This document shows, one piece after another, positions 1 through 64,000 of a stretch of DNA of 64,000 bases. A model generated the notes under the pieces. That model searched no databases and was not told the DNA's origin. It worked only from the letters and a program-made list of their open reading frames with translations. A program made the position numbers and the translations under genes. This DNA is from Dehalococcoidia bacterium (lineage in GTDB: Bacteria; Chloroflexota; Dehalococcoidia; Lucifugimonadales; JADFKI01): assembly GCA_963422525.1 (NCBI GenBank), contig OY730226.1:1982881-2046880 (forward strand), read 5' to 3'. Within the stretch, counting starts at the first letter, position 1, and each line of letters begins with the position of its first letter.

Positions 1-1226
1 ACGGGCCCCTAGGCGTCGAGCTTAAGCGCAATATCAAGGATGCGTGGTGGCGCAAGTTCGTCTGGGAGCGCGACGACATGGTTGGGCTAGACTCGTCCAT
101 CCTAATGCACCCGGAAGTCTGGCGCGCAAGCGGACATGTGGACAGCTTCACCGATCCGCTAGTGGACTGCCGGGAGTGCCGCCGGCGCTGGCGCGAAGAT
201 CAACTCACCGAGCGCAAGTGCCCCGACTGCGGCGGTGAACTGACGGACGCGCGCAACTTCAACCTGATGTTCAAGACATTCATCGGTCCCGTCGAGGACG
301 ACGCCTCCGTCGCATTCCTCAGACCCGAAACCGCGCAGGGCATCTTTGTGAACTTTGAGAATGTGCTCAACTCATCGCGCAAGCGCCTCCCATTCGGCAT
401 CGCTCAAATCGGCAAGGCGTTCCGCAACGAAATTACTACCGGCGGCTTCATCTTTCGCACGCGCGAGTTCGAGATGATGGAAATAGAATACTTCGTGGAG
501 CCGGGCGCCGACGAACAAGCTCACGAACAGTGGATTCAAGACTGCCTAGCCTGGTACACCGACCTGGGTGTGAGCAAGGACAGGCTGCGCGTGCGTGCCC
601 ACGAAGCTGACGAGCTTTCCCACTACTCAAAGGCGACCTACGATGTGGAGTACCTGTTCCCGTGGGGATGGGGCGAGATACAGGGCATCGCGAATCGCAC
701 AGACTTCGACCTCAAGGCGCATTCGGAACGCAGCGGGCATGCGTTGACATATTTTGACCAGGCGGCGAACAAGCGATTTACGCCCTATGTCGTCGAGCCT
801 GCAGCCGGCGTCGACCGCGCCGCCATGACTTTCTTGGTGGACGCCTACACCGAAGAGGAAGTTCCGACCGCCGCAGGCGGCGTTCAGAAGCGAACGCTGC
901 TCAAGCTGCATCCGACGATTGCGCCCGTAAAGGTGGCAGTGCTGCCGCTAAGTCGCAATCCTACCCTCGCGCCGCTCGCTCGTGAAGTCTATGACAAGGT
1001 GCGTCAGAGCGGCGCGGTGGACGGCTTCATCCAGTACGACGACGCACAGAGTATCGGCAGACGCTACCGCCGGCAGGACGAAATCGGTACGCCGCTATGC
1101 GTTACTGTCGATTTCGATTCGCTGGACGACAGTGCGGTTACCATACGCGAGCGTGACACGATGGAACAGACGCGCGTTGCGATTGATGTTCTGGCATCCG
1201 AGTTGCGCACGCGCCTGCAGGCGTAG
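1..1226 (+). CDS. glyQS: glycine--tRNA ligase (single-chain class II), 5' end cut by window edge
   Basis: Frame 3 is open from nt 3 (GPLGVELKRNIKDAWWRKF..) into the 78..1226 ORF. It carries SGHVDSFTDPLVDC, a CxxC..CxxC knuckle, FRNEITTGGFIFRTREFEMMEIEYF and an anticodon-binding-like C-terminus. Confidence 0.9.
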   Translation, partial: GPLGVELKRNIKDAWWRKFVWERDDMVGLDSSILMHPEVWRASGHVDSFTDPLVDCRECRRRWREDQLTERKCPDCGGELTDARNFNLMFKTFIGPVEDDASVAFLRPETAQGIFVNFENVLNSSRKRLPFGIAQIGKAFRNEITTGGFIFRTREFEMMEIEYFVEPGADEQAHEQWIQDCLAWYTDLGVSKDRLRVRAHEADELSHYSKATYDVEYLFPWGWGEIQGIANRTDFDLKAHSERSGHALTYFDQAANKRFTPYVVEPAAGVDRAAMTFLVDAYTEEEVPTAAGGVQKRTLLKLHPTIAPVKVAVLPLSRNPTLAPLAREVYDKVRQSGAVDGFIQYDDAQSIGRRYRRQDEIGTPLCVTVDFDSLDDSAVTIRERDTMEQTRVAIDVLASELRTRLQA

Positions 1227-1345
1227 GCTAACGGCGCTTCGGCTGAAATTCCGAGATTGGCGAATGTCGGCGCGCCGCTCCCATTTTAGCCCTCCCTGCG
1301 GCTGGAAGGAAGAAAACGCCGAAGCATTCAAGGACTTGTGCACTG

Positions 1346-2575
1346 ATGCGTATTCTGCACTTTGCGGACCTTCACATAGGCGTCGAGAACTATGGCAGGA
1401 TAGATCCGAACACTGGGCTGTCCTCGAGGCTGGGAGACTTCCTGCAGACATACGACGAACTCGTAGATTATGCGATAGCCGGCGGCGTTGACCTAGCGCT
1501 CTTCTGTGGCGACGCATACAAGAGCCGCAATCCATCGCAGACGCACCAGCGCGAGTTCGCCAAGCGCATAGCTCGCCTATCGAACGCCGGCATCCCCACA
1601 TTCTTGCTCGTGGGAAATCACGATACGCCTAATATCATCGCCCAGGCAACGGCGCTCGAAATCTTCCCAACGCTGAATGTGTCGAATGTGTATATCGGCG
1701 ACAGGCTGCAAACCTACTTGGTCGAAACCGCAGACGGGCCCTTGCAGGTGGTCGCCGTGCCGTGGATAAAGCGCAGCGAGTTTCTGGCGAGCGCTGCCGC
1801 CCGCCGTATGACACACCGCGAGATTAACGAAGCGATCGAGCAGAGCCTCGCAAACGCCATTCGGCTGCAAGCGGAGAGCCTAGACCCCGGCGTCCCGGCG
1901 GTCCTGGCAGGCCATGTTACTATCAGCCAGTCCACACTCGCATCGGAGCAATCCATGATGCTCGGACACGACCATGTGCTTCTGAACAGCAGCGTCGCGC
2001 TTCCACAGTTCGACTATGTAGCGCTTGGACACATCCACCGTCACCAGGCGCTTAACCAGCAGCCGCTCGTCGTCTATGCAGGCAGCGTCCAACGCGTGGA
2101 TTTCGGCGAAGAGAAAGACGACAAGGGCTTCTGTATGGTTGAAATCGATAAATCTCAGCCACAGGGGCTGCGGCTCAACGGCTTCGAATTTGTCAAGAAC
2201 AGCGCGCGCAAGTTCGTTACGGTTGATGTGAAGATTGCGGCAGGGGACAAAGACCCCACTGCGACGGTAATCAAGGCGATTAAAGAGCATGACCTGGCAG
2301 GGGCGATTGTGAGGGTGCGGCTTACACTGCCTTCGGAATTGGAAGCCTTGTTACTGGAATCCAAAATACTGGAATCGCTCGAAGCCGCTCACTACGTCGC
2401 GTCAATATCCAAAGATGTACAGGACAGGTCGCGCACGCGCCTTCAGGATACGAACACACGGGGCATATCGCCCAAAGATGCGCTGCGGATGTACCTGGAC
2501 ACGCGCAAAGTGGCGAATGACCGCGCCGACCTGCTGATGGAATACGCCGAGGCGCTAATTGACGAGACCGGCTAA
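1346..2575 (+). CDS. sbcD: SbcD/Mre11-family metallophosphoesterase nuclease
   Basis: MRILHFADLHIG, GDAYK, VGNHD, GHV and GHIH calcineurin-like phosphoesterase motifs in canonical order. No sbcC partner is adjacent. Confidence 0.8.
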   Translation: MRILHFADLHIGVENYGRIDPNTGLSSRLGDFLQTYDELVDYAIAGGVDLALFCGDAYKSRNPSQTHQREFAKRIARLSNAGIPTFLLVGNHDTPNIIAQATALEIFPTLNVSNVYIGDRLQTYLVETADGPLQVVAVPWIKRSEFLASAAARRMTHREINEAIEQSLANAIRLQAESLDPGVPAVLAGHVTISQSTLASEQSMMLGHDHVLLNSSVALPQFDYVALGHIHRHQALNQQPLVVYAGSVQRVDFGEEKDDKGFCMVEIDKSQPQGLRLNGFEFVKNSARKFVTVDVKIAAGDKDPTATVIKAIKEHDLAGAIVRVRLTLPSELEALLLESKILESLEAAHYVASISKDVQDRSRTRLQDTNTRGISPKDALRMYLDTRKVANDRADLLMEYAEALIDETG

Positions 2576-2604
2576 CATCGATGGGCAGCATGGATGGATA
2601 AAGT

Positions 2605-3123
2605 ATGATGTTGCATAGCGGATTGGCGCTGATTGGCTTGTCATGTCTGATGCTTCTAATGGCTGCCGCGTGCGCCTCAGATGCACCGCCCAGCGATAAG
2701 GCGCCCGACTTCGAGCTGACCCTCTACGGCACAAACGACCGGGAAGCGGGAGACACTCTGCGTATGTCTGAGCTGAAAGGGCGTCCGGTAGTGCTAAACT
2801 TCTGGTTCCCTTCGTGTCCGCCCTGCGTCGCCGAGATGCCGGCTATTGAGGAAGTCTATCAGAGCCACAAGGAATACGGAGTCGAGTTCATCGGCGTGCA
2901 GCTTCTCGGCATAGACACGGCAGAAGACGGTCAGCGTTTCGTGAACGAAGTCGGCGTCAGTTACGCCCTCGGCGTCGACAAGGACGACATCATCAGGAAG
3001 TACAAGGTGAGCGGATTTCCCACGACGGTGTTCGTCGATAAGGAGCAGAACATCGTTCGCTGGTGGCAAGGTGTTCTCAACGAAGAGAAGCTGGAAGAAA
3101 TTCTCGCTGAAATCCTGAACTAG
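2605..3123 (+). CDS. TlpA/ResA-like thiol:disulfide oxidoreductase, probable lipoprotein
   Basis: Signal/lipobox-like N-terminus (LLMAAAC), thioredoxin fold with WFPSCPPC active site, and GFPTTVF cis-Pro region. Confidence 0.8.
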   Translation: MMLHSGLALIGLSCLMLLMAAACASDAPPSDKAPDFELTLYGTNDREAGDTLRMSELKGRPVVLNFWFPSCPPCVAEMPAIEEVYQSHKEYGVEFIGVQLLGIDTAEDGQRFVNEVGVSYALGVDKDDIIRKYKVSGFPTTVFVDKEQNIVRWWQGVLNEEKLEEILAEILN

Positions 3124-3175
3124 GCAGTATGACGATGCCAAGCAACCCGCCGTCTGCGAGCCTCAAGATTGACCG

Positions 3176-3673
3176 ATGAGCCTGACCGACATCTTTCTGC
3201 TCATCGTCAGGTGGTTGCATCTGGCATCGGCAGCCGTCTGGGTTGGAGGCAGCGTGTTCTACCTGATAGTGCTTCGACCTGTGCTGCGACGCTCTCCTCA
3301 GGCTTCTAAGCTCATCAGCGCCACCGCCGCAACCGAATTCCGCGCGCTCGTGGATACCTGCGCATATGTGCTCATCGCTACAGGCGTAATCCTGACACTG
3401 AACCGCCTGACGCCGGGCATTGTCGGCGCGCCCTACGTGATTGCGCTAGGCGTTAAAATTGCGCTATCGGCGTGGATGTTCACCCTTGCGTGGTCTCGGC
3501 GCAAACGCACATCGCTGATGGAAGCGTTCCGCACGCCACAAGAGCCCGCGACCAACCCCCTCAGCAAGGCGCTGCGAGCGCTGTCAGGCTACAACACCAT
3601 CGTCATCCTAGGGCTAATCGTGTTCCTATTGTCGGACCTGCTCAAGACGCTGTTCGAGCTCGCGCTGCGCTGA
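3176..3673 (+). CDS. integral membrane protein (4 predicted TM helices, CopD-like topology)
   Basis: 165-aa ORF with four hydrophobic helices. No catalytic motif recognised. Confidence 0.5.
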   Translation: MSLTDIFLLIVRWLHLASAAVWVGGSVFYLIVLRPVLRRSPQASKLISATAATEFRALVDTCAYVLIATGVILTLNRLTPGIVGAPYVIALGVKIALSAWMFTLAWSRRKRTSLMEAFRTPQEPATNPLSKALRALSGYNTIVILGLIVFLLSDLLKTLFELALR

Positions 3674-3723
3674 AAGCCGCCACCGCCTATGCTTATGCGT
3701 TACAATGACGCTTTACCTACTCA

Positions 3724-3921
3724 ATGGAGGGATTGGCAATGCGACGCAATCTGATGGACATACTTGTTTGTCCGATGTGCAGGGGCAAGTTACGCCTGAA
3801 GATCAGTGTGGAGCGCGACGGTGAGATTGTGGAGGGCAGCCTCACCTGCAAAGCATGCGATGAGACCTATCCCATAGAGGACACCATACCAAATATGCTG
3901 CCACCGTCCCTGCGCGATTAG
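3724..3921 (+). CDS. Trm112-family zinc-ribbon protein
   Basis: LVCPMCRGKL ... LTCKACDETYPIEDTIPNMLP is the typical Trm112/UPF0434 signature. Confidence 0.75.
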   Translation: MEGLAMRRNLMDILVCPMCRGKLRLKISVERDGEIVEGSLTCKACDETYPIEDTIPNMLPPSLRD

Positions 3922-3951
3922 CCATCGCTGCAGGGTCAATCGCCTGACGAC

Positions 3952-4473
3952 TCACCGCCAGCTTACCGCTGTAATGCCGTCCGAGTCGAACGGCAGCTCT
4001 TCGAGCATGTCGCTGACGGTCAAGCCGCTCACAGGATGGCGCAAGTGGGGCGCTATGTCCGCGAGGGGACGGAGTACGAACGAGCGAGCGCTTAACTGCG
4101 GATGTGGCAGCATAACGGGAGGCGTATGGATCACAAGTCGATTGTATAGCAGGATGTCCAGGTCCAATAGACGCGGCGCGTTCCGGAATGTGCGCCGTCT
4201 GCCGACTGCCGCCTCGATGCCAAGCAGCTCATCCATAAGCTGAAACGACGTCAGCCGCGTGCGCAGACGACAGGCGGCGTTGTAGAAGGGCGGCTGACTT
4301 CGAAAGCCTTGGGGCGCCGTCCTGTACAGCGATGACGCCTGCAAATCAACGCCAAATTGCCCAATCATATCCAGGGCGGAGCGTAAGTTCTGCACGGATT
4401 TGCCCAGGTTCGAGCCAAGCCCTATGTATGCCTCATTAAGCATTGTCGGCTCGCCAGCCGCGCACAACGGCAT
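3952..4473 (-). CDS. folK: 2-amino-4-hydroxy-6-hydroxymethyldihydropteridine diphosphokinase
   Basis: AYIGLGSNLG near the N-terminus and an LDLDILLY block. It lies immediately downstream of and overlaps folP. The true start may be Met11 at 4443. Confidence 0.85.
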   Translation of the reverse strand: MPLCAAGEPTMLNEAYIGLGSNLGKSVQNLRSALDMIGQFGVDLQASSLYRTAPQGFRSQPPFYNAACRLRTRLTSFQLMDELLGIEAAVGRRRTFRNAPRLLDLDILLYNRLVIHTPPVMLPHPQLSARSFVLRPLADIAPHLRHPVSGLTVSDMLEELPFDSDGITAVSWR

Positions 4474-5329
4474 CGCTCATCCTCGCCACCCGCGCCATCT
4501 CTTTCACATCATGCACGCGCACAATGTCGGCGCCGAACGCTACCGACAACGCCACGGTCGCCGCAGTGCCTTCCAGCCGCTCATCGACAGGCAGGTCGAG
4601 CACATAGCCGATCGTTGACTTGCGGGACATTCCTACCAAGATAGGCATGTCCAGCGCGTGAAACTCGCCCAGCCTTCGGAGTATCTCCAAGTTGTGCTCG
4701 GCGGTCTTGCCGAACCCCATTCCCGGGTCTAGGATAATATTCTCGCGCCTCACACCCGCGGTGATGGCTGCGTCCGTCATACCGCTCAACTCGCCGATGA
4801 TGTCGGGCACAAGGTCGCGGTATCCGGTATGTCCCCGGTTGTGCATCAGCGCCACCGGCACATCGAAGTCAGCCACTACCTGTGCCATCGCCGGGTCGCG
4901 CCGAAAACCCCACACATCGTTTATCATCGCGGCGCCGGCCTGAATCGCATCGCGCGCGACCGCAGCCTTGTAAGTGTCCACGCTGACGGGTATTTCCAGG
5001 ACGCGCGCGAGGGCTTCAATGACAGGAATCACCCGCTCCCGCTCCTCATCCGCCGATACTGGGCCGGCTCCCGCGTATATGGACGCCGGCCGCGTGGATT
5101 CGCCGCCGATGTCTATAATGTCCGCGCCCTCCGCCTGAAAGCGTATCGCCTGCTCAATGGCGCCATCAACATTGCCACCTAGCCCGTCGCCGGAGAACGA
5201 GTCAGGGGTTGCATTGATGACGCCCATGATATAGGTGCGCCGCCCCCAATGGAAGCGGCGCTTTCCTATTTTCGTGGGCATGGACAGAGTTCGGTTGTAG
5301 GGCTGCGTATCCTTCGGCTTGTCGATCAT
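4436..5329 (-). CDS. folP: dihydropteroate synthase
   Basis: IMGVINATPDSFSGDG, DIGGESTRP and GxSRKS motifs. Confidence 0.9.
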   Translation of the reverse strand: MIDKPKDTQPYNRTLSMPTKIGKRRFHWGRRTYIMGVINATPDSFSGDGLGGNVDGAIEQAIRFQAEGADIIDIGGESTRPASIYAGAGPVSADEERERVIPVIEALARVLEIPVSVDTYKAAVARDAIQAGAAMINDVWGFRRDPAMAQVVADFDVPVALMHNRGHTGYRDLVPDIIGELSGMTDAAITAGVRRENIILDPGMGFGKTAEHNLEILRRLGEFHALDMPILVGMSRKSTIGYVLDLPVDERLEGTAATVALSVAFGADIVRVHDVKEMARVARMSDAVVRGWRADNA

Positions 5330-5566
5330 CGATTTCTGATGTTAGAGGGTGTTACCCAATTTCCATTGACGCCGAGCGCTTATCGCCGCGGCGGTTGTTC
5401 TAAGTATATCACGCCCGCTGAGTATAACCTCGCGCAGTTAATCGCAGGGGCGCTATTCCCGAATTATCTTGTTACTTATAACGGTTTCTGTTACCGTTTG
5501 GCTAGGCGATAGCGGCATACATCACTCAATTTGAACTTCCCCAAGTCGTCTTTTGTGGAGGCAGGG

Positions 5567-7141
5567 ATGTCTCAGAGAATGGTTGTTCGCAAGAAGGTAG
5601 AAAACACGCTCAAGGACCTCCAAGAGAGGCGGGAGCGGGCGCGTCAGGGCGGTGGGCAGCGCCGCATCGAGGCGCAGCGACGTCGTGGCAAGCTCACGGC
5701 GCGCGAACGCATCGATATGCTCTTTGACGCCGGCAGCTTCCAAGAGATGGACGCCTTCGCACAGCATCGCGCGACCGAGTTCGGTCTTGCCGAGGAGCGA
5801 CCGCTTGGCGATGCTGTAGTCACCGGCTACGGCAAGGTGAACGGGCGGCTGACTTTCGTGTACTCCCAAGATTTCACCGTTCTCGGCGGCTCACTTTCCG
5901 AAGTGGTGGGCAAGAAGATATGCAAGGTGATGGACCTGGCTGCGAACGGCGGCGCGCCTGTGGTGGGCCTCATAGACTCCGGCGGCGCGCGGATTCAAGA
6001 AGGCGTGCTCAGCCTCGCCGGATATGCGGACATCTTCACGCGCAATGTACGATCGTCGGGTGTCATACCCCAGATTTCCGTCATTCTGGGGCCTGCCGCC
6101 GGAGGTGCGACATACTCCCCTGCCCTGACGGACTTCATCTTCATGGTCAAAGGCATCGGGCAGATGTACATCACGGGGCCGGATGTCATCAGAGCGGTTA
6201 CTGGCGAACAGGTTACGCACGAGGAGCTGGGCGGCGCTGAAAGTCACGCCTCGCGCAGCGGCGTAGCCCACTTTTCGCCGGAGTCCGAAGAGGATTGCTT
6301 CCAGCAGGTGCGGCGACTGCTCGCCTTCTTGCCCCAGAACAACATGGAAGACCCTCCCCGCCTCGACGCTTTCGACGACCCGATGCGTAAGACAGCCGAA
6401 CTGCTGGATGTCATTCCAAGTAGGACGAACGCGCCTTACGACATGCTGCGAGTTATTGCGAGCGTCGTGGATGACGGCGATTTCCTGCAGGTGCATGAGA
6501 GGTTTGCGCGCAACATAATCGTCGGGTTTGGACGAATGGACGGCAAGCCGATTGGCGTTGTGGCGCAACAACCTTCGCATCTGGCGGGCGCGCTGGATAT
6601 TGACGCATCAAGCAAGGCGGCTAGGTTCGTGCGCTTTTGCGACGCCTTCAACATACCTGTGCTCTCCTTCGTCGATGTACCAGGATTCATGCCGGGCACA
6701 AACCAAGAGTATGGCGGCATCATAAGACACGGAGCGAAGCTGATATACGCCTACGCAGAGGCGAGCGTGCCCAAGATAAGCGTGCTCACGCGCAAGGCGT
6801 ATGGCGGCGCGTACATCGTTATGAGCAGCAAGGGCTTGCTTGGAGATATTAACTACGCATGGCCGACCGCCGAGATAGCGGTGATGGGCGCCGAGGGCGC
6901 CGTCAACATAATCTATCGGAGTGAGATAGCCTCGGCTGAAGATCCGGAAGCGATGCGTTCGCAACTGGCGGGAGATTATCGCGACAAGCTGGTGAACCCG
7001 TATGTAGCCGCCGCGCACGGGCTGATTGATGATGTGATAGACCCGGCTGACACCAGAATCAAGGTCATAAGCGCGCTGGAGATGCTCACCAACAAACGGG
7101 AGACGCTGCCACAACGCAAGCACGGGAGCATACCACTCTGA
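5567..7141 (+). CDS. acyl-CoA carboxyltransferase, 12S/propionyl-CoA carboxylase beta-type subunit
   Basis: Full-length carboxyltransferase with two crotonase-like halves (GGSLSEVVGKKI, DSGGARIQEG, VLTRKAYGGAYIVM). A GGAGG SD lies 6 nt upstream of the ATG at 5567; the ORF-track start 5531 is an upstream alternative codon. Confidence 0.9.
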   Translation: MSQRMVVRKKVENTLKDLQERRERARQGGGQRRIEAQRRRGKLTARERIDMLFDAGSFQEMDAFAQHRATEFGLAEERPLGDAVVTGYGKVNGRLTFVYSQDFTVLGGSLSEVVGKKICKVMDLAANGGAPVVGLIDSGGARIQEGVLSLAGYADIFTRNVRSSGVIPQISVILGPAAGGATYSPALTDFIFMVKGIGQMYITGPDVIRAVTGEQVTHEELGGAESHASRSGVAHFSPESEEDCFQQVRRLLAFLPQNNMEDPPRLDAFDDPMRKTAELLDVIPSRTNAPYDMLRVIASVVDDGDFLQVHERFARNIIVGFGRMDGKPIGVVAQQPSHLAGALDIDASSKAARFVRFCDAFNIPVLSFVDVPGFMPGTNQEYGGIIRHGAKLIYAYAEASVPKISVLTRKAYGGAYIVMSSKGLLGDINYAWPTAEIAVMGAEGAVNIIYRSEIASAEDPEAMRSQLAGDYRDKLVNPYVAAAHGLIDDVIDPADTRIKVISALEMLTNKRETLPQRKHGSIPL

Positions 7142-7350
7142 TGGCGGCGGGCGAAGGCGTGTTCATAACGAAACGGATAGCCGCCGTGGTTGCCGCTGTA
7201 CATGCGTATCTCGATGCTGAAAGGCGCATCGAACGGAGCCGTTCCTCGGATGTGGGAGCGTGGCGCTCGTCGATATTGCCCGGCAGCAACGATGGCGTCG
7301 CTAGCCGCCGCTCCTGGACAGGCAGAGACGCGGCAATTAGCGCAAGATAG
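7141..7350 (+). CDS. small protein between the carboxyltransferase genes (possible accessory subunit)
   Basis: Its ATG overlaps the 12S stop (TGATG). The IAAVVAAVHAYL motif resembles small subunits or linkers of biotin-dependent decarboxylase/carboxylase complexes. It fits exactly between the two large genes. Confidence 0.35.
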   Translation: MAAGEGVFITKRIAAVVAAVHAYLDAERRIERSRSSDVGAWRSSILPGSNDGVASRRSWTGRDAAISAR

Positions 7351-7357
7351 GTCTATT

Positions 7358-9250
7358 ATGTCCATAAATCCGGTAAAGATAACCGACACGACGCTGAGAG
7401 ACGGCCATCAGAGCCTGATGGCAACCCGCCTGCGCCTTGAGGACATGGTGGACATCGCGCCTGCTATGGATGCGGTGGGCTTTGACGCGATGGAAGTATG
7501 GGGCGGCGCGACTTTCGACGCTGCAACGCGGTTCTTGGGTGAAGACCCATGGGAACGACTTCGCACCCTCAAGCGCCTCATACCGAATACGCCGCTGTCC
7601 ATGCTGCTGCGTGGACAATCGCTTGTGGGCTATCGCAATTACGCTGACGATGTAGTTGATGCATTTGTTGCGCGGTCGGCAGAGGTCGGCATCGACATCT
7701 TCAGGGTCTTCGACGCCCTGAACGATGAGCGCAATGTATTGAGGTCGTCGCAGGCGGTCAAGCGCGCAGGCAAGCATTTGCAGCTCGCGATATGCTATTC
7801 GGTAACGGAAGAGGGCAAGCTCGGCGGGCCATATTACAACTTGGATTACTATCTGTCCAAAGCGAAACTGTTCGAGGAGATGGGCGCGGATAGCATCTGC
7901 ATTAAGGACATGGGTGGTCTGCTTGCTCCTTACGACGCCTACGAACTGGTAACCGCCTTGAATGAGGCGGTGAACATTCCGCTCCAGCTGCACTGCCATT
8001 ACACGAGCGGAATGGCGGCGATGAGCGCGCTGAAAGCGATTGAAGCAGGCGTTGACGGCGTGGATACCTGTTGCGCGCCATTTGCGCTGCGGACAGCGCA
8101 GCCGGCAATCGAGCCTTTGCTGGTTACACTTCGCGGCAGCGACAGGGAGCTGCGTATCGACCTTGAGAAGATACTGGAAATTGGCGACTACTTTGAAGGC
8201 GTACTGCCCAAATATCAGCGCTACATGGAAAGCGCGCGCGTCTCGGTGATAGACGCTAGGGCGCTCGACCACCAGATACCCGGCGGAATGATGAGCAACC
8301 TCGTGTCGCAGCTGCGCGAGGCGGGCGCTATCGACAGGCTGACTGAAGTGCTGGAAGAGGTACCGCATACGCGCAGGGATTTGGGCTATCCGCCGCTGGT
8401 TACGCCGATGAGCCAGATGGCAGGCGCACAGGCGGTCAACAATGTCCTGTTCGGACGCTATGCAATGGTTACGGGCGCGGTCAAAGAGTATGTCGCCGGC
8501 AAGTTCGGCGCTCCGCCCGGTGAGATTTCGCCTGAACTCCGCAGCAAGGCGCTCGGAAGCGCTTCGGCTTCTGATGCGGATGCACCCGGCGCCTTGCCGC
8601 CGGAAATGGACGCAGCGCGCGATGCGGTCAAGCACATCACGACTGACATTGAGGATGCGCTGACATACGCCCTGTATCCGACGACGGGCATGAAGTTCCT
8701 GCGCATCAAGCACGGCTTGGACCCGATGCCGGATGACATGAAGCCGATTGAGATGGCGAAGAAACCAGACGACACGCCGACTTCGACGGACTCAGAGCCG
8801 CCTAAAAGGGCGCGCAGTCGCCAAGCGCGCAGTTTCAGCGTGTATGTAGGCGGAGAGCGGTTTGAGGTTGAGGTTGAGCCGAACGCTCCCCAAGACAGAA
8901 TGCGGGTTAGCTCCGCGGCGTCAATTTCACCGCCGCCGACCGAGTCCGCAGCCCCGCGGGCCTCATACGCACAGACCCAAGGGCAGCAGCCGACGGCAGG
9001 CACAGCGGCTGAGGCATCACCAGACGAAGCCCTCATTACTGCTCCTATACCAGGCGTCGTGCTGCGATATGAGGTGAAGGTTGGACAGAGAGTCGACGAG
9101 GGTGACTCCATCGTGGTGCTTGAGGCGATGAAAATGGAGAACACGCTACCATCCCCAGCAACCGGAACAGTCAAGGCGCTGGTCGCCGACATAGGCGCAA
9201 CAGTTGCCAAAGACGCGGCGCTCGCTATAATCTCGTTAGGTACAGACTAG
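7358..9250 (+). CDS. 5S-type carboxyltransferase (oxaloacetate decarboxylase alpha / PycB-like) fused to a C-terminal biotinyl carrier domain
   Basis: ITDTTLRDGHQS TIM-barrel start, a Pro/Ser/Thr/Ala-rich linker, then a biotinyl domain with the EAMKMEN biotinylation motif. The start is taken at MSINPVK (7358), not at the 7190 extension that overlaps the small ORF. Confidence 0.9.
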   Translation: MSINPVKITDTTLRDGHQSLMATRLRLEDMVDIAPAMDAVGFDAMEVWGGATFDAATRFLGEDPWERLRTLKRLIPNTPLSMLLRGQSLVGYRNYADDVVDAFVARSAEVGIDIFRVFDALNDERNVLRSSQAVKRAGKHLQLAICYSVTEEGKLGGPYYNLDYYLSKAKLFEEMGADSICIKDMGGLLAPYDAYELVTALNEAVNIPLQLHCHYTSGMAAMSALKAIEAGVDGVDTCCAPFALRTAQPAIEPLLVTLRGSDRELRIDLEKILEIGDYFEGVLPKYQRYMESARVSVIDARALDHQIPGGMMSNLVSQLREAGAIDRLTEVLEEVPHTRRDLGYPPLVTPMSQMAGAQAVNNVLFGRYAMVTGAVKEYVAGKFGAPPGEISPELRSKALGSASASDADAPGALPPEMDAARDAVKHITTDIEDALTYALYPTTGMKFLRIKHGLDPMPDDMKPIEMAKKPDDTPTSTDSEPPKRARSRQARSFSVYVGGERFEVEVEPNAPQDRMRVSSAASISPPPTESAAPRASYAQTQGQQPTAGTAAEASPDEALITAPIPGVVLRYEVKVGQRVDEGDSIVVLEAMKMENTLPSPATGTVKALVADIGATVAKDAALAIISLGTD

Positions 9251-9448
9251 GACAAATAGCATTATGCTAAACAGCAAAAAGGGCTGGGGCAGTTCAACCG
9301 TCTTGAAGCGCTGGGAGGCATTTGCGCCCTTATGAATCAACGATTCGGGTGGCTCGCATCGCCGAAATTGACTGACGCAATACTGTTTCGGAGTAGCGAG
9401 GCGAACCGCTCGCAATGACAGCGAATAGGATAGGGAAAGGAGTCCGGC

Positions 9449-10657
9449 GTGGATAAATCACAAGCAATCGAAGCCGCAAAGCAGCACTTCGGTACCGTTA
9501 TGCAAGAGCAGCTGGATCGTGTGGAACGACTGAAGCAGGAGGGAGACTGGGTTGACTATTCGAGTGTCAGTCCAGTGGTTATCGGCATGCTTGGCGGCGA
9601 CGGCATAGGACCGACCATCAGCGACGAAACCCAGAAGGTGTTGGAATATCTACTACGCGACGCGGTTGCGGATGGCAAAGTGGAGTTCAAGGTCATCGAC
9701 GGGCTGACCATCGAAAACCGAGCCGCCAAGTTGCAGTCTATACCGGACGACGTGCTAGAAGAAATCAAGCAGTGCCATGTAACCCTCAAAGGACCTACGC
9801 ATACGCCGGAGCAGGGCGACGGCTGGCCGAACATTGAGAGCGCGAATGTGTCTATGCGCAAGGCGCTAGACCTCTTCGCCAACGTGCGCCCCGTGCGCGT
9901 GCCAAGCCAAGGCATAGACTGGACATTCTTCCGCGAGAACACCGAGGATATGTACGCCGTCGGCAGCCAGGGGATAAATGTCTCCGACGATCTCGCCATA
10001 GACTTTCGCGTCATCACTAGTCAAGGCTCGGAGCGTATCATCGATGCCGCGTTCGCGCATGCGCAGCGCACCGGCAAAGAGCGCGTTACCATCGTTACCA
10101 AGGCAAACATCGTCAAGACCACAGACGGCAAGTTCCTCGACATTGCGCGCAAAGTCAGCGAGCGATACCCCGACATCGAGTGGGACGGCTGGTACATCGA
10201 CATTATGACCGCCGCGCTCATCAACCCGGCGCGGCAAAAAGATTTTCAAGTATTAGCGCTGCCGAACCTGTACGGAGATATATTGACGGACGAAGCGGCT
10301 CAAATTCAGGGCGGCGTCGGCACGGCGGGGAGCGCGAACATCGGTAAGCGCTACGGCATGTTCGAGGCGATACATGGCAGCGCGCCGCGTATGGTCGCCA
10401 CCGGCAGAGCGCAGTTCGCCGACCCTAGCTCGCTGGTGCGCGCAGGCGCGATGATGCTAGAGCACATCGGCTTCGAGGATATTGGCGGCAAACTGCACAA
10501 AGCATTGGACATCTGCGGTCAATACGAGCGCAAGATGGTGATGACAGGACGCGACACCGGCGTCACCAGCGCGGAGTTTGGCGAGTATATTATGCGGACG
10601 GTCGAAGACCCGAATGTGGAAGAGCGCTGGGACGAATATGTCAGCGCCGAACGTTAG
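9449..10657 (+). CDS. isocitrate dehydrogenase (isocitrate/isopropylmalate dehydrogenase family)
   Basis: GTG start preceded by GGAAAGGAG. GGDGIGPTI, NLYGDILTDEAAQIQGGVG and EAIHGSAPRM motifs. Sits next to mdh. Confidence 0.85.
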   Translation: MDKSQAIEAAKQHFGTVMQEQLDRVERLKQEGDWVDYSSVSPVVIGMLGGDGIGPTISDETQKVLEYLLRDAVADGKVEFKVIDGLTIENRAAKLQSIPDDVLEEIKQCHVTLKGPTHTPEQGDGWPNIESANVSMRKALDLFANVRPVRVPSQGIDWTFFRENTEDMYAVGSQGINVSDDLAIDFRVITSQGSERIIDAAFAHAQRTGKERVTIVTKANIVKTTDGKFLDIARKVSERYPDIEWDGWYIDIMTAALINPARQKDFQVLALPNLYGDILTDEAAQIQGGVGTAGSANIGKRYGMFEAIHGSAPRMVATGRAQFADPSSLVRAGAMMLEHIGFEDIGGKLHKALDICGQYERKMVMTGRDTGVTSAEFGEYIMRTVEDPNVEERWDEYVSAER

Positions 10658-10734
10658 CCCAATAGCGACCCGTCTCCCCTCACAGCGCTTAAATGGCAAT
10701 CTTACCCAATCTAATTTCAGGAGTTTGAACATCA

Positions 10735-11667
10735 ATGCGAAGCAAAGTAACGGTTGTTGGAGCGGGAAATGTGGGTGCGACCGCAGCGCAGCGCATTTTC
10801 GACAGGGGTTACGCCGATGTTACCCTGGTTGACATCGTAGAGGGACTTCCGCAGGGCAAGGCGCTTGACATCCAAGAATCGGGCCCCGTGCTAGGTTCGG
10901 ATGCCTCTATCATCGGCAGCAACGGCTATGACGAGACGGCGGGCTCGGACATCGTGGTCATCACTTCCGGTATCGCCCGCAGGCCCGGCATGAGCCGCGA
11001 CGACCTGCTGCTGACGAACATGAGAATCGTGAGCGGCGTTGTCGAAGAGGTGGTCAAGCATTCGCCGGACTGCATCATCCTGCCTGTGACGAATCCACTG
11101 GACGCCATGGCGCAGCGCGCGTATCAGGTCAGCGGCTTTCCGAAGAGCCGCGTAGTGGGGATGGCGGGCATTCTGGATACGGCGCGCTTTCGGACATTCC
11201 TCGCCGAAGAGCTAAGCGTATCCGTAAGCTCCATAGAAGCCTATGTACTTGGAGGGCATGGGGACACGATGGTTCCGGTCGTAGGCAGCACGACCGTTGG
11301 CGGCATACCGGTCGCCAACTTAATCGAAGCAGAACGCCTTGAAGAAATTGTGCAGCGCACAAGGGACGGCGGCGCTGAGATTATCAACCACCTGAAGACT
11401 GGCAGCGCCTACTATGCGCCATCGGCGTCCATCGTTCAGATGGTCGAGGCTATCCTATTCGACAAGAACGAAATCCTACCCTGCACCGCCCTGCTCGAAG
11501 GCGAATACGGCATTAACGACCTGTTCGTAGGCGTTCCCGTAAAGCTCGGCGGCAGCGGGATCGTGGAGGTAGTCGAGTTCGACCTGAACGACGATGAGTC
11601 GGCGGCGCTAAAGCGTTCCGCCGACGCTGTGCAGGAGCTCGTGGATGTGATGGCGTCCGCCGAGTAG
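10735..11667 (+). CDS. mdh: malate dehydrogenase (LDH-like MDH)
   Basis: [13 protein letters not shown] Rossmann motif, [16 protein letters not shown], and GGHGDTMVP catalytic His region. Confidence 0.95.
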
Positions 11668-11723
11668 CGACATCGGCATGCGCTCATCACATGCCGATGC
11701 ATTGGCGAACGGGTGAACTCTAT

Positions 11724-11900
11724 ATGGCGACTGAAGAGCAGATACGGATAGTGATGAACAGCCTGGCGGACTTGCCGCCTTGCCCGGAGTGCGGTGTGCG
11801 GGTGCGCTTCGGCGACCTTGAGTGCCCGCGCTGCGGAGCGGACATTTACGACGACCTAAAGGCATGGGCGGAGCGGCTGATTGATGAGGTGTGCCGGTAG
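11724..11900 (+). CDS. small zinc-ribbon protein
   Basis: CPECG..N12..CPRCG pair of CxxC knuckles. The start is uncertain (11691 or 11724). Confidence 0.4.
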   Translation: MATEEQIRIVMNSLADLPPCPECGVRVRFGDLECPRCGADIYDDLKAWAERLIDEVCR

Positions 11901-12010
11901 CGTCTGCTCATCTGTTGCTCAGCATACTACTGCTTCGTCAGAATGCGAGTGCTAGTGCTTTTATCTCTGTTGCTGATTGCGGCGAAGCCGTCGTGGATGG
12001 TATCCCGGGG

Positions 12011-13738
12011 CTATCGATATTCCAAAGTGAGCGTGAAGTCCCCGGCATTTTCCGGTTCGTATGTCGTCGCCTCGATGGTGTAGTCGCCGGCGGCAAGGGT
12101 ATTCGCTATGCGCGAGTTCCTGTCCAATCCACTGAAGTCGTCGTTCTCGTGCAGCGCTTCGCCGTCTTTGCCCGCGCCTTCCAACAGGCGGAGGTATGTG
12201 TCCTGTTCGGAAGTGAGAGTGATGACTACATCCGCTCCCGCATCCAGCGTGAAGATGTAGAAGCGCGCATAGCGAACTTCGCGGGCGCCGTTGTCCAGCG
12301 CCTTCTCGGACAGGCAGTCGCTACTCCAGCTGCCGTTGACGCTTCCACTATCTATCGTCTGCACGCAATCATCCGTGGGAGCCTCCGGTTCGGGGGTTGC
12401 CGTTAGCTGAGGTGTACTGGTGGGAATGGGCGGTTGAGTCGTCGGTGTTGGCGTTACCGTCGGAATTGGCGTCGGCGTGGGTGTCGCCTGTGGAATTGTT
12501 CTTTCTTCCAGAGTCGCTAGTCTGCCATCCAACACTGCTATAAGCCCTTGCAACGCTGCCACAAGTTCTTCCAGTAAGCTCAACCTGTTTAGGACTTCAT
12601 CATCGGCAGGCACGGGCGTTGGCGTAGCGGTTGGATGCGGCGCTGGCCTGATACTAGAACGTCCGCCCGGCCAGCCGTATGGGATTTCACCGGCTGCCAA
12701 GGCTGCTTTGATGCTTGCTTCCGCCTCAGCCGTTACCCATTCGCCCCATACATCGGGGTTGCTGTTCATCCACCAGATAGCAGTAGCCTCAGTATCAGCG
12801 TCAGGATTATCCGCGCCCCACCTAACGACTGCCTTGTATATGTCGACATTGAAGTCCCACTTTCGCAGCACATTGATAACATCAGGCGCTGCCGCCGGCA
12901 GGTCCGGATAGACCGCTATCAGGACGGTAGCGTCCTGATACGCGCAAGCCTTTGTGGTGAACCAGCACTGATCACTGTACGCAGGTTCCTCCAAGCGCAC
13001 CAAGTCAAGCTGAAGCGCCGGGTCGTTCGTGCCCCACTGATAGCCCAACCACGGCTCTTTGCGCTCGTATGCGCCGTACAGGTCGGCGTTCAATGCCGCA
13101 CCATCGCCAGGGTTGACAATCTCAACATGGTCGGAGAGGCCATAGCCCTCTACTTGCGCGGCATTCACCTCTTCACAAGCCCAGTCGATGACACAAGACA
13201 CGAGACGCGCCTTGTCCCCGGTTTCCGCCGTCTTGAACAGGTCTTTGTACTGCTGCTCTTTCAAGTCCTCAACACTGTCCAGTTCCGGGTACTGCTCTTG
13301 CAGATACTTGGGGATGACAAATGCCGACTGCCAGTCCTTTCCTAGGCTCTGTCCCAGGGATAGCACAGCGCCCTCGGCTCTGGCTTCATTCCACGCCTCG
13401 TTCTGGTTAGGCAGCCAGATCTCCATCAGCACATGCGTGTCGCCCCTGCGCAGCCCTTGGAACAACTGCAGCGTAGCGCCGAACTTCACATCTGTCGGAT
13501 AGCCGTAGCCCTTCTCCACTATGTACTGAGCGATGCGATTCTGAAGCAGTGCGCTCGACCAGTTCAAGTCACCGAAAATGATGGTCTGTTTAGTCGCCTG
13601 ATTGTCTTGAGACGCAGGTTCACCGACCTGATGATTGCTGGCTTGAACGCCAGCGCTCTGCAATCCCATTATTGCGGCGAATAGCAAGAAAATTACCGTT
13701 ACGAAGGACAGCAAGCCAATGGCTCGTCTTTGATTCAA
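12011..13738 (-). CDS. secreted/anchored glycine-betaine-type substrate-binding protein fused via Pro/Thr linkers to a C-terminal PPC-like beta-sandwich domain
   Basis: N-terminal hydrophobic anchor. OpuAC/ProX-like region (IIFGDLNWSSALLQNRIAQYIVEKGYGYP.., EIWLPNQ). Two TPTPTP-type linkers flank a short coiled segment. The C-terminal ~110 aa resemble a pre-peptidase C-terminal domain (DTYLRLL..DDFSG..DYTIEATTYE). Confidence 0.7.
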   Translation of the reverse strand: MNQRRAIGLLSFVTVIFLLFAAIMGLQSAGVQASNHQVGEPASQDNQATKQTIIFGDLNWSSALLQNRIAQYIVEKGYGYPTDVKFGATLQLFQGLRRGDTHVLMEIWLPNQNEAWNEARAEGAVLSLGQSLGKDWQSAFVIPKYLQEQYPELDSVEDLKEQQYKDLFKTAETGDKARLVSCVIDWACEEVNAAQVEGYGLSDHVEIVNPGDGAALNADLYGAYERKEPWLGYQWGTNDPALQLDLVRLEEPAYSDQCWFTTKACAYQDATVLIAVYPDLPAAAPDVINVLRKWDFNVDIYKAVVRWGADNPDADTEATAIWWMNSNPDVWGEWVTAEAEASIKAALAAGEIPYGWPGGRSSIRPAPHPTATPTPVPADDEVLNRLSLLEELVAALQGLIAVLDGRLATLEERTIPQATPTPTPIPTVTPTPTTQPPIPTSTPQLTATPEPEAPTDDCVQTIDSGSVNGSWSSDCLSEKALDNGAREVRYARFYIFTLDAGADVVITLTSEQDTYLRLLEGAGKDGEALHENDDFSGLDRNSRIANTLAAGDYTIEATTYEPENAGDFTLTLEYR

Positions 13739-13987
13739 CTTTTTACTCCAATGCTACGAGATGAGATCTTCATTTACAGACTTCAGCAAACTTAGGGTTT
13801 TGTGAGGATTAGACAATACTAGAGATTTTCTATCACCGGCGATCAATCGCCGTCAGGGAGCAGGGTATTTCACTGCTTCACTCAGTGTCACAAATTATGG
13901 TGTTCAATCGGTGTCTGTCAAAAGTGGTTCGACAGGTTCACTATAAACGGCATTGGTATGATTAAGCAAAAACCAAAAGCCCTCGAA

Positions 13988-14075
13988 TCAGGGCGAGACG
14001 CCGATGGTAAAGAGCATCTTGCGAGTTGAAACGATGCGCTTGTTGAAACCACAAGACAATGCCCATCATTGACCC
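13988..14075 (-). pseudogene. relic copy of the 3' end of the CCG-domain sdh subunit gene
   Basis: 13988-14049 aligns by eye to 14910-14971 at ~84% identity. It encodes FNKRIVSTRKMLFTIGVSP* versus the true C-terminus LNKHIISTRKMLSTIGVSP*. A 21-nt gap follows, then weaker similarity. Confidence 0.6.
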
Positions 14076-14242
14076 GCGCCGCGCGTAGGATAGCGTAATA
14101 GAACGCTAATCGCAATGATGAATGGAGACTATCTCGCTCCTTTTCTCAAGCGCCGTTGTACGATGCGCCGCGCCGGATTTGTACGCTTCCAGGCGCCAAA
14201 TCACTGCGCCCTAGCGTAAGTGTGGTATGCACTGTTCCTACT

Positions 14243-14534
14243 ATGAGAACCATCTCAAAGAAGCTACTTAGAGAGTTCTGGGAATGCCACTCTGACACGG
14301 CCGTTCCGCTCAACGATTGGCACAAAGCGGTGAAAAGGGAAGACTGGGCTTCTACGACTACACTGACAGCCAACCATCCTAACGCCCGCATTATCGGCAA
14401 CAGCAGGGCAGTGTTCGACATCAGGGGCAATCGATATAGGCTGGTGGCGCGAATCAACTATCAGTACAAGATAGTGTACATTCGCTTCATCGGCACACAC
14501 GGAATATGACCGCATAGACGCGGAGAGAGTTTAG
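14243..14534 (+). pseudogene. higB: HigB-family (RelE-fold) toxin with C-terminal frameshift
   Basis: MRTISKKLLREFWE..WHKAVKREDW..NRYRLVARINYQYKIVYIRFIGTH matches the HigB_toxin family. The ORF stops at 14509 (..GTHGI*). The canonical tail EYDRIDAERV* continues in another frame to TAG 14532-14534, 2 nt before the higA ATG. Confidence 0.75.
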
Positions 14535-14536
14535 AA

Positions 14537-14906
14537 ATGGTTGCCGTCAATCCCATCAGAACTGAGGAAGACTACGAAGCTGCGCTCGCCAGAGTGGATG
14601 ACATCTTCGAAGCGCAACCCAACACTCCTGAAGGCGATGAGCTTGATGTCCTCACTGACCTTATAGTGGCATATGAGGACAAGCATTATCCTACCGGTCC
14701 CCCTAGTCTAATCGGAGCGATAGAGTTCTGCATAGAGCAGCGCGGACTGACACAGGACGACCTGATACCTATGATTGGCAGCCGGCAGAAGATCGCGGAA
14801 GCGCTTGTCAGGCAAGCGCGACATCACTATGCCGATGGCTAGAGCGCTGCACAAGCGATTAGGAATCCCTGCCGAAGGGCTGCTGCAGGAGCCGCCCGCT
14901 CGCTAA
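14537..14906 (+). pseudogene. higA: HigA-family HTH antitoxin, frameshifted within the HTH domain
   Basis: The N-terminus (IRTEEDYEAALARVDDIFEA..) and LTQDDLIPMIGSRQKIAE match HigA. The annotated frame ends at 14842. The +1 frame from ~14808 reads SGKRDITMPMARALHKRLGIPAEGLLQEPPAR* (stop 14904-14906), which is the canonical HigA C-terminus. One extra base lies near 14807. Confidence 0.75.
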
Positions 14907-14909
14907 TCT

Positions 14910-15800
14910 TTACGGCGAGACGCCGATGGTGGACAGCATCTTGCGGGTTGAGATGATGTGCTTGTTGAGACGCATGGCGGCGGGCTCTATCCCTAGCGCC
15001 AAGCCTATCATCTGCGGCAGGTGCATAATCGGCAGGTCGATTGGCTGCTGCGCCTGCTTTGCCGCCTGCGGCTGGTAGCCGTCGAGGTTGAGGTGGCAGA
15101 GCGGGCATGGCGTGACCATGGCGTCCGCTCCCCTGCCCTTGGCGTCGAGAGTGTGATTGGAGACCATCTTCATGGAATTAGTTTGGTTGATAGTCAAGAT
15201 GGGGAAGCCGCAGCAGAGGGTCTTGCCCGGAAAGTCAACGACGGTTGCGCCGACGGCTTCGATGACCTGCTCCAGTGCGTCGGAGCGATCAGGATTTTCC
15301 GCAAAGCCGAGCGATGACGAGGGGCGCACCAGATAGCAGCCATAGAAGGGTGCCGCTTTGAAGCCGGTGAGAGGACGCACAACCATCGACTTGAGCTTGT
15401 CGATGCCTATGTCTTCTACGATAATCCAAAGCAGGTGCTTCGGGTCCGCCGTCCCCATATACTCCAAGCCCTCCTCCGCAAGGTCGGTGTTGACCTGCGA
15501 TAGATATTCGGCGTCGGATGTGAGGCGCTGATTTGCCTGTGACATCACCCCTTGGCATGTGCTGCAAATCGTCAGCAAGGGCAGGCCGGAGCGTTCGGCG
15601 AGCGCGAAGTTGCGCGCGTTCAGCGTATCGCCAAGCCGCTGGTTCTTCTCTTGCAGCACGCCCGCGCCTGTGCAGGATGCGCTCTGCATCGCCGCCGCAT
15701 CAAGATCGACGCCCAACTTGCGGCACACCTCTATCGTGGAGTTGTAAAGTTCGGGGGCGGCGCCCTGCGCCACACAGCCCGGATAAAAAGCGTATCTCAT
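14910..15800 (-). CDS. CCG-domain (HdrB-like) subunit of type E-like succinate dehydrogenase/fumarate reductase
   Basis: Two cysteine-rich CCG-type motifs (CSTCQGV.., CCGFP.., PCPLCHLNL). Its start overlaps the sdhB stop (ATGA). Confidence 0.8.
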   Translation of the reverse strand: MRYAFYPGCVAQGAAPELYNSTIEVCRKLGVDLDAAAMQSASCTGAGVLQEKNQRLGDTLNARNFALAERSGLPLLTICSTCQGVMSQANQRLTSDAEYLSQVNTDLAEEGLEYMGTADPKHLLWIIVEDIGIDKLKSMVVRPLTGFKAAPFYGCYLVRPSSSLGFAENPDRSDALEQVIEAVGATVVDFPGKTLCCGFPILTINQTNSMKMVSNHTLDAKGRGADAMVTPCPLCHLNLDGYQPQAAKQAQQPIDLPIMHLPQMIGLALGIEPAAMRLNKHIISTRKMLSTIGVSP

Positions 15801-16750
15801 TTTTTGCTTTCAACCTTCTCAAATATGCGTCGCACGTTCTCTGCGCCTGGGCGCTTCTTGTGGACAAGCGGGGGCACTTTGCCGACCTTGAATGAGCGCG
15901 CGGCGACTGGGATGAGCTTTATCATTTCCTTGATGTTCGTCTTGCCGTAGGTGTTGACGACAAGACTCGTCTCGTCCAGCCAGCCGCTGTGCTCTACCGA
16001 ATTGGCGAACGCTTCGGCATGGCGCGCGCCGTTCGTGTTGACGAAGCCGGCATCGATAGCCTTGTCACGCAAAGACATGATGCGCTCCATAGGCGCAACA
16101 CCCTTCGGGCATACCTCAACGCACTGCATGCAGCGCGTGCAGTCCCATATACCGCCGTACTCGTTAAGACTGCCCAGCCGCGCGGCATCGGCGTTATCGC
16201 GGGGGTCTGCGACGAAGCGGTAAGATTTTGCGAGCGCCGCAGGACCTACAAAGTTCTTGTCCACCTCGAGCGATGTGCAGTCCGACACGCACGCCCCGCA
16301 CATAATGCAGCTCATCACGCCTGCCAGATGCACCATATCTTCGTTGGGGGCGATATGCTCGGCTTCAGGTTCGGGTCCGCTATACTGCATCCAAGGTTCG
16401 ATCGCGCGAACCTTGTCCCAGTGAAGCGCCATGTCCGTTACCAGATCTTTAACGACGGGCATATTCCCCATGGGCTCGACTGTGATAGGCGCATCACCGC
16501 GCATCGCATCGATGACCTTCGTGTTGCAGGCTAGGCCTGCCTGTCCGTTAATCCGCATCCCACAAGAGCCACAGATTGCGCTGCGACATGAGCACCTGAG
16601 CGTCAGGCTGCCGTCCACCTCTTCGCGTATGCGTATCAGTCCGTCAAGCACGGTGGACGACTCGTCCATCTCAAGAGTGTACGACTGAAAATGCGGGGCT
16701 TTTCCACCCTCTTCAGGGTTGAACCGCTTGACGCTAAATGTTACTTCCAT
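15797..16750 (-). CDS. sdhB: succinate dehydrogenase/fumarate reductase iron-sulfur subunit
   Basis: 2Fe-2S (CSCRSAICGSCGMRING), 4Fe-4S (CIMCGACVSDC) and 3Fe-4S (CTRCMQCVEVCPKG) cluster motifs. Confidence 0.9.
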   Translation of the reverse strand: MEVTFSVKRFNPEEGGKAPHFQSYTLEMDESSTVLDGLIRIREEVDGSLTLRCSCRSAICGSCGMRINGQAGLACNTKVIDAMRGDAPITVEPMGNMPVVKDLVTDMALHWDKVRAIEPWMQYSGPEPEAEHIAPNEDMVHLAGVMSCIMCGACVSDCTSLEVDKNFVGPAALAKSYRFVADPRDNADAARLGSLNEYGGIWDCTRCMQCVEVCPKGVAPMERIMSLRDKAIDAGFVNTNGARHAEAFANSVEHSGWLDETSLVVNTYGKTNIKEMIKLIPVAARSFKVGKVPPLVHKKRPGAENVRRIFEKVESKK

Positions 16751-16850
16751 ATATTCGTCCTGTAGCTAGTGGGTCAGTATGTCGGTTAGTCTGTGGATGA
16801 GTTAGGAACATCTTATTGAATAATGACACCGCGCAATGCAACTATTTTAG

Positions 16851-16950
16851 ATTCCTCGCTTCGGTCGGAATGACAAATTGAAGAGCTCGGTCGGAACGAC
16901 AGGGCGAGGAGCTCGGTCAGAGTGACAAGGTGGCAGAGCTTGGAATGACA
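16851..16950. repeat. four imperfect tandem ~26-27 nt repeats in the sdhA-sdhB intergenic region
   Basis: Core GCTYGGTCRGARYGACA recurs starting at 16858, 16885, 16911 and 16938 (last copy shortened). The first copy is embedded in a hairpin-capable GATTCCTCGCTTCGGTCGGAATGAC element. Confidence 0.6.
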
Positions 16951-16961
16951 ATATGCATAAG

Positions 16962-18641
16962 TCAGTAGCTTCGTACTTGCGGCTGCCAGTCGGTTATGAC
17001 GACAGGCAGGTAATCCACCTGCGGCCCATCATCGGTGCGCTTCACCAGAATATGACGCAGCCAGTTTTCATCATCTCTGTCAGGCGCGTCGGTGCGGGTA
17101 TGCGCTCCCCTGCTCTCGTTGCGCTCAATCGCCGAGAGCGCAATCGCCTCCGCGCAGTCAGTCATGAAGCCGAGTTCGAGTGTGAACAACAAGTTGGTAT
17201 TGAAGGTTTTGCCCTTATCTGGCACCGCCACGTTGTTGTAGCGCTCGCGCAGGCTGCGCAGTTCCGCAAGCGCCGTCTCCATCCCGTTCTGTTCACGATA
17301 CACGGCGAGGTGTTTGTTCATCGTGTCACCCATCTCTCGGCGAATCTTGCCGAACATCTCACCGTCGCTGTCATTGTCTAGCAGACGCCGAATATGCAGG
17401 CGGTCGGGCTCCGACGCCGCATCCGTTACCCCTGAGTTATGCACCTTCGACGCCGCCATTTGCGCCGCATGCTCGCCGGAGCGTCTGCCGAACACCAGCG
17501 TATCGAGCAGCGAGTTCGCGCCCAGGCGGTTGCCTCCGTGCACGCTTACGCACGCTGCTTCGCCTGCCGCATATAGCCCCGCAATCTCAGTCTGCCCGTC
17601 CACATCAGTCTTGATGCCCCCCATCTGGTAGTGCATGCCGGGACGGATGGGGATAGGTTCGCGCAGCAGGTCCACATTCGCGAAGTCCCGCCCTATCTCG
17701 CGTATCTGGCTCAGACGCTCGTTGATGACGGCTTCCCCAAGATGGCGAACATCCAGCATCACACAGCCGTCTATACCCCTGCCCTCGTTGATTTCCGTCT
17801 GCTCGGCGCGTGATACCACATCACGCGAGGCGAGCTCCATCATGTTCGGGGCGTATCGTTCCATGAAACGCTCGCCATCGGCGTTCAGCAGATATGCCCC
17901 TTCGCCGCGCGCGCCCTCAGTGATGAGCACACCGCTCCCTTTCAGCGTCGTCGGGTGGTACTGCACCATCTCCATGTCCATCAGGGACGCCCCCGCCCTG
18001 TAGGCTGCAGACATGCCGTCTCCGGTGCATATCAGGGCGTTGGTGCTCGGCTCGAAGACGCGTCCAAGCCCGCCGGACGCTACGATGACAGCCTTGGAAC
18101 GCACGACATGAATTTCGCCGCTCCGAATCTCCATTATGACTGCGCCCGCGCACTCGCCATCCTCAACGATGAGCGACAGCAGAAACCACTCTTCATAGAT
18201 GCGGACACCAGCCTTCATCACCTGCTCATAGAGCACATGAAGAAGCGCTTGTCCCGTAAAGTCAGACACGAAGAAGGTGCGAGCCTGACGCTGCCCGCCG
18301 AATGCGCGCGTGCCAAGCCGTCCCTCATCATCCCGATTGAAGATGACGCCCATGTGTTCCATGTCGATAACTTCGGCGCCGGCCTCACGACACATAACTG
18401 CGATTGCGTCCTGATCTCCGAGATAGTCGCTCCCCTTAATAGTATCGTATGCGTGCTCCCGCCAGTCGTCGCCCCTATCCGTAAGGGCAGCGTTGATGCC
18501 CCCTTGCGCTGCGTTCGAGTGGCTGCGCACAGGATGCACTTTTGTTACGACAGCGACATTCGCGCCCGCCGCCACCGCCGCAAGAGCGGCACGCATGCCA
18601 GCCAAGCCCGCGCCGATTATAAGCACATCATGATCAAACAT
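16962..18641 (-). CDS. sdhA: succinate dehydrogenase/fumarate reductase flavoprotein subunit
   Basis: [19 protein letters not shown] motif, the covalent-FAD histidine context [13 protein letters not shown], and active-site HPT and RLGANSL blocks. Confidence 0.95.
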
Positions 18642-18882
18642 ACTTGATACCTCAAGTGAAATAATGTCCGCTAGAAGTTATCACATTGCGCCTGCTTTCA
18701 CAACATAAATGGACGATAAGGCAACACACTATACAAGATACAATATACGCATCCTACGCTGCGCACGCTCGACGAATCCGCTGCGAACCACAGCCCGCAT
18801 CCTCAACTGCCTAGATGGCCCCCCGCAGGTAGCGCAAAAATCTGGCAACAACGGCGTATTCGTAGTAACATGGTTGGCATGA

Positions 18883-18958
18883 GCCAACGTAGCTCAGTCG
18901 GTAGAGCAGCTGTTTCGTAAACAGCAGGTCGGTGGTTCGAGTCCACTCGTTGGCTCCA
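18883..18958 (+). tRNA. tRNA-Thr (anticodon CGU), CCA encoded
   Basis: Manual cloverleaf: acceptor GCCAACG/CGTTGGC, D arm GCTC-AGTCGGTA-GAGC, anticodon arm GCTGT-TTCGTAA-ACAGC, T arm GGTGG-TTCGAGT-CCACT, discriminator T, then CCA. Confidence 0.95.
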
Positions 18959-19057
18959 TCAGACGCACAGAAAGGGGAACCATAGAACGAAGCCCCAGAC
19001 TTAAAGAAAGGTGAGTCTCGTCCAGGAAGCGCTTGTGACAAGGCAACCGGAAGAGCC

Positions 19058-21106
19058 ATGGAAAAAACACTAGTCACCACCATCAAGGTCTTACTTGCCT
19101 TATCGCTTGCCATGCCTTTCGTCGTCATGGGTGGCTCATTGCCGGAGGCGTTGTACCCCTACATTCTAGGCAAGGCGTTGTATTTCCGTCTTGCCGTAGA
19201 AATCGCCTTTGCCGCTTGGCTCTTCCTCATCATCCGCTTTCCGGAGTACCGCCTCCCTAGTTCCTGGCTCCTACTCGCCATCGTCGCATATCTTGTTGTC
19301 GCACTTGCGGCATCCTTCGCCGGCGTCAGCATCTCGCGCAGCATATGGTCAAACTACGAGCGCATGCAGGGGTGGATCTCCCTCGCGCACTACACCGCTT
19401 TCGCTCTAATGCTCGCCTCCGTCTTGCGCACCTTCCGACATTGGCAGGGCGTCCTCAACATCAATCTCCTTGCCAGCTTCGGCGTGGGTTTGCTTAGCAT
19501 TTACAGCATTTCAACCGGGAGCGAATCGCGCATTAGCGTCACCTTTGGGAACCCGTCTTTTCTGGCGACCTACGTCCTAGTCAACGCTTTTATCGCCGCC
19601 GCTTTTCTTGCGCATTCACTTGTGGCGCCCCGTGAACAGCCGACGCGAAGGTCAAGGTCAAGATCCCGGGCGCGGCGCAACTCGCCTAATATACTTTCTC
19701 GAACGCTTATGCGCTCATTCTGGGTGGCGGTACTGTGTCTTAACCTGCTGGCGCTGAACTACACCGGAACCAGGGGAGCGACGGTAGGGCTTGTAGCCGG
19801 AATAGTCTGTGTCCTAGTCGGCTGCGTTGTATGGGGTGAGAGACGGTACTTGAGGCTAGCCTGCGCGTCGACGCTCATCGGCATTCTAGCGCTTGGAGCG
19901 GCGACCCTCTTGCTGATAGGCAGCCCGATACTGGACAGGTTAGGGCAGTTCAGCCCGACGTTGCAGCGCGCCATAGACATCACGCCGGAAACCTTCTCGT
20001 TACGAAGCAGGATAGACTCCGCCGAGATTGGCTTGGAAGCGTTCGGCGCCAAGCCTTTATTAGGCTGGGGACCAGAGAACTACTACGCCGCCTACGACAG
20101 ATACATCGACGGCAAGGCCGTCCTCAATCTTGAACGATTCGACCAAGCGCATAACCGCATCGTGGAGGAACTCGTTACAACCGGCGTCATCGGGCTCGCA
20201 ACGTACTTAGCGCTCTGGCTTTGCCTCGGATGGCTCTTCATCACCAAAACTCGAAGGCTTCCTCTCCATGGCCGTCTGTTCACGATAGTTATAGGCGGAG
20301 CATTTGTCGCATATTTCGTACAGAACCTATTCTTGTTCGATACTCCGACTGCCGCCGTGCAGATCTACCTGCTGATAGGATTCGCGATCTATCTGGGCAG
20401 CGTGCCCGCCGCATCCGCATTCGACGCCAAGTGGACGCCTCAGACCGCCATTCGTCCCCATGAGGGAGTCATCCGCCGCATCGAGACCGCAGTTACAGGA
20501 ACGACCATGTCCCAAGTAGCCGTCGCCGCCGTGATTGCCGTGCCTGCGCTCTGGTTATGCTATCTTCTGGTGGTCGCACCTTACATCGGTGCGACAAACA
20601 CATTCGCCGCACTCACCGGAGATCGAACGGCCGAAGAGCGATTCTCCGCCTACGATACGGCGGTATCCACTTCGCCGGGATACGCAAACGAAACCGTGCG
20701 CCTCTTCATTAACTTCGTCATCGACCACCGAGAAAGCCTGTCTTTCGACGAGCGAGCGACTGCCATCGAGATGACAAGACGCGATGTCGCAGCCGGACTA
20801 CAAAGAGAACCTTTGGAGTGGAGGTTCCATATGTCGATGGCGCAGCTCTACAACCGAGAATCGGGAAGATCCCCCGAACTCGTGCGCCTAGCGCGACAGC
20901 ATACCGACGCAGCGGCGGCGATTGCTCCCGGACGCATCGAGGTGCTGCAACTCAAGGTGCAACAACATATCTATGAAGGCAATGCGGAAGCGGCAGTCAA
21001 TCTGATAGACCACTACTTTGAGGAGTCTGAACATTTTCTTGAAAAGGACTCCACAGTCTATCGTCGCCTCGAGAAGATGCGCAAACTCATCGTCGAGGAA
21101 CAATAA
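19058..21106 (+). CDS. O-antigen ligase/polymerase (Wzy_C) family membrane protein with soluble helical-repeat C-terminal domain
   Basis: More than 10 TM helices. AHNRIVEELVTTGVIGL matches the Wzy_C signature (H-N..e.l.e.G..G). The C-terminal ~200 aa are helical/TPR-like. Confidence 0.7.
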   Translation: MEKTLVTTIKVLLALSLAMPFVVMGGSLPEALYPYILGKALYFRLAVEIAFAAWLFLIIRFPEYRLPSSWLLLAIVAYLVVALAASFAGVSISRSIWSNYERMQGWISLAHYTAFALMLASVLRTFRHWQGVLNINLLASFGVGLLSIYSISTGSESRISVTFGNPSFLATYVLVNAFIAAAFLAHSLVAPREQPTRRSRSRSRARRNSPNILSRTLMRSFWVAVLCLNLLALNYTGTRGATVGLVAGIVCVLVGCVVWGERRYLRLACASTLIGILALGAATLLLIGSPILDRLGQFSPTLQRAIDITPETFSLRSRIDSAEIGLEAFGAKPLLGWGPENYYAAYDRYIDGKAVLNLERFDQAHNRIVEELVTTGVIGLATYLALWLCLGWLFITKTRRLPLHGRLFTIVIGGAFVAYFVQNLFLFDTPTAAVQIYLLIGFAIYLGSVPAASAFDAKWTPQTAIRPHEGVIRRIETAVTGTTMSQVAVAAVIAVPALWLCYLLVVAPYIGATNTFAALTGDRTAEERFSAYDTAVSTSPGYANETVRLFINFVIDHRESLSFDERATAIEMTRRDVAAGLQREPLEWRFHMSMAQLYNRESGRSPELVRLARQHTDAAAAIAPGRIEVLQLKVQQHIYEGNAEAAVNLIDHYFEESEHFLEKDSTVYRRLEKMRKLIVEEQ

Positions 21107-21777
21107 TGCAACGACTAAAACGGATCAACGAAATGCCCGCATACAAACGCCCATACGACGTATCCCTCATCATAATCTGCGGCATCATCGGATTACCGTT
21201 CTGGCTGCCTCTTTGCCTGCTCGCCACCATTGCGATATGGCTGAACGACAGAGGTCCGATCCTCTACACGCAAGAAAGACTGAGCAAGGACGGGCAGCGC
21301 TTTCGCATCATAAAGTTCCGCACCATGGTTCAGGACGCCGAAAAGGAGACCGGACCGGTGTGGGCGGTACGGAACGACCCACGCATCACGCGCACAGGAA
21401 GGCTGCTGCGCCCCATACATCTTGATGAGCTGCCCCAGGTCATCAATGTCCTGCGCGGCGAGATGAGTTTGGTGGGTCCTCGACCGGAGCGCCCCGAACT
21501 GACGGAACGGTTCGAGAGGGATGTGCCCGGCTTCAAAGAGCGCCTGACCGTCCTGCCCGGCATAACGGGACTCGCCCATGTGCGTGGCAGCTACTGGACG
21601 CCGCCCCGCCAACAATTGCGCTACGACAATCTGTACATCAAGACGATGGGACCTGTGTTAGACACCAAAATCATCCTGATGGCAGTCGTCAGAGTGCTCA
21701 GCCGTTTTCTTCCCTCGAGCGAAGAGTCACCCACTCGCAGTAAAGCACGCAGTCGCCGCTCCGCATCTGCCGACTAA
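21106..21777 (+). CDS. undecaprenyl-phosphate sugar phosphotransferase (bacterial sugar transferase family)
   Basis: [43 protein letters not shown]. The start overlaps the previous stop. Confidence 0.9.
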
Positions 21778-21866
21778 CGCTGACGAAAGAACATCTCCGA
21801 AGTTAGCGATCAGAAATGCAAGCGGGCGCCGGCATCGGCACAGCCCGCTGCGCTACTTCCTGAGTT

Positions 21867-23861
21867 CTACTTTCTGATGGATGCCGTCATGCCCCACCGC
21901 AGACGGGGGTCTGTCCCGCTCATACGAATTTCGGCTGCGTATATTACGGCGCCCTTAATCTCTTCACCAAATCGGCTGATGCGTGAAACCGTGCCCGACA
22001 TCTCTAACTCAGGCAGCGCGTCGAAGCTCACCATTACATTGTCGCCCTCCGATAGATTCACGACGCTGAGTTCGTCCAAGTCAACAGTGCGCAACTCCCA
22101 TTCGGATGTGTCGGCAAGGCTCATCACGATCTGACGAGCGTTCACCTCTTCGCCCACATCGACGTTAAGCGCCGCAACGATACCGGCGAAGGGCGCACGC
22201 AGCTCCGAGTCTTCGAGCGCGATGCGCGCGGCATCCAGGCTAACATGCACCACCGCAATTTTGGCTTCGGCGGCGGCGATGCGCGCCGCTCTGCGCTCCT
22301 CATCCAGAGGGTCCCTGCCCGCTTCTAACTTCGCAACTTGCAGCTCTGCGTCTTCAAGCTGCTGCTTCGCGAGCGCGATCTCCCGGGCATCGGGCGAAAT
22401 AGCCGCAAGCGCAGCCTTGGCGGTTACGATGTTCGCCTCAGCCTGTGCGACTTCGATAGCATCAGGAGACGCCATCAAGGCTTCCAGCCCGGCATTAGCG
22501 GCGGCGATGTCGGACCGGATGCTGGCGGCGTCCATCTCCTGTTTGCCGTCCTGCAATATCTCCAGGGCGCGCTCGGCATCCTCAAGTTTCTGCTGCGCTT
22601 GCACGACGGCATTCTCTGCCACCGCCACAGCATTAGCGCTTTTGAGCTGCGTGGACTGCATAGCCTCTTGCGCGGCTGCGAGCGCGCTCCATGCGTCATT
22701 GTAGTCCCGATCTATGCAGTGGAAGCCTCGAGGCAGATTAACGCCTTCGCAGGTAGCGAACACACTGCTTGGGGTTGGGTGAAGGCTTAGCCAGCCGAAT
22801 ATTTTCAACTCATCCCAGCGCGTAGCGGGGTTATCTTCGAGCGTTTGGTTCGGAAAGGACTGGTTCTTGCGATCGAAGAGAGTTTCCAAATCGACGCCCC
22901 ATGCCTCAAAGAGTGTGTCAGGGTCTTGAAGCAACTCATCATCAGTCAGGTCGACGCCCATATACATCTTGTGCACCTGACGCCACTCGAACACAGCGTC
23001 ATCGTACACATCTACGGCATTCCTGTCGGCCTCCTCCGCCTTCAATTGAGCGACCTCGAGGAGCCTATTAGAGTTCTGCAACAAAGCGCCGGCGACTGCC
23101 ACAGCATCCTCAGCGTCGCCAATAAGCATATCCTTATTCTCTGCGTCTTCCAGCGCAATCTCAAGATTAAAGATTGCGAAGCGAATGTCGGCAATCTGCT
23201 TATCGCGCGTAACCTTACTGGCAATGCTTGCGGGCGTCTCCGCAATGTCGCGGGCGCTCGCAACTCCCAACAGAATTAGCAATTTCTCTTCGGATTGACG
23301 CACAAGGCGCTCGGCGTCAGCGACAGATTCGGCGTATTCTGCCTCTAGGACTGCGCCGTCCGCGCTCACGGATGCGCCGGGGAGGAGGTTTGCGCCGGAG
23401 AGGTGCAGGAAGCGCTCTTTCGCCGCTTGCGCTGCCAAGCGTGCCTGTTCAAGTTTGCCGGGGCGGGATTCGTCGTCCAGTTCGCGCTCTTTCTCTATCG
23501 CAAGATTGAGGGTATCAAGGTCTGCCTGGGCGCTTGCAAGCGCAGCCTCGGCCTTCTGAACCGCAATCGCCGCATCGGTATCGTCCAAGCGGACAAGCAG
23601 CTGCCCTTCCTCTACGGCGTCGTTCTCCCTGACCAGTACATTGCTGACGATACCCTGTCTTGGCATGCCCAAGTCGGCGCTCTGTATCGGTATGACGACC
23701 GCGTCGGCACGCACCACAGGCGCGACGCTCGCCGATACTGAGGGCACGCCGGCAGCGCCGTCGTCCCCATCATCGTCGCGTACCATGAAGTACACCACAG
23801 CCCCTATCACAATCGCGGCGACTATGACGACTCCAATAATTCCCGCAACCAGCTTATTCAA
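21867..23861 (-). CDS. HlyD/periplasmic-adaptor family protein with very long coiled coil
   Basis: N-terminal TM anchor, lipoyl-like halves (GIVSNVLVRENDAVEEGQLLVRLDD; ELRAPFAGIVAALNVDVGEEV) separated by ~430 aa of Ala/Glu/Leu-rich coiled coil, and a C-terminal beta-barrel. No cognate ABC/RND pump is adjacent. Confidence 0.65.
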   Translation of the reverse strand: MNKLVAGIIGVVIVAAIVIGAVVYFMVRDDDGDDGAAGVPSVSASVAPVVRADAVVIPIQSADLGMPRQGIVSNVLVRENDAVEEGQLLVRLDDTDAAIAVQKAEAALASAQADLDTLNLAIEKERELDDESRPGKLEQARLAAQAAKERFLHLSGANLLPGASVSADGAVLEAEYAESVADAERLVRQSEEKLLILLGVASARDIAETPASIASKVTRDKQIADIRFAIFNLEIALEDAENKDMLIGDAEDAVAVAGALLQNSNRLLEVAQLKAEEADRNAVDVYDDAVFEWRQVHKMYMGVDLTDDELLQDPDTLFEAWGVDLETLFDRKNQSFPNQTLEDNPATRWDELKIFGWLSLHPTPSSVFATCEGVNLPRGFHCIDRDYNDAWSALAAAQEAMQSTQLKSANAVAVAENAVVQAQQKLEDAERALEILQDGKQEMDAASIRSDIAAANAGLEALMASPDAIEVAQAEANIVTAKAALAAISPDAREIALAKQQLEDAELQVAKLEAGRDPLDEERRAARIAAAEAKIAVVHVSLDAARIALEDSELRAPFAGIVAALNVDVGEEVNARQIVMSLADTSEWELRTVDLDELSVVNLSEGDNVMVSFDALPELEMSGTVSRISRFGEEIKGAVIYAAEIRMSGTDPRLRWGMTASIRK

Positions 23862-24200
23862 TCGATTCTCCTTCCAATGCGCCGACGAAGAGCGCCTTCA
23901 GCGGCAGCCTACCCAAAAGGTGGATTCGGCAAAACTCGCATAAGCCATCTTCCCAAAGCGCAAGAGGCAGTTCCATTCGTCAATCTTACGACTGCAACAG
24001 CATTGAGGGCAAGCGAATATATGAACCCTGAACACTGAATTTCGGGACTGGGGATGAAGGGAGCTGCATGGATGAACAGAATTTATGGGATGGGGAAGGA
24101 TATTGTCATGCCCCGATAGTGGCAAGACAATTGCAGACGTCCTATAATTGCAACCAAGTATAGACGCAGACGACAGGCGGCGTTGACAAGAGGGAGCGAC

Positions 24201-24965
24201 ATGGCGGGTAAAATCGACTTCAACTGCGACATGGGCGAGAGTTTCGGGATGTACAAGATGGGCTTCGACGAGGAGGTCATCAAGCACATCACATCTGCCA
24301 ACATCGCTTGCGGGTTTCACGCCGGAGATCCAATGTGGATGCGCCACACGGTGAATTTGGCCGAACGGCACGGCGTAGCCATTGGAGCGCATCCGAGCTT
24401 TCCGGACCTGAACGGCTTTGGGCGGCGTAACATGGTCGTGTCGCCCGACGAAGCAAAGAACGATGTTACATATCAGGTCGGCGCGCTCCAAGCCTTCACC
24501 GCCGACAAGAAGATCCAGCATGTCAAGCCGCATGGCGCGATGTATAACATGGCAGTGAACGACGAGTCTTTGGCGCAAGCCATATGCGAGGCCATACTGG
24601 AACTGGACCCTCAGACGATCCTTGTTGCCCTTGCAGGTTCGCGCTGGATAGAAATTGCCGAAGATATGGGATTGAAGGTTGCGCGTGAAATTTTCGCCGA
24701 CCGCGCTCTAAATGCGGACGGCACGCTCGTCTCCCGATCGCAGCCCGGCTCCGTCATTCACGACACCGGCGAAGTCGTCGAGCGCAGCATACAGATGGTT
24801 ACTCAGGGCGTGGCAACAGCTATCAGCGGCGAACGCATAGAGGTGCAAGCCGATAGCCTCTGCCTGCACGGCGACACGCCCGGCGCAGTAGATATGGCGG
24901 CTGCGCTCAAGCGCGAACTCGAGAGCGCCGGCGTCGAAATCCTTTCTCTAAACAAGATGCTCTGA
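24201..24965 (+). CDS. pxpA: 5-oxoprolinase subunit A (LamB/YcsF family)
   Basis: IDFNCDMGESFG, ACGFHAGDP, KPHGAMYN. GGGAG SD upstream of the ATG at 24201. Confidence 0.9.
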   Translation: MAGKIDFNCDMGESFGMYKMGFDEEVIKHITSANIACGFHAGDPMWMRHTVNLAERHGVAIGAHPSFPDLNGFGRRNMVVSPDEAKNDVTYQVGALQAFTADKKIQHVKPHGAMYNMAVNDESLAQAICEAILELDPQTILVALAGSRWIEIAEDMGLKVAREIFADRALNADGTLVSRSQPGSVIHDTGEVVERSIQMVTQGVATAISGERIEVQADSLCLHGDTPGAVDMAAALKRELESAGVEILSLNKML

Positions 24966-25696
24966 TGTACGACATACCTCTCTTCTTGCCTGCCGGCGAC
25001 ACCGCGCTTGTCGTCGAATTTGGCGACGCCATCAGCCCGGAGGTGAACCGCAAGGTGCGCAGCCTGAGCGACGCACTCGAATTGCGCAGCGTCACCGGTG
25101 TGTTCGACTTTCTGCCCACTTATCGCTCCGTACTTGTCTATTACGACCCGCTCGAAATCACCGCAGCAGAATTGCAAGATGGCATTGAGGGACTCTTACA
25201 GGATGCTGACGAGATTAGTATCGCCAGCCGTCGAGTTGTGCATATCCCTACATTATATGGCGGCAAGATGGGAGTCGACATCGGTTTCGTGGCGCAGCAC
25301 GCCGGCATCGATGAGCAGGAAGTGGTCAGGATTCACAGCGGCACGGACTATCTGGTGTACATGATGGGCTTTAGCCCCGGATTTGCGTATCTTGGCGGGC
25401 TTGACGAGCGACTGGCGACGCCGCGCCTCGAATCGCCTCGCACTGAAATCCCCGCTGGCGCAGTAGGCATAGCCGAGAGCCAGACCGGAGTGTACCCGAT
25501 GGTCAGCCCCGGCGGGTGGCAGCTGATTGGCAGAACACCGCTCAAACTTTTCGACTCGCAACGCGAACCGCCTGTACTTCTCAACGCAGGCGACTATGTT
25601 CGCTTCACGCCAATTGAAGCGCAGGCGGATTACGACGCCATATTGCGGCAGGTCGAAGCCGGCGAATACCGAATAACGGAAGAGGCGTTGCCATAA
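24965..25696 (+). CDS. pxpB: 5-oxoprolinase subunit B (KipI/allophanate hydrolase subunit 1 family)
   Basis: AGDTALVVEFGD.., GFSPGFAYLGGLD, TGVYPMVSPGGWQLIGRTP. Translationally coupled to pxpA. Confidence 0.9.
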   Translation: MYDIPLFLPAGDTALVVEFGDAISPEVNRKVRSLSDALELRSVTGVFDFLPTYRSVLVYYDPLEITAAELQDGIEGLLQDADEISIASRRVVHIPTLYGGKMGVDIGFVAQHAGIDEQEVVRIHSGTDYLVYMMGFSPGFAYLGGLDERLATPRLESPRTEIPAGAVGIAESQTGVYPMVSPGGWQLIGRTPLKLFDSQREPPVLLNAGDYVRFTPIEAQADYDAILRQVEAGEYRITEEALP

Positions 25697-26844
25697 TGAC
25701 ACGCCCTGCCGAAAGCAAGCCGACCCTAGAAGTCGTTCAGTCCGGCATGCTGTCCACTATTCAGGACAGGGGGCGCTACGGCTATCAGCGATTCGGCATG
25801 CCCACAGCCGGAGCGGTGGACGCCTTCGCCTTGCGCGCCGCGAATGCCCTGCTTGGAAATGAGGTTGGCGCAGCAGGCATAGAAGCCACCGTGCTGGGAC
25901 CGCGCCTCAAAGCGCTTGCGAATACTCGCCTCGCAATTACCGGGGCGGATGTTGCCCTGCTGCTGGACGGCGAACCGTTCCCGATGTGGCGGGCAGTGAG
26001 TGTGAAAGAGGGCAGCACACTTGAGTTTGGTCAGCCGCGCGAGGGCATGCGCGCCTACCTCGCCGTCGCCGGCGGCATCGACGTCCCCCTAGTCATGGGC
26101 AGCCGCGCAACCTACATGAAGGCTGGCATCGGCGGCTTGGCGGGCAGACAACTGCGCGCCGGCGACATTATCAACGCCTTTGACGCGGGTGCGAATGGCG
26201 GAAACGCGCATCTCCGTTTCCCTGATGAGGCGATCCCCAAGTACGGCAGCGAGCAAGAGGTTCGCGTCGTGCTTGGACCGCAGCATGCAGCATTTACGCA
26301 GGCGGGCATAGACACCTTCCTGAACTCGACCTACAGCGTCTCCATATACTCCGACCGCATGGGATACCGGCTAGAGGGCGAGCCGATAGAGCACGCAGAC
26401 GGCCCCGATGTTATATCGGACGGCACGCCGCTGGGCGCAATCCAAGTTCCGGGCAATGGTCAACCCATCATCCTACTTGCGGACCGAGGCACGACCGGCG
26501 GATACACAAAAATTGCGACAGTCATCAGCACGGACATAAGCAGGGTGGCGCAGGCGATGCCGGGCCACAGATTCAGGTTCAGAGCGGTATCGGTGGAAGC
26601 GGCGCAAGAGGCGTATCGCAGCCAAGAGGCGCTCTTGAACCGCGTCAGGCGCTCGGCAAGCCCGGCTGCGCGAATTGCCGTTGTTATGGACAGCAAGGTA
26701 TTTGATATACTGGACGCCGGTGGGGAACCTATCGCACTGCCAAGCAAAGATAATGCGACAGCAGATATGCCCACGCTTAGGGGCAAGACGTCCATCGGCA
26801 ATGTGGCATTCGAGTTCGAAATCAACATTAGACGGCTGAATTAG
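25696..26844 (+). CDS. pxpC: 5-oxoprolinase subunit C (KipA/allophanate hydrolase subunit 2 family) with ~60-aa C-terminal extension
   Basis: TIQDRGRYGYQRFGMPTAGAVD, SDRMGYRLEG, GTTGGYTKIATV. Confidence 0.9.
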   Translation: MTRPAESKPTLEVVQSGMLSTIQDRGRYGYQRFGMPTAGAVDAFALRAANALLGNEVGAAGIEATVLGPRLKALANTRLAITGADVALLLDGEPFPMWRAVSVKEGSTLEFGQPREGMRAYLAVAGGIDVPLVMGSRATYMKAGIGGLAGRQLRAGDIINAFDAGANGGNAHLRFPDEAIPKYGSEQEVRVVLGPQHAAFTQAGIDTFLNSTYSVSIYSDRMGYRLEGEPIEHADGPDVISDGTPLGAIQVPGNGQPIILLADRGTTGGYTKIATVISTDISRVAQAMPGHRFRFRAVSVEAAQEAYRSQEALLNRVRRSASPAARIAVVMDSKVFDILDAGGEPIALPSKDNATADMPTLRGKTSIGNVAFEFEINIRRLN

Positions 26845-26858
26845 GCGAGGAGCGGCAG

Positions 26859-27908
26859 ATGTCCAAGAGAATAGGCATATTCGGAGCAGGCGCGGCAGGC
26901 AGCTACATCGGCGCATTCCTGACACGCGAAGGGTACGATATAACGCTGATTGACATGTGGGGCGAGCATGTGGACAGGATGAACGACGGCGGGTTGCGAG
27001 CGTCCGGCAGCCAGGAGGACTTCACCATTCCGGTCAACGCGGTTCATCTGGCGGACGCATGGCAACTCGATAAACCGTTCGACATCATCTTCCTTGCCAT
27101 GAAGTCATACGATACGGAATGGTCAAGTCACTTCATCAAGCGCCTGCTTGCCGCGGACGGCGTCGTGGTGAACAGCCAGAACTGCATGAATGACCGGCTC
27201 ACTGCGTCCATCGTAGGCTACGAACGGCAGGTAGGTTGCGTCATGTCCAGCATCACCGTGGCGCTGTGGGAGCCGGCGCATGTTACGCGGGGCGGTACGC
27301 CGGGACGCGACCGGGGCCACGATGTGTTTCGCGTCGGCGAACTGCACGGCAGAATCACGCCGCGCGTGGAAGAGATTGCGGAGATGCTAAGCTGCATAGA
27401 CGGCTCGCGCGCCACTTCCAATATCTGGGGAGAACGCTGGTCAAAACTGACCACGAACTCCATCGGGAATCCTGTGGGCGCTATGACCGGGCTGGGGTCG
27501 CAAAGCTACGCCGAGAACCCGCGCGCGCGGCTGATACAGATTCAGATTGCCAAGGAATCGGCGCAGGTTGGGCTTGCGCTGAACTACGATATTGAGAAAA
27601 TCAGTGGGGTCGCGGCAGAGACCTGGGCAAAGGCTGACCAAGGCGACATATACGAAGAGATGGACGGCATATTGCAGCCAAAGCCGGGCGCCTCGGACTG
27701 GAAGTCGTCTATGGCGCAGGATGTGGCGAAGGGGCGGCGCACTGAGGCAACGTTCATGAACGGCTACATAGTCGCGCGAGGGCGCGATGCAGGCGTGCAC
27801 ACCCCGGTCAACGCCGCCATCGTTGCGGTGATGCAGGGCATTGACAGTGGCGAGATAACGCCGGACCCCGCAAATGTGGAGCGCGTGCTGGGCATAGCCG
27901 GGTTGTAG
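26859..27908 (+). CDS. 2-dehydropantoate 2-reductase family oxidoreductase
   Basis: IGIFGAGAAGSYIGAFL Rossmann motif and an ApbA/PanE-like C-terminal helical domain. Confidence 0.75.
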   Translation: MSKRIGIFGAGAAGSYIGAFLTREGYDITLIDMWGEHVDRMNDGGLRASGSQEDFTIPVNAVHLADAWQLDKPFDIIFLAMKSYDTEWSSHFIKRLLAADGVVVNSQNCMNDRLTASIVGYERQVGCVMSSITVALWEPAHVTRGGTPGRDRGHDVFRVGELHGRITPRVEEIAEMLSCIDGSRATSNIWGERWSKLTTNSIGNPVGAMTGLGSQSYAENPRARLIQIQIAKESAQVGLALNYDIEKISGVAAETWAKADQGDIYEEMDGILQPKPGASDWKSSMAQDVAKGRRTEATFMNGYIVARGRDAGVHTPVNAAIVAVMQGIDSGEITPDPANVERVLGIAGL

Positions 27909-28098
27909 GGTGTGGCATACATGAGCAAGCGCAATATCCTGTCCTTATCCTTACCCTACAGCGTTCTCCTATTTGGGCGGTCTAGCTCTTCACACTCAGG
28001 CTCCTTCGACACGCTCAGGGTGAGATTCTAGCCATCCTCCATTAATGGAGAACGAGGGATATATTTCCGCTTTAGCGCAAATAACGCGCTTCTGATAC

Positions 28099-28713
28099 AT
28101 GATTGAACTACTACACAACTTAGCTGCTTTGCTCGGGGAGTTCGCTGAAAACGAATGGGAATGGGTAATCGTAGTTCTATTCGCCGTCAGCTTCACAGAG
28201 TCGATAATCTCACCCTTTCCTCCCGATCCCATACTAGTAGCGGCAGCGATATTCAACCCCGATATGACGCTGATTTTCGCATCCGTCGTAACCGTTGCAT
28301 CGGTGGCGGGCGCGCTGATGGGCCATTGGATTGGCAAGCGTTTCGGCAGACCCATCCTCCGCAAGTTCGTATCGGCGAAGAATGTAGAACGAGTTGAAGA
28401 ACTGTTCCGAAATTACGGAGCATGGGCTATCGTGTTCGCCGCGGTTACGCCCGTGCCGTACAAAGTCTTCGCTATAACCGCGGGCGCGATAGACATGGAC
28501 AGAAAGCCGTTCATACTGGCTTCGCTGGTCGGCAGAGGCGCGCGAATGTTTATCTGGGCGGGGCTGGTAATTGTCTTCGGAAAAGACGCGCTGGCGTTGC
28601 TGGAAACCAGAGGACTGATTTTAGGCGTTGGGTTCGGCGTAGCGGTCATCGCGGCATTCGCCCTATATCTGCTGATTGCCCACTTGCGCCGCCGCGCCGC
28701 CAAATCTACATAG
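28099..28713 (+). CDS. YqaA/DedA-type (SNARE-associated) membrane protein
   Basis: FTESIISPFPPDPILV motif, GHWIGKRFGRP, and multiple TM helices. Confidence 0.75.
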   Translation: MIELLHNLAALLGEFAENEWEWVIVVLFAVSFTESIISPFPPDPILVAAAIFNPDMTLIFASVVTVASVAGALMGHWIGKRFGRPILRKFVSAKNVERVEELFRNYGAWAIVFAAVTPVPYKVFAITAGAIDMDRKPFILASLVGRGARMFIWAGLVIVFGKDALALLETRGLILGVGFGVAVIAAFALYLLIAHLRRRAAKST

Positions 28714-28785
28714 CGGACGGGACGGGGCTGACATGGATAGACAGGACGGGCAGGATTGTAAGTTTTCGGTTAGAAGCCAAGGGCT

Positions 28786-30390
28786 TTAATCGGGCTCGCG
28801 CGCCTGCCTATACTGCAGCGCCTCAGCGAGATGCGACACCCCGATGGCATCCCCACCCGACAGGTCTGCGATTGTGCGCGATACCTTCAGGATGCGATGA
28901 AACCCCCTCGCCGACAGGTTCATGCGGTTCATAGCCGTCTGCATCAGCCTCTTAGCGTCATCGTCCATCTGGCAGAAGTTCCAGACCTCGTTCGGTCCCA
29001 TCTCGGAGTTGTTCACCAGTCGGCTACCATTGAAGCGCCGCCGTTGGCTGCCAATCGCCACCTCCACGCGCTGCCGCACCTGCTGCGAGCATTCGGCGTC
29101 GTTCGGCCGCGTCAGTTTCTCATACTCCACTCGAGGCACCTCTACGAACAGGTCGATACGATCAAGCAGCGGGCCGCTGATCCGCTGACTGTAACGCGAA
29201 ATCTCACTAGGTCTGCACACGCATTGCTTCGCCAGGTCGTTACGGTAGCCGCATGGACACGGGTTACGCGCCGCGACCAGCATGAAGTTAGCAGGGTAGC
29301 TAATGCTTCCCTGCGCGCGGCTGATGGTTACGACACCGTCCTCGATCGGCTGTCGCAGCACTTCAAGCACACTGCGCCCGAACTCAGGCAGTTCGTCCAG
29401 GAACAGCACACCGCGATGGCTGAGCGTCACCTCACCCGGTCGCGGGATCCTGCCGCCGCCGACCAATCCCGCATTGGATATTGTGTAATGCGGCGCGCGG
29501 AACGGGCGCTCATCTATAAACGGCGACGACGCCGACAGCAGCCCACTCACGCTGTAAATCTTCGTAACATCTATGGCTTCTTCGTAAGTCATAGTCGGCA
29601 TGATGGTCGGAATGGCGCGCGCAAGCAACGTCTTGCCGCTGCCGGGCGGGCCGGTCATCAGTATATTGTGGCCTCCCGCCGCAGCGACCTCAAGCGCTCG
29701 CTTGGCGTGCTCCTGACCACGCACGTCGGCTAAATCAACATCCCTGCCGACGCGAACGCTTTCGTTCCGCCATTGCGCGCGACCGTTCGAGCCTGAAACA
29801 TCCTCCGCCACCGGCTCAATTCGGCCATCCTCCCGCAAATGCCGCACCAGATGACCAAGCGTCTCGACAGGGAATACGCGAATGTCCTCAACGAGCGCTG
29901 CTTCGCCCGCGTCGCATGCCGGCACGAACACCGAATCGAAGCCTTCATCGCGCGCTACGGCGACCATAGAAAGTATGCCGTTAGTATGCCGCAGCGTGCC
30001 GTCGAGCGACAATTCTCCGAGGTACATCGCGGACGATGGCGCGGCAGGCAGTTGCCCCGAGCTAATCAGCAACGCCAGCGCAATCGGCAGGTCGTAGGCG
30101 GGTCCCGCCTTCGGCAGGTCCGCCGGCGCCATATTCGCCGTAATGCGCCGCATCGGAAACTCACACCCTGAATTGCGTATCGCAGCGCGCACGCGCTCCC
30201 TTGCCTCCTGCACCGCAGCGTCCGGCAAACCCACAATCGTGAACCTAGGCAGCCCCGGTGAGATGTCAACCTCGACCTGAACGACAAACCCTTCCAGACC
30301 AACCACAGCGCAAGTGAAAGATTTCGCGAGCAAACGATAACCTCCGATTCGAATGAGCCTATACTTATCACCAATGGGGCTAGGCGTCAA
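28786..30390 (-). CDS. comM: YifB/ComM-family Mg-chelatase-like AAA+ ATPase
   Basis: N-terminal Lon-protease-like domain, Walker A MTGPPGSGKTLLA, Walker B VLFLDELPEF, and a C-terminal ChlI-like region. Confidence 0.9.
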   Translation of the reverse strand: MTPSPIGDKYRLIRIGGYRLLAKSFTCAVVGLEGFVVQVEVDISPGLPRFTIVGLPDAAVQEARERVRAAIRNSGCEFPMRRITANMAPADLPKAGPAYDLPIALALLISSGQLPAAPSSAMYLGELSLDGTLRHTNGILSMVAVARDEGFDSVFVPACDAGEAALVEDIRVFPVETLGHLVRHLREDGRIEPVAEDVSGSNGRAQWRNESVRVGRDVDLADVRGQEHAKRALEVAAAGGHNILMTGPPGSGKTLLARAIPTIMPTMTYEEAIDVTKIYSVSGLLSASSPFIDERPFRAPHYTISNAGLVGGGRIPRPGEVTLSHRGVLFLDELPEFGRSVLEVLRQPIEDGVVTISRAQGSISYPANFMLVAARNPCPCGYRNDLAKQCVCRPSEISRYSQRISGPLLDRIDLFVEVPRVEYEKLTRPNDAECSQQVRQRVEVAIGSQRRRFNGSRLVNNSEMGPNEVWNFCQMDDDAKRLMQTAMNRMNLSARGFHRILKVSRTIADLSGGDAIGVSHLAEALQYRQAREPD

Positions 30391-30495
30391 ATGGGAGGGC
30401 TTAACTTATCAGTCGGTCGGCGGAAAATGAGTGTTCTTAAAGCGGGCATTCTTATGGATGCCCACTTTGTGTTTTCCTACATGACGGCAATTGCG

Positions 30496-33039
30496 CTAGG
30501 CATTATACACGCCATCCAAGTTCGCTAACACGCCTGAAAACTCATCCTCGCTGAACACAAGCTTAAAAGTGCCTTTCGCAGGACCTTCTCTAACCGTCAT
30601 ATTTCCGTAATTGTTGTAAGCGTTTTGAAGAGTTTCCAGCACGCGTTCCTTGTAATCGGTGTCAGGGCTGTCGCGCAGATGCGCGCCTTTCGTCTCGAAC
30701 ACCAGCACATGCGGCTTTCCGTCGGTTTCGCCGCCCATAGCGACGAAGTCCGGCCAGATGCGATCTCGCTTCCAGCCGCGCAGATAGTAATCACCCTGCT
30801 GCCGCACGGCGACTCGATGCCACCAACGCAGCGCTTTATGCTCGTCGAGGTAACGCGCGAAACTGCGCTCAAGATTGGAGTCGAACTGCTGAGTGTACAC
30901 AGGCTCGAACAGGCTAAGCTGTAGCGCCGACGTCCCGCCTTTTCCCGTCATCAACCCAGCATCTACAGGCGCAGGTATGTCGTAGCGCTCCACCATGCGG
31001 AAGTTAGGTTTGCCGTCTTCCAATTTTAAGTCAAAGCGGATTTCGCCCCGGCTAAGTTTGCCGCGAAATGCCCGTTCAGCCTGCTTTTCCAGCGCATCGG
31101 TTACATAGTCGCGCAACGCAAACGCCAGATATGAACGCTTGTCGTAGATCTCATCATCAGCGTCGCCGCCGGCGCGCAGTTTTTCAACCAACTTCTGCGC
31201 GATGCGCGCCGCCTGCCACGGGTTCGGCACAACATCGGACAAACGGCGCGCAAACCATGTTATCTGCACCGTCTTGTCAATATACAACTCGCGGTCGGCG
31301 TGAAACATCGGCAGAGCGTCTCCCACATCAACCGTCGCCGACTGCCACTTGGCACCGTCCCCAAAGCTGTTTTGCAGATCTGAAACCTCAATAGCGCTCC
31401 AGTCTATGCTCGGCAGGATGTGACTCTGGTAATCCAACTCGCGCCATCCGCCATTATCCTCGTGCATCACCTTCGGCAAAAATATATCCGCGTTCTTGAA
31501 CCGCTCACGCCGCTTTACGGTAACTCGCTGAAAATCATCCGCATTGCTGGTTACCGCGTCGCCCAATCCGTCCAACCCTTCCTGCTCCAACCCCAATTTG
31601 ACATGCTCGACGGCGACGCCCACCTGTGTGTTGTGGCAATACACATAGCACTGGTCAAGGGGCTCTCGTCTTGTGCGCTGGGCGTGCGGCTGACGCATCA
31701 CGCGTCCCACAAGCTGCGTTATGGCGGTTTTCGCACGCGTGTTGTCCAGCATCACCAGCAAGTACGCGAATGGGCAGTCCCATCCCTCTTTCAGCGCGTC
31801 CTTAGTGATTATCCAGCGCACCGGCGAAAACTCCGACAGCAAGTCCAGTCCTGCGATTTCGTCCGTCTGAGACGATTTGACCTTCACGGCTTCAGCGGCA
31901 ACGCCCAAGTTCTGGATCAAGTAGTCACGCGCATCCTCGGAGTGAATGCGGTCTCCGTCGCGCTGATTCTTGCCGGTGCGTTCCACGCGCACTACGGCGA
32001 TAGGGCGAATGTACCTTCCTTCGCTCTGTTGCAACGACTGCGCCTCATCGTTAAGCCGTTCAAGCTCATCGTGCGCCTGCTGCAGCGTGTAATGCCAATC
32101 GGCGTTAGTGAAGGATGTCACCTGCACCGGCAGTTTTATCATCTCCTCCTGTTTCAATTCTACGCCGCTGATGTCCACCAGCAGGTTGCTAATTCCCCGA
32201 TTGGGCGTAGCGCTCAATTCAATGACGAGACGAGGATCGATACGATTGACGGAGCGCGCGAACTCTCTTTGCGTCTTATCGGATTTTCCATAAGCCTTGT
32301 GCGCCTCGTCGAGAATGACTACGGGACGCAGCATTTTGAACACATTGAATAGGCTGTGCTTTACAGGTCCGCCCTGTGAAGATCGATCCAGATCCGGATA
32401 ATCCTTTAGAAGGCTGCCATCCCCAAGCAAGTCATCGCTATCCGGGAACAGCGTGGGATAGCGCCCCGAATCTCGGAACATTCGCAGAAACTCTCTGCCC
32501 TTCTGACGATTGGCGGCCGGCAACATCAGCAGCATCACGCACATATAGTTAGCAGTGTCCGCCAGCGTGAACGGCTCGTCCTTTTCCAGAAGTTTCACTC
32601 GACCGCCGCTGCCGCGCTCCAGCATCTGCCGATAGGGATGTTCTCGATTCCAGAGGGCGGCTTTGGTCTGCTCGTATATGGCGCGACTCGGAGTTATCCA
32701 CAGCGTAAGCCCCGTCGGACGGTTCAGTCGTTCCAGCGTCGCAGCGGCGAGCAGTGTCTTGCCTCCGCCGGTCGGCACTTTAAGGCATGCATGCGGAATA
32801 GGACGACCGGCTTCATCGGTGCGGCTCACATATTCGCCGGCGCTCTCCGCAACGCCGCCGGAATCCGCCAATCGTTTCCATGCGCTTTTGGGATAGTTAC
32901 GCACATCATCCGGGACGTCCAGGCCGGCGGCTTGCAAGGCTGTTACGGCGGTTTTCGCTTGCAGCCGCGCCGTCTCCAGCGCGTCGCGCCAGCGCGTGAA
33001 AGATTCCAAGGCAGCGAGCTGATACTCTTTCAGTTCCAT
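30496..33039 (-). CDS. res: type III-like restriction enzyme Res subunit (SF2 DEAH helicase with C-terminal PD-(D/E)xK nuclease)
   Basis: Helicase motifs VPTGGGKT (I), VILDEAHKA (II), ELSATP (III) and QLVGRVMRQP (VI). The C-terminus carries WPDFVAM...VLVFETKG, a PD...ExK nuclease motif. Confidence 0.85.
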   Translation of the reverse strand: MELKEYQLAALESFTRWRDALETARLQAKTAVTALQAAGLDVPDDVRNYPKSAWKRLADSGGVAESAGEYVSRTDEAGRPIPHACLKVPTGGGKTLLAAATLERLNRPTGLTLWITPSRAIYEQTKAALWNREHPYRQMLERGSGGRVKLLEKDEPFTLADTANYMCVMLLMLPAANRQKGREFLRMFRDSGRYPTLFPDSDDLLGDGSLLKDYPDLDRSSQGGPVKHSLFNVFKMLRPVVILDEAHKAYGKSDKTQREFARSVNRIDPRLVIELSATPNRGISNLLVDISGVELKQEEMIKLPVQVTSFTNADWHYTLQQAHDELERLNDEAQSLQQSEGRYIRPIAVVRVERTGKNQRDGDRIHSEDARDYLIQNLGVAAEAVKVKSSQTDEIAGLDLLSEFSPVRWIITKDALKEGWDCPFAYLLVMLDNTRAKTAITQLVGRVMRQPHAQRTRREPLDQCYVYCHNTQVGVAVEHVKLGLEQEGLDGLGDAVTSNADDFQRVTVKRRERFKNADIFLPKVMHEDNGGWRELDYQSHILPSIDWSAIEVSDLQNSFGDGAKWQSATVDVGDALPMFHADRELYIDKTVQITWFARRLSDVVPNPWQAARIAQKLVEKLRAGGDADDEIYDKRSYLAFALRDYVTDALEKQAERAFRGKLSRGEIRFDLKLEDGKPNFRMVERYDIPAPVDAGLMTGKGGTSALQLSLFEPVYTQQFDSNLERSFARYLDEHKALRWWHRVAVRQQGDYYLRGWKRDRIWPDFVAMGGETDGKPHVLVFETKGAHLRDSPDTDYKERVLETLQNAYNNYGNMTVREGPAKGTFKLVFSEDEFSGVLANLDGVYNA

Positions 33040-33051
33040 CGTCTATCACTC

Positions 33052-33276
33052 TTACTCTTCGGGCTTCCGCTGCGGTTCGGCAAGCGAAATACCCATCTCG
33101 CGGGCGCGCCGCTCCAAACGTTCTTCACGCTCAGCAATCTCCTGATACGCCCGCGCGTAACCTTGTTTGACCCCCGCTTCGATACCCCTTTCGATACCTT
33201 CTTCAATCCCTTCTTCGCGCGCCTCCAACCACAACTTTCTGCGCCATTTACGCCTTTGATCAAGCGCCCAAAACAT
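33052..33276 (-). CDS. truncated duplicate of the C-terminal coiled-coil half of the 148-aa protein
   Basis: 74 aa, nearly identical to residues ~71-148 of the 33383..33829 product but lacking the TM region and one GIEx unit. Probably a by-product of the duplication. Confidence 0.35.
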   Translation of the reverse strand: MFWALDQRRKWRRKLWLEAREEGIEEGIERGIEAGVKQGYARAYQEIAEREERLERRAREMGISLAEPQRKPEE

Positions 33277-33280
33277 AAGC

Positions 33281-33370
33281 CTAACTCCTCTTCACCTGCA
33301 CCTTATCCAGCGCATTGCGCCAGCGCATGAAAGATTCCAAGGCAGCTATCTGATACTCTTTCAGTTCCAT
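33281..33370 (-). pseudogene. orphan duplicated res 5' fragment
   Basis: Encodes MELKEYQIAALESFMRWRNALDKVQVKRS*. The first ~21 codons match the res N-terminus MELKEYQLAALESFTRWRDAL. Confidence 0.6.
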
Positions 33371-33382
33371 CGTCTATCGCTC

Positions 33383-33829
33383 TTACTCCTCCCGCTTCCG
33401 CTGCGGTTCGGCAAGCGAAATGCCCATCTCGCGGGCGCGCCGCTCCAAACGTTCTTCACGCTCAGCAATCTCCTGATACGCCTGCGCGTAACCTTGTTTG
33501 ACCCCCGCTTCGATACCCTTTTCGATACCCCTTTCGATACCCTCTTCAATCCCCTCTTCGCGCGCCTCCAACCACAACTTTCTGCGCCATTTACGCCTTT
33601 GATCAAGCGCCCAAAACATAAGCCTAACTCCTCCCTCAGTCAGCACGGCGATCATCCCGTACAACGCTACCCCCAAGTCCACCAGCGTCGCCGCAGTCCG
33701 CAAACTTGCTTGCGTCTGCCATACTCCCTGCTCCGACCAGTATGTCAACAGGGCCGTCACCGCGAACACTCCGAAAGGGACGAACATCGCATGACGGCGA
33801 ATCCAACGCGTCTCATCTGAACCGTCCAT
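33383..33829 (-). CDS. small membrane protein with charged coiled-coil tail containing GIEx tetrapeptide repeats
   Basis: Two hydrophobic helices, then KWRRKLWLEAREEGIEEGIERGIEKGIEAGVKQGY..EREERLERRAREMG. Its stop lies 12 nt upstream of the duplicated res start. Confidence 0.5.
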   Translation of the reverse strand: MDGSDETRWIRRHAMFVPFGVFAVTALLTYWSEQGVWQTQASLRTAATLVDLGVALYGMIAVLTEGGVRLMFWALDQRRKWRRKLWLEAREEGIEEGIERGIEKGIEAGVKQGYAQAYQEIAEREERLERRAREMGISLAEPQRKREE

Positions 33830-33923
33830 AGTCCAACCAGTATAACATCATCACAATACCTACACTTCATCACATGCGCGCCGACACATCAACAAGATCC
33901 GCTTCTCGCTCCTTAACCCCCCG

Positions 33924-33995
33924 TCAGATGCATCTCATACGGAAGCTGGCAGAAGGCTACTCCCATTGCAGTGAGCTCGCACTGACCGATACTTC
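33924..33995 (-). pseudogene. relic copy of the mod 3' end
   Basis: 33928-33995 aligns to mod 34497-34566 with 8 mismatches and a 2-nt gap (~86% identity). It encodes ..IGQCELTAMGVAFCQLPYEMH.. versus the Mod C-terminus YIGQRELTAMGITFCQLPYEMHR*. It abuts the hicA stop. Confidence 0.7.
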
Positions 33996-34215
33996 AAAGA
34001 GCAACGCAAAACTCACTAACCGTGAGCCCCGCAGCACGAATAAGGCTTCGTAGAGTACCCTTAGCGATTGTCCGAGAATTTGGCACAGAAAGAGTGGCGT
34101 GTTCACCTGATTTAGTTAGGATTATATGACTGCCTCGTTGCCGCGCGACATTCCAGCCGAAGCGTTGAAAATTGCGCGCCGTTTGCGCTCCGCTGAGCGT
34201 AAGCAGTTGCGGCAT
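33994..34215 (-). CDS. hicA: HicA-family mRNA interferase toxin
   Basis: The 73-aa sequence LSGAQTARNFQRFGWNVARQRGSHIILTK..TLSVPNSRTIAKGTLRSLIRAAGL is the YcfA/HicA signature. The ATG overlaps the hicB TAA (TAATG). Confidence 0.85.
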   Translation of the reverse strand: MPQLLTLSGAQTARNFQRFGWNVARQRGSHIILTKSGEHATLSVPNSRTIAKGTLRSLIRAAGLTVSEFCVAL

Positions 34216-34421
34216 TACACCATCACTTCCAGCTGGCGCGTCTCAATAGTAAGCGGCATACCTTGCTCTGCTCTCACCTCAATGCAATCAACTATCGCCT
34301 GCCGTATGTTCTCCAAAGCTTCATCTTTGGTTATGCCTTGGCTAACGCAACCGGGGATAGACGGGCATTCAACAATCCAAACGCCATCCTCGTCCCTGTC
34401 TAATGTTACGGTTAGTTTCAT
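34215..34421 (-). CDS. hicB: HicB-family antitoxin
   Basis: MKLTVTLDRDEDGVWIVECPSIPGCVSQGITKDEALENIRQAI matches the HicB N-terminal RNase H-like fold. A GGAGG SD lies 6 nt upstream of the ATG at 34421. Confidence 0.85.
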   Translation of the reverse strand: MKLTVTLDRDEDGVWIVECPSIPGCVSQGITKDEALENIRQAIVDCIEVRAEQGMPLTIETRQLEVMV

Positions 34422-34490
34422 TGAGCGCCTCCCTGAGCGCGGTGTACGCATTTATCTGTGGCAAGATAATAGCACAACCCATTGCTACTC

Positions 34491-36409
34491 TCACCTATGC
34501 ATCTCATACGGAAGCTGGCAGAATGTTATCCCCATCGCCGTAAGCTCGCGCTGACCGATGTACTTCCCCGGCGCAAACACGACCGCCTGCCTGCCATTCC
34601 CGCGACCGGCGCTAATGCGCCTTGCTCGCTCCGCGTTCAGCATCGCCTCATTGCCGCCCAGCCAGCCGACATCAGCCTCATACAGCAGGTAATAGTCCGT
34701 GGTTTCACTCCTATAAAACAGCCCGTCCTCGTTCTGCGGCGACAGCGAGGCTTCGCCGGCTGACACCCCCGACGCCGTGTGCAGCAGGTACGCCGCCAGC
34801 GCAGAGTACGATGGCAGCGCATCCCCCGTCAGCATCGACTCAACATCTATCGGCTCGCCCAGTTCGCAGTAGGTAAACGACCCGCCAAGCCCTTCTTGCA
34901 GCGACTTGTCACGCGCGTTGGGAACGCCATTGATGACCCGCTGCACGCGTTCGGCGGTAATGGTGTCTGCGTAGTCCTCGCACTCTACGAGTATGAACTT
35001 GCGGCTGCCGCCATCCTCTTTGTTGAGCGCAAGCACGGCGTGCGCTGTTGTGCCGCTGCCCGCGAACGAGTCGAGGATGATGTCGCTCTTATCCGACCCT
35101 ATCCGCAAAATCTGCTGAACCAAAGTATGCGGCTTCGGGTTCTGGAAAGGGCTGTCACTATCATCGAATATCTGCAAGACGATCCTGCGTGCATTCGTGG
35201 TGCTTCCAACCGCATCGTTTCCCCAAATGGTTATTGGAACTACGCCTTGCTGCACATCTTGCAAGTATCGTTTTAGCTGCGGTCTGCCGTCTCCATTTTT
35301 GCCGAAATAGATGCGCTTGTCCGCAAGCCAAGCAGCCATCGTTTCTCGATTAGTAATCCAGCATCTCCCCAGAGGTGGATTATGCACTTCACCTGTATTG
35401 GGATTTGTGAGCGGATAGTCGTAATCCGAGGTGTAGGATTTTACGCTTAAATTATCTGTCGCCCATAATCCTCGCCCATCGTGGTCGTCATGCCGATATG
35501 CTTTATTATGGGCGTCCGTGCGAGGCAACAAGTTGCGCCGCCAACCGACAGCGTCATCCTTTGTTTGTATTCGACGCTTGGCGTAGCACAGAACGAAGTC
35601 GTGGTTATCAGAGAAGTACTTGGCGTCATTCTGCGGGCTGTTCTTCTTCTGCCAGATGATGTTCGTTACAAAATTATCAGCCCCAAAAATCTCATCCATC
35701 ATCATGCGCAGGTGATGCTGCTCGTTGTCGTCTATGGATATGAATATAGCGCCATCGTCCGACAGCAGCTCCCGCAGCAGATGCAGCCTCGGCCACATCA
35801 TGCACAGCCACTTGTCGTGCCGTTCCAAATCCTCCCCGTCAACCGGCCTGTTCTCCGCAAGCCACTGCCGCATCAGCGGGCTGTTCACGCGGTCGTTATA
35901 GACCCACCCTTCTTTGCCGGTGTTGTACGGCGGGTCTATGTAGATGCACTTGACGCGCCCGGCGTAGCGCGGCAGCAGCGCCTTGAGCGCGTGCAGGTTG
36001 TCGCCGTGGATTATTAGGTTGTCGTCAGTCAAGCCTTCAGATAAAATATCATGACCGACCGACCGACCGACCGACCGACCGACCGACCGACCGACCGACC
36101 GACCGACCGACCGACCGACCGACCGACCGACCGACCGACCGACCGACCGACCGACCGACCGACCGACCGACCGACCGACCGACCGACCGACCGACCGACC
36201 GACCGACCGACCGACCGACCGACCGACCGACCGACCGACCGACCGACCGACCGACCGACCGACCTCATCGCCTTTGAAAGAACATTTGCACTATCAGGCG
36301 GCCGAGAACCAAGAACCGACCTCTCCGCGTCCGGCTCCAACGGGCGGTATGGCACACTCAAATGGTGCGCGTAAATGTGCTGTTTCCCCTTAAAGTCCAG
36401 CGTAGGCAT
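34491..36409 (-). CDS. mod: type III-like beta-class DNA methyltransferase Mod, split into two reading frames by an internal tetranucleotide repeat tract
   Basis: The N-terminal piece (36409..36029, GAGGAG SD) encodes MPTLDFKGKQHIYAHHLSVPYRPLEPD.., a Mod-type LxWxGK N-terminus, followed by (RSVG)n. The catalytic piece (36032..34491, TTG) encodes NLIIHGDNLHALKALLPRYAGRVKCIYIDPPYNTG (motif IV) followed by DSFAGSGTTAHAV (motif I). The frames differ by one 4-nt unit. Confidence 0.85.
36053..36264. repeat. perfect simple sequence repeat (GACC)53, which is (GGTC)53 on the coding strand
   Basis: 212 nt of uninterrupted 4-nt periodicity, counted from the sequence and confirmed by the 17.5 TDRP units of the + strand shadow ORF. 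Flanked by TCAT on both sides. Confidence 0.98.
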
Positions 36410-36593
36410 ACTTCGCTCCTCTAATCCTCAGCAGTCTGATAACGCTCTATCTTGACCGCCGCCCACCAAAATCGAAAGCGAACCTGCGGTTTCCGGTTCA
36501 TTTCTGCGTGTCCGAATGCCCATAGCAGCCGGCGTGTGAACTCTGTAGAACTATTCGACGATCATTGCCGGCTCCGCGCGGATAAGATGTGTT

Positions 36594-37364
36594 CTAGCCG
36601 ATGACGGCGACAGGCTTGAAGCGGTCGAACTCAGGCGGCAGCAACGGCAAAATTTGCTCCGGCGACATGCCGTACACATCGTAGTTCATGTAGAGCTGAT
36701 CCAGCACATCTATGAGGCGCACAACACCGCCGGACGGACGCTGATTGCCGCCGCCGCCCGCAACACCCTGCTTCAACTTGCGTGTCCGGGGGTCAGCGTA
36801 AAGCAGATGCGCCAACTGGATAACGCCCTTCGAGCGAAATGCTTCCGGTTTGCCCACCAGCCTGTCGGTGAAATGCGTGAGAGAGTTCACAGGTTCGTCC
36901 AGCATATACCAAGCGCTGCGTTGATGATGAAAATATATCTCGTAGGAAAGCATCAGCCTATGGGCAAAGCGCCGTTTCTCACCGCGTCCTTCCGCGCTAG
37001 GATCTGTAACAAAAGGCACATCGCTGCTACCCAAGCGCGGGTTGCCGTCCGCATCCTTGCGCGCCACCGTATCGAAGTAGAACATCCCCAGCCACGACCA
37101 CAGCCGATAGTTTTCGATGACCCGCGACGCAGGCAGCGGGCTGAGACGCTCCATCAAGTACAACGCAGCTTCGCGGCGTGTATCGAAACGCTGCCGCTCT
37201 ACATACACAGCCGGCTCCACCCATTCGGCGTGCAGAGAGTTCGTCAGCAACGAGTCCGGGAACGGGCTATATTTGCCCTCGCGCAACGACGCTAAGTAAT
37301 CCTTGGCGACGCGAATGCCCACATCTGTCAGTTCCCGAACCCTATAAGATTGTTGAGTAGTCAT
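36594..37364 (-). CDS. uncharacterised protein, tandem paralog A (256 aa)
   Basis: Shares its N-terminal ~110 aa (..LSPLPASRVIENYRLWSWLGMFYFDTVARKDADGNPRLG) and C-terminal ~45 aa (..RLIDVL.QL.MNYDVYGMSPEQILPLLPPEFDRFKP) with paralogs B and C. The central region is divergent. Confidence 0.8.
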   Translation of the reverse strand: MTTQQSYRVRELTDVGIRVAKDYLASLREGKYSPFPDSLLTNSLHAEWVEPAVYVERQRFDTRREAALYLMERLSPLPASRVIENYRLWSWLGMFYFDTVARKDADGNPRLGSSDVPFVTDPSAEGRGEKRRFAHRLMLSYEIYFHHQRSAWYMLDEPVNSLTHFTDRLVGKPEAFRSKGVIQLAHLLYADPRTRKLKQGVAGGGGNQRPSGGVVRLIDVLDQLYMNYDVYGMSPEQILPLLPPEFDRFKPVAVIG

Positions 37365-37401
37365 TGCTGTGCCTCGCGCCGGTTTTTGGATTGTCCCCGC
37401 A

Positions 37402-38190
37402 CTAAGAATACCCTACTGCTGAAGCGGGCTTGAAGCGGTCGAACTCAGGCGGCAACAGCGGCAAGATCTGCTCCGGCGACATGCCGTACACATCGTAGTT
37501 CATGTTGAGCTGACCAAGCACATCAATGAGACGCGGCAGACTCCCCGGCGGCGCCGTTACCCTGTCATCACCGTAGCTGCCCGCTTTCAGACGATTCCCT
37601 TGACTATCCGCGTACAAAATATGCGCCAGTCCCACAATTCCCGCAGAGCGAAAGAGCTCAGGCGCGCTCGCGAGCCGAAGAGTGAATGTGCTCAGGGAAT
37701 TGACAGGCTCTTCGAGCATAAACCAAGCGCCCTCACTATGCCTTGTATAGATTTCGTAAGCCAGCATCAGCCTATGTGCGTATCGCCGCGTTTCTCCCCG
37801 TCCGGCTTGCGCCCCCGGGTTCGGGTCTATCACATAGGCTATGTCGGGATCTCTTCCCAAGCGTGGATTGCCGTCCGCATCCTTGCGCGCCACCGTATCG
37901 AAGTAGAACATCCCCAGCCACGACCACAGCCGATAGTTTTCGATGACCCGCGACGCTGGCAGCGGGCTAAGACACTCCGTCAGATACAACGCGGCGTCGC
38001 GGCGCGCGCTGAACTGCTGCTGCGTCACATACACCGCCGGCTCCACTTCCGTGGCGTACAGCGGGTTCGTCAGCAGCGAGTCCGGGAACGGGCTATATTT
38101 GCCCTCGCGCAACGACGCTAAGTAATCCTTGGCGTCGCGAATGCCCATATCGGTCAGTTCCCGAACCCTATAAGATTGTCGAGTAGTCAT
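37402..38190 (-). CDS. uncharacterised protein, tandem paralog B (262 aa)
   Basis: Same family as A and C. The 37-nt intergenic spacer is conserved with the B-C spacer. Confidence 0.8.
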   Translation of the reverse strand: MTTRQSYRVRELTDMGIRDAKDYLASLREGKYSPFPDSLLTNPLYATEVEPAVYVTQQQFSARRDAALYLTECLSPLPASRVIENYRLWSWLGMFYFDTVARKDADGNPRLGRDPDIAYVIDPNPGAQAGRGETRRYAHRLMLAYEIYTRHSEGAWFMLEEPVNSLSTFTLRLASAPELFRSAGIVGLAHILYADSQGNRLKAGSYGDDRVTAPPGSLPRLIDVLGQLNMNYDVYGMSPEQILPLLPPEFDRFKPASAVGYS

Positions 38191-38227
38191 CGCTACGCCT
38201 CACGCCAGTTTTTGGATTGTCCCCGCA

Positions 38228-39016
38228 CTAAGAATACCCTACTGCTGAAGCGGGCTTGAAGCGGTCGAACTCAGACGGCAGCAGCGGCAAAATCTGCTCC
38301 GGCGACATGCCGTACACATCGTAGTTCATGTAGAGCTGACCAAGCACATCAATTAGACGAGGCAAACTCCCTGTCGGAGCCGTTACATCGTTGGTCCAAC
38401 CCCACCCAGATCTCATGCCACCCGTCTTTCTATCGATATACAGCAGGTGAGCCAACTCCACAATTCCTCTTGCACGGAAAATCTCCGGAGCGCTTGTAAG
38501 ACGCATCGTGAACCTTCCTAATGAATTAACAGGCTCATTCAGCATGTACCAGGCATTTTCAGCGTGGTGGGTATAGATTTCGTAAGCCAGCATCAGCCTA
38601 TGTGCAAATCGTCTAGTCTCTCCCCATTTAGCCTGTGAGTTGGCTGCAGGGTCTGCCACATACGCAACATCTGGATCTCTGCCCAAGCGCGGGTTGCCGT
38701 CCGCATCCTTGCGCGCCACCGTATCGAAGTAGAACATCCCCAGCCACGACCACAGCCGATAGTTTTCGATGACTCGCGACGCAGGCAGCGGGCTAAGACA
38801 CTCCGTCAGATACAACGCAGCGTCTCGACGGACGCTGAACTGCTGCTGCGTCACATACACCGCCGGCTCCACTTCCGTGGCGTACAGCGGGTTCGTCAGC
38901 AGCGCGTCCGGGAACGGGATAGACTTGCCCTCGCGCAACGACGCTAAGTAATCCTTGGCGTCGCGAATGCCCATATCGGTTAATTCGCGGAGGCGCAAAC
39001 TTTGGTGCGTCGTCAT
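38228..39016 (-). CDS. uncharacterised protein, tandem paralog C (262 aa)
   Basis: Same family as A and B. Its ATG lies 4 nt after the stop of the 254-aa gene, with GGGGAGG upstream. Confidence 0.8.
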   Translation of the reverse strand: MTTHQSLRLRELTDMGIRDAKDYLASLREGKSIPFPDALLTNPLYATEVEPAVYVTQQQFSVRRDAALYLTECLSPLPASRVIENYRLWSWLGMFYFDTVARKDADGNPRLGRDPDVAYVADPAANSQAKWGETRRFAHRLMLAYEIYTHHAENAWYMLNEPVNSLGRFTMRLTSAPEIFRARGIVELAHLLYIDRKTGGMRSGWGWTNDVTAPTGSLPRLIDVLGQLYMNYDVYGMSPEQILPLLPSEFDRFKPASAVGYS

Positions 39017-39020
39017 CCCG

Positions 39021-39785
39021 CTACCTCCCCACCGCCGCCAAATAGCGGTCGCTTGGATGAAACCGCTCGTTGCTGAATGTGCTCACCGCCCCGTCAATCC
39101 ATTCTTTCATATCCGTCTTCGTCTGCTCATCGTTAAGCGACAAGACCGGCATCTCCGCGTCATAGAAATCCCTAACGAAGCCGATCCAGTGCGCCCAGTC
39201 GCCCTCACCGTCCGACGGATCGAATTCGTCGATTATCAGCGCCTGCGTCAGAATAAGCCGCAGCGTCTCAGGAATCACAAGCGCGCGGAAAGCGCCATCC
39301 TCGCGCACGACTGCGCTGATCCCGGGGATGTTCTTGTTCACTTGCATTATCGGTGTGTCATTGCCGCCTCCAAAATCTACCCGCCAAACCTCTTTGTCCA
39401 AATCCTTTTCTTCCAAGTGCAGCAAAGACTTCGTTCCGTCCGCGCCGGCGTATGAAGGCTTTATATTGTCTGCAAGAGCGAGTATGCGCCGCGATCCGTC
39501 GGGGTCTAGCGCCATTATGCGAAACTTCGGAGCCTTAGGCATACTGGTCAGATAGCAATCCGTCGGCGGCATAGGACTTCCCGCCGTACCCCAATCGAAC
39601 CTGCGCGATGAGCGTTCGCGCTTCGCTTCTATCACAATCGGCGCATCAGGCGGCAGATCCAAACGACTGAGATCCACCTTTGCGATAAACTGCGGGTCCT
39701 CATCTTCGTCGGCATCCTGGATCTCTACGCTAACCATACTCTCTTCTATGCGTTTGCGCTGAGTGTAGTTAAACCTGCGTATCAT
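39021..39785 (-). CDS. uncharacterised 254-aa protein, translationally coupled to the GHKL ATPase gene
   Basis: Long ORF overlapping the upstream gene by 17 nt. Acidic N-terminus. No motif recognised. Confidence 0.7.
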   Translation of the reverse strand: MIRRFNYTQRKRIEESMVSVEIQDADEDEDPQFIAKVDLSRLDLPPDAPIVIEAKRERSSRRFDWGTAGSPMPPTDCYLTSMPKAPKFRIMALDPDGSRRILALADNIKPSYAGADGTKSLLHLEEKDLDKEVWRVDFGGGNDTPIMQVNKNIPGISAVVREDGAFRALVIPETLRLILTQALIIDEFDPSDGEGDWAHWIGFVRDFYDAEMPVLSLNDEQTKTDMKEWIDGAVSTFSNERFHPSDRYLAAVGR

Positions 39786-41883
39786 TGTCCGCGCCCCCTA
39801 GTTCCATATCTCCTGAAAGTTCGTCTAACTTCACATACACATCGCGGTTGGAGTCAAAGCCCTGCACACTGAGATCGAAGTCGCGTGGGTCTGATATGTA
39901 CAACCGCATCTCATTGTCCTGCATCTTTGCGTCGAATGTCGCCGCGGTATCTTTGACTGCGCTTGGCGCCGCTTCAGACGGCGGCGCGAAAATGCCGCGC
40001 AGCAGCTTGCCGAATGTCGCCTTTTCCGCAGTTCCGATCTCGGCATTCGCCATCATGACTTCACAGCCCTTGTGCGTGATATTGAGATCTCGCAGTCGAA
40101 AGTCGTTCGGCGTGTAGCTCTTAATTGGGTTGCCGCGCGGCGTCTGATAGGCAACCTGCAACAGAGCGTACTCCGGAGGGTTCTCGCTGTCAGTCGGGAT
40201 TCTTATGCGAAAACCCGTGCCGGAATGTGTGTTGCTTATCTCAAATTTCATAGGATTGCTGTTGATGTCCACCTCTTGTCTGCCGGCAGTGGCGGCAGTT
40301 CCCGTTCTCTGCCCTCTTGAAGCAACCCGACTATTCGGCTCTACATAGAAAAATATGTCCGCGAATGCGTCCTTTTGTATGCTTTCGGTTGGAGTTCGTA
40401 GCGCCTGCAACAGCTTGCGCGTCGCATTCCGAACCGCGGTTATACGCCGCGGCGCCGCTACCCATCGGTCCGTAACTCTATGAACACTCGTCCTCCAACT
40501 CGTATGCGCCGGCGGTTCGGAGTCCCGCAGCATAGCGGCTAGGGGTTCCCTCTCATGCACCGTCAACAGCGTCCTAGCGCTTGTTTGCCCAATAAAGTTC
40601 ATCTCGGATATGGACAACGTGCCGCGCACATAGTAGTCATGCCCTTCCCTCAGCGCATCGTCTTTCTGAATGTACAAGTTGAACTTAGTCTCTTCGCGCG
40701 CTCCATTCTTCCTTTGAACATCCGTGGTTACGCGAAACGGCAACAGCTCATGCGCGTTATACCTACGGCGCAGCCTTTTAATGCCAGCGTAGCCTTCGTC
40801 GTTCATCCGCTCGATGTCCGCAACAAGTATATCTATGTAGTCGCCGTCTGAAAGCGCCATCTTCTGGCGGCACATCTCAAATAGATGCTGATAGCCCTCA
40901 ACGCTGCGTTCGCCGCTGTCTTCTAGGTCGGCTCGCTCAAGAACGGAATCGATAGTATCGGCGGTAATTTCTATCGGCGGCGAGCCGTCGCCCTCGTCAA
41001 GCATTACCTCCAGACTGCGATTAATGATGGCATAAAAGTAGTTGTGGATGATGGCGGCGAGTATTTTGGGCGTTTCCAGCCTCTCGTCTTCGTCGTCTAT
41101 ACGCGGAAACGGGATGATGATAGACAAGCCCGACTCGTCCTTATCGCGCCGCCATAGCCCGAAATCCGTTATGCACTCATCTATAAAAGCCTTTTGCTCG
41201 GAGACAAAGCTGTCCAGCGGCAAAGCGAACTCTTCGTCATCGAAAATGCCGAAGTAGCCATATGGCGCATGCCGCCGCCTGTTGACATCGTGCTTCTTCA
41301 GCACCGACTGCCCCATAAGCAGCGCCGCGTTATCAGAGCGCCGTCGCGTTACCGCGATATATGAGCTGATGCGAGACGCGTCCGGGAACACCCACTTGCC
41401 AAGTCCCCATGAGCCGTTCTCGCTGTCGCCCTTGCCGGAGCGCCCTACATTGCGAAAGAACCAGTAAAAGTGGTTGTTGCTAGCGGATTCCGTTTCAGAG
41501 TCGTCATACTGCTCAAATTTGCCTTCAAGCCCAACAGTGCCAGCGTCTTCTATAACTATGAACGGCAGCCCGCTCTGACTCAGATTGGCATCATCAGCGA
41601 AAAGCGCATGGACATCCATATCGCTTTGCGTTCTGAGATGCCGCGCAAGCCCTTTGATATACTTATTAGCGTAGTAAGCAGGCAGCGGTTTGTGTATGCC
41701 GCGAAGTGAGAATCGCACCCTCACGGGCGTGTTGGCGTCACAGCGAGCGTCCAACGAGTTCTGGATAGCCTCCCGCACAAGACGAGTGTTTATAGGCTCT
41801 TCATCAAAAAACTCACGCTCTATCGGCTCTTGGTTAATTTCGGCTTTACCCATCCTACGAAATCGCCATTGCGCATTTTCCAT
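39769..41883 (-). CDS. GHKL (Bergerat-fold, histidine kinase/Hsp90/MutL-like) ATPase domain protein, 704 aa
   Basis: N box LVREAIQNSLDAR, G1 box VIEDAGTVGL, G2 box GSWGLGKWVF, all within the first ~170 aa. The remaining ~500 aa have no recognised motif. Confidence 0.75.
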   Translation of the reverse strand: MENAQWRFRRMGKAEINQEPIEREFFDEEPINTRLVREAIQNSLDARCDANTPVRVRFSLRGIHKPLPAYYANKYIKGLARHLRTQSDMDVHALFADDANLSQSGLPFIVIEDAGTVGLEGKFEQYDDSETESASNNHFYWFFRNVGRSGKGDSENGSWGLGKWVFPDASRISSYIAVTRRRSDNAALLMGQSVLKKHDVNRRRHAPYGYFGIFDDEEFALPLDSFVSEQKAFIDECITDFGLWRRDKDESGLSIIIPFPRIDDEDERLETPKILAAIIHNYFYAIINRSLEVMLDEGDGSPPIEITADTIDSVLERADLEDSGERSVEGYQHLFEMCRQKMALSDGDYIDILVADIERMNDEGYAGIKRLRRRYNAHELLPFRVTTDVQRKNGAREETKFNLYIQKDDALREGHDYYVRGTLSISEMNFIGQTSARTLLTVHEREPLAAMLRDSEPPAHTSWRTSVHRVTDRWVAAPRRITAVRNATRKLLQALRTPTESIQKDAFADIFFYVEPNSRVASRGQRTGTAATAGRQEVDINSNPMKFEISNTHSGTGFRIRIPTDSENPPEYALLQVAYQTPRGNPIKSYTPNDFRLRDLNITHKGCEVMMANAEIGTAEKATFGKLLRGIFAPPSEAAPSAVKDTAATFDAKMQDNEMRLYISDPRDFDLSVQGFDSNRDVYVKLDELSGDMELGGADNDTQV

Positions 41884-42288
41884 TTGAAGCCTCTGCTATT
41901 CACATTCTTAATATCGCCCACTAACAGAGCGGCATTCACAAAACGCCACTCATATCTCCATCGCCAATGCTATATCCACAGGGACTGCATCGCAAGCCCG
42001 TCGCCCGCCGCTTAAGTCTGATTGCTTAAGGCTAATCACCAGCCGCTGTTACCTTTACGCCATCTGGCCACTCCCGCACGCTGACTATCAGATGCAGCAT
42101 CCGCCCTATGTGCGTCGCGCCCTGTACTGGCAGCAGCGGGATACGCGGAATATGGAATTGCCTCGCCGTCGGGCGACCAGGCGTGCCAAGCGCAGCGCTG
42201 TCTGCGCGGCGACACTACCAAGCGCCGCATACCCACGCTTCGCGCTCGTTACAATCTCTCTAGTCAACGCTGACTAACGCAATGCGGT

Positions 42289-43155
42289 TCATAGCGCCAA
42301 CTCTGTCCTTCGTCCCCTGTATCCAAGCCGCTCGATGATGTCCAGGTCGTAGGGCAGGTCGATGTCGAAGCGGTGCGTCGGCGCAAGTTTATCCGTCTGA
42401 ATCGGCAGCCGCGCCGCCAGCCTATTGTACGCAATCTCCGCCAGCGCCGGCAGTGAAGCCACATCCTCGGCATTGTATCTGACCAGCGTATCGCGGGCGC
42501 GCTCATCGCCTCGCTGCCACAGCCGCCACAACAGCACGGCGTCATAGCCGCTAAGCGCGCTCAGATCGGACGGACGCGCAACATCCGCCTGTCGCTCGAT
42601 AGCCTTCAGACCGCCCGAGAAGCCGGCGCGCCTCAGCGGAAAGCGCAAGTCTATATGCGCCACCGCTCCGAAGATGCTGCCGAAGTGGTGTTCGATGTAC
42701 GGCAGGTCGAATGCCGCGCCGTTGAAGGTTACGATAAGGTCGTACTGCTCCAGCGCCTCACGGAAATCTGCGAGGTTCTCGTCATACAGATATGCGGTAT
42801 AGCCATCGGCGTCCAGCACGCCTATGAGCGTAATGATGCCGCGCTCCGGGGATAGACCCGTAGTTTCGATGTCCAGGAAGGCGGCGCGCGCTCGAAAGTC
42901 GGGATACAGCCGCCAGCGCTCCCTCGCCGGCAACGCCCCGTCGAAGTATGCAGCGTTGCCACATTCATATCTTTCACGTGAATGCCGCACCAGCGCTTGC
43001 AAATCCTCCGCCCTGCGGCAAATGCGTGGCGGCAGATCCGAAGCCATCAGAAAGTCATCCCAGTCGGATATGCCCGCATCCCAGATCTCGCCTTCGGTTA
43101 CCTTGCCAATCCTTGGCAGATGAATGAAAGACTGTTTCAGCAAAGGGAAACTCAC
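42289..43155 (-). CDS. RNase H-like / DnaQ-like exonuclease domain protein (YprB-type)
   Basis: An AAFLDIETTGL ExoI-type motif followed by LIVTFNGAAFDLPYIEHHF in the central region. Confidence 0.7.
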   Translation of the reverse strand: MSFPLLKQSFIHLPRIGKVTEGEIWDAGISDWDDFLMASDLPPRICRRAEDLQALVRHSRERYECGNAAYFDGALPARERWRLYPDFRARAAFLDIETTGLSPERGIITLIGVLDADGYTAYLYDENLADFREALEQYDLIVTFNGAAFDLPYIEHHFGSIFGAVAHIDLRFPLRRAGFSGGLKAIERQADVARPSDLSALSGYDAVLLWRLWQRGDERARDTLVRYNAEDVASLPALAEIAYNRLAARLPIQTDKLAPTHRFDIDLPYDLDIIERLGYRGRRTELAL

Positions 43156-43227
43156 ATGTGAATAGACAGGATGGAAAGGGTGTTCAGTTGGAAGGAGTAG
43201 GAAAGAGCGCGAGACATTAGCCTTGGG

Positions 43228-44559
43228 TCAGCCCGCCAGAGCATGGGAGTAGCGGGCAACACCACCTTTGTATATGAGCCGCATCGTCATAAACTGCCAG
43301 CTCAACACCACCACAATAACGAAGGCAATGCCAGCGCCAATCAACAGCAGCGGCGCGCCAATGTAGTCGGCAAGCGCGCCGTTGAAAAGGTTAGCGGATG
43401 CCATCATCCCGCCTATATGCACAGAATATATGCCCGACACGCGCCCGCGAACGCTGTCGGGGACGATTGTCTGAATCATCGTGTGAGTCAATGTCATAAA
43501 GGCTGCCTGGCTCATGCCCATCAACACAGCGCACAGCAGCGCAACTATGAGGTTGGGGGACAGCCCAAGCGCAATTGGGGCAAGTCCGCTCACTATGCCG
43601 GCGATGAAGAACAGAAGACCTTTTGTAATATCACTGCTGACGCCCGCCAAAGCTAACAGCGAGACCAGCGCGCCGCCGCCGACGCACATCATCAGCAGAC
43701 TGAAGCCCGCGCCGGATTCGTTCAGCAAATCCGCAAACGAAAACAAGAGCCCGGAGTCTGCCCCAGCCGTATCCAGCAATCCTGTGGACATCACGGGCAG
43801 CAGCGCCTCGAAGGACATCGTAAGCCCGCAGTGAAATATCGCCATAATCACTATGGCTAACAGAATGGGCGTCCTGTACACATAGACGGCGCCCGCGGCG
43901 AAGTTTCGGAAAAAGTTCTGCCTGGCGTCGATTTCGCCGGTGGACGAAGTGCGAAGCCGCATGGTCTGGATGAAGCTGACGGCGTAGAAGCCGGCGCACA
44001 AGAATATCGCTCCGGCCGCGCCGGTCGTTGCCATTAGAGGTATGATAGCCATAGGCCCAAGCAGGCGTGAGCCGTGCATAGTCGCTTGATTGAGAGCGAT
44101 TGCATTCAGCAGGTGCATGCGCGGCACCAAGTTGGGTATGAGCGACTGTCCGGCAGGCATCTGCGCCGCCCGCGCGGACCCATTCACGAACGAGAGAACT
44201 ATCAGATGCCATATCTCAGCGTTTCCGCTCAACATCAGAAAGCCAAGAACAACATTGTGCGCCATGTTCACAGCGAACATGGTCCTCAGCACATTTCGCC
44301 GGTCGAAGCGGTCGCAGAGATAACCCGTGAATGGCGACACCAGCACTCTGGGTATCATAGCAGCGAATGTAACCACGCCGACCCATAGCGACGAGTCCGA
44401 AAACTCATATACTATCCAGCCGCGCGCTACGATGAGCGCCCATGCCGCAGCGCCCGCGAAGAAACTAGCCGTCCATAATGTCTGATAATCGCCGTATGCT
44501 AGGGCAGCCAAAAAGCGGCCGCCCACAGCACGACCCTGAGTGGGTTCTGTTGCCATCAA
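43228..44559 (-). CDS. MFS transporter
   Basis: 12-14 TM helices and a GYLCDRFDRRNVL loop 2-3 motif. Confidence 0.85.
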   Translation of the reverse strand: MMATEPTQGRAVGGRFLAALAYGDYQTLWTASFFAGAAAWALIVARGWIVYEFSDSSLWVGVVTFAAMIPRVLVSPFTGYLCDRFDRRNVLRTMFAVNMAHNVVLGFLMLSGNAEIWHLIVLSFVNGSARAAQMPAGQSLIPNLVPRMHLLNAIALNQATMHGSRLLGPMAIIPLMATTGAAGAIFLCAGFYAVSFIQTMRLRTSSTGEIDARQNFFRNFAAGAVYVYRTPILLAIVIMAIFHCGLTMSFEALLPVMSTGLLDTAGADSGLLFSFADLLNESGAGFSLLMMCVGGGALVSLLALAGVSSDITKGLLFFIAGIVSGLAPIALGLSPNLIVALLCAVLMGMSQAAFMTLTHTMIQTIVPDSVRGRVSGIYSVHIGGMMASANLFNGALADYIGAPLLLIGAGIAFVIVVVLSWQFMTMRLIYKGGVARYSHALAG

Positions 44560-44677
44560 TTTTCCTCGATAGCATTTCGTTTTAGGTGAGTCTGTTGAAC
44601 CATCCTGTCCTTCAATAAGCCCAGAACGAACAGGTCACTACCTCCAGCCACCTGAAAGGAAATTACTATCACGAGTG

Positions 44678-45796
44678 TTAGCGCACCTCGACGCAGACGG
44701 GCCTAACGCCGTTGATGATGTAGCCCAGACTGTTCCAGCGCGTTTCAAGGGGTTGGATATTGCCATCCTCGTCTGTTGCCTTTGCCACCAACGTGTAATG
44801 TCCCGTCGATTTGGGCGACCATGTGAAGTTCCACTGCTGCCAAGAGTAACGATACCGGGGTCCCACAAGGTCTGCGTCGCGCCAGGTTTCACCGCCATCG
44901 TCGCTGACTTCTACCCTAGCAATGTGTGCGAAACCGGACCAAGCCATGCCGTTCACAACATAAGACTGCATTGGCAGACTGGCATTCGACTGCGGCCAGC
45001 TTATCAGCGACTTGACATGCATCGTAGAGATGGGGGTCGTCTCACCGTCGTCGTCTTCGATGATGTAGCGATCTTTCTGGAAGAACCCCTCGAAGCACTC
45101 CTGCAGCACGCTTATCTTGCGCAGCCACTTCACTGACGCCATGCCATACCAGCCGGGCACGATAAGGCGCAACGGGTAGCCATGCTCACGCGACAGAGGT
45201 TCGCCGTTCATCTCGTAGGCAAGCAGCGTGTCGGGGTGCATTGCGACATCAATCGGAAGACTTCTAAGATACGGCTGCGACTCCGCTTCGGGGGTCGGCT
45301 GACCAACATCGAAGCCTTCAAAGAGCGCTTCGACAGCGCCGTCTCTGATGCCCGAGCGTTCAAGCAATTCTCGGAGGGGGACGCCCGCCCAGATAGCAGT
45401 GCTAACAGCGCCGTTCTGGAAGGGGTTGCCGGGCACCTGGGGCTCCAGGTCGCTACGGTTGTTGCCGGCGCACTCAAGGGTGATGGGTAGTGTCTGTATG
45501 GGAAGGCTGCGAAAGTCTTTAAGCGACAAAGATAAGGTGTTTTCGACATGCCCGTCTAACGCGAGTTCCCATTCTGAATCGGACTCCCATTGAGGAATCG
45601 AATAGTGATTGCGAATGTAGAAAAGGGGATTGGGGGTAAGCCAGCTTTGCAATGTGGCTTGCGGGGTTTCACCGATGATCGGCTCATCCTCGATTGTTAC
45701 GAGACCCGTTCTTTGGGGCTGAGCGCACGCGGGATCGCTTATATCCATGGCGAACTCAGCCTTGCTACACTTGCATGTATTCATCATCGCCTCCAA
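44678..45796 (-). CDS. sulfite oxidase-like molybdopterin oxidoreductase
   Basis: FYIRNHYSIP, LECAGNNRS, LLAYEMNGEPLSREHGYPLRLIVPGWYGMASVKWL, plus a C-terminal Ig-like dimerisation domain. Confidence 0.85.
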   Translation of the reverse strand: MEAMMNTCKCSKAEFAMDISDPACAQPQRTGLVTIEDEPIIGETPQATLQSWLTPNPLFYIRNHYSIPQWESDSEWELALDGHVENTLSLSLKDFRSLPIQTLPITLECAGNNRSDLEPQVPGNPFQNGAVSTAIWAGVPLRELLERSGIRDGAVEALFEGFDVGQPTPEAESQPYLRSLPIDVAMHPDTLLAYEMNGEPLSREHGYPLRLIVPGWYGMASVKWLRKISVLQECFEGFFQKDRYIIEDDDGETTPISTMHVKSLISWPQSNASLPMQSYVVNGMAWSGFAHIARVEVSDDGGETWRDADLVGPRYRYSWQQWNFTWSPKSTGHYTLVAKATDEDGNIQPLETRWNSLGYIINGVRPVCVEVR

Positions 45797-46008
45797 TAAT
45801 AATTATCACAAGATGCGGCATAAGCCATTTCAACTACTCTACATTATTGCAATTAGTTGCACAAGTGGAATTTCGAAATTAACATCGATGGACAGGACGG
45901 AATGGTTCGACAGCGTAACCGCGTTGCGAATGACATTGGATCTGTCTGGCGTTATACTACGGACTAAGTTCCGTCCACGCCATAATCGGAAGAAGAGGAG
46001 ATATGTAG

Positions 46009-46959
46009 ATGCCCGCACAGATACCGAGTGAAGAAGAGGTTCTGAGCTACTTTGACAAGTTGTCCAATTGGGGACGCTGGGGCGATGACGATGAGCACGG
46101 TACGCTGAACTTGCTATCCAACGAGAAGACGCTGCAAGCGGTATCGCTGGTGCGGGAAGGCGCAACGGTGTCATGCTCGCGGACGGTTGCTTGGACGCCG
46201 GAGGCTGACCATATGTCCACACCGCTGCATTTCATGCTGGAGAGCGGCGAGGGCTGGGCAAGCGGCGACAAGGTTACGAATCGCCCAAGTCAGGCTGCGA
46301 CCGACTTCTTCGGAATGGCATTTCACGGCTATCACATTACGCATATGGATAGCCTCGCCCACTTCTTCTGGCAGGGCAAGATGTACAATGGGCGTCCGCC
46401 GCATCTCGTATCGACAGGTATGGGCGCGACGGTGGAATCGATCGAGCTCGCCAAGGATGGCATCGCAACGCGCGGCGTGCTTGTGGATGTACCGATGATA
46501 CGCGGCGTTGACTGGGTGGAACGCGGCGAAGGCGTGATGCCTGAGGACATCCTCGCTGCCGAAGAGCGATGCGGCTTCCGCATCGAAGAGGGCGATGTAC
46601 TGTTGGTGCGTACCGGCAATCTGCATCGCCGCAATATGGAAGGGCCGGTCAATCCTCGAGAGGCAGGTTCGCCCGCTTGTCAGGCGGCGTGTCTGCCTTT
46701 GTTCCATGAGCGCGGCATCGCCGTGCTGGGCAGCGACACCGGCAACGATGTTATGCCGACCCAGTATTCCAGCATGTCAAATCCTATCCATCAGGTCGGC
46801 ATCGTCGCTATGGGCCTGTGGATTCTGGATAATCCGAATCTGGAGGAGCTGGCAGCGGCGTGCAAAGAGCGCAATAGGTGGGAGTTCATGCTCACCATCA
46901 ACCCGCTGCGGCTGTTCAACACCACCGGGTCGCCTGTAAACCCCATTGCCATCTTCTAG
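46009..46959 (+). CDS. cyclase-family protein (kynurenine formamidase-like)
   Basis: FHGYHITHMDSLAHF resembles the HxGTHxDxPxH cyclase motif. Typical length. Confidence 0.75.
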   Translation: MPAQIPSEEEVLSYFDKLSNWGRWGDDDEHGTLNLLSNEKTLQAVSLVREGATVSCSRTVAWTPEADHMSTPLHFMLESGEGWASGDKVTNRPSQAATDFFGMAFHGYHITHMDSLAHFFWQGKMYNGRPPHLVSTGMGATVESIELAKDGIATRGVLVDVPMIRGVDWVERGEGVMPEDILAAEERCGFRIEEGDVLLVRTGNLHRRNMEGPVNPREAGSPACQAACLPLFHERGIAVLGSDTGNDVMPTQYSSMSNPIHQVGIVAMGLWILDNPNLEELAAACKERNRWEFMLTINPLRLFNTTGSPVNPIAIF

Positions 46960-47026
46960 CGAGGGACAGCGCTAACAGCATAGAAACTATGCGGGTAAGA
47001 CAAGGCTATGCGGAATGAAGGAAGCG

Positions 47027-47848
47027 TCATCTCATCGCGGCGTCCAAGCGGCTCAAGAAGGCAGCGACTTCCGGTACCCCGTTGAGGCTGTAATCGGCGT
47101 TGTCCAGCACGGATGCGGGTGTGCCGTTCTGAATGACCGCAATGGCAAGCCCACCGACCAGACCCTCTGCCCTGTGCCGTCGGAGAGTGCGGAGGGCGTC
47201 GGCGTCGGTAGTATCGTCCCCTAGGGCCAGCACACTCTTCAGATTCCAGTCTCGAATCAACCTGCTTAGTGCGTACCCTTTGTTCACTTCGCTCTTAGCC
47301 CGAATCTCCAGAATTTTGTTCCCCCGAAAGATCTCCATATCCGCTACTCCGGGGACGGCTTCCAGCGCGGTTTCGATGCGTTGAAGCGCCGCATCTTCGT
47401 CGTCCGCCATGCGATAGTGGATTGAGACGCTGAAGCCCTTGTTCTCCCACACAAGGCCAGGAACATCCGCAAGTTTCCGAAGCCTGTCAAGTATTTCCTG
47501 TATGCCCTCAAAACGTTCGATGGCTTCCGGCGCAGTGTCAAGTGAGCCGCCATCGATGTACTCCGCACCGTGATTGCCGACGAAGACAATTCCGTCCATG
47601 CACACACGCCGCCGAACGTCCGCTGCTGCCCTACCTGACACAACCGCTGTCAGCTTGAGCTTTCGGGATAGGCTGCGTAAGGGGGCCACTACGGCGGGGA
47701 ATACTACCGCATCGTCAAGCATCGGGACGAACTCTGATATGGTGCCATCGAAGTCGAGCGCCAACCCCAATGCGTCTTGGGAAACACTTTCAAGCGCCGC
47801 ATCCAGGTTGTCCAGCAAGTTGGGGGGATAGCTATCAGTGAGGCTCAC
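47027..47848 (-). CDS. otsB: trehalose-phosphatase (HAD-IIB)
   Basis: LALDFDGTISEF (DxDGT), VVSGRAAADV, and LGDDTTDADA motifs. Confidence 0.8.
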   Translation of the reverse strand: MSLTDSYPPNLLDNLDAALESVSQDALGLALDFDGTISEFVPMLDDAVVFPAVVAPLRSLSRKLKLTAVVSGRAAADVRRRVCMDGIVFVGNHGAEYIDGGSLDTAPEAIERFEGIQEILDRLRKLADVPGLVWENKGFSVSIHYRMADDEDAALQRIETALEAVPGVADMEIFRGNKILEIRAKSEVNKGYALSRLIRDWNLKSVLALGDDTTDADALRTLRRHRAEGLVGGLAIAVIQNGTPASVLDNADYSLNGVPEVAAFLSRLDAAMR

Positions 47849-48848
47849 TACGACACGGCTCCTCTACATCGACGCTTAGCAGAATTCTGACGGCGCGCGA
47901 CACCAGCGACGACGCAAGTCGCACCTTGTAGCCGTTGTCGGTGAGCGGCGTCGCTCCTTCGACTGCAAGGCGTCCTATGCGCTCGGCGTCTATGTCGCTT
48001 ATTGTCTTGCTGAGCATGGCGCTTTCTGCATTACGAGCGCGGTGGGGCACGGGCGCAACGCCACCAAGCGCTATGCGCGCGCTGCCAATCGTATCATCGG
48101 CGACCTCGACTGCCAGCGCCACGCTCACCAGCGCAAAGTCCATCGCCTGCCTTTCTTTAGCTTTCAGATATACACTACGAAGGTTTGCTGTAGCAGGTGG
48201 AATAACAACCGCAGTCAAGATTTCGCCAGGGCGCAGCACGTTCTCCGAGGTTACATCTACCTCCGGCGCAGCGAAAAAGTCCTGCATCGGCAGCAGGCGC
48301 GCGCCACCCGCAGACTCGGTCGCCACCTGCGCATCCAAAGCCATCAGCGCAACGGCGGTATCGGATGGGTGTACTGCGGGGCAGACTTCGCCGCCTATGA
48401 TTGCGTGGAACTTGTTTGCGCCGTCGTGGGCAAAACAGCGCGCGCCGCCCTTCTTGCGGCAATCGAACAGCGGGCTGCGGTAGTACCAACAGCGCGGACG
48501 TTGACACAGGTTGCCGCCAAGCGTTCCAGTATTGCGGATCTGCGGCGTGGCAACTGACTCAGCCGCCTCCGCAAGCGCCGCATACCGCGTTCGAATCTGA
48601 GAGTTCTCCGCAATTTCGGCGATTGTAGTCATTGCCCCGATGCGCGCTACATCGCCACCGAGCGAAACTCCCATAAGCCCGGTAATAGATTGCAGGCTTA
48701 CCAACTTTGCAGGCTGGGCTATGCCCTGCTTGATTTCCCCAAACAAGTCGGTGCCGCCCGCGACAATTTTCGCGGTTACTTCATTTGCCGTCAGCAATTC
48801 ACCGGCTTCGGCAACGCTGTGAGCAGGTACAAATTCGAATGTGTTCAT
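47835..48848 (-). CDS. xanthine dehydrogenase-family FAD-binding (medium) subunit
   Basis: FEFVPAHSVAEAGELL..KIVAGGTDL and TLGGNLCQ motifs of CoxM/CutM-type subunits. Confidence 0.85.
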   Translation of the reverse strand: MNTFEFVPAHSVAEAGELLTANEVTAKIVAGGTDLFGEIKQGIAQPAKLVSLQSITGLMGVSLGGDVARIGAMTTIAEIAENSQIRTRYAALAEAAESVATPQIRNTGTLGGNLCQRPRCWYYRSPLFDCRKKGGARCFAHDGANKFHAIIGGEVCPAVHPSDTAVALMALDAQVATESAGGARLLPMQDFFAAPEVDVTSENVLRPGEILTAVVIPPATANLRSVYLKAKERQAMDFALVSVALAVEVADDTIGSARIALGGVAPVPHRARNAESAMLSKTISDIDAERIGRLAVEGATPLTDNGYKVRLASSLVSRAVRILLSVDVEEPCRSEPH

Positions 48849-48854
48849 GGAAGT

Positions 48855-51119
48855 TTAAACTTCGCTCTGCGCGCCTAAAGCATTGAGGATTTTGTCTGGC
48901 GTCGCAGGTAGGTCGGTGATGCGCACACCCACGGCATCGTAAATAGCGTTGATGACTGCGGGCGCCACGCCGATGCTGGGTGGCTCGCCAAGCGCCTTTG
49001 CTCCGAATGGGCCTATCGGGTCCACGACATCAGCGAATATCGTCTGAATAGGCGGATACTCCTGAATCGTCGGGCTTTTGTGTTCCAGGAAACTGGCATT
49101 GAGAGTAATCCCGCTGTGCCTGTCGGTCAGCATCTCTTCCGAAAGCGTGAATCCGAGCATCTGCGACACGCCTCCCTCGACCTGATTCACTGCGAGTTGT
49201 GGGTTCAGAATGCGGCCGGAATCGTGCGCCGCAACATACTTCAACACGCGAACGTTGCCCGTCTCAGTGTTCACTTCCACCTGTGCAAAATGTGCGCCGA
49301 ATGAGTTCACTATGTGATCTTTGCTGCCTGGTGTAACTGACGCTTCGACTTCAAGGGGATGTTCCGTAACGGAGGCTGCGATGTCGGCAAGCGAGAGGTG
49401 TGCCACACCGTCATCCGAAGTGACGCGCCCATCCACAATATCGAGTGCGTTCACATCTTCATCTAGGCGCGTGGCAGCGATACGCAGGATCTTCGCCTTC
49501 AGTTCGGTCGCCGCCTGCCGAGCGGCTGAGCCGGTGGAGAACGTCGCGGTGGAGCCGGCGGTGATGGGCGCTTCGGGCGTCCGGCGCGTGTCGCCAAAGG
49601 TTACGCGTACATCGTCATACGATATGTCCATTGTTTCGGCGACAATCTGTGAGATGACGGTTGCGCTGCCCTCGCCGACATCCATAAGCCCAGCGATGAG
49701 CTGCACGCTGCCGTCATAGTTCAGCCTTAGATTTGCCGACGACCTGCCGCCAGGCCCGCCGCGATAGATGAACATGCCCATGCCGCTCCCTATCTTCCGG
49801 TGCGATGGGGACCGCGGTTGTATGCCGTGCCTATCCTTCCAGCCGAACGCCTTCGCGCCCGATTCCAGGCACTCGCGCAGACCGTTCGACGAGAACGGAA
49901 TACCCCCTTCAACAGGCTGTGTGTCGATAATCTCAGTGGTGGGTGTTACTCTTTCGCCTGGCTGACCATCGATGCCAACATGGTTTCGCAGCCGGAAGTC
50001 CAGGGGATCTATGCCGAGTTCATCGGCGATATGATTCATCGTAACCTCAAGGGCGAAATGACCTTGTGGCGCCCCCAGCGCACGATATGAACCCGCAGAC
50101 GGCTGGTTCGTATAGACAAGGTAGCCGTCATAGCGGACATTGGCGCAGTGGTAAAGATAAAGCGCGCCCTGCCCTGCCCGCCTGACCACGCCCGGACCCG
50201 ATGACAGATATGCGCCTGTGTCCATGAGCGTGACAGCGTGAATGGCGGTGATTGCGCCGTCGCTAGTTACTCCAACCTTTACAGTGGTCTCGGTTGAATG
50301 GCGCTTTCTGCCGGCTACAAATTCTTCCTCTCGCGTGGCCTCAATCTTCACAGGCTTCCCTGCCCTTTGAGCGAGCACGGCGGCTATGGCTGACAAGCGG
50401 GTCTCGTCCTTGCTGCCATAGCCGGCGCCCATAGTTGCGCCGATGACATGAACGGCATCACGCTCGATCCCCAATGCCAGCGCAAGATTGAGTCGATCCG
50501 CATGGACGCCCCGCGAAGATTTCCAGACAGTTAGGCAGTCGCCTTCCCACATCGCTACAGCCGCCCTTGGCTCTAGAGCGGCGGCAGAGTGCGACGGCGT
50601 GGTGAACGACATGCTGAAAATACGGTCGGCTTGCGCAAAACCTTCATCGACGTTGCCGCGCGACAAGGACAGCGGCTTGCCGCCCACCAAGTTCCCGTCG
50701 GGATGCACGCGAGGCGCGTCCTGCTCGATGGCTTGGCGCGCAGTCGTAACGAATGGCAACGACTCGTAACTGATTTCAAGCAAGCCGGCGGCATATTCAG
50801 CCAAGTCTTCGTCATCGGCGGCGACGGCGGCGACCTCATCACCGACATAGCGCACCGTGCTGTCGAGGATAGGCAGATCGGGCGCCACCTTGCCATCAGG
50901 CACATCGAACGGCGTCAGAATCGCATGCACTCCCGGCAGATTTTTGAGCGCCGAGGTGTCTATCGTGGTTATGCGAGCATGTGGGTGCGGGCTGCGCACA
51001 ATCTTGCCGTGAAGCATACCCGGCAAGCGGATGTCGCTGACGTACTTAGCCTCGCCGGTCAGCTTTTCCGGCAAGTCGCGCCGAGCAACGGAGCCGCCGA
51101 TCACCGCATTCGGCTTCAA
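48855..51119 (-). CDS. xanthine dehydrogenase-family molybdopterin-binding (large) subunit
   Basis: Aldehyde oxidase/xanthine dehydrogenase a/b hammerhead and Moco-binding domains (RRDLPEKLTGEAKYVSD, GGYGSK-like MGAGYGSKD). The likely start is TTG 51119 overlapping the small-subunit stop (TTGA). The ORF-track start 51281 would overlap the 2Fe-2S gene by 166 nt. Confidence 0.85.
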   Translation of the reverse strand: MKPNAVIGGSVARRDLPEKLTGEAKYVSDIRLPGMLHGKIVRSPHPHARITTIDTSALKNLPGVHAILTPFDVPDGKVAPDLPILDSTVRYVGDEVAAVAADDEDLAEYAAGLLEISYESLPFVTTARQAIEQDAPRVHPDGNLVGGKPLSLSRGNVDEGFAQADRIFSMSFTTPSHSAAALEPRAAVAMWEGDCLTVWKSSRGVHADRLNLALALGIERDAVHVIGATMGAGYGSKDETRLSAIAAVLAQRAGKPVKIEATREEEFVAGRKRHSTETTVKVGVTSDGAITAIHAVTLMDTGAYLSSGPGVVRRAGQGALYLYHCANVRYDGYLVYTNQPSAGSYRALGAPQGHFALEVTMNHIADELGIDPLDFRLRNHVGIDGQPGERVTPTTEIIDTQPVEGGIPFSSNGLRECLESGAKAFGWKDRHGIQPRSPSHRKIGSGMGMFIYRGGPGGRSSANLRLNYDGSVQLIAGLMDVGEGSATVISQIVAETMDISYDDVRVTFGDTRRTPEAPITAGSTATFSTGSAARQAATELKAKILRIAATRLDEDVNALDIVDGRVTSDDGVAHLSLADIAASVTEHPLEVEASVTPGSKDHIVNSFGAHFAQVEVNTETGNVRVLKYVAAHDSGRILNPQLAVNQVEGGVSQMLGFTLSEEMLTDRHSGITLNASFLEHKSPTIQEYPPIQTIFADVVDPIGPFGAKALGEPPSIGVAPAVINAIYDAVGVRITDLPATPDKILNALGAQSEV

Positions 51120-51586
51120 TTGCGCGCCGCCTGCTTCACGGATTCGATGATGCGGCCGTAGGCATTGCACCGACACAGATTGCCTGAGAGAGCGCGGCGA
51201 ATTTGCTTTTCGGTAGGATTCGGCGCTGCGTCCAGCAGAGCTTTGGCGCTCAGCACGAATCCAGGCGTGCAGTAGCCACATTGTCCCCCGTCGTTGTCCA
51301 AGAACGCCTGCTGAATCGAATGCAGATTGTCACTATCGCCAAGCGCCTCTATCGTGGTAACGCCGCGGTCGCCAACCTGCAGAACGAGCATCTGACAGGC
51401 GTACACGGGGTCGCCGTCCATCAGCACGGTGCATGCGCCACACTCACCTCTGTCGCAGCCGCGCTTGGCGCCGGTGAGGCTGAGCGTTTCGCGCAGGACA
51501 TGCAGAAGTGTCCAGTGGTGACGCACTTGGATGTTGTGAACTCTGCCGTTCACTTTCAGTTCAATTTGGGCGGTGAATGTTGTCAA
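51116..51586 (-). CDS. (2Fe-2S)-binding small subunit of the molybdenum hydroxylase
   Basis: GCDRGECGACTV and CGYCTPG cluster motifs. Confidence 0.9.
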   Translation of the reverse strand: MTTFTAQIELKVNGRVHNIQVRHHWTLLHVLRETLSLTGAKRGCDRGECGACTVLMDGDPVYACQMLVLQVGDRGVTTIEALGDSDNLHSIQQAFLDNDGGQCGYCTPGFVLSAKALLDAAPNPTEKQIRRALSGNLCRCNAYGRIIESVKQAARN

Positions 51587-51594
51587 GAGATGTC

Positions 51595-52344
51595 CTACTG
51601 AGCAGTGATACCACCATCGATTACAAGCTCTGCGCCGGTCATGTAGGATGCATCGTCGGAGGCGAGGAACAGCGCGCCATAAGCGACATCTTCGACTGTG
51701 CCTATCCTGCCCAGCGGAACGCGCGCTTCTGACTCAGCCAAGCCTTCCGGTGTGCGAATGTTGTCGGCAATCATATCGGTGTCGACGGGACCCGGGTGGA
51801 TGGAGTTGGCTCGGATGCCGTCGGGGGCGAGCTGTATCGCCGTATTTTTTGTGAACAGCCGGACACCGCCCTTGGATGCCGTGTAAGCGCCGCCTCTTGG
51901 ACTACCCACCAGCCCTGCGGTTGACGATATGTTGATGATCGAGCCACTCCCTGCCTCTCGCATTGCGGCAATCGAGTGTTTGGTGCCCAGGAACACACCT
52001 TTCAGGTTGATGTCGATGATGCTGTCCCACTCCTCTTCCGAAGCATGCTCAATGGGGACGCGGCTGTATATTGCAGCATTGTTGACTAGGATATCGAGTT
52101 TGCCGAATGTATCAACCGCTTTGGCGACTGCCGATTGCCAATCGGAGGCGCTGGTTACATCCAAGTTCACAAAGAGCGCCCTGCCGCCCGATTCGTTAAT
52201 CTCTGCCTCGACCTGGCTGCCCTCGTCCTGAAGAATGTCGCCGATGACGACCGCAGCGCCCTCCTTAGCGAAGAGTTTTGCCTCCGTCGCGCCCTGTCCA
52301 CGCGCGCCGCCGCTTATCAAAGCCACCTTGCCTTCAAGTCTCAT
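51595..52344 (-). CDS. SDR-family oxidoreductase
   Basis: GKVALISGGARGQGA cofactor motif, NNAAI, and the YTASKGG catalytic Tyr-x3-Lys. Confidence 0.85.
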   Translation of the reverse strand: MRLEGKVALISGGARGQGATEAKLFAKEGAAVVIGDILQDEGSQVEAEINESGGRALFVNLDVTSASDWQSAVAKAVDTFGKLDILVNNAAIYSRVPIEHASEEEWDSIIDINLKGVFLGTKHSIAAMREAGSGSIINISSTAGLVGSPRGGAYTASKGGVRLFTKNTAIQLAPDGIRANSIHPGPVDTDMIADNIRTPEGLAESEARVPLGRIGTVEDVAYGALFLASDDASYMTGAELVIDGGITAQ

Positions 52345-52565
52345 GTCCTGTCCCCTCTCTCACGCTGCCCGCATCCGGTAGCCGAATGCGCCTAGTTTGA
52401 TCTCTAATTCGTCCCTTGACTGGCTTCCACAAGCATCCGAGGTTAACGCATTGTCAGAACCACGCATCAAACGAGATTTTACCACTAATGCAAAGGCAAC
52501 ACAAAACCGCCAAACATCAAGGGTATGTACTTTTGGGCTGCTGCCATTTTCAGTACAAATTGGGG

Positions 52566-52595
52566 TTGACAAGAACGCTCGTACTGTTCTAATAT
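52566..52595 (+). promoter_or_regulatory. sigma70-like promoter candidate
   Basis: TTGACA (52566-52571), an 18-nt spacer, then TAATAT (52590-52595). It is followed by a GAGGGAG SD and the ATG at 52628. Confidence 0.4.
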
Positions 52596-52627
52596 GTTCT
52601 AAACATTGAAGAGGGAGAAACGAAGCG

Positions 52628-52894
52628 ATGCGTTCAGAAGCAACTCACACAGTCAACCACCAAATTCGCATGCCGGGCATGCCTCTGCGCCGCATGCTTC
52701 CAAAGGTTGCGACATGCTGCAGTGTCTATGTGGGCCAGCAAGTCGTGTATATGGGCAATGTTAACGGCGGCCCCAGATTTGGCAGCAGGGGCGTGGTTAC
52801 GGAAGCCTTTCAACACAAAGCAGTGGTGGACATGGGTACATCGGGCGTATGGAACATCCCTTATCACTTTCTTACCCTACCACAGGCGGCATAA
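52628..52894 (+). CDS. hypothetical small protein upstream of ftsZ
   Basis: An 88-aa ORF with a consensus-like promoter and SD. No recognisable motif. Confidence 0.35.
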   Translation: MRSEATHTVNHQIRMPGMPLRRMLPKVATCCSVYVGQQVVYMGNVNGGPRFGSRGVVTEAFQHKAVVDMGTSGVWNIPYHFLTLPQAA

Positions 52895-52953
52895 TGCGCG
52901 CCCACAAAGACGCGAGAACACACATCGACAATTGAGGAGACGGAGACAACGCA

Positions 52954-54090
52954 ATGCTAGAACACATCATATCCGGTATCGCATTTGGCAGGAAGAAAAA
53001 CATTCACTCTTTCCTGGCCGTTCCATCGTCGAAAGTCAGCGTGAAGGTCGTAGGAGTGGGAGGCGCTGGAGGAAACGCCGTATCCCGGATGGTTCGGGGC
53101 GGCCTCGCACAAGTTGAGGCGTTCGCCCTGAACACGGACTTGCAGGCGCTCTCGGGATTAAAATACGTGCCCTCATACGCTATCGGACCGCAGACCGTGA
53201 ACGGCATGGGTTCCGGTGGTCGCCCGGAAGTGGGGCGGCGCGCCATAAAGGAGAGCCAGAAACATGTCGCAGAACTTCTCGACGGTGCGGATATGGTGTT
53301 CATCACAGCGGGTATGGGCGGTGGCACCGGGACGGGCGCTTCGTCAGTCGTCGCCGATATTGCAAGAAAGAAGGGCGCGCTGACCGTCGGCGTCGTTACG
53401 CTGCCGTTCTCGTTCGAGGGTTCGCAGCGGCGCGCTGTCGCCGAGCAAGGGTTGCGCAGCCTGAAGCAGAAGGTGGACACGCTTATAGTCGTGGAGAACG
53501 ATAGACTGTTACCCTCGCTGAAGGGCAAGATGTCGCTGGAACGCGCATTTGAAGCCGCCGACGGTATATTGCAGCAGGGCGTCAAAGGAATATCCGACAT
53601 CATCACGGTGCCCGGAATGATAAATGTGGACTTCGCGGATGTGCGCTCGGTAATGAGCGGCGCGGGCGCGGCATTCATGGCATGCGGCGAGGGCGAAGGT
53701 AAATGGGCGGCGATAGAAGCGGCGCGCGGCGCGCTCGCCAATCCCTTATTCAACGCCCCAATAGAAGGGGCGACCGGCATCCTGTTCAATATCACCGGCG
53801 GTAGGAGTTTGACTCTTGGACAGGTGCATGAAGTCGCTGAGATTATCCGCAAGGCGGCAAATTCAGACGCGAATGTAATCTTTGGAGTAGTGCAGGATCG
53901 GCAACTGAAGAAGCGCGTCAGCATCACGCTTGTTGGCACGGGCGTTGGCAGCCAACGCCAAGACTTGCCCAAAGATGAGAGCGACAGCAAGGTTTCGCTG
54001 TCGGACGCAGATCTGACCAATCTTTTGGGCAATCAAGGTCGCAACGGTCACTCACACTCAGCATTGGAGCTCACAAGCAAGCTATTGTAG
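52954..54090 (+). CDS. ftsZ: cell division protein FtsZ
   Basis: VVGVGGAGGNAV, the tubulin signature GMGGGTGTGA, and NVDFADV. Confidence 0.95.
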   Translation: MLEHIISGIAFGRKKNIHSFLAVPSSKVSVKVVGVGGAGGNAVSRMVRGGLAQVEAFALNTDLQALSGLKYVPSYAIGPQTVNGMGSGGRPEVGRRAIKESQKHVAELLDGADMVFITAGMGGGTGTGASSVVADIARKKGALTVGVVTLPFSFEGSQRRAVAEQGLRSLKQKVDTLIVVENDRLLPSLKGKMSLERAFEAADGILQQGVKGISDIITVPGMINVDFADVRSVMSGAGAAFMACGEGEGKWAAIEAARGALANPLFNAPIEGATGILFNITGGRSLTLGQVHEVAEIIRKAANSDANVIFGVVQDRQLKKRVSITLVGTGVGSQRQDLPKDESDSKVSLSDADLTNLLGNQGRNGHSHSALELTSKLL

Positions 54091-54173
54091 CGCTGCTAAT
54101 GCCACCAAATTGAGGAGTTGTGGCGCTGACGCGGCGATTCCACAGGTTGACTACAAACGGAATAAATGCGCCG

Positions 54174-54629
54174 CTATGACATAGTGGATTTGAAGGTTTG
54201 AATGCCGCCTATCAGCGCAGACACGGACAGCAGAGCGCACTTGATACGCACCGGATAGTCGCGCACACCGGCTAGGCTGGACAGGTCGCCTTCTTTCTTG
54301 AGCAGTCGCTCGGCTTCGACGTCGCCACGCATCATCTGGCGGAACAGCAATACAAGAGATTCAATCTCATCCAGCGCCTTACCATGTATCGCCTCTGTGA
54401 GCATCGAGCCTGCCGCCATGTTGATGGAGCAACCCACGCTTTGCAAACCTACGCAGTCAACACGGTAGTTTGCGTCAAGACCGAGCTGCAAGTGGATTTC
54501 GTCGCCGCAAAAGGGGTTGATGGCGTCGCCGACTATGTCAGAGTCGATAAGACGGTCTTGGTTTCTGGGATTGCGGCAATGGTCTAGGATTGCATCGCGG
54601 TACAGGTCATTAAGCCTATTTAGCTCCAT
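54174..54629 (-). CDS. sufU: SUF-type NifU/IscU-like Fe-S scaffold (copy 1)
   Basis: NPFCGD, GCSI and RIKCALL conserved Cys positions. Overlaps the sufS stop. Confidence 0.85.
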   Translation of the reverse strand: MELNRLNDLYRDAILDHCRNPRNQDRLIDSDIVGDAINPFCGDEIHLQLGLDANYRVDCVGLQSVGCSINMAAGSMLTEAIHGKALDEIESLVLLFRQMMRGDVEAERLLKKEGDLSSLAGVRDYPVRIKCALLSVSALIGGIQTFKSTMS

Positions 54630-55857
54630 TGCCGAAGTACCTCAGCGCCTCCTTTAGGGCATCAACGAGCATATCAATCTCTTCTTCGGTATTGTAAAGA
54701 TACATACTCGCCCTTGCCGTTGCGGGCACGCCCAGACTCTGCACCATAGGCATAGCGCAGTGATGGCCTGTGCGAATGGCGATGCCTCGCCTGTCCAGCA
54801 CGGTGCCCAGGTCGTGAGGGTGGACATCCGGATGGTGAAACGACACGATGCCGCCACGATTCTCAGCGTCCTTGGGCCCGTAAACATCAAGATCCTCTTC
54901 CAGCTCTTTGAAGGTATTTAGCGCGTATTTCGTCAGACTGACCTCATGCTCGCGGACTTTATCCATGCCAATCGCTTGTAGGTAATCTACGGCGGCGCCC
55001 AGCGCAATCGCGTCGGCGATATTGGGAGTGCCGGCCTCGAAGCGCATCGGCAGGTCGTTCCATGAAGCGTCCTCATATGACACCGCCAACACCATCTCCC
55101 CACCCGTCAGAAACGGGCTCATGCTTTCGAGAGTCTCGCGTTTCACATATAGACCACCAATGCCCGTAGGTCCCAGCATCTTGTGGCCCGAGAACGCAAG
55201 AAAGTCGCAGTCTATATCCTGCACGTCCACCGGCATGTGCGGAACGCTCTGCGCCCCATCGATGAGCACGGCTGCCCCGACGGCACGAGCCTTCTCCGCA
55301 AGCTGCTTGACCGGATTGATTGTGCCAATGGCATTGGATTCGTGGGCGATCGCCAGCAGCTTCGTTCGAGCGCCAATGATGGTGTCCACCGCTCCCATAT
55401 CGAGCGTGTGGTCGGCGGCAAGCGGCAGGATGCGCAGCGACGCGGACTTCCTGCGGGCAATCTGCTGCCAAGGCACTAGGTTGCTGTGGTGCTCCATAGC
55501 GGTAACGACAATCTCGTCGCCGGCTTTGATATTATCCTCTGCCCAGCTGTTGGCGACGAGGTTGATGCCCTCGGTAGTGTTGCGGGTCCAGATTAGGCAG
55601 TCTGAACTCTCCGCACCGATGAAGTCGGCGACCTTTTGGCGCGCCTCTTCATACCGCTCCGTTGACTCCATGCTGAGAGCATGCACACCACGATGGACGT
55701 TGGCGTTATAACCCTCATAGTAGTCCACGAGCGCTTGAATAACCTGGCGCGGCTTCTGCGAAGTAGCCGCCGAATCCAGCCACACCAAGGGCCTGTCGTC
55801 ATAGACGGTCTTGGCGAGGACGGGAAAGTCCTGCCGAATCTTACTCACATCCAGCAT
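54616..55857 (-). CDS. sufS: cysteine desulfurase (group II)
   Basis: ANVHRG, the FSGHKMLGPTGIG PLP-lysine region, and RTGHHCA active-site Cys. Confidence 0.95.
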   Translation of the reverse strand: MLDVSKIRQDFPVLAKTVYDDRPLVWLDSAATSQKPRQVIQALVDYYEGYNANVHRGVHALSMESTERYEEARQKVADFIGAESSDCLIWTRNTTEGINLVANSWAEDNIKAGDEIVVTAMEHHSNLVPWQQIARRKSASLRILPLAADHTLDMGAVDTIIGARTKLLAIAHESNAIGTINPVKQLAEKARAVGAAVLIDGAQSVPHMPVDVQDIDCDFLAFSGHKMLGPTGIGGLYVKRETLESMSPFLTGGEMVLAVSYEDASWNDLPMRFEAGTPNIADAIALGAAVDYLQAIGMDKVREHEVSLTKYALNTFKELEEDLDVYGPKDAENRGGIVSFHHPDVHPHDLGTVLDRRGIAIRTGHHCAMPMVQSLGVPATARASMYLYNTEEEIDMLVDALKEALRYFGNGAK

Positions 55858-55890
55858 GATGTTACCTACTACAATCTCTTGTTTGTACGG

Positions 55891-56196
55891 TTATATTTCA
55901 ATTTCGATGTCTTCACCTTCGACGCGCACCTTGAAAGTGTCAACCGGAACGACGGCGGGCAACTCGGTAGCAGCGCCGTCTCGAACATCGAAGCGCGCGC
56001 CGTGGCGGGGGCATTCAATCTCACATCCTTCCAACGCGGCTTGATCGAAGGAAGAGCCGTCGTGGGTGCACACATCTTCAATGGCATATAATTGCCCATC
56101 GAAATTGCACACGGCTACTGCCCTGTTGCCCACCTCAAACACCTTCGTGCTTCCCGGCGGCACTTCGCTTACGCTTGCGACCTTCTGGAATGCCAT
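55891..56196 (-). CDS. Rieske [2Fe-2S] ferredoxin-like protein
   Basis: CTHDG...CPRHGARF Rieske motif pair in a 101-aa protein. Confidence 0.85.
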   Translation of the reverse strand: MAFQKVASVSEVPPGSTKVFEVGNRAVAVCNFDGQLYAIEDVCTHDGSSFDQAALEGCEIECPRHGARFDVRDGAATELPAVVPVDTFKVRVEGEDIEIEI

Positions 56197-56246
56197 AACT
56201 ACTCTCCCTTGTTTGGCTCTTGTTTGATTCGCTCGATTTAGACCGG

Positions 56247-56711
56247 CTAGACTGCGGTTTTCAAAGTGATGGGCAGAGCGGCTCCCTTATCCTGCTCGGG
56301 ACGAATAGGCGTGCTCTTCACCAAGTCTTCTATCGTTATGGAGTCAAGGATATTGAACACAGCTTCGGCAACCGTTCGCCAGACTTCGCGCTGAGCGCAA
56401 GCCGGCGAGTGGATGCAGATGGTGTTGTCAGCTAGACAGGCGACAGGCGCCTCCGTGCCGCCAAGACAGGTCATAACTTTGCTCAGCCTGATTTCCGAAG
56501 GATGCATGGCAAGCAGATGACCGCCCTGGGGACCACGCTGGCTGCGAGTGAAGCCGCTCTTGCTCAGTGCATGCAGCACCTGCGCCAGATACTGTTCCGG
56601 TATCACGGTGCGCCTTGCAATTTCGCCGGCGCGTACAGGCGCATCCGAACCGTTCAGCGCCAGGTCAACCAGCGCCCGGACACCGTAGTCCACTTTCATT
56701 GGAATACACAT
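56247..56711 (-). CDS. Rrf2-family transcriptional regulator
   Basis: MKVDYGVRALVDLA.., HTH (IPEQYLAQVLHALSKSGF) and three C-terminal Cys residues. The start at 56711 is preceded by AAGGGAGAG. The ORF-track start 56786 would overlap the upstream gene. Confidence 0.85.
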   Translation of the reverse strand: MCIPMKVDYGVRALVDLALNGSDAPVRAGEIARRTVIPEQYLAQVLHALSKSGFTRSQRGPQGGHLLAMHPSEIRLSKVMTCLGGTEAPVACLADNTICIHSPACAQREVWRTVAEAVFNILDSITIEDLVKSTPIRPEQDKGAALPITLKTAV

Positions 56712-56748
56712 GGGCCACTCTCCCTTAGCCATGTTGTTACCGGCATGG

Positions 56749-57195
56749 CTATTCGGTTGAGACCGTCCTTTCCTGAGTATCGCCAAGAGCGGAGTTTAGC
56801 GCGTGCCAAGATAGCGCGGCGCACTTTATGCGCGCAGGGTAGCGCGACACCCCTTGAAGCAGCTCCGCATCGCCGAGTGCATCAGCATCGAAATCCTCTT
56901 GCTTAATCATGCTGTGGAACTCTTTGAACACCTTTTCGGCGTCCTCTACCGAAAGCCCCTTGACGCTCTCAGTCATTATAGAGGCGGATGCTTTGGATAT
57001 TGCGCATCCGACCGCCTGAAAGCCAACATCCGCAATCATTTCGTCTTCCACTGCCAAATATAGCGTAATCTGGTCTCCGCAGAGAGGGTTGAACCCTTCC
57101 GCCAGCCTGTTGGCATCTTCCGGTTTGCGGAAGTTGCGCGGGCGGCGGTTGTGATCCATTATCACTTCTTGATATAGGTCGTGCAAGTCGTACAT
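56749..57195 (-). CDS. sufU: SUF-type NifU/IscU-like Fe-S scaffold (copy 2)
   Basis: NPLCGD, GCAIS and RIKCAAL conserved Cys positions. Confidence 0.85.
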   Translation of the reverse strand: MYDLHDLYQEVIMDHNRRPRNFRKPEDANRLAEGFNPLCGDQITLYLAVEDEMIADVGFQAVGCAISKASASIMTESVKGLSVEDAEKVFKEFHSMIKQEDFDADALGDAELLQGVSRYPARIKCAALSWHALNSALGDTQERTVSTE

Positions 57196-57201
57196 ATCAG
57201 C

Positions 57202-58530
57202 CTAGAACTCGAACTTGTAGCTTGGGAGCGAATCGAGGAACAGGTCCCCGAGGCGCCTTTTGAGGTAATCATCCTCGACGGTCTCTATAATTTCACTGGC
57301 GAATCCGTAGATGAGCAGGCGGCTCGCCGTCTCCAAATCTATACCGCGGCTGCGCATGTAGAATACCGTGTCCAAGTCTATGTTCCCCGCCGTAGCGCCG
57401 TGCCCGCACTTCACATCGTCCGCATAGATGAATAGTGAGGGCTTGCTGTCCACCTCAGCGTCGGGCGAAAGCACCAGATTCTTGTCTTCCTGGTGTGAGT
57501 CGGTCTTGATTGCGCCCGGCTGCACATAGACCGTGCCGCCGAATACGGCGCGTGATCTGCCATCGAGGATACCTTTGTAGTACAAACGGCTGGTGGAGTG
57601 AGGCTTCTTGTGGTTGATGTTGATGTAGTTGTCCATGTGCTGACTGCCGGAAGTGAAGTACAACCCCTTAAGATCGCAGGATGCGTTTTCGCCGTCAATG
57701 CCGGTGTAGAAGTCGAACCTGCCAAGTCCTACTTGACGCTCGAAGACTTTGGAATTGTATGCGCTGTTATCCGCCTGATGCACGCGCGCCACGCCGATAT
57801 GGTAGGCGTCTTCGCTTTCCATAAGCAGCCGGCAGTGGTTCAGCGTCGCCCCCGTCTCAACCGCCATCTCCGTAATTGCGTTTGTGAGATAGGCGCCGCC
57901 GGAGACACCAACATAAGATTCTATGACGGTTGCGTGGCTGTTACAGCCAGATACTACCAGTGTGCGCGGATGCGAGACCGTTCGCTCACTGCCGGACGAG
58001 AGGAATAGCAGGTGGATAGGCCTCTCGACATTTGCATTGTCGGCAATCCGCACGAATGCGCCATCGCTGACAAAAGCTGTGTTCAACGCAATGAAGCCGT
58101 CCTCATCAGGGTCGGCATATAGGGACAAGCGTTCCTCCACATCGCTATTGCCCGACGCGATAGCTTGCGCCAGACTCGTCACTAAGACGCTATCGTCGTC
58201 AAACGGCATGGTTGAGAGGGCGTCCGAGTACATGCCATCGATGAAGACTAGCTGATGCCATCCGACTTGCCAAGGCGCGAATTGGGTTACATCGGCAGCG
58301 GTGAACGAGGGCGTCACCACCGCCGCCCGATTGAATCCAGCATTGGCGATAGGTGCGATATTGGTGTACTTGTAAGGCTCGTTGCCGCGTCGCGCCGTCG
58401 GCAGCCCGTTCGCGAGAAAGCGCTGCCAAGCGGCTGCGCGAACGTCGCGCAACCATTCTGGTTGCGCAGCACCGTCTAGAGAATGAAAATCAGAAGCGTA
58501 TTGTTCGTATCGTGTCAGTGTTTGTGTCAT
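57202..58530 (-). CDS. sufD: Fe-S cluster assembly protein SufD
   Basis: Beta-helix core with the conserved C-terminal block LFIYADDVKCGHGATAGNID..FYMRSRGI. Confidence 0.9.
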   Translation of the reverse strand: MTQTLTRYEQYASDFHSLDGAAQPEWLRDVRAAAWQRFLANGLPTARRGNEPYKYTNIAPIANAGFNRAAVVTPSFTAADVTQFAPWQVGWHQLVFIDGMYSDALSTMPFDDDSVLVTSLAQAIASGNSDVEERLSLYADPDEDGFIALNTAFVSDGAFVRIADNANVERPIHLLFLSSGSERTVSHPRTLVVSGCNSHATVIESYVGVSGGAYLTNAITEMAVETGATLNHCRLLMESEDAYHIGVARVHQADNSAYNSKVFERQVGLGRFDFYTGIDGENASCDLKGLYFTSGSQHMDNYININHKKPHSTSRLYYKGILDGRSRAVFGGTVYVQPGAIKTDSHQEDKNLVLSPDAEVDSKPSLFIYADDVKCGHGATAGNIDLDTVFYMRSRGIDLETASRLLIYGFASEIIETVEDDYLKRRLGDLFLDSLPSYKFEF

Positions 58531-58838
58531 ATGAGTTTGGCAGCTCGTTGGTGTTTCAGTTGGTCAGTCCTTCTTTGATGTGTGTGAGCGATAAGCCCAA
58601 AGCGCAGCGCAATTATGTAGCTCATCCGATTAGATTGCAGATCCATACGGATGCCAGAACTGCGGCGCCAATCCCAAGAACTCAGTAAAGCAGGCGCGCT
58701 TTTGCCGCTTCGAAGCGGTCAAGTCGCGCATTCATGTCATCAAAGCGCTTGTTCATCTGAACTTGCTCGCCCTTAATCCTTCCTAGTCTGCCGCACACTT
58801 GACGATAAGCGATAGCGCTTGCCTAATTAATCCCCGCT

Positions 58839-59621
58839 TCACGTAACTGCTTCTTCTCGCAGCCACTCGTAGCCTCTTTCTTCCAATTCAAGAGCAAGTT
58901 CGCGGCTTCCGGATTGGGCGATTCTACCGTCTAGGAGGACATGCACATAGTCAGGTGTGATGTAGTTCAGGATGCGCTGGTAGTGAGTTACCATCACGAT
59001 GGAGCGTTCATCCGACCTAAACTGGTTGACGCCGTTGGATACGATGCGCAGGGCGTCGATGTCCAATCCGGAGTCGGTTTCGTCTAGCAACGCCAGCGTT
59101 GGCTCCAGCAGCGCAAGCTGGAGGATTTCGTTCCGCTTCTTCTCGCCGCCGGAGAAGCCTTCATTCACAGAACGCCGCACCAAGTCGCCGTCAATTTCCA
59201 CAGTTTGCATCTTCTCTTCAAGCATGCGGTCGAACTCGCGGACGCGCAACTCATTCAAGCCTCGATGCTGCCGAATAGCCTCCACTGCGGTCTTCAAGAA
59301 CTGCCAAGAACGCACGCCGGGCAGCTCAACGGGGTACTGGAATGCCAGAAACACACCTTCGCGGGCGCGCGTTTCCGGGTCCATCCGGAGCAGGTCTTGT
59401 CCTTTATAGAGCGCCTCGCCGCCGGTGATAGTGTACTCGGGACGGCCTGCCAACACATTGGCTAGCGTGCTCTTGCCGGAGCCGTTCGGCCCCATAATCG
59501 CGTGAACCTCGCCTAGGTTGACGGTGAGGCTAATGCCCTTCAGAATCTGCGTCTCGTCAATGGAAACATGCAGATTCCGAACTTCCAGAAGCGGTGTATC
59601 GTTGCCGTTTGTCTGTATCAT
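58839..59621 (-). CDS. sufC: Fe-S cluster assembly ATPase SufC
   Basis: Walker A GPNGSGKST, ABC signature FSGGEKKR, and Walker B LALLDETDSGLD. Confidence 0.95.
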   Translation of the reverse strand: MIQTNGNDTPLLEVRNLHVSIDETQILKGISLTVNLGEVHAIMGPNGSGKSTLANVLAGRPEYTITGGEALYKGQDLLRMDPETRAREGVFLAFQYPVELPGVRSWQFLKTAVEAIRQHRGLNELRVREFDRMLEEKMQTVEIDGDLVRRSVNEGFSGGEKKRNEILQLALLEPTLALLDETDSGLDIDALRIVSNGVNQFRSDERSIVMVTHYQRILNYITPDYVHVLLDGRIAQSGSRELALELEERGYEWLREEAVT

Positions 59622-59623
59622 TC

Positions 59624-61084
59624 CTAGCCTACCGTGCCCTCCAGATTTACCCTAAGGAGTTGGGACGCCTCAGCCGCAAACTCGAAGGGGAGTTCCTTGA
59701 ATATGCCACGGCAGAAGCCGTTGATAATCATATAATTCGCCTCTTCCAGCCCGATGCCGCGCTGCTGGAGGTAGAAGAGTTGGCTGTCGTCCACCTTGGA
59801 AGTAGTGGCTTCATGCCCCATCTGCGCGGTGGGATTGCGCACCTCGATATAGGGCACCGTATGCGCGCCGCACTGGTCTCCGATGAGCAGTGAATCGCAC
59901 TGCGTAAAGTTTCGCGCATTCCGAGCAGACGGCATAATCTTCACCTGCCCTCTGTAAGTATTCTGCGCCTTGCCCGCGGATATGCCCTTTGCGATGATGG
60001 TGCTCTTAGTGTTTTTGCCGATGTGGATCATCTTTGTGCCGGTGTCCGCCTGCTGGTAGTTATTTACTAGCGCAACTGAGTAGAATTCGCCAACGGAATT
60101 GTCGCCAAGCAACAACACACTTGGGTACTTCCATGTGATGGCAGAGCCTGTCTCCACCTGAGTCCATGAAATCTTGGAGTTTCTGCCGCGCGCCGCGCCG
60201 CGTTTCGTAACGAAGTTATAGACGCCGCCGTTGCCGTCCTTGTCGCCCGGATACCAGTTCTGCAGCGTCGAGTACTTTATCTCCGCGTCATCGAGCGCAA
60301 CAAGCTCGACGACGGCGGCATGTAGCTGATGTGTCTTCCGCATCGGCGCGGTGCATCCCTCAAGGTAGCTGACATAGCTTCCCTTGTCGGCGATGATGAG
60401 CGTCCGCTCGAACTGGCCCGTGTCCAGCTCATTAATGCGGAAGTAGGTCATAAGCTCGATAGGACAGCGCACTCCCGGCGGCACATACACGAAAGAGCCG
60501 TCGCTGAACACAGCCGAGTTGAGCGCGGCATAGAAGTTATCGGTATAGGGCACGACTGAGCCGAGATACTTCTTGACTATCTCCGGGTGCGTCTTGACGG
60601 CCTCGCTGACCGAGCAGAAAATCACGCCTGCGTCTTCCAGCATCTTGCGGTATGTGGTAGCAACGGATGCGCTATCCAGCACAGCGTCGATGGCGACCCC
60701 TGTGAGCCGCTTCTGCTCCTCCAGTGGGATGCCGAGCTTGTTGAAGGCTTCGCGTATGTCAGGATCGACCTCATCCAAACTCTTAGGCGCATCCGCCTGC
60801 GACTTCGGAGCGGCGTAGTAGATAATATCTTGAAAGTCGATAGGCGGATACTCGATATTCGCCCACTTCGGCTCTTCGTTGTTGAGCGTAAGCCAGTGGC
60901 GATACGCCTTAAGCCGCCACTCCAGCATCCACTCCGGTTCGCCCTTTTTGGCGGATATGAGCCTAACGATGTCCTCGCTGAGTCCCCTGGGGGCGATGTC
61001 AGACTCGATGTCGAACTCGAACCCCCACTTATACCCCTGATCCTCCACGCCAGTCTCGCGCGAGATGACCCTTTGTGTGGTCAT
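59624..61084 (-). CDS. sufB: Fe-S cluster assembly protein SufB
   Basis: Highly conserved SufB blocks ([33 protein letters not shown]). The start at MTTQRV (61084) is preceded by GAAAGG. Confidence 0.95.
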
Positions 61085-61112
61085 AGATGCTACCTTTCGA
61101 TTTACTACGACT

Positions 61113-61135
61113 TTGTTGATTAAATTAGTCAACAA
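61113..61135. promoter_or_regulatory. inverted repeat (candidate operator) overlapping a putative sufB promoter
   Basis: TTGTTGA-N9-TCAACAA is a perfect 7-nt inverted repeat 30-50 nt upstream of the sufB start. On the minus strand, TTGACT lies within it. An Rrf2 regulator is encoded in the operon. Confidence 0.3.
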
Positions 61136-61510
61136 TTGCACTTGTCAATATAGCAACTCCTGCATTAAGGGTCAATAGTTTGTTATCGGGAAGGTAGATT
61201 TCCGAATCAGGTGGTTGAATAGAGATTCCACCCTCCCCCATCCTAGCCTTCCCCTATCAAGATCAAGGGGGAAGAGACTTTACCACCCAAAAAGGAACGC
61301 TATCTTATCGGGAAGAGCGCCGCACATCTCGCTCCGTTTCACATATACTGATGCGTCCTTTCCATGATTGCTGCGCTCTTAATAGAACCCTTACATCAGA
61401 TTAACCCAATACAGCGCCTTGTTAATCTGCGCTTTAAGTCGATCCCATAAACTACCACACTGACATTCAGACCGAAAGTAAATCAAGAAAAGGAGTAGTT
61501 GGAGTAGTTT

Positions 61511-61744
61511 ATGGGCATGAATTCAAGAGTATCGTTACTGTCAGTGGCAGCACATTCACGATATGTCCACACCGCCGGCGATCTCGTCAGTTTCGCGCCC
61601 GTTGCGAGCATTGGCATCGAGAACGGCGTCGCCGAGATAGTTGCCGCAACTCCCGACGGTACGACACCGGTCTATACCGACTCTGACAACGAAAGCATCG
61701 GGTTGGTGGACAGCCTCAATCTGATGCAAATACGAAAAAGTTGA
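61511..61744 (+). CDS. hypothetical small protein
   Basis: A 77-aa ORF preceded by AAGGAG. No motif recognised. Confidence 0.3.
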   Translation: MGMNSRVSLLSVAAHSRYVHTAGDLVSFAPVASIGIENGVAEIVAATPDGTTPVYTDSDNESIGLVDSLNLMQIRKS

Positions 61745-61928
61745 AGAACTAGCGCTGACTGAGAACGGCGCTGTCTGGATAAGCTTGGACAACGCCGGCG
61801 GCGAGATTAAGAGAAGGCTCATCAGCACGGGATCCTTACGCAATCCTTTGCAATAGGGACCGGGACGACGCATTCGGATGAACATAAGAACGCTACTCGG
61901 TTGGTGATTGTAGCCGAGCAGCGTTGCT

Positions 61929-62840
61929 CTAAGCAGGGGAGCGCAACAGTCCTCGCATAAACTCTAGCGCCTCCTCGCTCGCAACGCTCACCGCCACATC
62001 TACGTTGCCTTCGCCATCGCAGTCAGCGGTAATCTCCCCCACACGTTCACCTTCCGTCGCAACATTTAGCGTCGCCGCCCGCACCCGTATCAGCTCAGGC
62101 ATCAGCGCCGCCATTATAGTTACCGGGTCATGCAGACTAAACCGCCGTTCAGCCTGCCCTAGATCAAACCAATTTTCCAGTATCCGCGCAGCCAGTCTCT
62201 CCCCGGGGGTATCACCTGTGAGCCAAGTTTCATCGCCACGCGCAATCGAAGTCTGACGCGATATGTTTAGCCCAAGCAGTGTAACCGGCGCCCCGGAGCC
62301 AAACACCACATTCGCCGCGTGTGGGTCGTCATATATGTTGAACTCCGCGTATGGCGTAACATTCCCTGGGCCTCCGCCGGTACCGCCCATAACATAAACT
62401 CGCCGCAGGGAGTCCTTCAGCCGAGGTTCTCGCATCAATGCTCGCGCCACATTCGTAAGCGGCCCCAGCGCGAACAGAACCAGTTCGCCCGGCATTCGCA
62501 GCGCAGTCTCGATGATGAAGTCCACCGCACTGCCATCCGCAGGACGAACCTCAGTATCCGGAAGACGCACCGTCAAGCCGTCTGCGCCATGTACTTCGTA
62601 GGCATGCTGGAACTCGCCCACTAACGGCTCCGATGAACCCTGATAGACAGGAATATCTGACCGTCCCATGTATTCCAACAGCCGCAGGGCATTGGCGGTT
62701 GTATGCTCCAATGTTGCGTTACCCTCGACTGTCGTCAGCGCCAGTATATCCAGCGCAGGGGTGTTCAGAGCCATTATCAGCGCCAACACATCGTCTGCGC
62801 CCGGATCAGTGTCAATTATACACTTCATAGTCTTACTCAC
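61929..62840 (-). CDS. nucleoside hydrolase (IUNH family)
   Basis: The N-terminal IIDTDPGADDVLALIMAL aspartate cluster is diagnostic of inosine-uridine nucleoside hydrolases. Confidence 0.9.
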   Translation of the reverse strand: MSKTMKCIIDTDPGADDVLALIMALNTPALDILALTTVEGNATLEHTTANALRLLEYMGRSDIPVYQGSSEPLVGEFQHAYEVHGADGLTVRLPDTEVRPADGSAVDFIIETALRMPGELVLFALGPLTNVARALMREPRLKDSLRRVYVMGGTGGGPGNVTPYAEFNIYDDPHAANVVFGSGAPVTLLGLNISRQTSIARGDETWLTGDTPGERLAARILENWFDLGQAERRFSLHDPVTIMAALMPELIRVRAATLNVATEGERVGEITADCDGEGNVDVAVSVASEEALEFMRGLLRSPA

Positions 62841-62865
62841 AACAATGTACAGGATGGACGGGATT

Positions 62866-63750
62866 TTAGTTTCTGGTAGATGCCCGGCGCAACGCAGTCA
62901 ACGCGCTGCTCAGTCCGAGCCGCGCCAGAAGTAGGAACTTTTCGCTTGCGCTAAGCCCAATGCGCCGTTCGAACACATTGAAGCCGGACTGCTCAATTCG
63001 GTTGAGGATGCGTCTGTAGGTGGTGTGCATCAGCCTCGGGCATGCGTCCGCGTCGGAGTCAATAAGAGAGAACAGTGGCTCGCTGCTCTTGAAGTATGTC
63101 TGCGCGCGCGCTGTCTGATACGCCATCAGCGTCCTAAAAGAATCGGTGAGCGCGCCGCTCATAAGCTCTGCTTCAGTGCAGCCGAAGCATACCATCTCGT
63201 CCTTCGGAATGTAGATGCGGTCACGCTCCGCATCCTCCTTCACATCGCGCAAGATATTGGTAAGTTGCATTGCGATGCCCATGTCTATGGCATATTTCTC
63301 AGCGCTGGCGTCGGTATATCCAAAGATTTTGATGCAAACCAAGCCCACGACCGAAGCCACCTTGTAGCAGTATTCACGTAGCTCATCGAAACTCGCGAAT
63401 CTACTCTTCGTTATGTCCATCTCGACACCCTGCAGTATCTGCTCAAAGTAAGCATAAGGTATCTGATACGCGTCGGCGGCATGGTGGAGCGCATCGAAGA
63501 TGGGAGCCCCATGAGACGACGGATGCCAGGCGAGCAGGCTTCGTCGCACTTGCGCAAACTCGCGGAGCTTGCCGTCGGCGGAAAGGTCGCCGTCAGCGAT
63601 GTCGTCGCAGATGCGGCAGTAGGCATACACCGCATATATCGCATTGCGCTTGGCAGCCGGGAGCGTGCGGAAGGCGTAGTAGAAGTTACGGGCGTTATCT
63701 TTGGCGATGCGCTGGCAGTAGTTGTACGCCAGTTTCGGTTCGGTTGCCAC
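62866..63750 (-). CDS. phytoene/squalene synthase family protein
   Basis: NFYYAFRTLP, YAYCRICDDIADG (first Asp-rich motif) and NILRDVKEDAERDRIY (second). A GTG start at 63750 has GGAGG 5 nt upstream. The 63903 ATG extension is Cys/Ser-rich and overlaps the upstream gene. Confidence 0.85.
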   Translation of the reverse strand: MATEPKLAYNYCQRIAKDNARNFYYAFRTLPAAKRNAIYAVYAYCRICDDIADGDLSADGKLREFAQVRRSLLAWHPSSHGAPIFDALHHAADAYQIPYAYFEQILQGVEMDITKSRFASFDELREYCYKVASVVGLVCIKIFGYTDASAEKYAIDMGIAMQLTNILRDVKEDAERDRIYIPKDEMVCFGCTEAELMSGALTDSFRTLMAYQTARAQTYFKSSEPLFSLIDSDADACPRLMHTTYRRILNRIEQSGFNVFERRIGLSASEKFLLLARLGLSSALTALRRASTRN

Positions 63751-63817
63751 CGGAACCTCCCGAAGGCGGCTAACTGGATAGGCAATTTCTTGACTTATCG
63801 GCGAGCGGCACGGCGGG

Positions 63818-64000
63818 CTAGTGCTCTCGGAACAGCAAGAATTCGATGAGGTCTTCAAACTCCGTTCTTGCACGCTTTTGCAGTTCGACGGCAGCAAGCG
63901 CATTCATGGCGAATTCGCCATGTTCGACGGCGAGAGCGTGAGCGTAGTCGCGGGTATTCAGGCTGTCCATAATCTGCAGCGCATCGGCGACGTCGGTATC
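63818..64000 (-). CDS. C-terminal fragment of a probable polyprenyl diphosphate synthase (gene continues beyond window)
   Basis: Open frame from the window edge to TAG 63820-63818 encodes ..ALQIMDSLNTRDYAHALAVEHGEFAMNALAAVELQKRARTEFEDLIEFLLFREH*, a pattern typical of polyprenyl synthetase C-termini. It sits next to the phytoene synthase-like gene. Confidence 0.5.
   Translation of the reverse strand, partial: DTDVADALQIMDSLNTRDYAHALAVEHGEFAMNALAAVELQKRARTEFEDLIEFLLFREH

What the first reader, a model, noticed from the sequence alone, without database searches (positions are those of the whole stretch)
36053..36264. 53 perfect GGTC tetranucleotide repeats inside the coding region of a type III-like mod gene: candidate phase-variable methyltransferase in a non-pathogen context
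The + strand carries 53 uninterrupted GACC units (212 nt). Upstream on the coding (-) strand, an ORF with a strong SD (GAGGAG) starts at 36409 and encodes MPTLDFKGKQHIYAHHLSVPYRPLEPD.., the LxWxGK-type N-terminus normally found a few dozen residues ahead of the NLIIxGDNLxxLK/DPPYNTG block of type III Mod proteins. That block begins just downstream of the tract but in another frame. The start 36409 and the downstream frame anchor 36032 are 377 nt apart, so the halves are out of frame by exactly one unit. 54 or 51 units would give a single ~640-aa Mod with an internal (GRSV)n linker. The assembled 53 units stop at TGA 36031-36029, and 52 or 55 units stop right after the tract. A 4-nt unit is never frame-neutral, and a long perfect tract is the classic slipped-strand substrate used by phase-variable mod genes (phasevarions) of Haemophilus, Neisseria, Helicobacter and Moraxella. 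Because type III Res needs Mod for target recognition, switching would toggle both restriction and the methylome. The surrounding genome looks environmental rather than host-adapted, which would be an unusual setting for such a switch.
Basis: partly seen in the sequence, partly recalled or inferred. Interest (0 to 1): 0.8.

Follow-up and report, generated by a model that had tools for sequence, protein, structure and literature searches.

The report
Slippery-repeat on/off switch in methylase gene
A perfect 53-copy four-base repeat splits a DNA-methylase gene of an uncultured marine-type Chloroflexota bacterium out of frame, and relatives carry other slippery repeats at the same spot, so it is very probably a random on/off switch of a well-known kind found in a new organism.

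Summary
Window 36053-36264 is (GACC)53, perfect, and is the only notable simple repeat in 64 kb. It lies inside a type III mod gene on the minus strand, between a conserved 48-codon N-terminal module (ATG 36409) and the methyltransferase core. With 53 units the halves are out of frame; any n divisible by 3 gives one protein (54 units = 640 aa). Homologues of 538-565 aa cover both halves without a tract, so the tract is an insertion in a naturally length-variable linker. Near-identical loci in other assemblies carry GGTC runs of 193, 177 and 114 nt, and a relative of another lineage (62% GC) carries 21 nt. Other relatives carry C15/16/18/28, (AG)27, (GCCA)6 or G8/9 at the same linker, 3 in frame and 10 out. 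Both halves are under purifying selection (dN/dS 0.04-0.17), res is intact, and alleles differ mainly in the central target-recognition region. This is the signature of a phase-variable type III Mod. The organism is an uncultured Chloroflexota (SAR202/Dehalococcoidia-like). The kind is already known, including in environmental species (Atack 2018). This is a new, unusually long member with a convergent repeat hotspot. Switching within a population was not testable here.

The parts
36053..36264 (-). (GGTC)53 on the coding strand, (GACC)53 on the + strand. This is the hypermutable tract inside mod. In frame it encodes (GRSV)n.
   Evidence: perfect, 212 nt; the same repeat at the same site with runs of 193, 177, 114 and 21 nt in related loci.
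36265..36409 (-). mod 5' segment: ATG 36409 and 48 codons of the conserved N-terminal module plus the start of the linker (MPTLDFKGKQHIYAHHLSVPYRPLEPDAERSVLGSRPPDSANVLSKAM).
   Evidence: the module is present and contiguous with the core in more than 100 homologues (M1, G8, K9, H16, S31 invariant); dN/dS 0.04-0.26 between repeat-bearing alleles.
36416..36421 (-). Shine-Dalgarno-like GAGGAG, 6 nt upstream of ATG 36409.
   Evidence: Read directly.
36029..36031 (-). TGA that ends the N-terminal ORF (126 aa) in the assembled 53-unit state. It overlaps TTG 36032-36030 (TTGA).
34491..36052 (-). mod 3' segment in the methyltransferase frame. It comprises the linker end HDILSEGL, NLIIHGDNL, DPPY (35925-35936), the target-recognition region (about 35073-35672), FAGSG motif I (about 35052-35072), the C-terminal domain and the stop at 34491-34493. 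It is annotated elsewhere as a 513-aa protein starting at TTG 36032.
   Evidence: PF01555, 5.5e-39. PADLOC MTase_III, 1.4e-167. PDB 6k0w and 4zcf Mod; dN/dS 0.14-0.17; central variable region.
34215..34451 (-). hicB-like antitoxin gene, inserted between mod and res.
   Evidence: PF15919, 1.5e-08.
33994..34215 (-). hicA toxin gene.
   Evidence: PF07927, 4.8e-14.
33928..33990 (-). Duplicated copy (87%) of the mod 3' end. It marks the insertion of the hicBA cassette.
   Evidence: family D4. The uninterrupted end is seen in P0121.
30496..33039 (-). res: type III restriction subunit, 847 aa, apparently intact.
   Evidence: PF04851. PADLOC REase_III, 3.2e-188, over residues 1-816; dN/dS 0.17-0.26 against orthologues of the same length.

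Best explanation
This is a contingency locus: a type III restriction-modification system whose mod gene is switched on and off by slipped-strand mispairing in an intragenic (GGTC)n tract. The tract sits in a naturally length-variable linker between a short conserved N-terminal module and the methyltransferase core. When n is divisible by 3, one Mod is made with a (GRSV)n loop (54 units = 640 aa). It methylates its target and, together with Res, restricts unmodified DNA. At any other n, translation from ATG 36409 stops at or just after the tract, no full-length Mod is made, and Res cannot act because it depends on Mod. The assembled state (53) is OFF, one unit short of ON. Shown here: the anatomy, the family assignment, homology of both halves, tract-length differences between strains, convergent repeats at the same site with ON and OFF examples, purifying selection on both halves, and mosaic target-recognition alleles. 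Inferred: high-frequency reversible switching within a population (about 1e-3 per division if the Haemophilus calibration is extrapolated), the loss of methylation and restriction in OFF cells, and the benefit, which would be bet-hedging between defence against phage or foreign DNA and its costs, and/or epigenetic heterogeneity.
For: (1) Perfect (GGTC)53 inside the ORF; only n mod 3 = 0 gives a full-length protein. (2) Type III Mod and Res are confirmed by profile, sequence and fold. (3) More than 100 homologues of 538-565 aa cover both halves contiguously. Their linker varies from about 7 to 50 aa, so the site tolerates insertions. (4) The same repeat at the same site has run lengths of 212, 193, 177 and 114 nt in four loci at 92-98% nucleotide identity, with a shifting left boundary, and 21 nt in a more distant relative. 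(5) Different motifs sit at the same linker in other genomes (GC 56-65%): C28, C16, C15, C18, (AG)27, (GCCA)6.5 and G8/G9. C15, C18 and G9 are in frame and the rest are out, giving 3 ON and 10 OFF, close to the 1:2 expected for a random switch. (6) Distant relatives lack such repeats: 2 marginal hits in 76 loci and 2 in 79. (7) dN/dS is 0.14-0.17 for the 513-codon half and 0.04-0.26 for the N-terminal 32 codons between alleles that are all out of frame, so both halves are still selected as protein. (8) Alleles are at least 90% identical in residues 1-120 and 321-513 but only 20-42% identical in residues 121-320, the allele architecture of known phase-variable mod genes (PMC1976455). (9) H. influenzae Rd Mod is functional with 40 in-frame AGTC units (PMC1976455). 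The mutation rate rises linearly with tract length, u = 2e-5*L - 2e-4 (PMC3546556), which extrapolates to about 8.6e-4 at L = 53.
Against: No read-level data were available, so heterogeneity within one population is not shown. All five GGTC-bearing alleles seen are OFF, and no protein with a (GRSV)n linker turned up in the 5.8-billion-protein collection. With five alleles this is not significant ((2/3)^5 = 0.13). The ON form would carry about 72 extra residues, more than any natural linker in the family, and tolerance of that length is untested here. One relative (L089) has a short tract and a truncated mod, so decay does happen. An intact Res raises the unsolved question of how unmethylated OFF cells survive switching ON.
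Confidence: 0.78

Rival explanations
1. Dead gene. A microsatellite expanded in a mod gene that is no longer used, and the frame state has no consequence.
For: The assembled gene and all four other GGTC-bearing alleles are out of frame. In L089 the mod body is also truncated. L004 and L088 are orphan copies with no res within 5 kb.
Against: There are no stops or frameshifts other than the tract in 48 + 513 codons in any of four alleles, despite dS of 0.24-0.70. dN/dS is 0.04-0.17 in both halves. Res is intact and constrained. In-frame repeat-bearing relatives exist. The tract is perfectly pure. Five different motifs recur at one site, which is hard to explain without selection.
Confidence: 0.08
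2. The tract does not switch Mod off. An N-terminally truncated Mod (513 aa) is made from TTG 36032, for example by termination-reinitiation at the TTGA overlap in the 53-unit frame. The locus would then be constitutive, or a three-state switch: full-length, truncated, none.
For: TGA 36031-36029 overlaps TTG 36032-36030. The overlap is conserved in all four long GGTC alleles (WIN, L003, L004, L087). In three of them (WIN, L003, L004) the N-terminal ORF is in the frame that terminates there. The 513-aa product keeps all catalytic motifs. 8 of 10 OFF alleles are in this frame state.
Against: The N-terminal module is invariant at several positions across the family and is under purifying selection in the split alleles, so it is needed. 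In the model of a close homologue, residues 24-32 form a confident strand (pLDDT about 88) next to the core. There is no proper SD spacing before the TTG. TTG is simply the Leu codon of GLT in the ON frame. Repeat-bearing relatives with other motifs have no such overlap or restart codon. The 8:2 bias is what deletion-biased slippage predicts (36 events of -1 unit against 18 of +1; PMC3546556).
Confidence: 0.07
3. The tract is real, but its assembled length is a consensus or assembly error, and the true dominant allele is in frame.
For: Long perfect repeats are hard to size. A related contig (L003) begins 83 nt upstream of the tract, which may reflect assembly trouble there. Homopolymer examples such as C28 are especially error-prone.
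Against: Four independent long contigs span GGTC runs of different lengths with unique flanks on both sides. Contig names suggest long-read assemblies, which is my inference. A miscount would change the state called here but not the nature of the locus.
Confidence: 0.07

Closest known systems
modA of Haemophilus influenzae and Neisseria (phase-variable type III Mod, AGCC/AGTC tetranucleotide tract; phasevarions)
   Same: Both are type III beta-class N6-adenine Mod with a res partner. [quoted passage not shown] Both have conserved 5' and 3' regions with a variable central recognition region that defines alleles (one search compared). Tract length differs between strains in both.
   Different: The repeat unit is different (GGTC). 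The tract is longer (53). The organism is an uncultured Chloroflexota, not a host-adapted pathogen. Res is apparently intact, whereas it is often inactivated in modA strains. A hicBA cassette lies between mod and res. No expression, methylome or regulon data exist, so a 'phasevarion' in the strict sense is not shown.
Repeat-containing type III mod genes of environmental bacteria in the REBASE survey (Atack et al. 2018, PMC5909438)
   Same: It is the same class of observation: simple repeats above hypermutability thresholds in mod ORFs of non-pathogens such as Clostridium thermocellum and Thermosynechococcus. That study inferred at least 25 independent origins.
   Different: GGTC/GACC is not mentioned in the main text of that paper, and its supplement is not held. 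Here one Mod clade shows at least five motifs at a single linker site, seen only in long-read metagenome assemblies. The survey reported mostly single, non-diversified alleles in environmental species, whereas this clade has several recognition-region alleles and a second locus.
[quoted passage not shown]
   Same: Sequence and fold homology of Mod (4zcf E = 1.6e-50; Foldseek 1e-27), with weak but specific homology of Res. The gene order is mod then res. Res depends on Mod, which is established knowledge.
   Different: EcoP15I has no repeat tract. In EcoP15I mod and res are adjacent. The N-terminal region is much longer in EcoP15I.

Membership tests
Type III restriction-modification system | Mod is a beta-class N6-adenine methyltransferase: DPPY (motif IV) comes first, the recognition domain is in the middle, and FxGxG (motif I) follows. 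| tested here: met
   DPPY at 35925-35936, FAGSG at about 35052-35072, and a variable region between them. PF01555. PADLOC MTase_III, 1.4e-167. PDB Mod chains 6k0w, 4zcf and 7dsu by sequence and by fold.
Type III restriction-modification system | A Res subunit (SF2 helicase-like ATPase plus nuclease) encoded downstream of mod. | tested here: met
   The 847-aa ORF 30496-33039 has PF04851 and PADLOC REase_III at 3.2e-188 over residues 1-816. It is separated from mod by 1.45 kb holding hicBA and duplicated segments. It is directly adjacent in relatives L002, L005 and L090. The nuclease motif was not examined residue by residue.
Phase-variable mod gene (simple-repeat contingency locus) | A repeat tract within the ORF, above the length known to be hypermutable, whose unit is not a multiple of 3. 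| tested here: met
   53 perfect 4-nt units. The threshold used by Atack 2018 is 3 units.
Phase-variable mod gene (simple-repeat contingency locus) | Tract length differs between strains, with both ON and OFF states occurring. | tested here: met
   GGTC runs of 212, 193, 177, 114 and 21 nt, all OFF. Poly-C relatives: C15 and C18 ON, C16 and C28 OFF. G9 ON and G8 OFF.
Phase-variable mod gene (simple-repeat contingency locus) | Reversible length changes at high frequency within a clonal population. | not testable with these tools
   This needs raw reads or fragment analysis. Only consensus assemblies were available.
Phasevarion (phase-variable regulon) | ON/OFF switching of Mod changes genome methylation and the expression of multiple genes. 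| not testable with these tools
   No methylome or expression data exist for this uncultured organism.
Phasevarion (phase-variable regulon) | Multiple mod alleles that differ in the central target-recognition region. | tested here: met
   P0001 compared with P0055 and P0077: at least 90% identity outside residues 121-320 and 20-42% inside. blastn fails only across 35085-35670.

The most novel reading that the evidence does not exclude
The tract may be more than a frame switch. In the mRNA, (GGUC)n can fold into a roughly 100-bp G-C/G.U hairpin followed by a U-rich stretch, which resembles a terminator. In the n mod 3 = 2 state the upstream ORF ends in a TTGA stop-start overlap with the methyltransferase frame. 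Together these could make a graded or three-state device (full-length Mod, N-truncated Mod by reinitiation, or none) whose output also depends on tract length.
Probability: 0.06. Interest if true: 0.7.

Novelty: new member of a known kind. Interest (0 to 1): 0.45.

Why it matters
Random switching of type III methyltransferases is well studied in host-adapted pathogens. It has been predicted, but not studied, in environmental bacteria, and Atack et al. explicitly ask why it exists there. This locus extends the phenomenon to uncultured Chloroflexota with one of the longer tetranucleotide tracts seen in a mod gene. It also shows that one linker of one Mod clade has repeatedly acquired different slippery repeats in several uncultured lineages, while res stays intact. 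That points to population-level bet-hedging of restriction as well as, or instead of, gene regulation. Because the assemblies appear to be long-read, tract length and methylation could be read on the same DNA molecules. That would allow an in-situ test without cultivation. It is also a practical warning: gene callers split such genes and annotate a 513-aa 'methyltransferase' that probably is not what the cell makes.

Tried and rejected
It returned only relatives of 57% identity or less, not the source genome. Those 76 loci, and 79 JGI metagenome loci, were still useful as a negative control for repeats at the linker.

(2) An exact search for tract plus right flank in JGI metagenome contigs found nothing.

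(3) A protein search with the 126-aa N-terminal ORF, meant to collect tract-length variants or an in-frame (GRSV)n Mod, was swamped by unrelated low-complexity proteins. It yielded only one useful hit, P0288, which led to L089. Gene callers evidently do not call the repeat-containing ORFs.

(4) Look-up of the window's own 513-aa protein in the contig index failed, so the source sample could not be named. Taxonomy rests on SufB similarity.

A close natural homologue was modelled instead.

(6) I considered programmed -1 ribosomal frameshifting or transcriptional slippage as the reason why 8 of 10 OFF alleles share one frame. I rejected it as unnecessary: there is no slippery heptamer in GGUC repeats, the bias is not significant (p about 0.1), and deletion-biased DNA slippage predicts it.

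(7) I considered the + strand ORF 36051-36374 and dismissed it as the mirror image of the repeat.

Full report
**Observation.** Window 36053-36264 is exactly (GACC)53 on the + strand. It is perfect and 212 nt long, and the period-4 run does not extend further. It is the only tetranucleotide repeat of 3 or more units in the 64 kb. The only other simple repeats are two 5-unit CG/GC runs. The window is ordinary chromosome at 53-60% GC, with genes such as sdhA, sufB/sufD and carboxylase subunits.

**Anatomy on the minus strand.**
- GAGGAG (36421-36416) precedes ATG 36409.
- Forty-eight codons encode MPTLDFKGKQHIYAHHLSVPYRPLEPDAERSVLGSRPPDSANVLSKAM.
- Then comes (GGTC)53, then ...HDILSEGLTDDNLIIHGDNL..YIDPPYNTG...DSFAGSGTT... 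down to the stop at 34491.
- With 53 units the first ORF (126 aa) ends at TGA 36031-36029.
- With 52 or 55 units it ends directly after the tract.
- With 51, 54 or 57 units there is one ORF of 636, 640 or 644 aa carrying a (GRSV)n insert.

**Family.**
- The 3' part matches PF01555 and PADLOC MTase_III at 1.4e-167.
- It also matches the solved type III Mod subunits 6k0w, EcoP15I 4zcf and Mbo45V 7dsu, both by sequence and by fold of a modelled close homologue.
- Motif order is DPPY, then a variable region, then FAGSG, which is the beta-class order.
- The 847-aa ORF 30496-33039 is a full-length type III Res (PF04851; PADLOC REase_III 3.2e-188 over residues 1-816; a weak hit to EcoP15I Res).
- Between mod and res lie hicB and hicA, a duplicated mod 3' end, and a tandem duplication of the res 5' region. 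In relatives, res follows mod directly.

**The N-terminal piece is genuine Mod.**
- A tract-less fusion of the two halves finds thousands of homologues. The best 120 are 60-77% identical (besides the window's own 513-aa product at 100%).
- Most are 538-565 aa long and cover 100% of the query.
- Their N-termini read MPTLDFKGKQHIYAHHLTVPYRPL.PD..[RK]S, then a linker of about 7 to 50 residues, then DDNLIIHGDNL. M1, G8, K9, H16 and S31 are invariant.
- The tract is therefore an insertion into a linker that already tolerates length variation.
- In the AlphaFold model of homologue P0025, residues 24-32 form a confident strand and the linker follows it.

**Relatives.** Homologues that looked N-terminally truncated were traced to their contigs. 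Each one has a simple repeat at this same linker. Window, L003, L087, L004 and L088 have 56-57% GC. The other genomes have 56-65% GC and different neighbouring genes.

| Locus | Source and context | Repeat at the linker | State |
|---|---|---|---|
| Window | this record | 212-nt GGTC run (53 units) | OFF |
| L087 | ERZ21742353 contig_14; syntenic with the window, 93-96% nucleotide identity | 193-nt GGTC run | OFF |
| L003 | ERZ21742408 ctg5211l; syntenic, 97-98% identity | 177-nt GGTC run | OFF |
| L004 | second genomic locus, no res within 5 kb | 114-nt GGTC run | OFF |
| L088 | same second locus as L004, another sample | C16 | OFF |
| L089 | another lineage | (GGTC)5 | OFF |
| L005 | orthologue of the L089 locus | (AG)27 | OFF |
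| L001 | another genome | C28 | OFF |
| L002 | another genome | (GCCA)6.5 | OFF |
| L090 | another genome | C15, in frame, 561-aa product | ON |
| L171 | another genome | C18, in frame, 560-aa product | ON |
| L006 | another genome | G8 | OFF |
| P0002 | sister of L006 | G9, full length | ON |

- The count is 3 in-frame and 10 out-of-frame alleles, close to the 1:2 expected of a random frame switch.
- The left boundary of the GGTC tract differs between alleles, while the right boundary is fixed.
- More distant relatives (35-59% identity) in GTDB genomes and JGI metagenomes show nothing comparable: 2 marginal hits in 76 loci and 2 in 79. Short-read assemblies would tend to break at long repeats, so this control is imperfect.

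**Selection.**
- Between alleles that are all out of frame, the 513-codon half has dN/dS 0.14 (window against L087, dS 0.47) and 0.17 (window against L088).
- The first 32 codons have dN/dS 0.04 (window against L004: 10 synonymous and 2 non-synonymous changes), and 0.07-0.29 in other pairs.
- Res has dN/dS 0.17-0.26.
- There is no disruption other than the tract itself.
- A gene that was simply dead would not keep both halves clean.
- A gene expressed only from the internal TTG would not keep the N-terminal module.

**Alleles.**
- P0001 (window) is at least 90% identical to P0055 (L003) and P0077 (L004) in residues 1-120 and 321-513. It is only 20-42% identical in residues 121-320. blastn between these loci fails only across 35085-35670.
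- The window's recognition region is instead shared with L088 (92.6% DNA identity over the whole core), which sits at the second locus and carries poly-C.
- mod dS (0.47) greatly exceeds res dS (0.07) in the same pair of genomes.
- This mosaic, exchange-prone architecture matches that described for modA alleles (PMC1976455).

**Organism.**
- SufB from the window is 86-88% identical to proteins named Chloroflexi, SAR202 cluster or Dehalococcoidia MAGs.
- The window's own Mod product is on a 2.71-Mb contig present in NCBI and ENA.
- The nearest Mod relatives in GTDB genomes are from Latescibacteria and Poribacteria MAGs. I know those as sponge-associated groups. A sponge microbiome origin is therefore possible but unproven.
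- The organism is in any case not a pathogen.

**Mechanism.** Shown by sequence:
- There is a one-in-three frame code set by n.
- The assembled state is OFF, one unit short of ON.
- Length differs between close strains.

From established knowledge of type III systems and contingency loci:
- Slipped-strand mispairing changes n reversibly.
- The rate grows with length. The H. influenzae mod calibration u = 2e-5*L - 2e-4, measured for 17-38 units (PMC3546556), extrapolates to about 9e-4 per division at 53 units. This extrapolates across organisms and beyond the measured range.
- Res needs Mod, so OFF cells neither methylate nor restrict.
- H. influenzae Rd Mod is active with 40 in-frame AGTC units, so a long in-frame insert is plausible.

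Inferred:
- The benefit is bet-hedging between defence and its costs, and/or epigenetic heterogeneity.
- The excess of the n mod 3 = 2 state among OFF alleles (8 of 10) fits the 2:1 deletion bias seen in Haemophilus.

**Rivals.**
- A dead gene is disfavoured by the selection data and by the ON relatives.
- A functional truncated Mod from TTG 36032, helped by the TTGA stop-start overlap, is not excluded. It is disfavoured by conservation of the N-terminal module and by the absence of any comparable restart in relatives with other repeats.
- A mis-sized tract would change the state called here, but not the nature of the locus.

**Comparison and novelty.**
- A REBASE survey found repeats in 17.4% (662 of 3805) of type III mod genes. 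It explicitly included environmental species and inferred at least 25 independent origins (PMC5909438).
- The kind is therefore known, and the environmental setting is not in itself new.
- What is new here: the organism (uncultured Chloroflexota), the repeat unit and its length, the intact res with a toxin-antitoxin cassette inserted between mod and res, and the evidence that one linker of one Mod clade has acquired at least five different slippery motifs in several uncultured lineages.
- No paper in the held library links phase-variable methyltransferases with sponge symbionts.

**Not possible here.** Read-level heterogeneity, methylation, expression, and the identity of the source samples could not be examined.

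Noticed in passing
window 33928-34559: A hicB/hicA toxin-antitoxin pair (34215-34451, 33994-34215) sits between two copies of the mod 3' end (34497-34559 and 33928-33990, 87% identical). It looks like a cassette inserted at the end of mod. A promoter-like site (34494-34466, minus strand) lies just upstream of hicB.
   Followed up: partly
window 32962-33633: The res start (ATG 33039) with about 250 nt of upstream sequence is tandemly duplicated (32962-33290 and 33293-33633, 90-94% identical). The second copy overlaps an unassigned 148-aa ORF (33383-33829), which has only weak hits to a PADLOC 'putative invertase' model and to FliH.
   Followed up: partly
window 36594-41883, minus strand: Directly upstream of mod are four paralogous ORFs of 254-262 aa with no Pfam, NCBIfam or PADLOC match. 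Three are 71-72% identical to each other and one is 28% identical. A 704-aa ORF there matches the PADLOC candidate defence protein PDC-M33A (3.8e-24). The syntenic locus L087 has only three paralogues. This may be an uncharacterised defence module next to the R-M system.
   Followed up: partly
window 36020-36300, minus strand: As RNA, (GGUC)53 folds into a roughly 100-bp hairpin of alternating G-C and G.U pairs (-122 kcal/mol with flanks, z = -4.95). It is followed by AUGAUAUUUUAU, and the consensus scan flags this as terminator-like. The complementary (GACC)n strand does not fold comparably (z = +2.6 as DNA).
   Followed up: partly
window 36029-36032: In the 53-unit frame the upstream ORF's TGA overlaps the TTG that annotators use as the start of the 513-aa Mod (TTGA). 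The overlap sequence is conserved in L003, L004 and L087. In L003 and L004 the upstream ORF is also in the frame that terminates at it, whereas L087 is in the other OFF frame.
   Followed up: partly
L004 and L088 (second mod locus in related genomes): Related genomes carry a second mod copy without res, between a DUF1800 gene and an NHL-repeat gene. One strain has (GGTC)28 there and another has C16. L088 also has an AAA_15/AAA_21 ATPase gene and a 154-aa ORF inserted upstream of mod.
   Followed up: partly
window mod 34491-36032 compared with res 30496-33039, against L087: Synonymous divergence of mod (dS 0.47) is about seven times that of the neighbouring res (dS 0.07) in the same pair of genomes. 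This suggests old mod alleles are exchanged by recombination.
   Followed up: partly
L001 3596-3750: A 61-nt unit is repeated 2.6 times (96% identical) immediately upstream of the poly-C-bearing mod of that relative.
   Followed up: no
L089 4001-5700: In this relative, which has (GGTC)5, the mod body is truncated (fragments of 69 and 163 aa are called) while res is full length. It is an example of real decay in the family.
   Followed up: no
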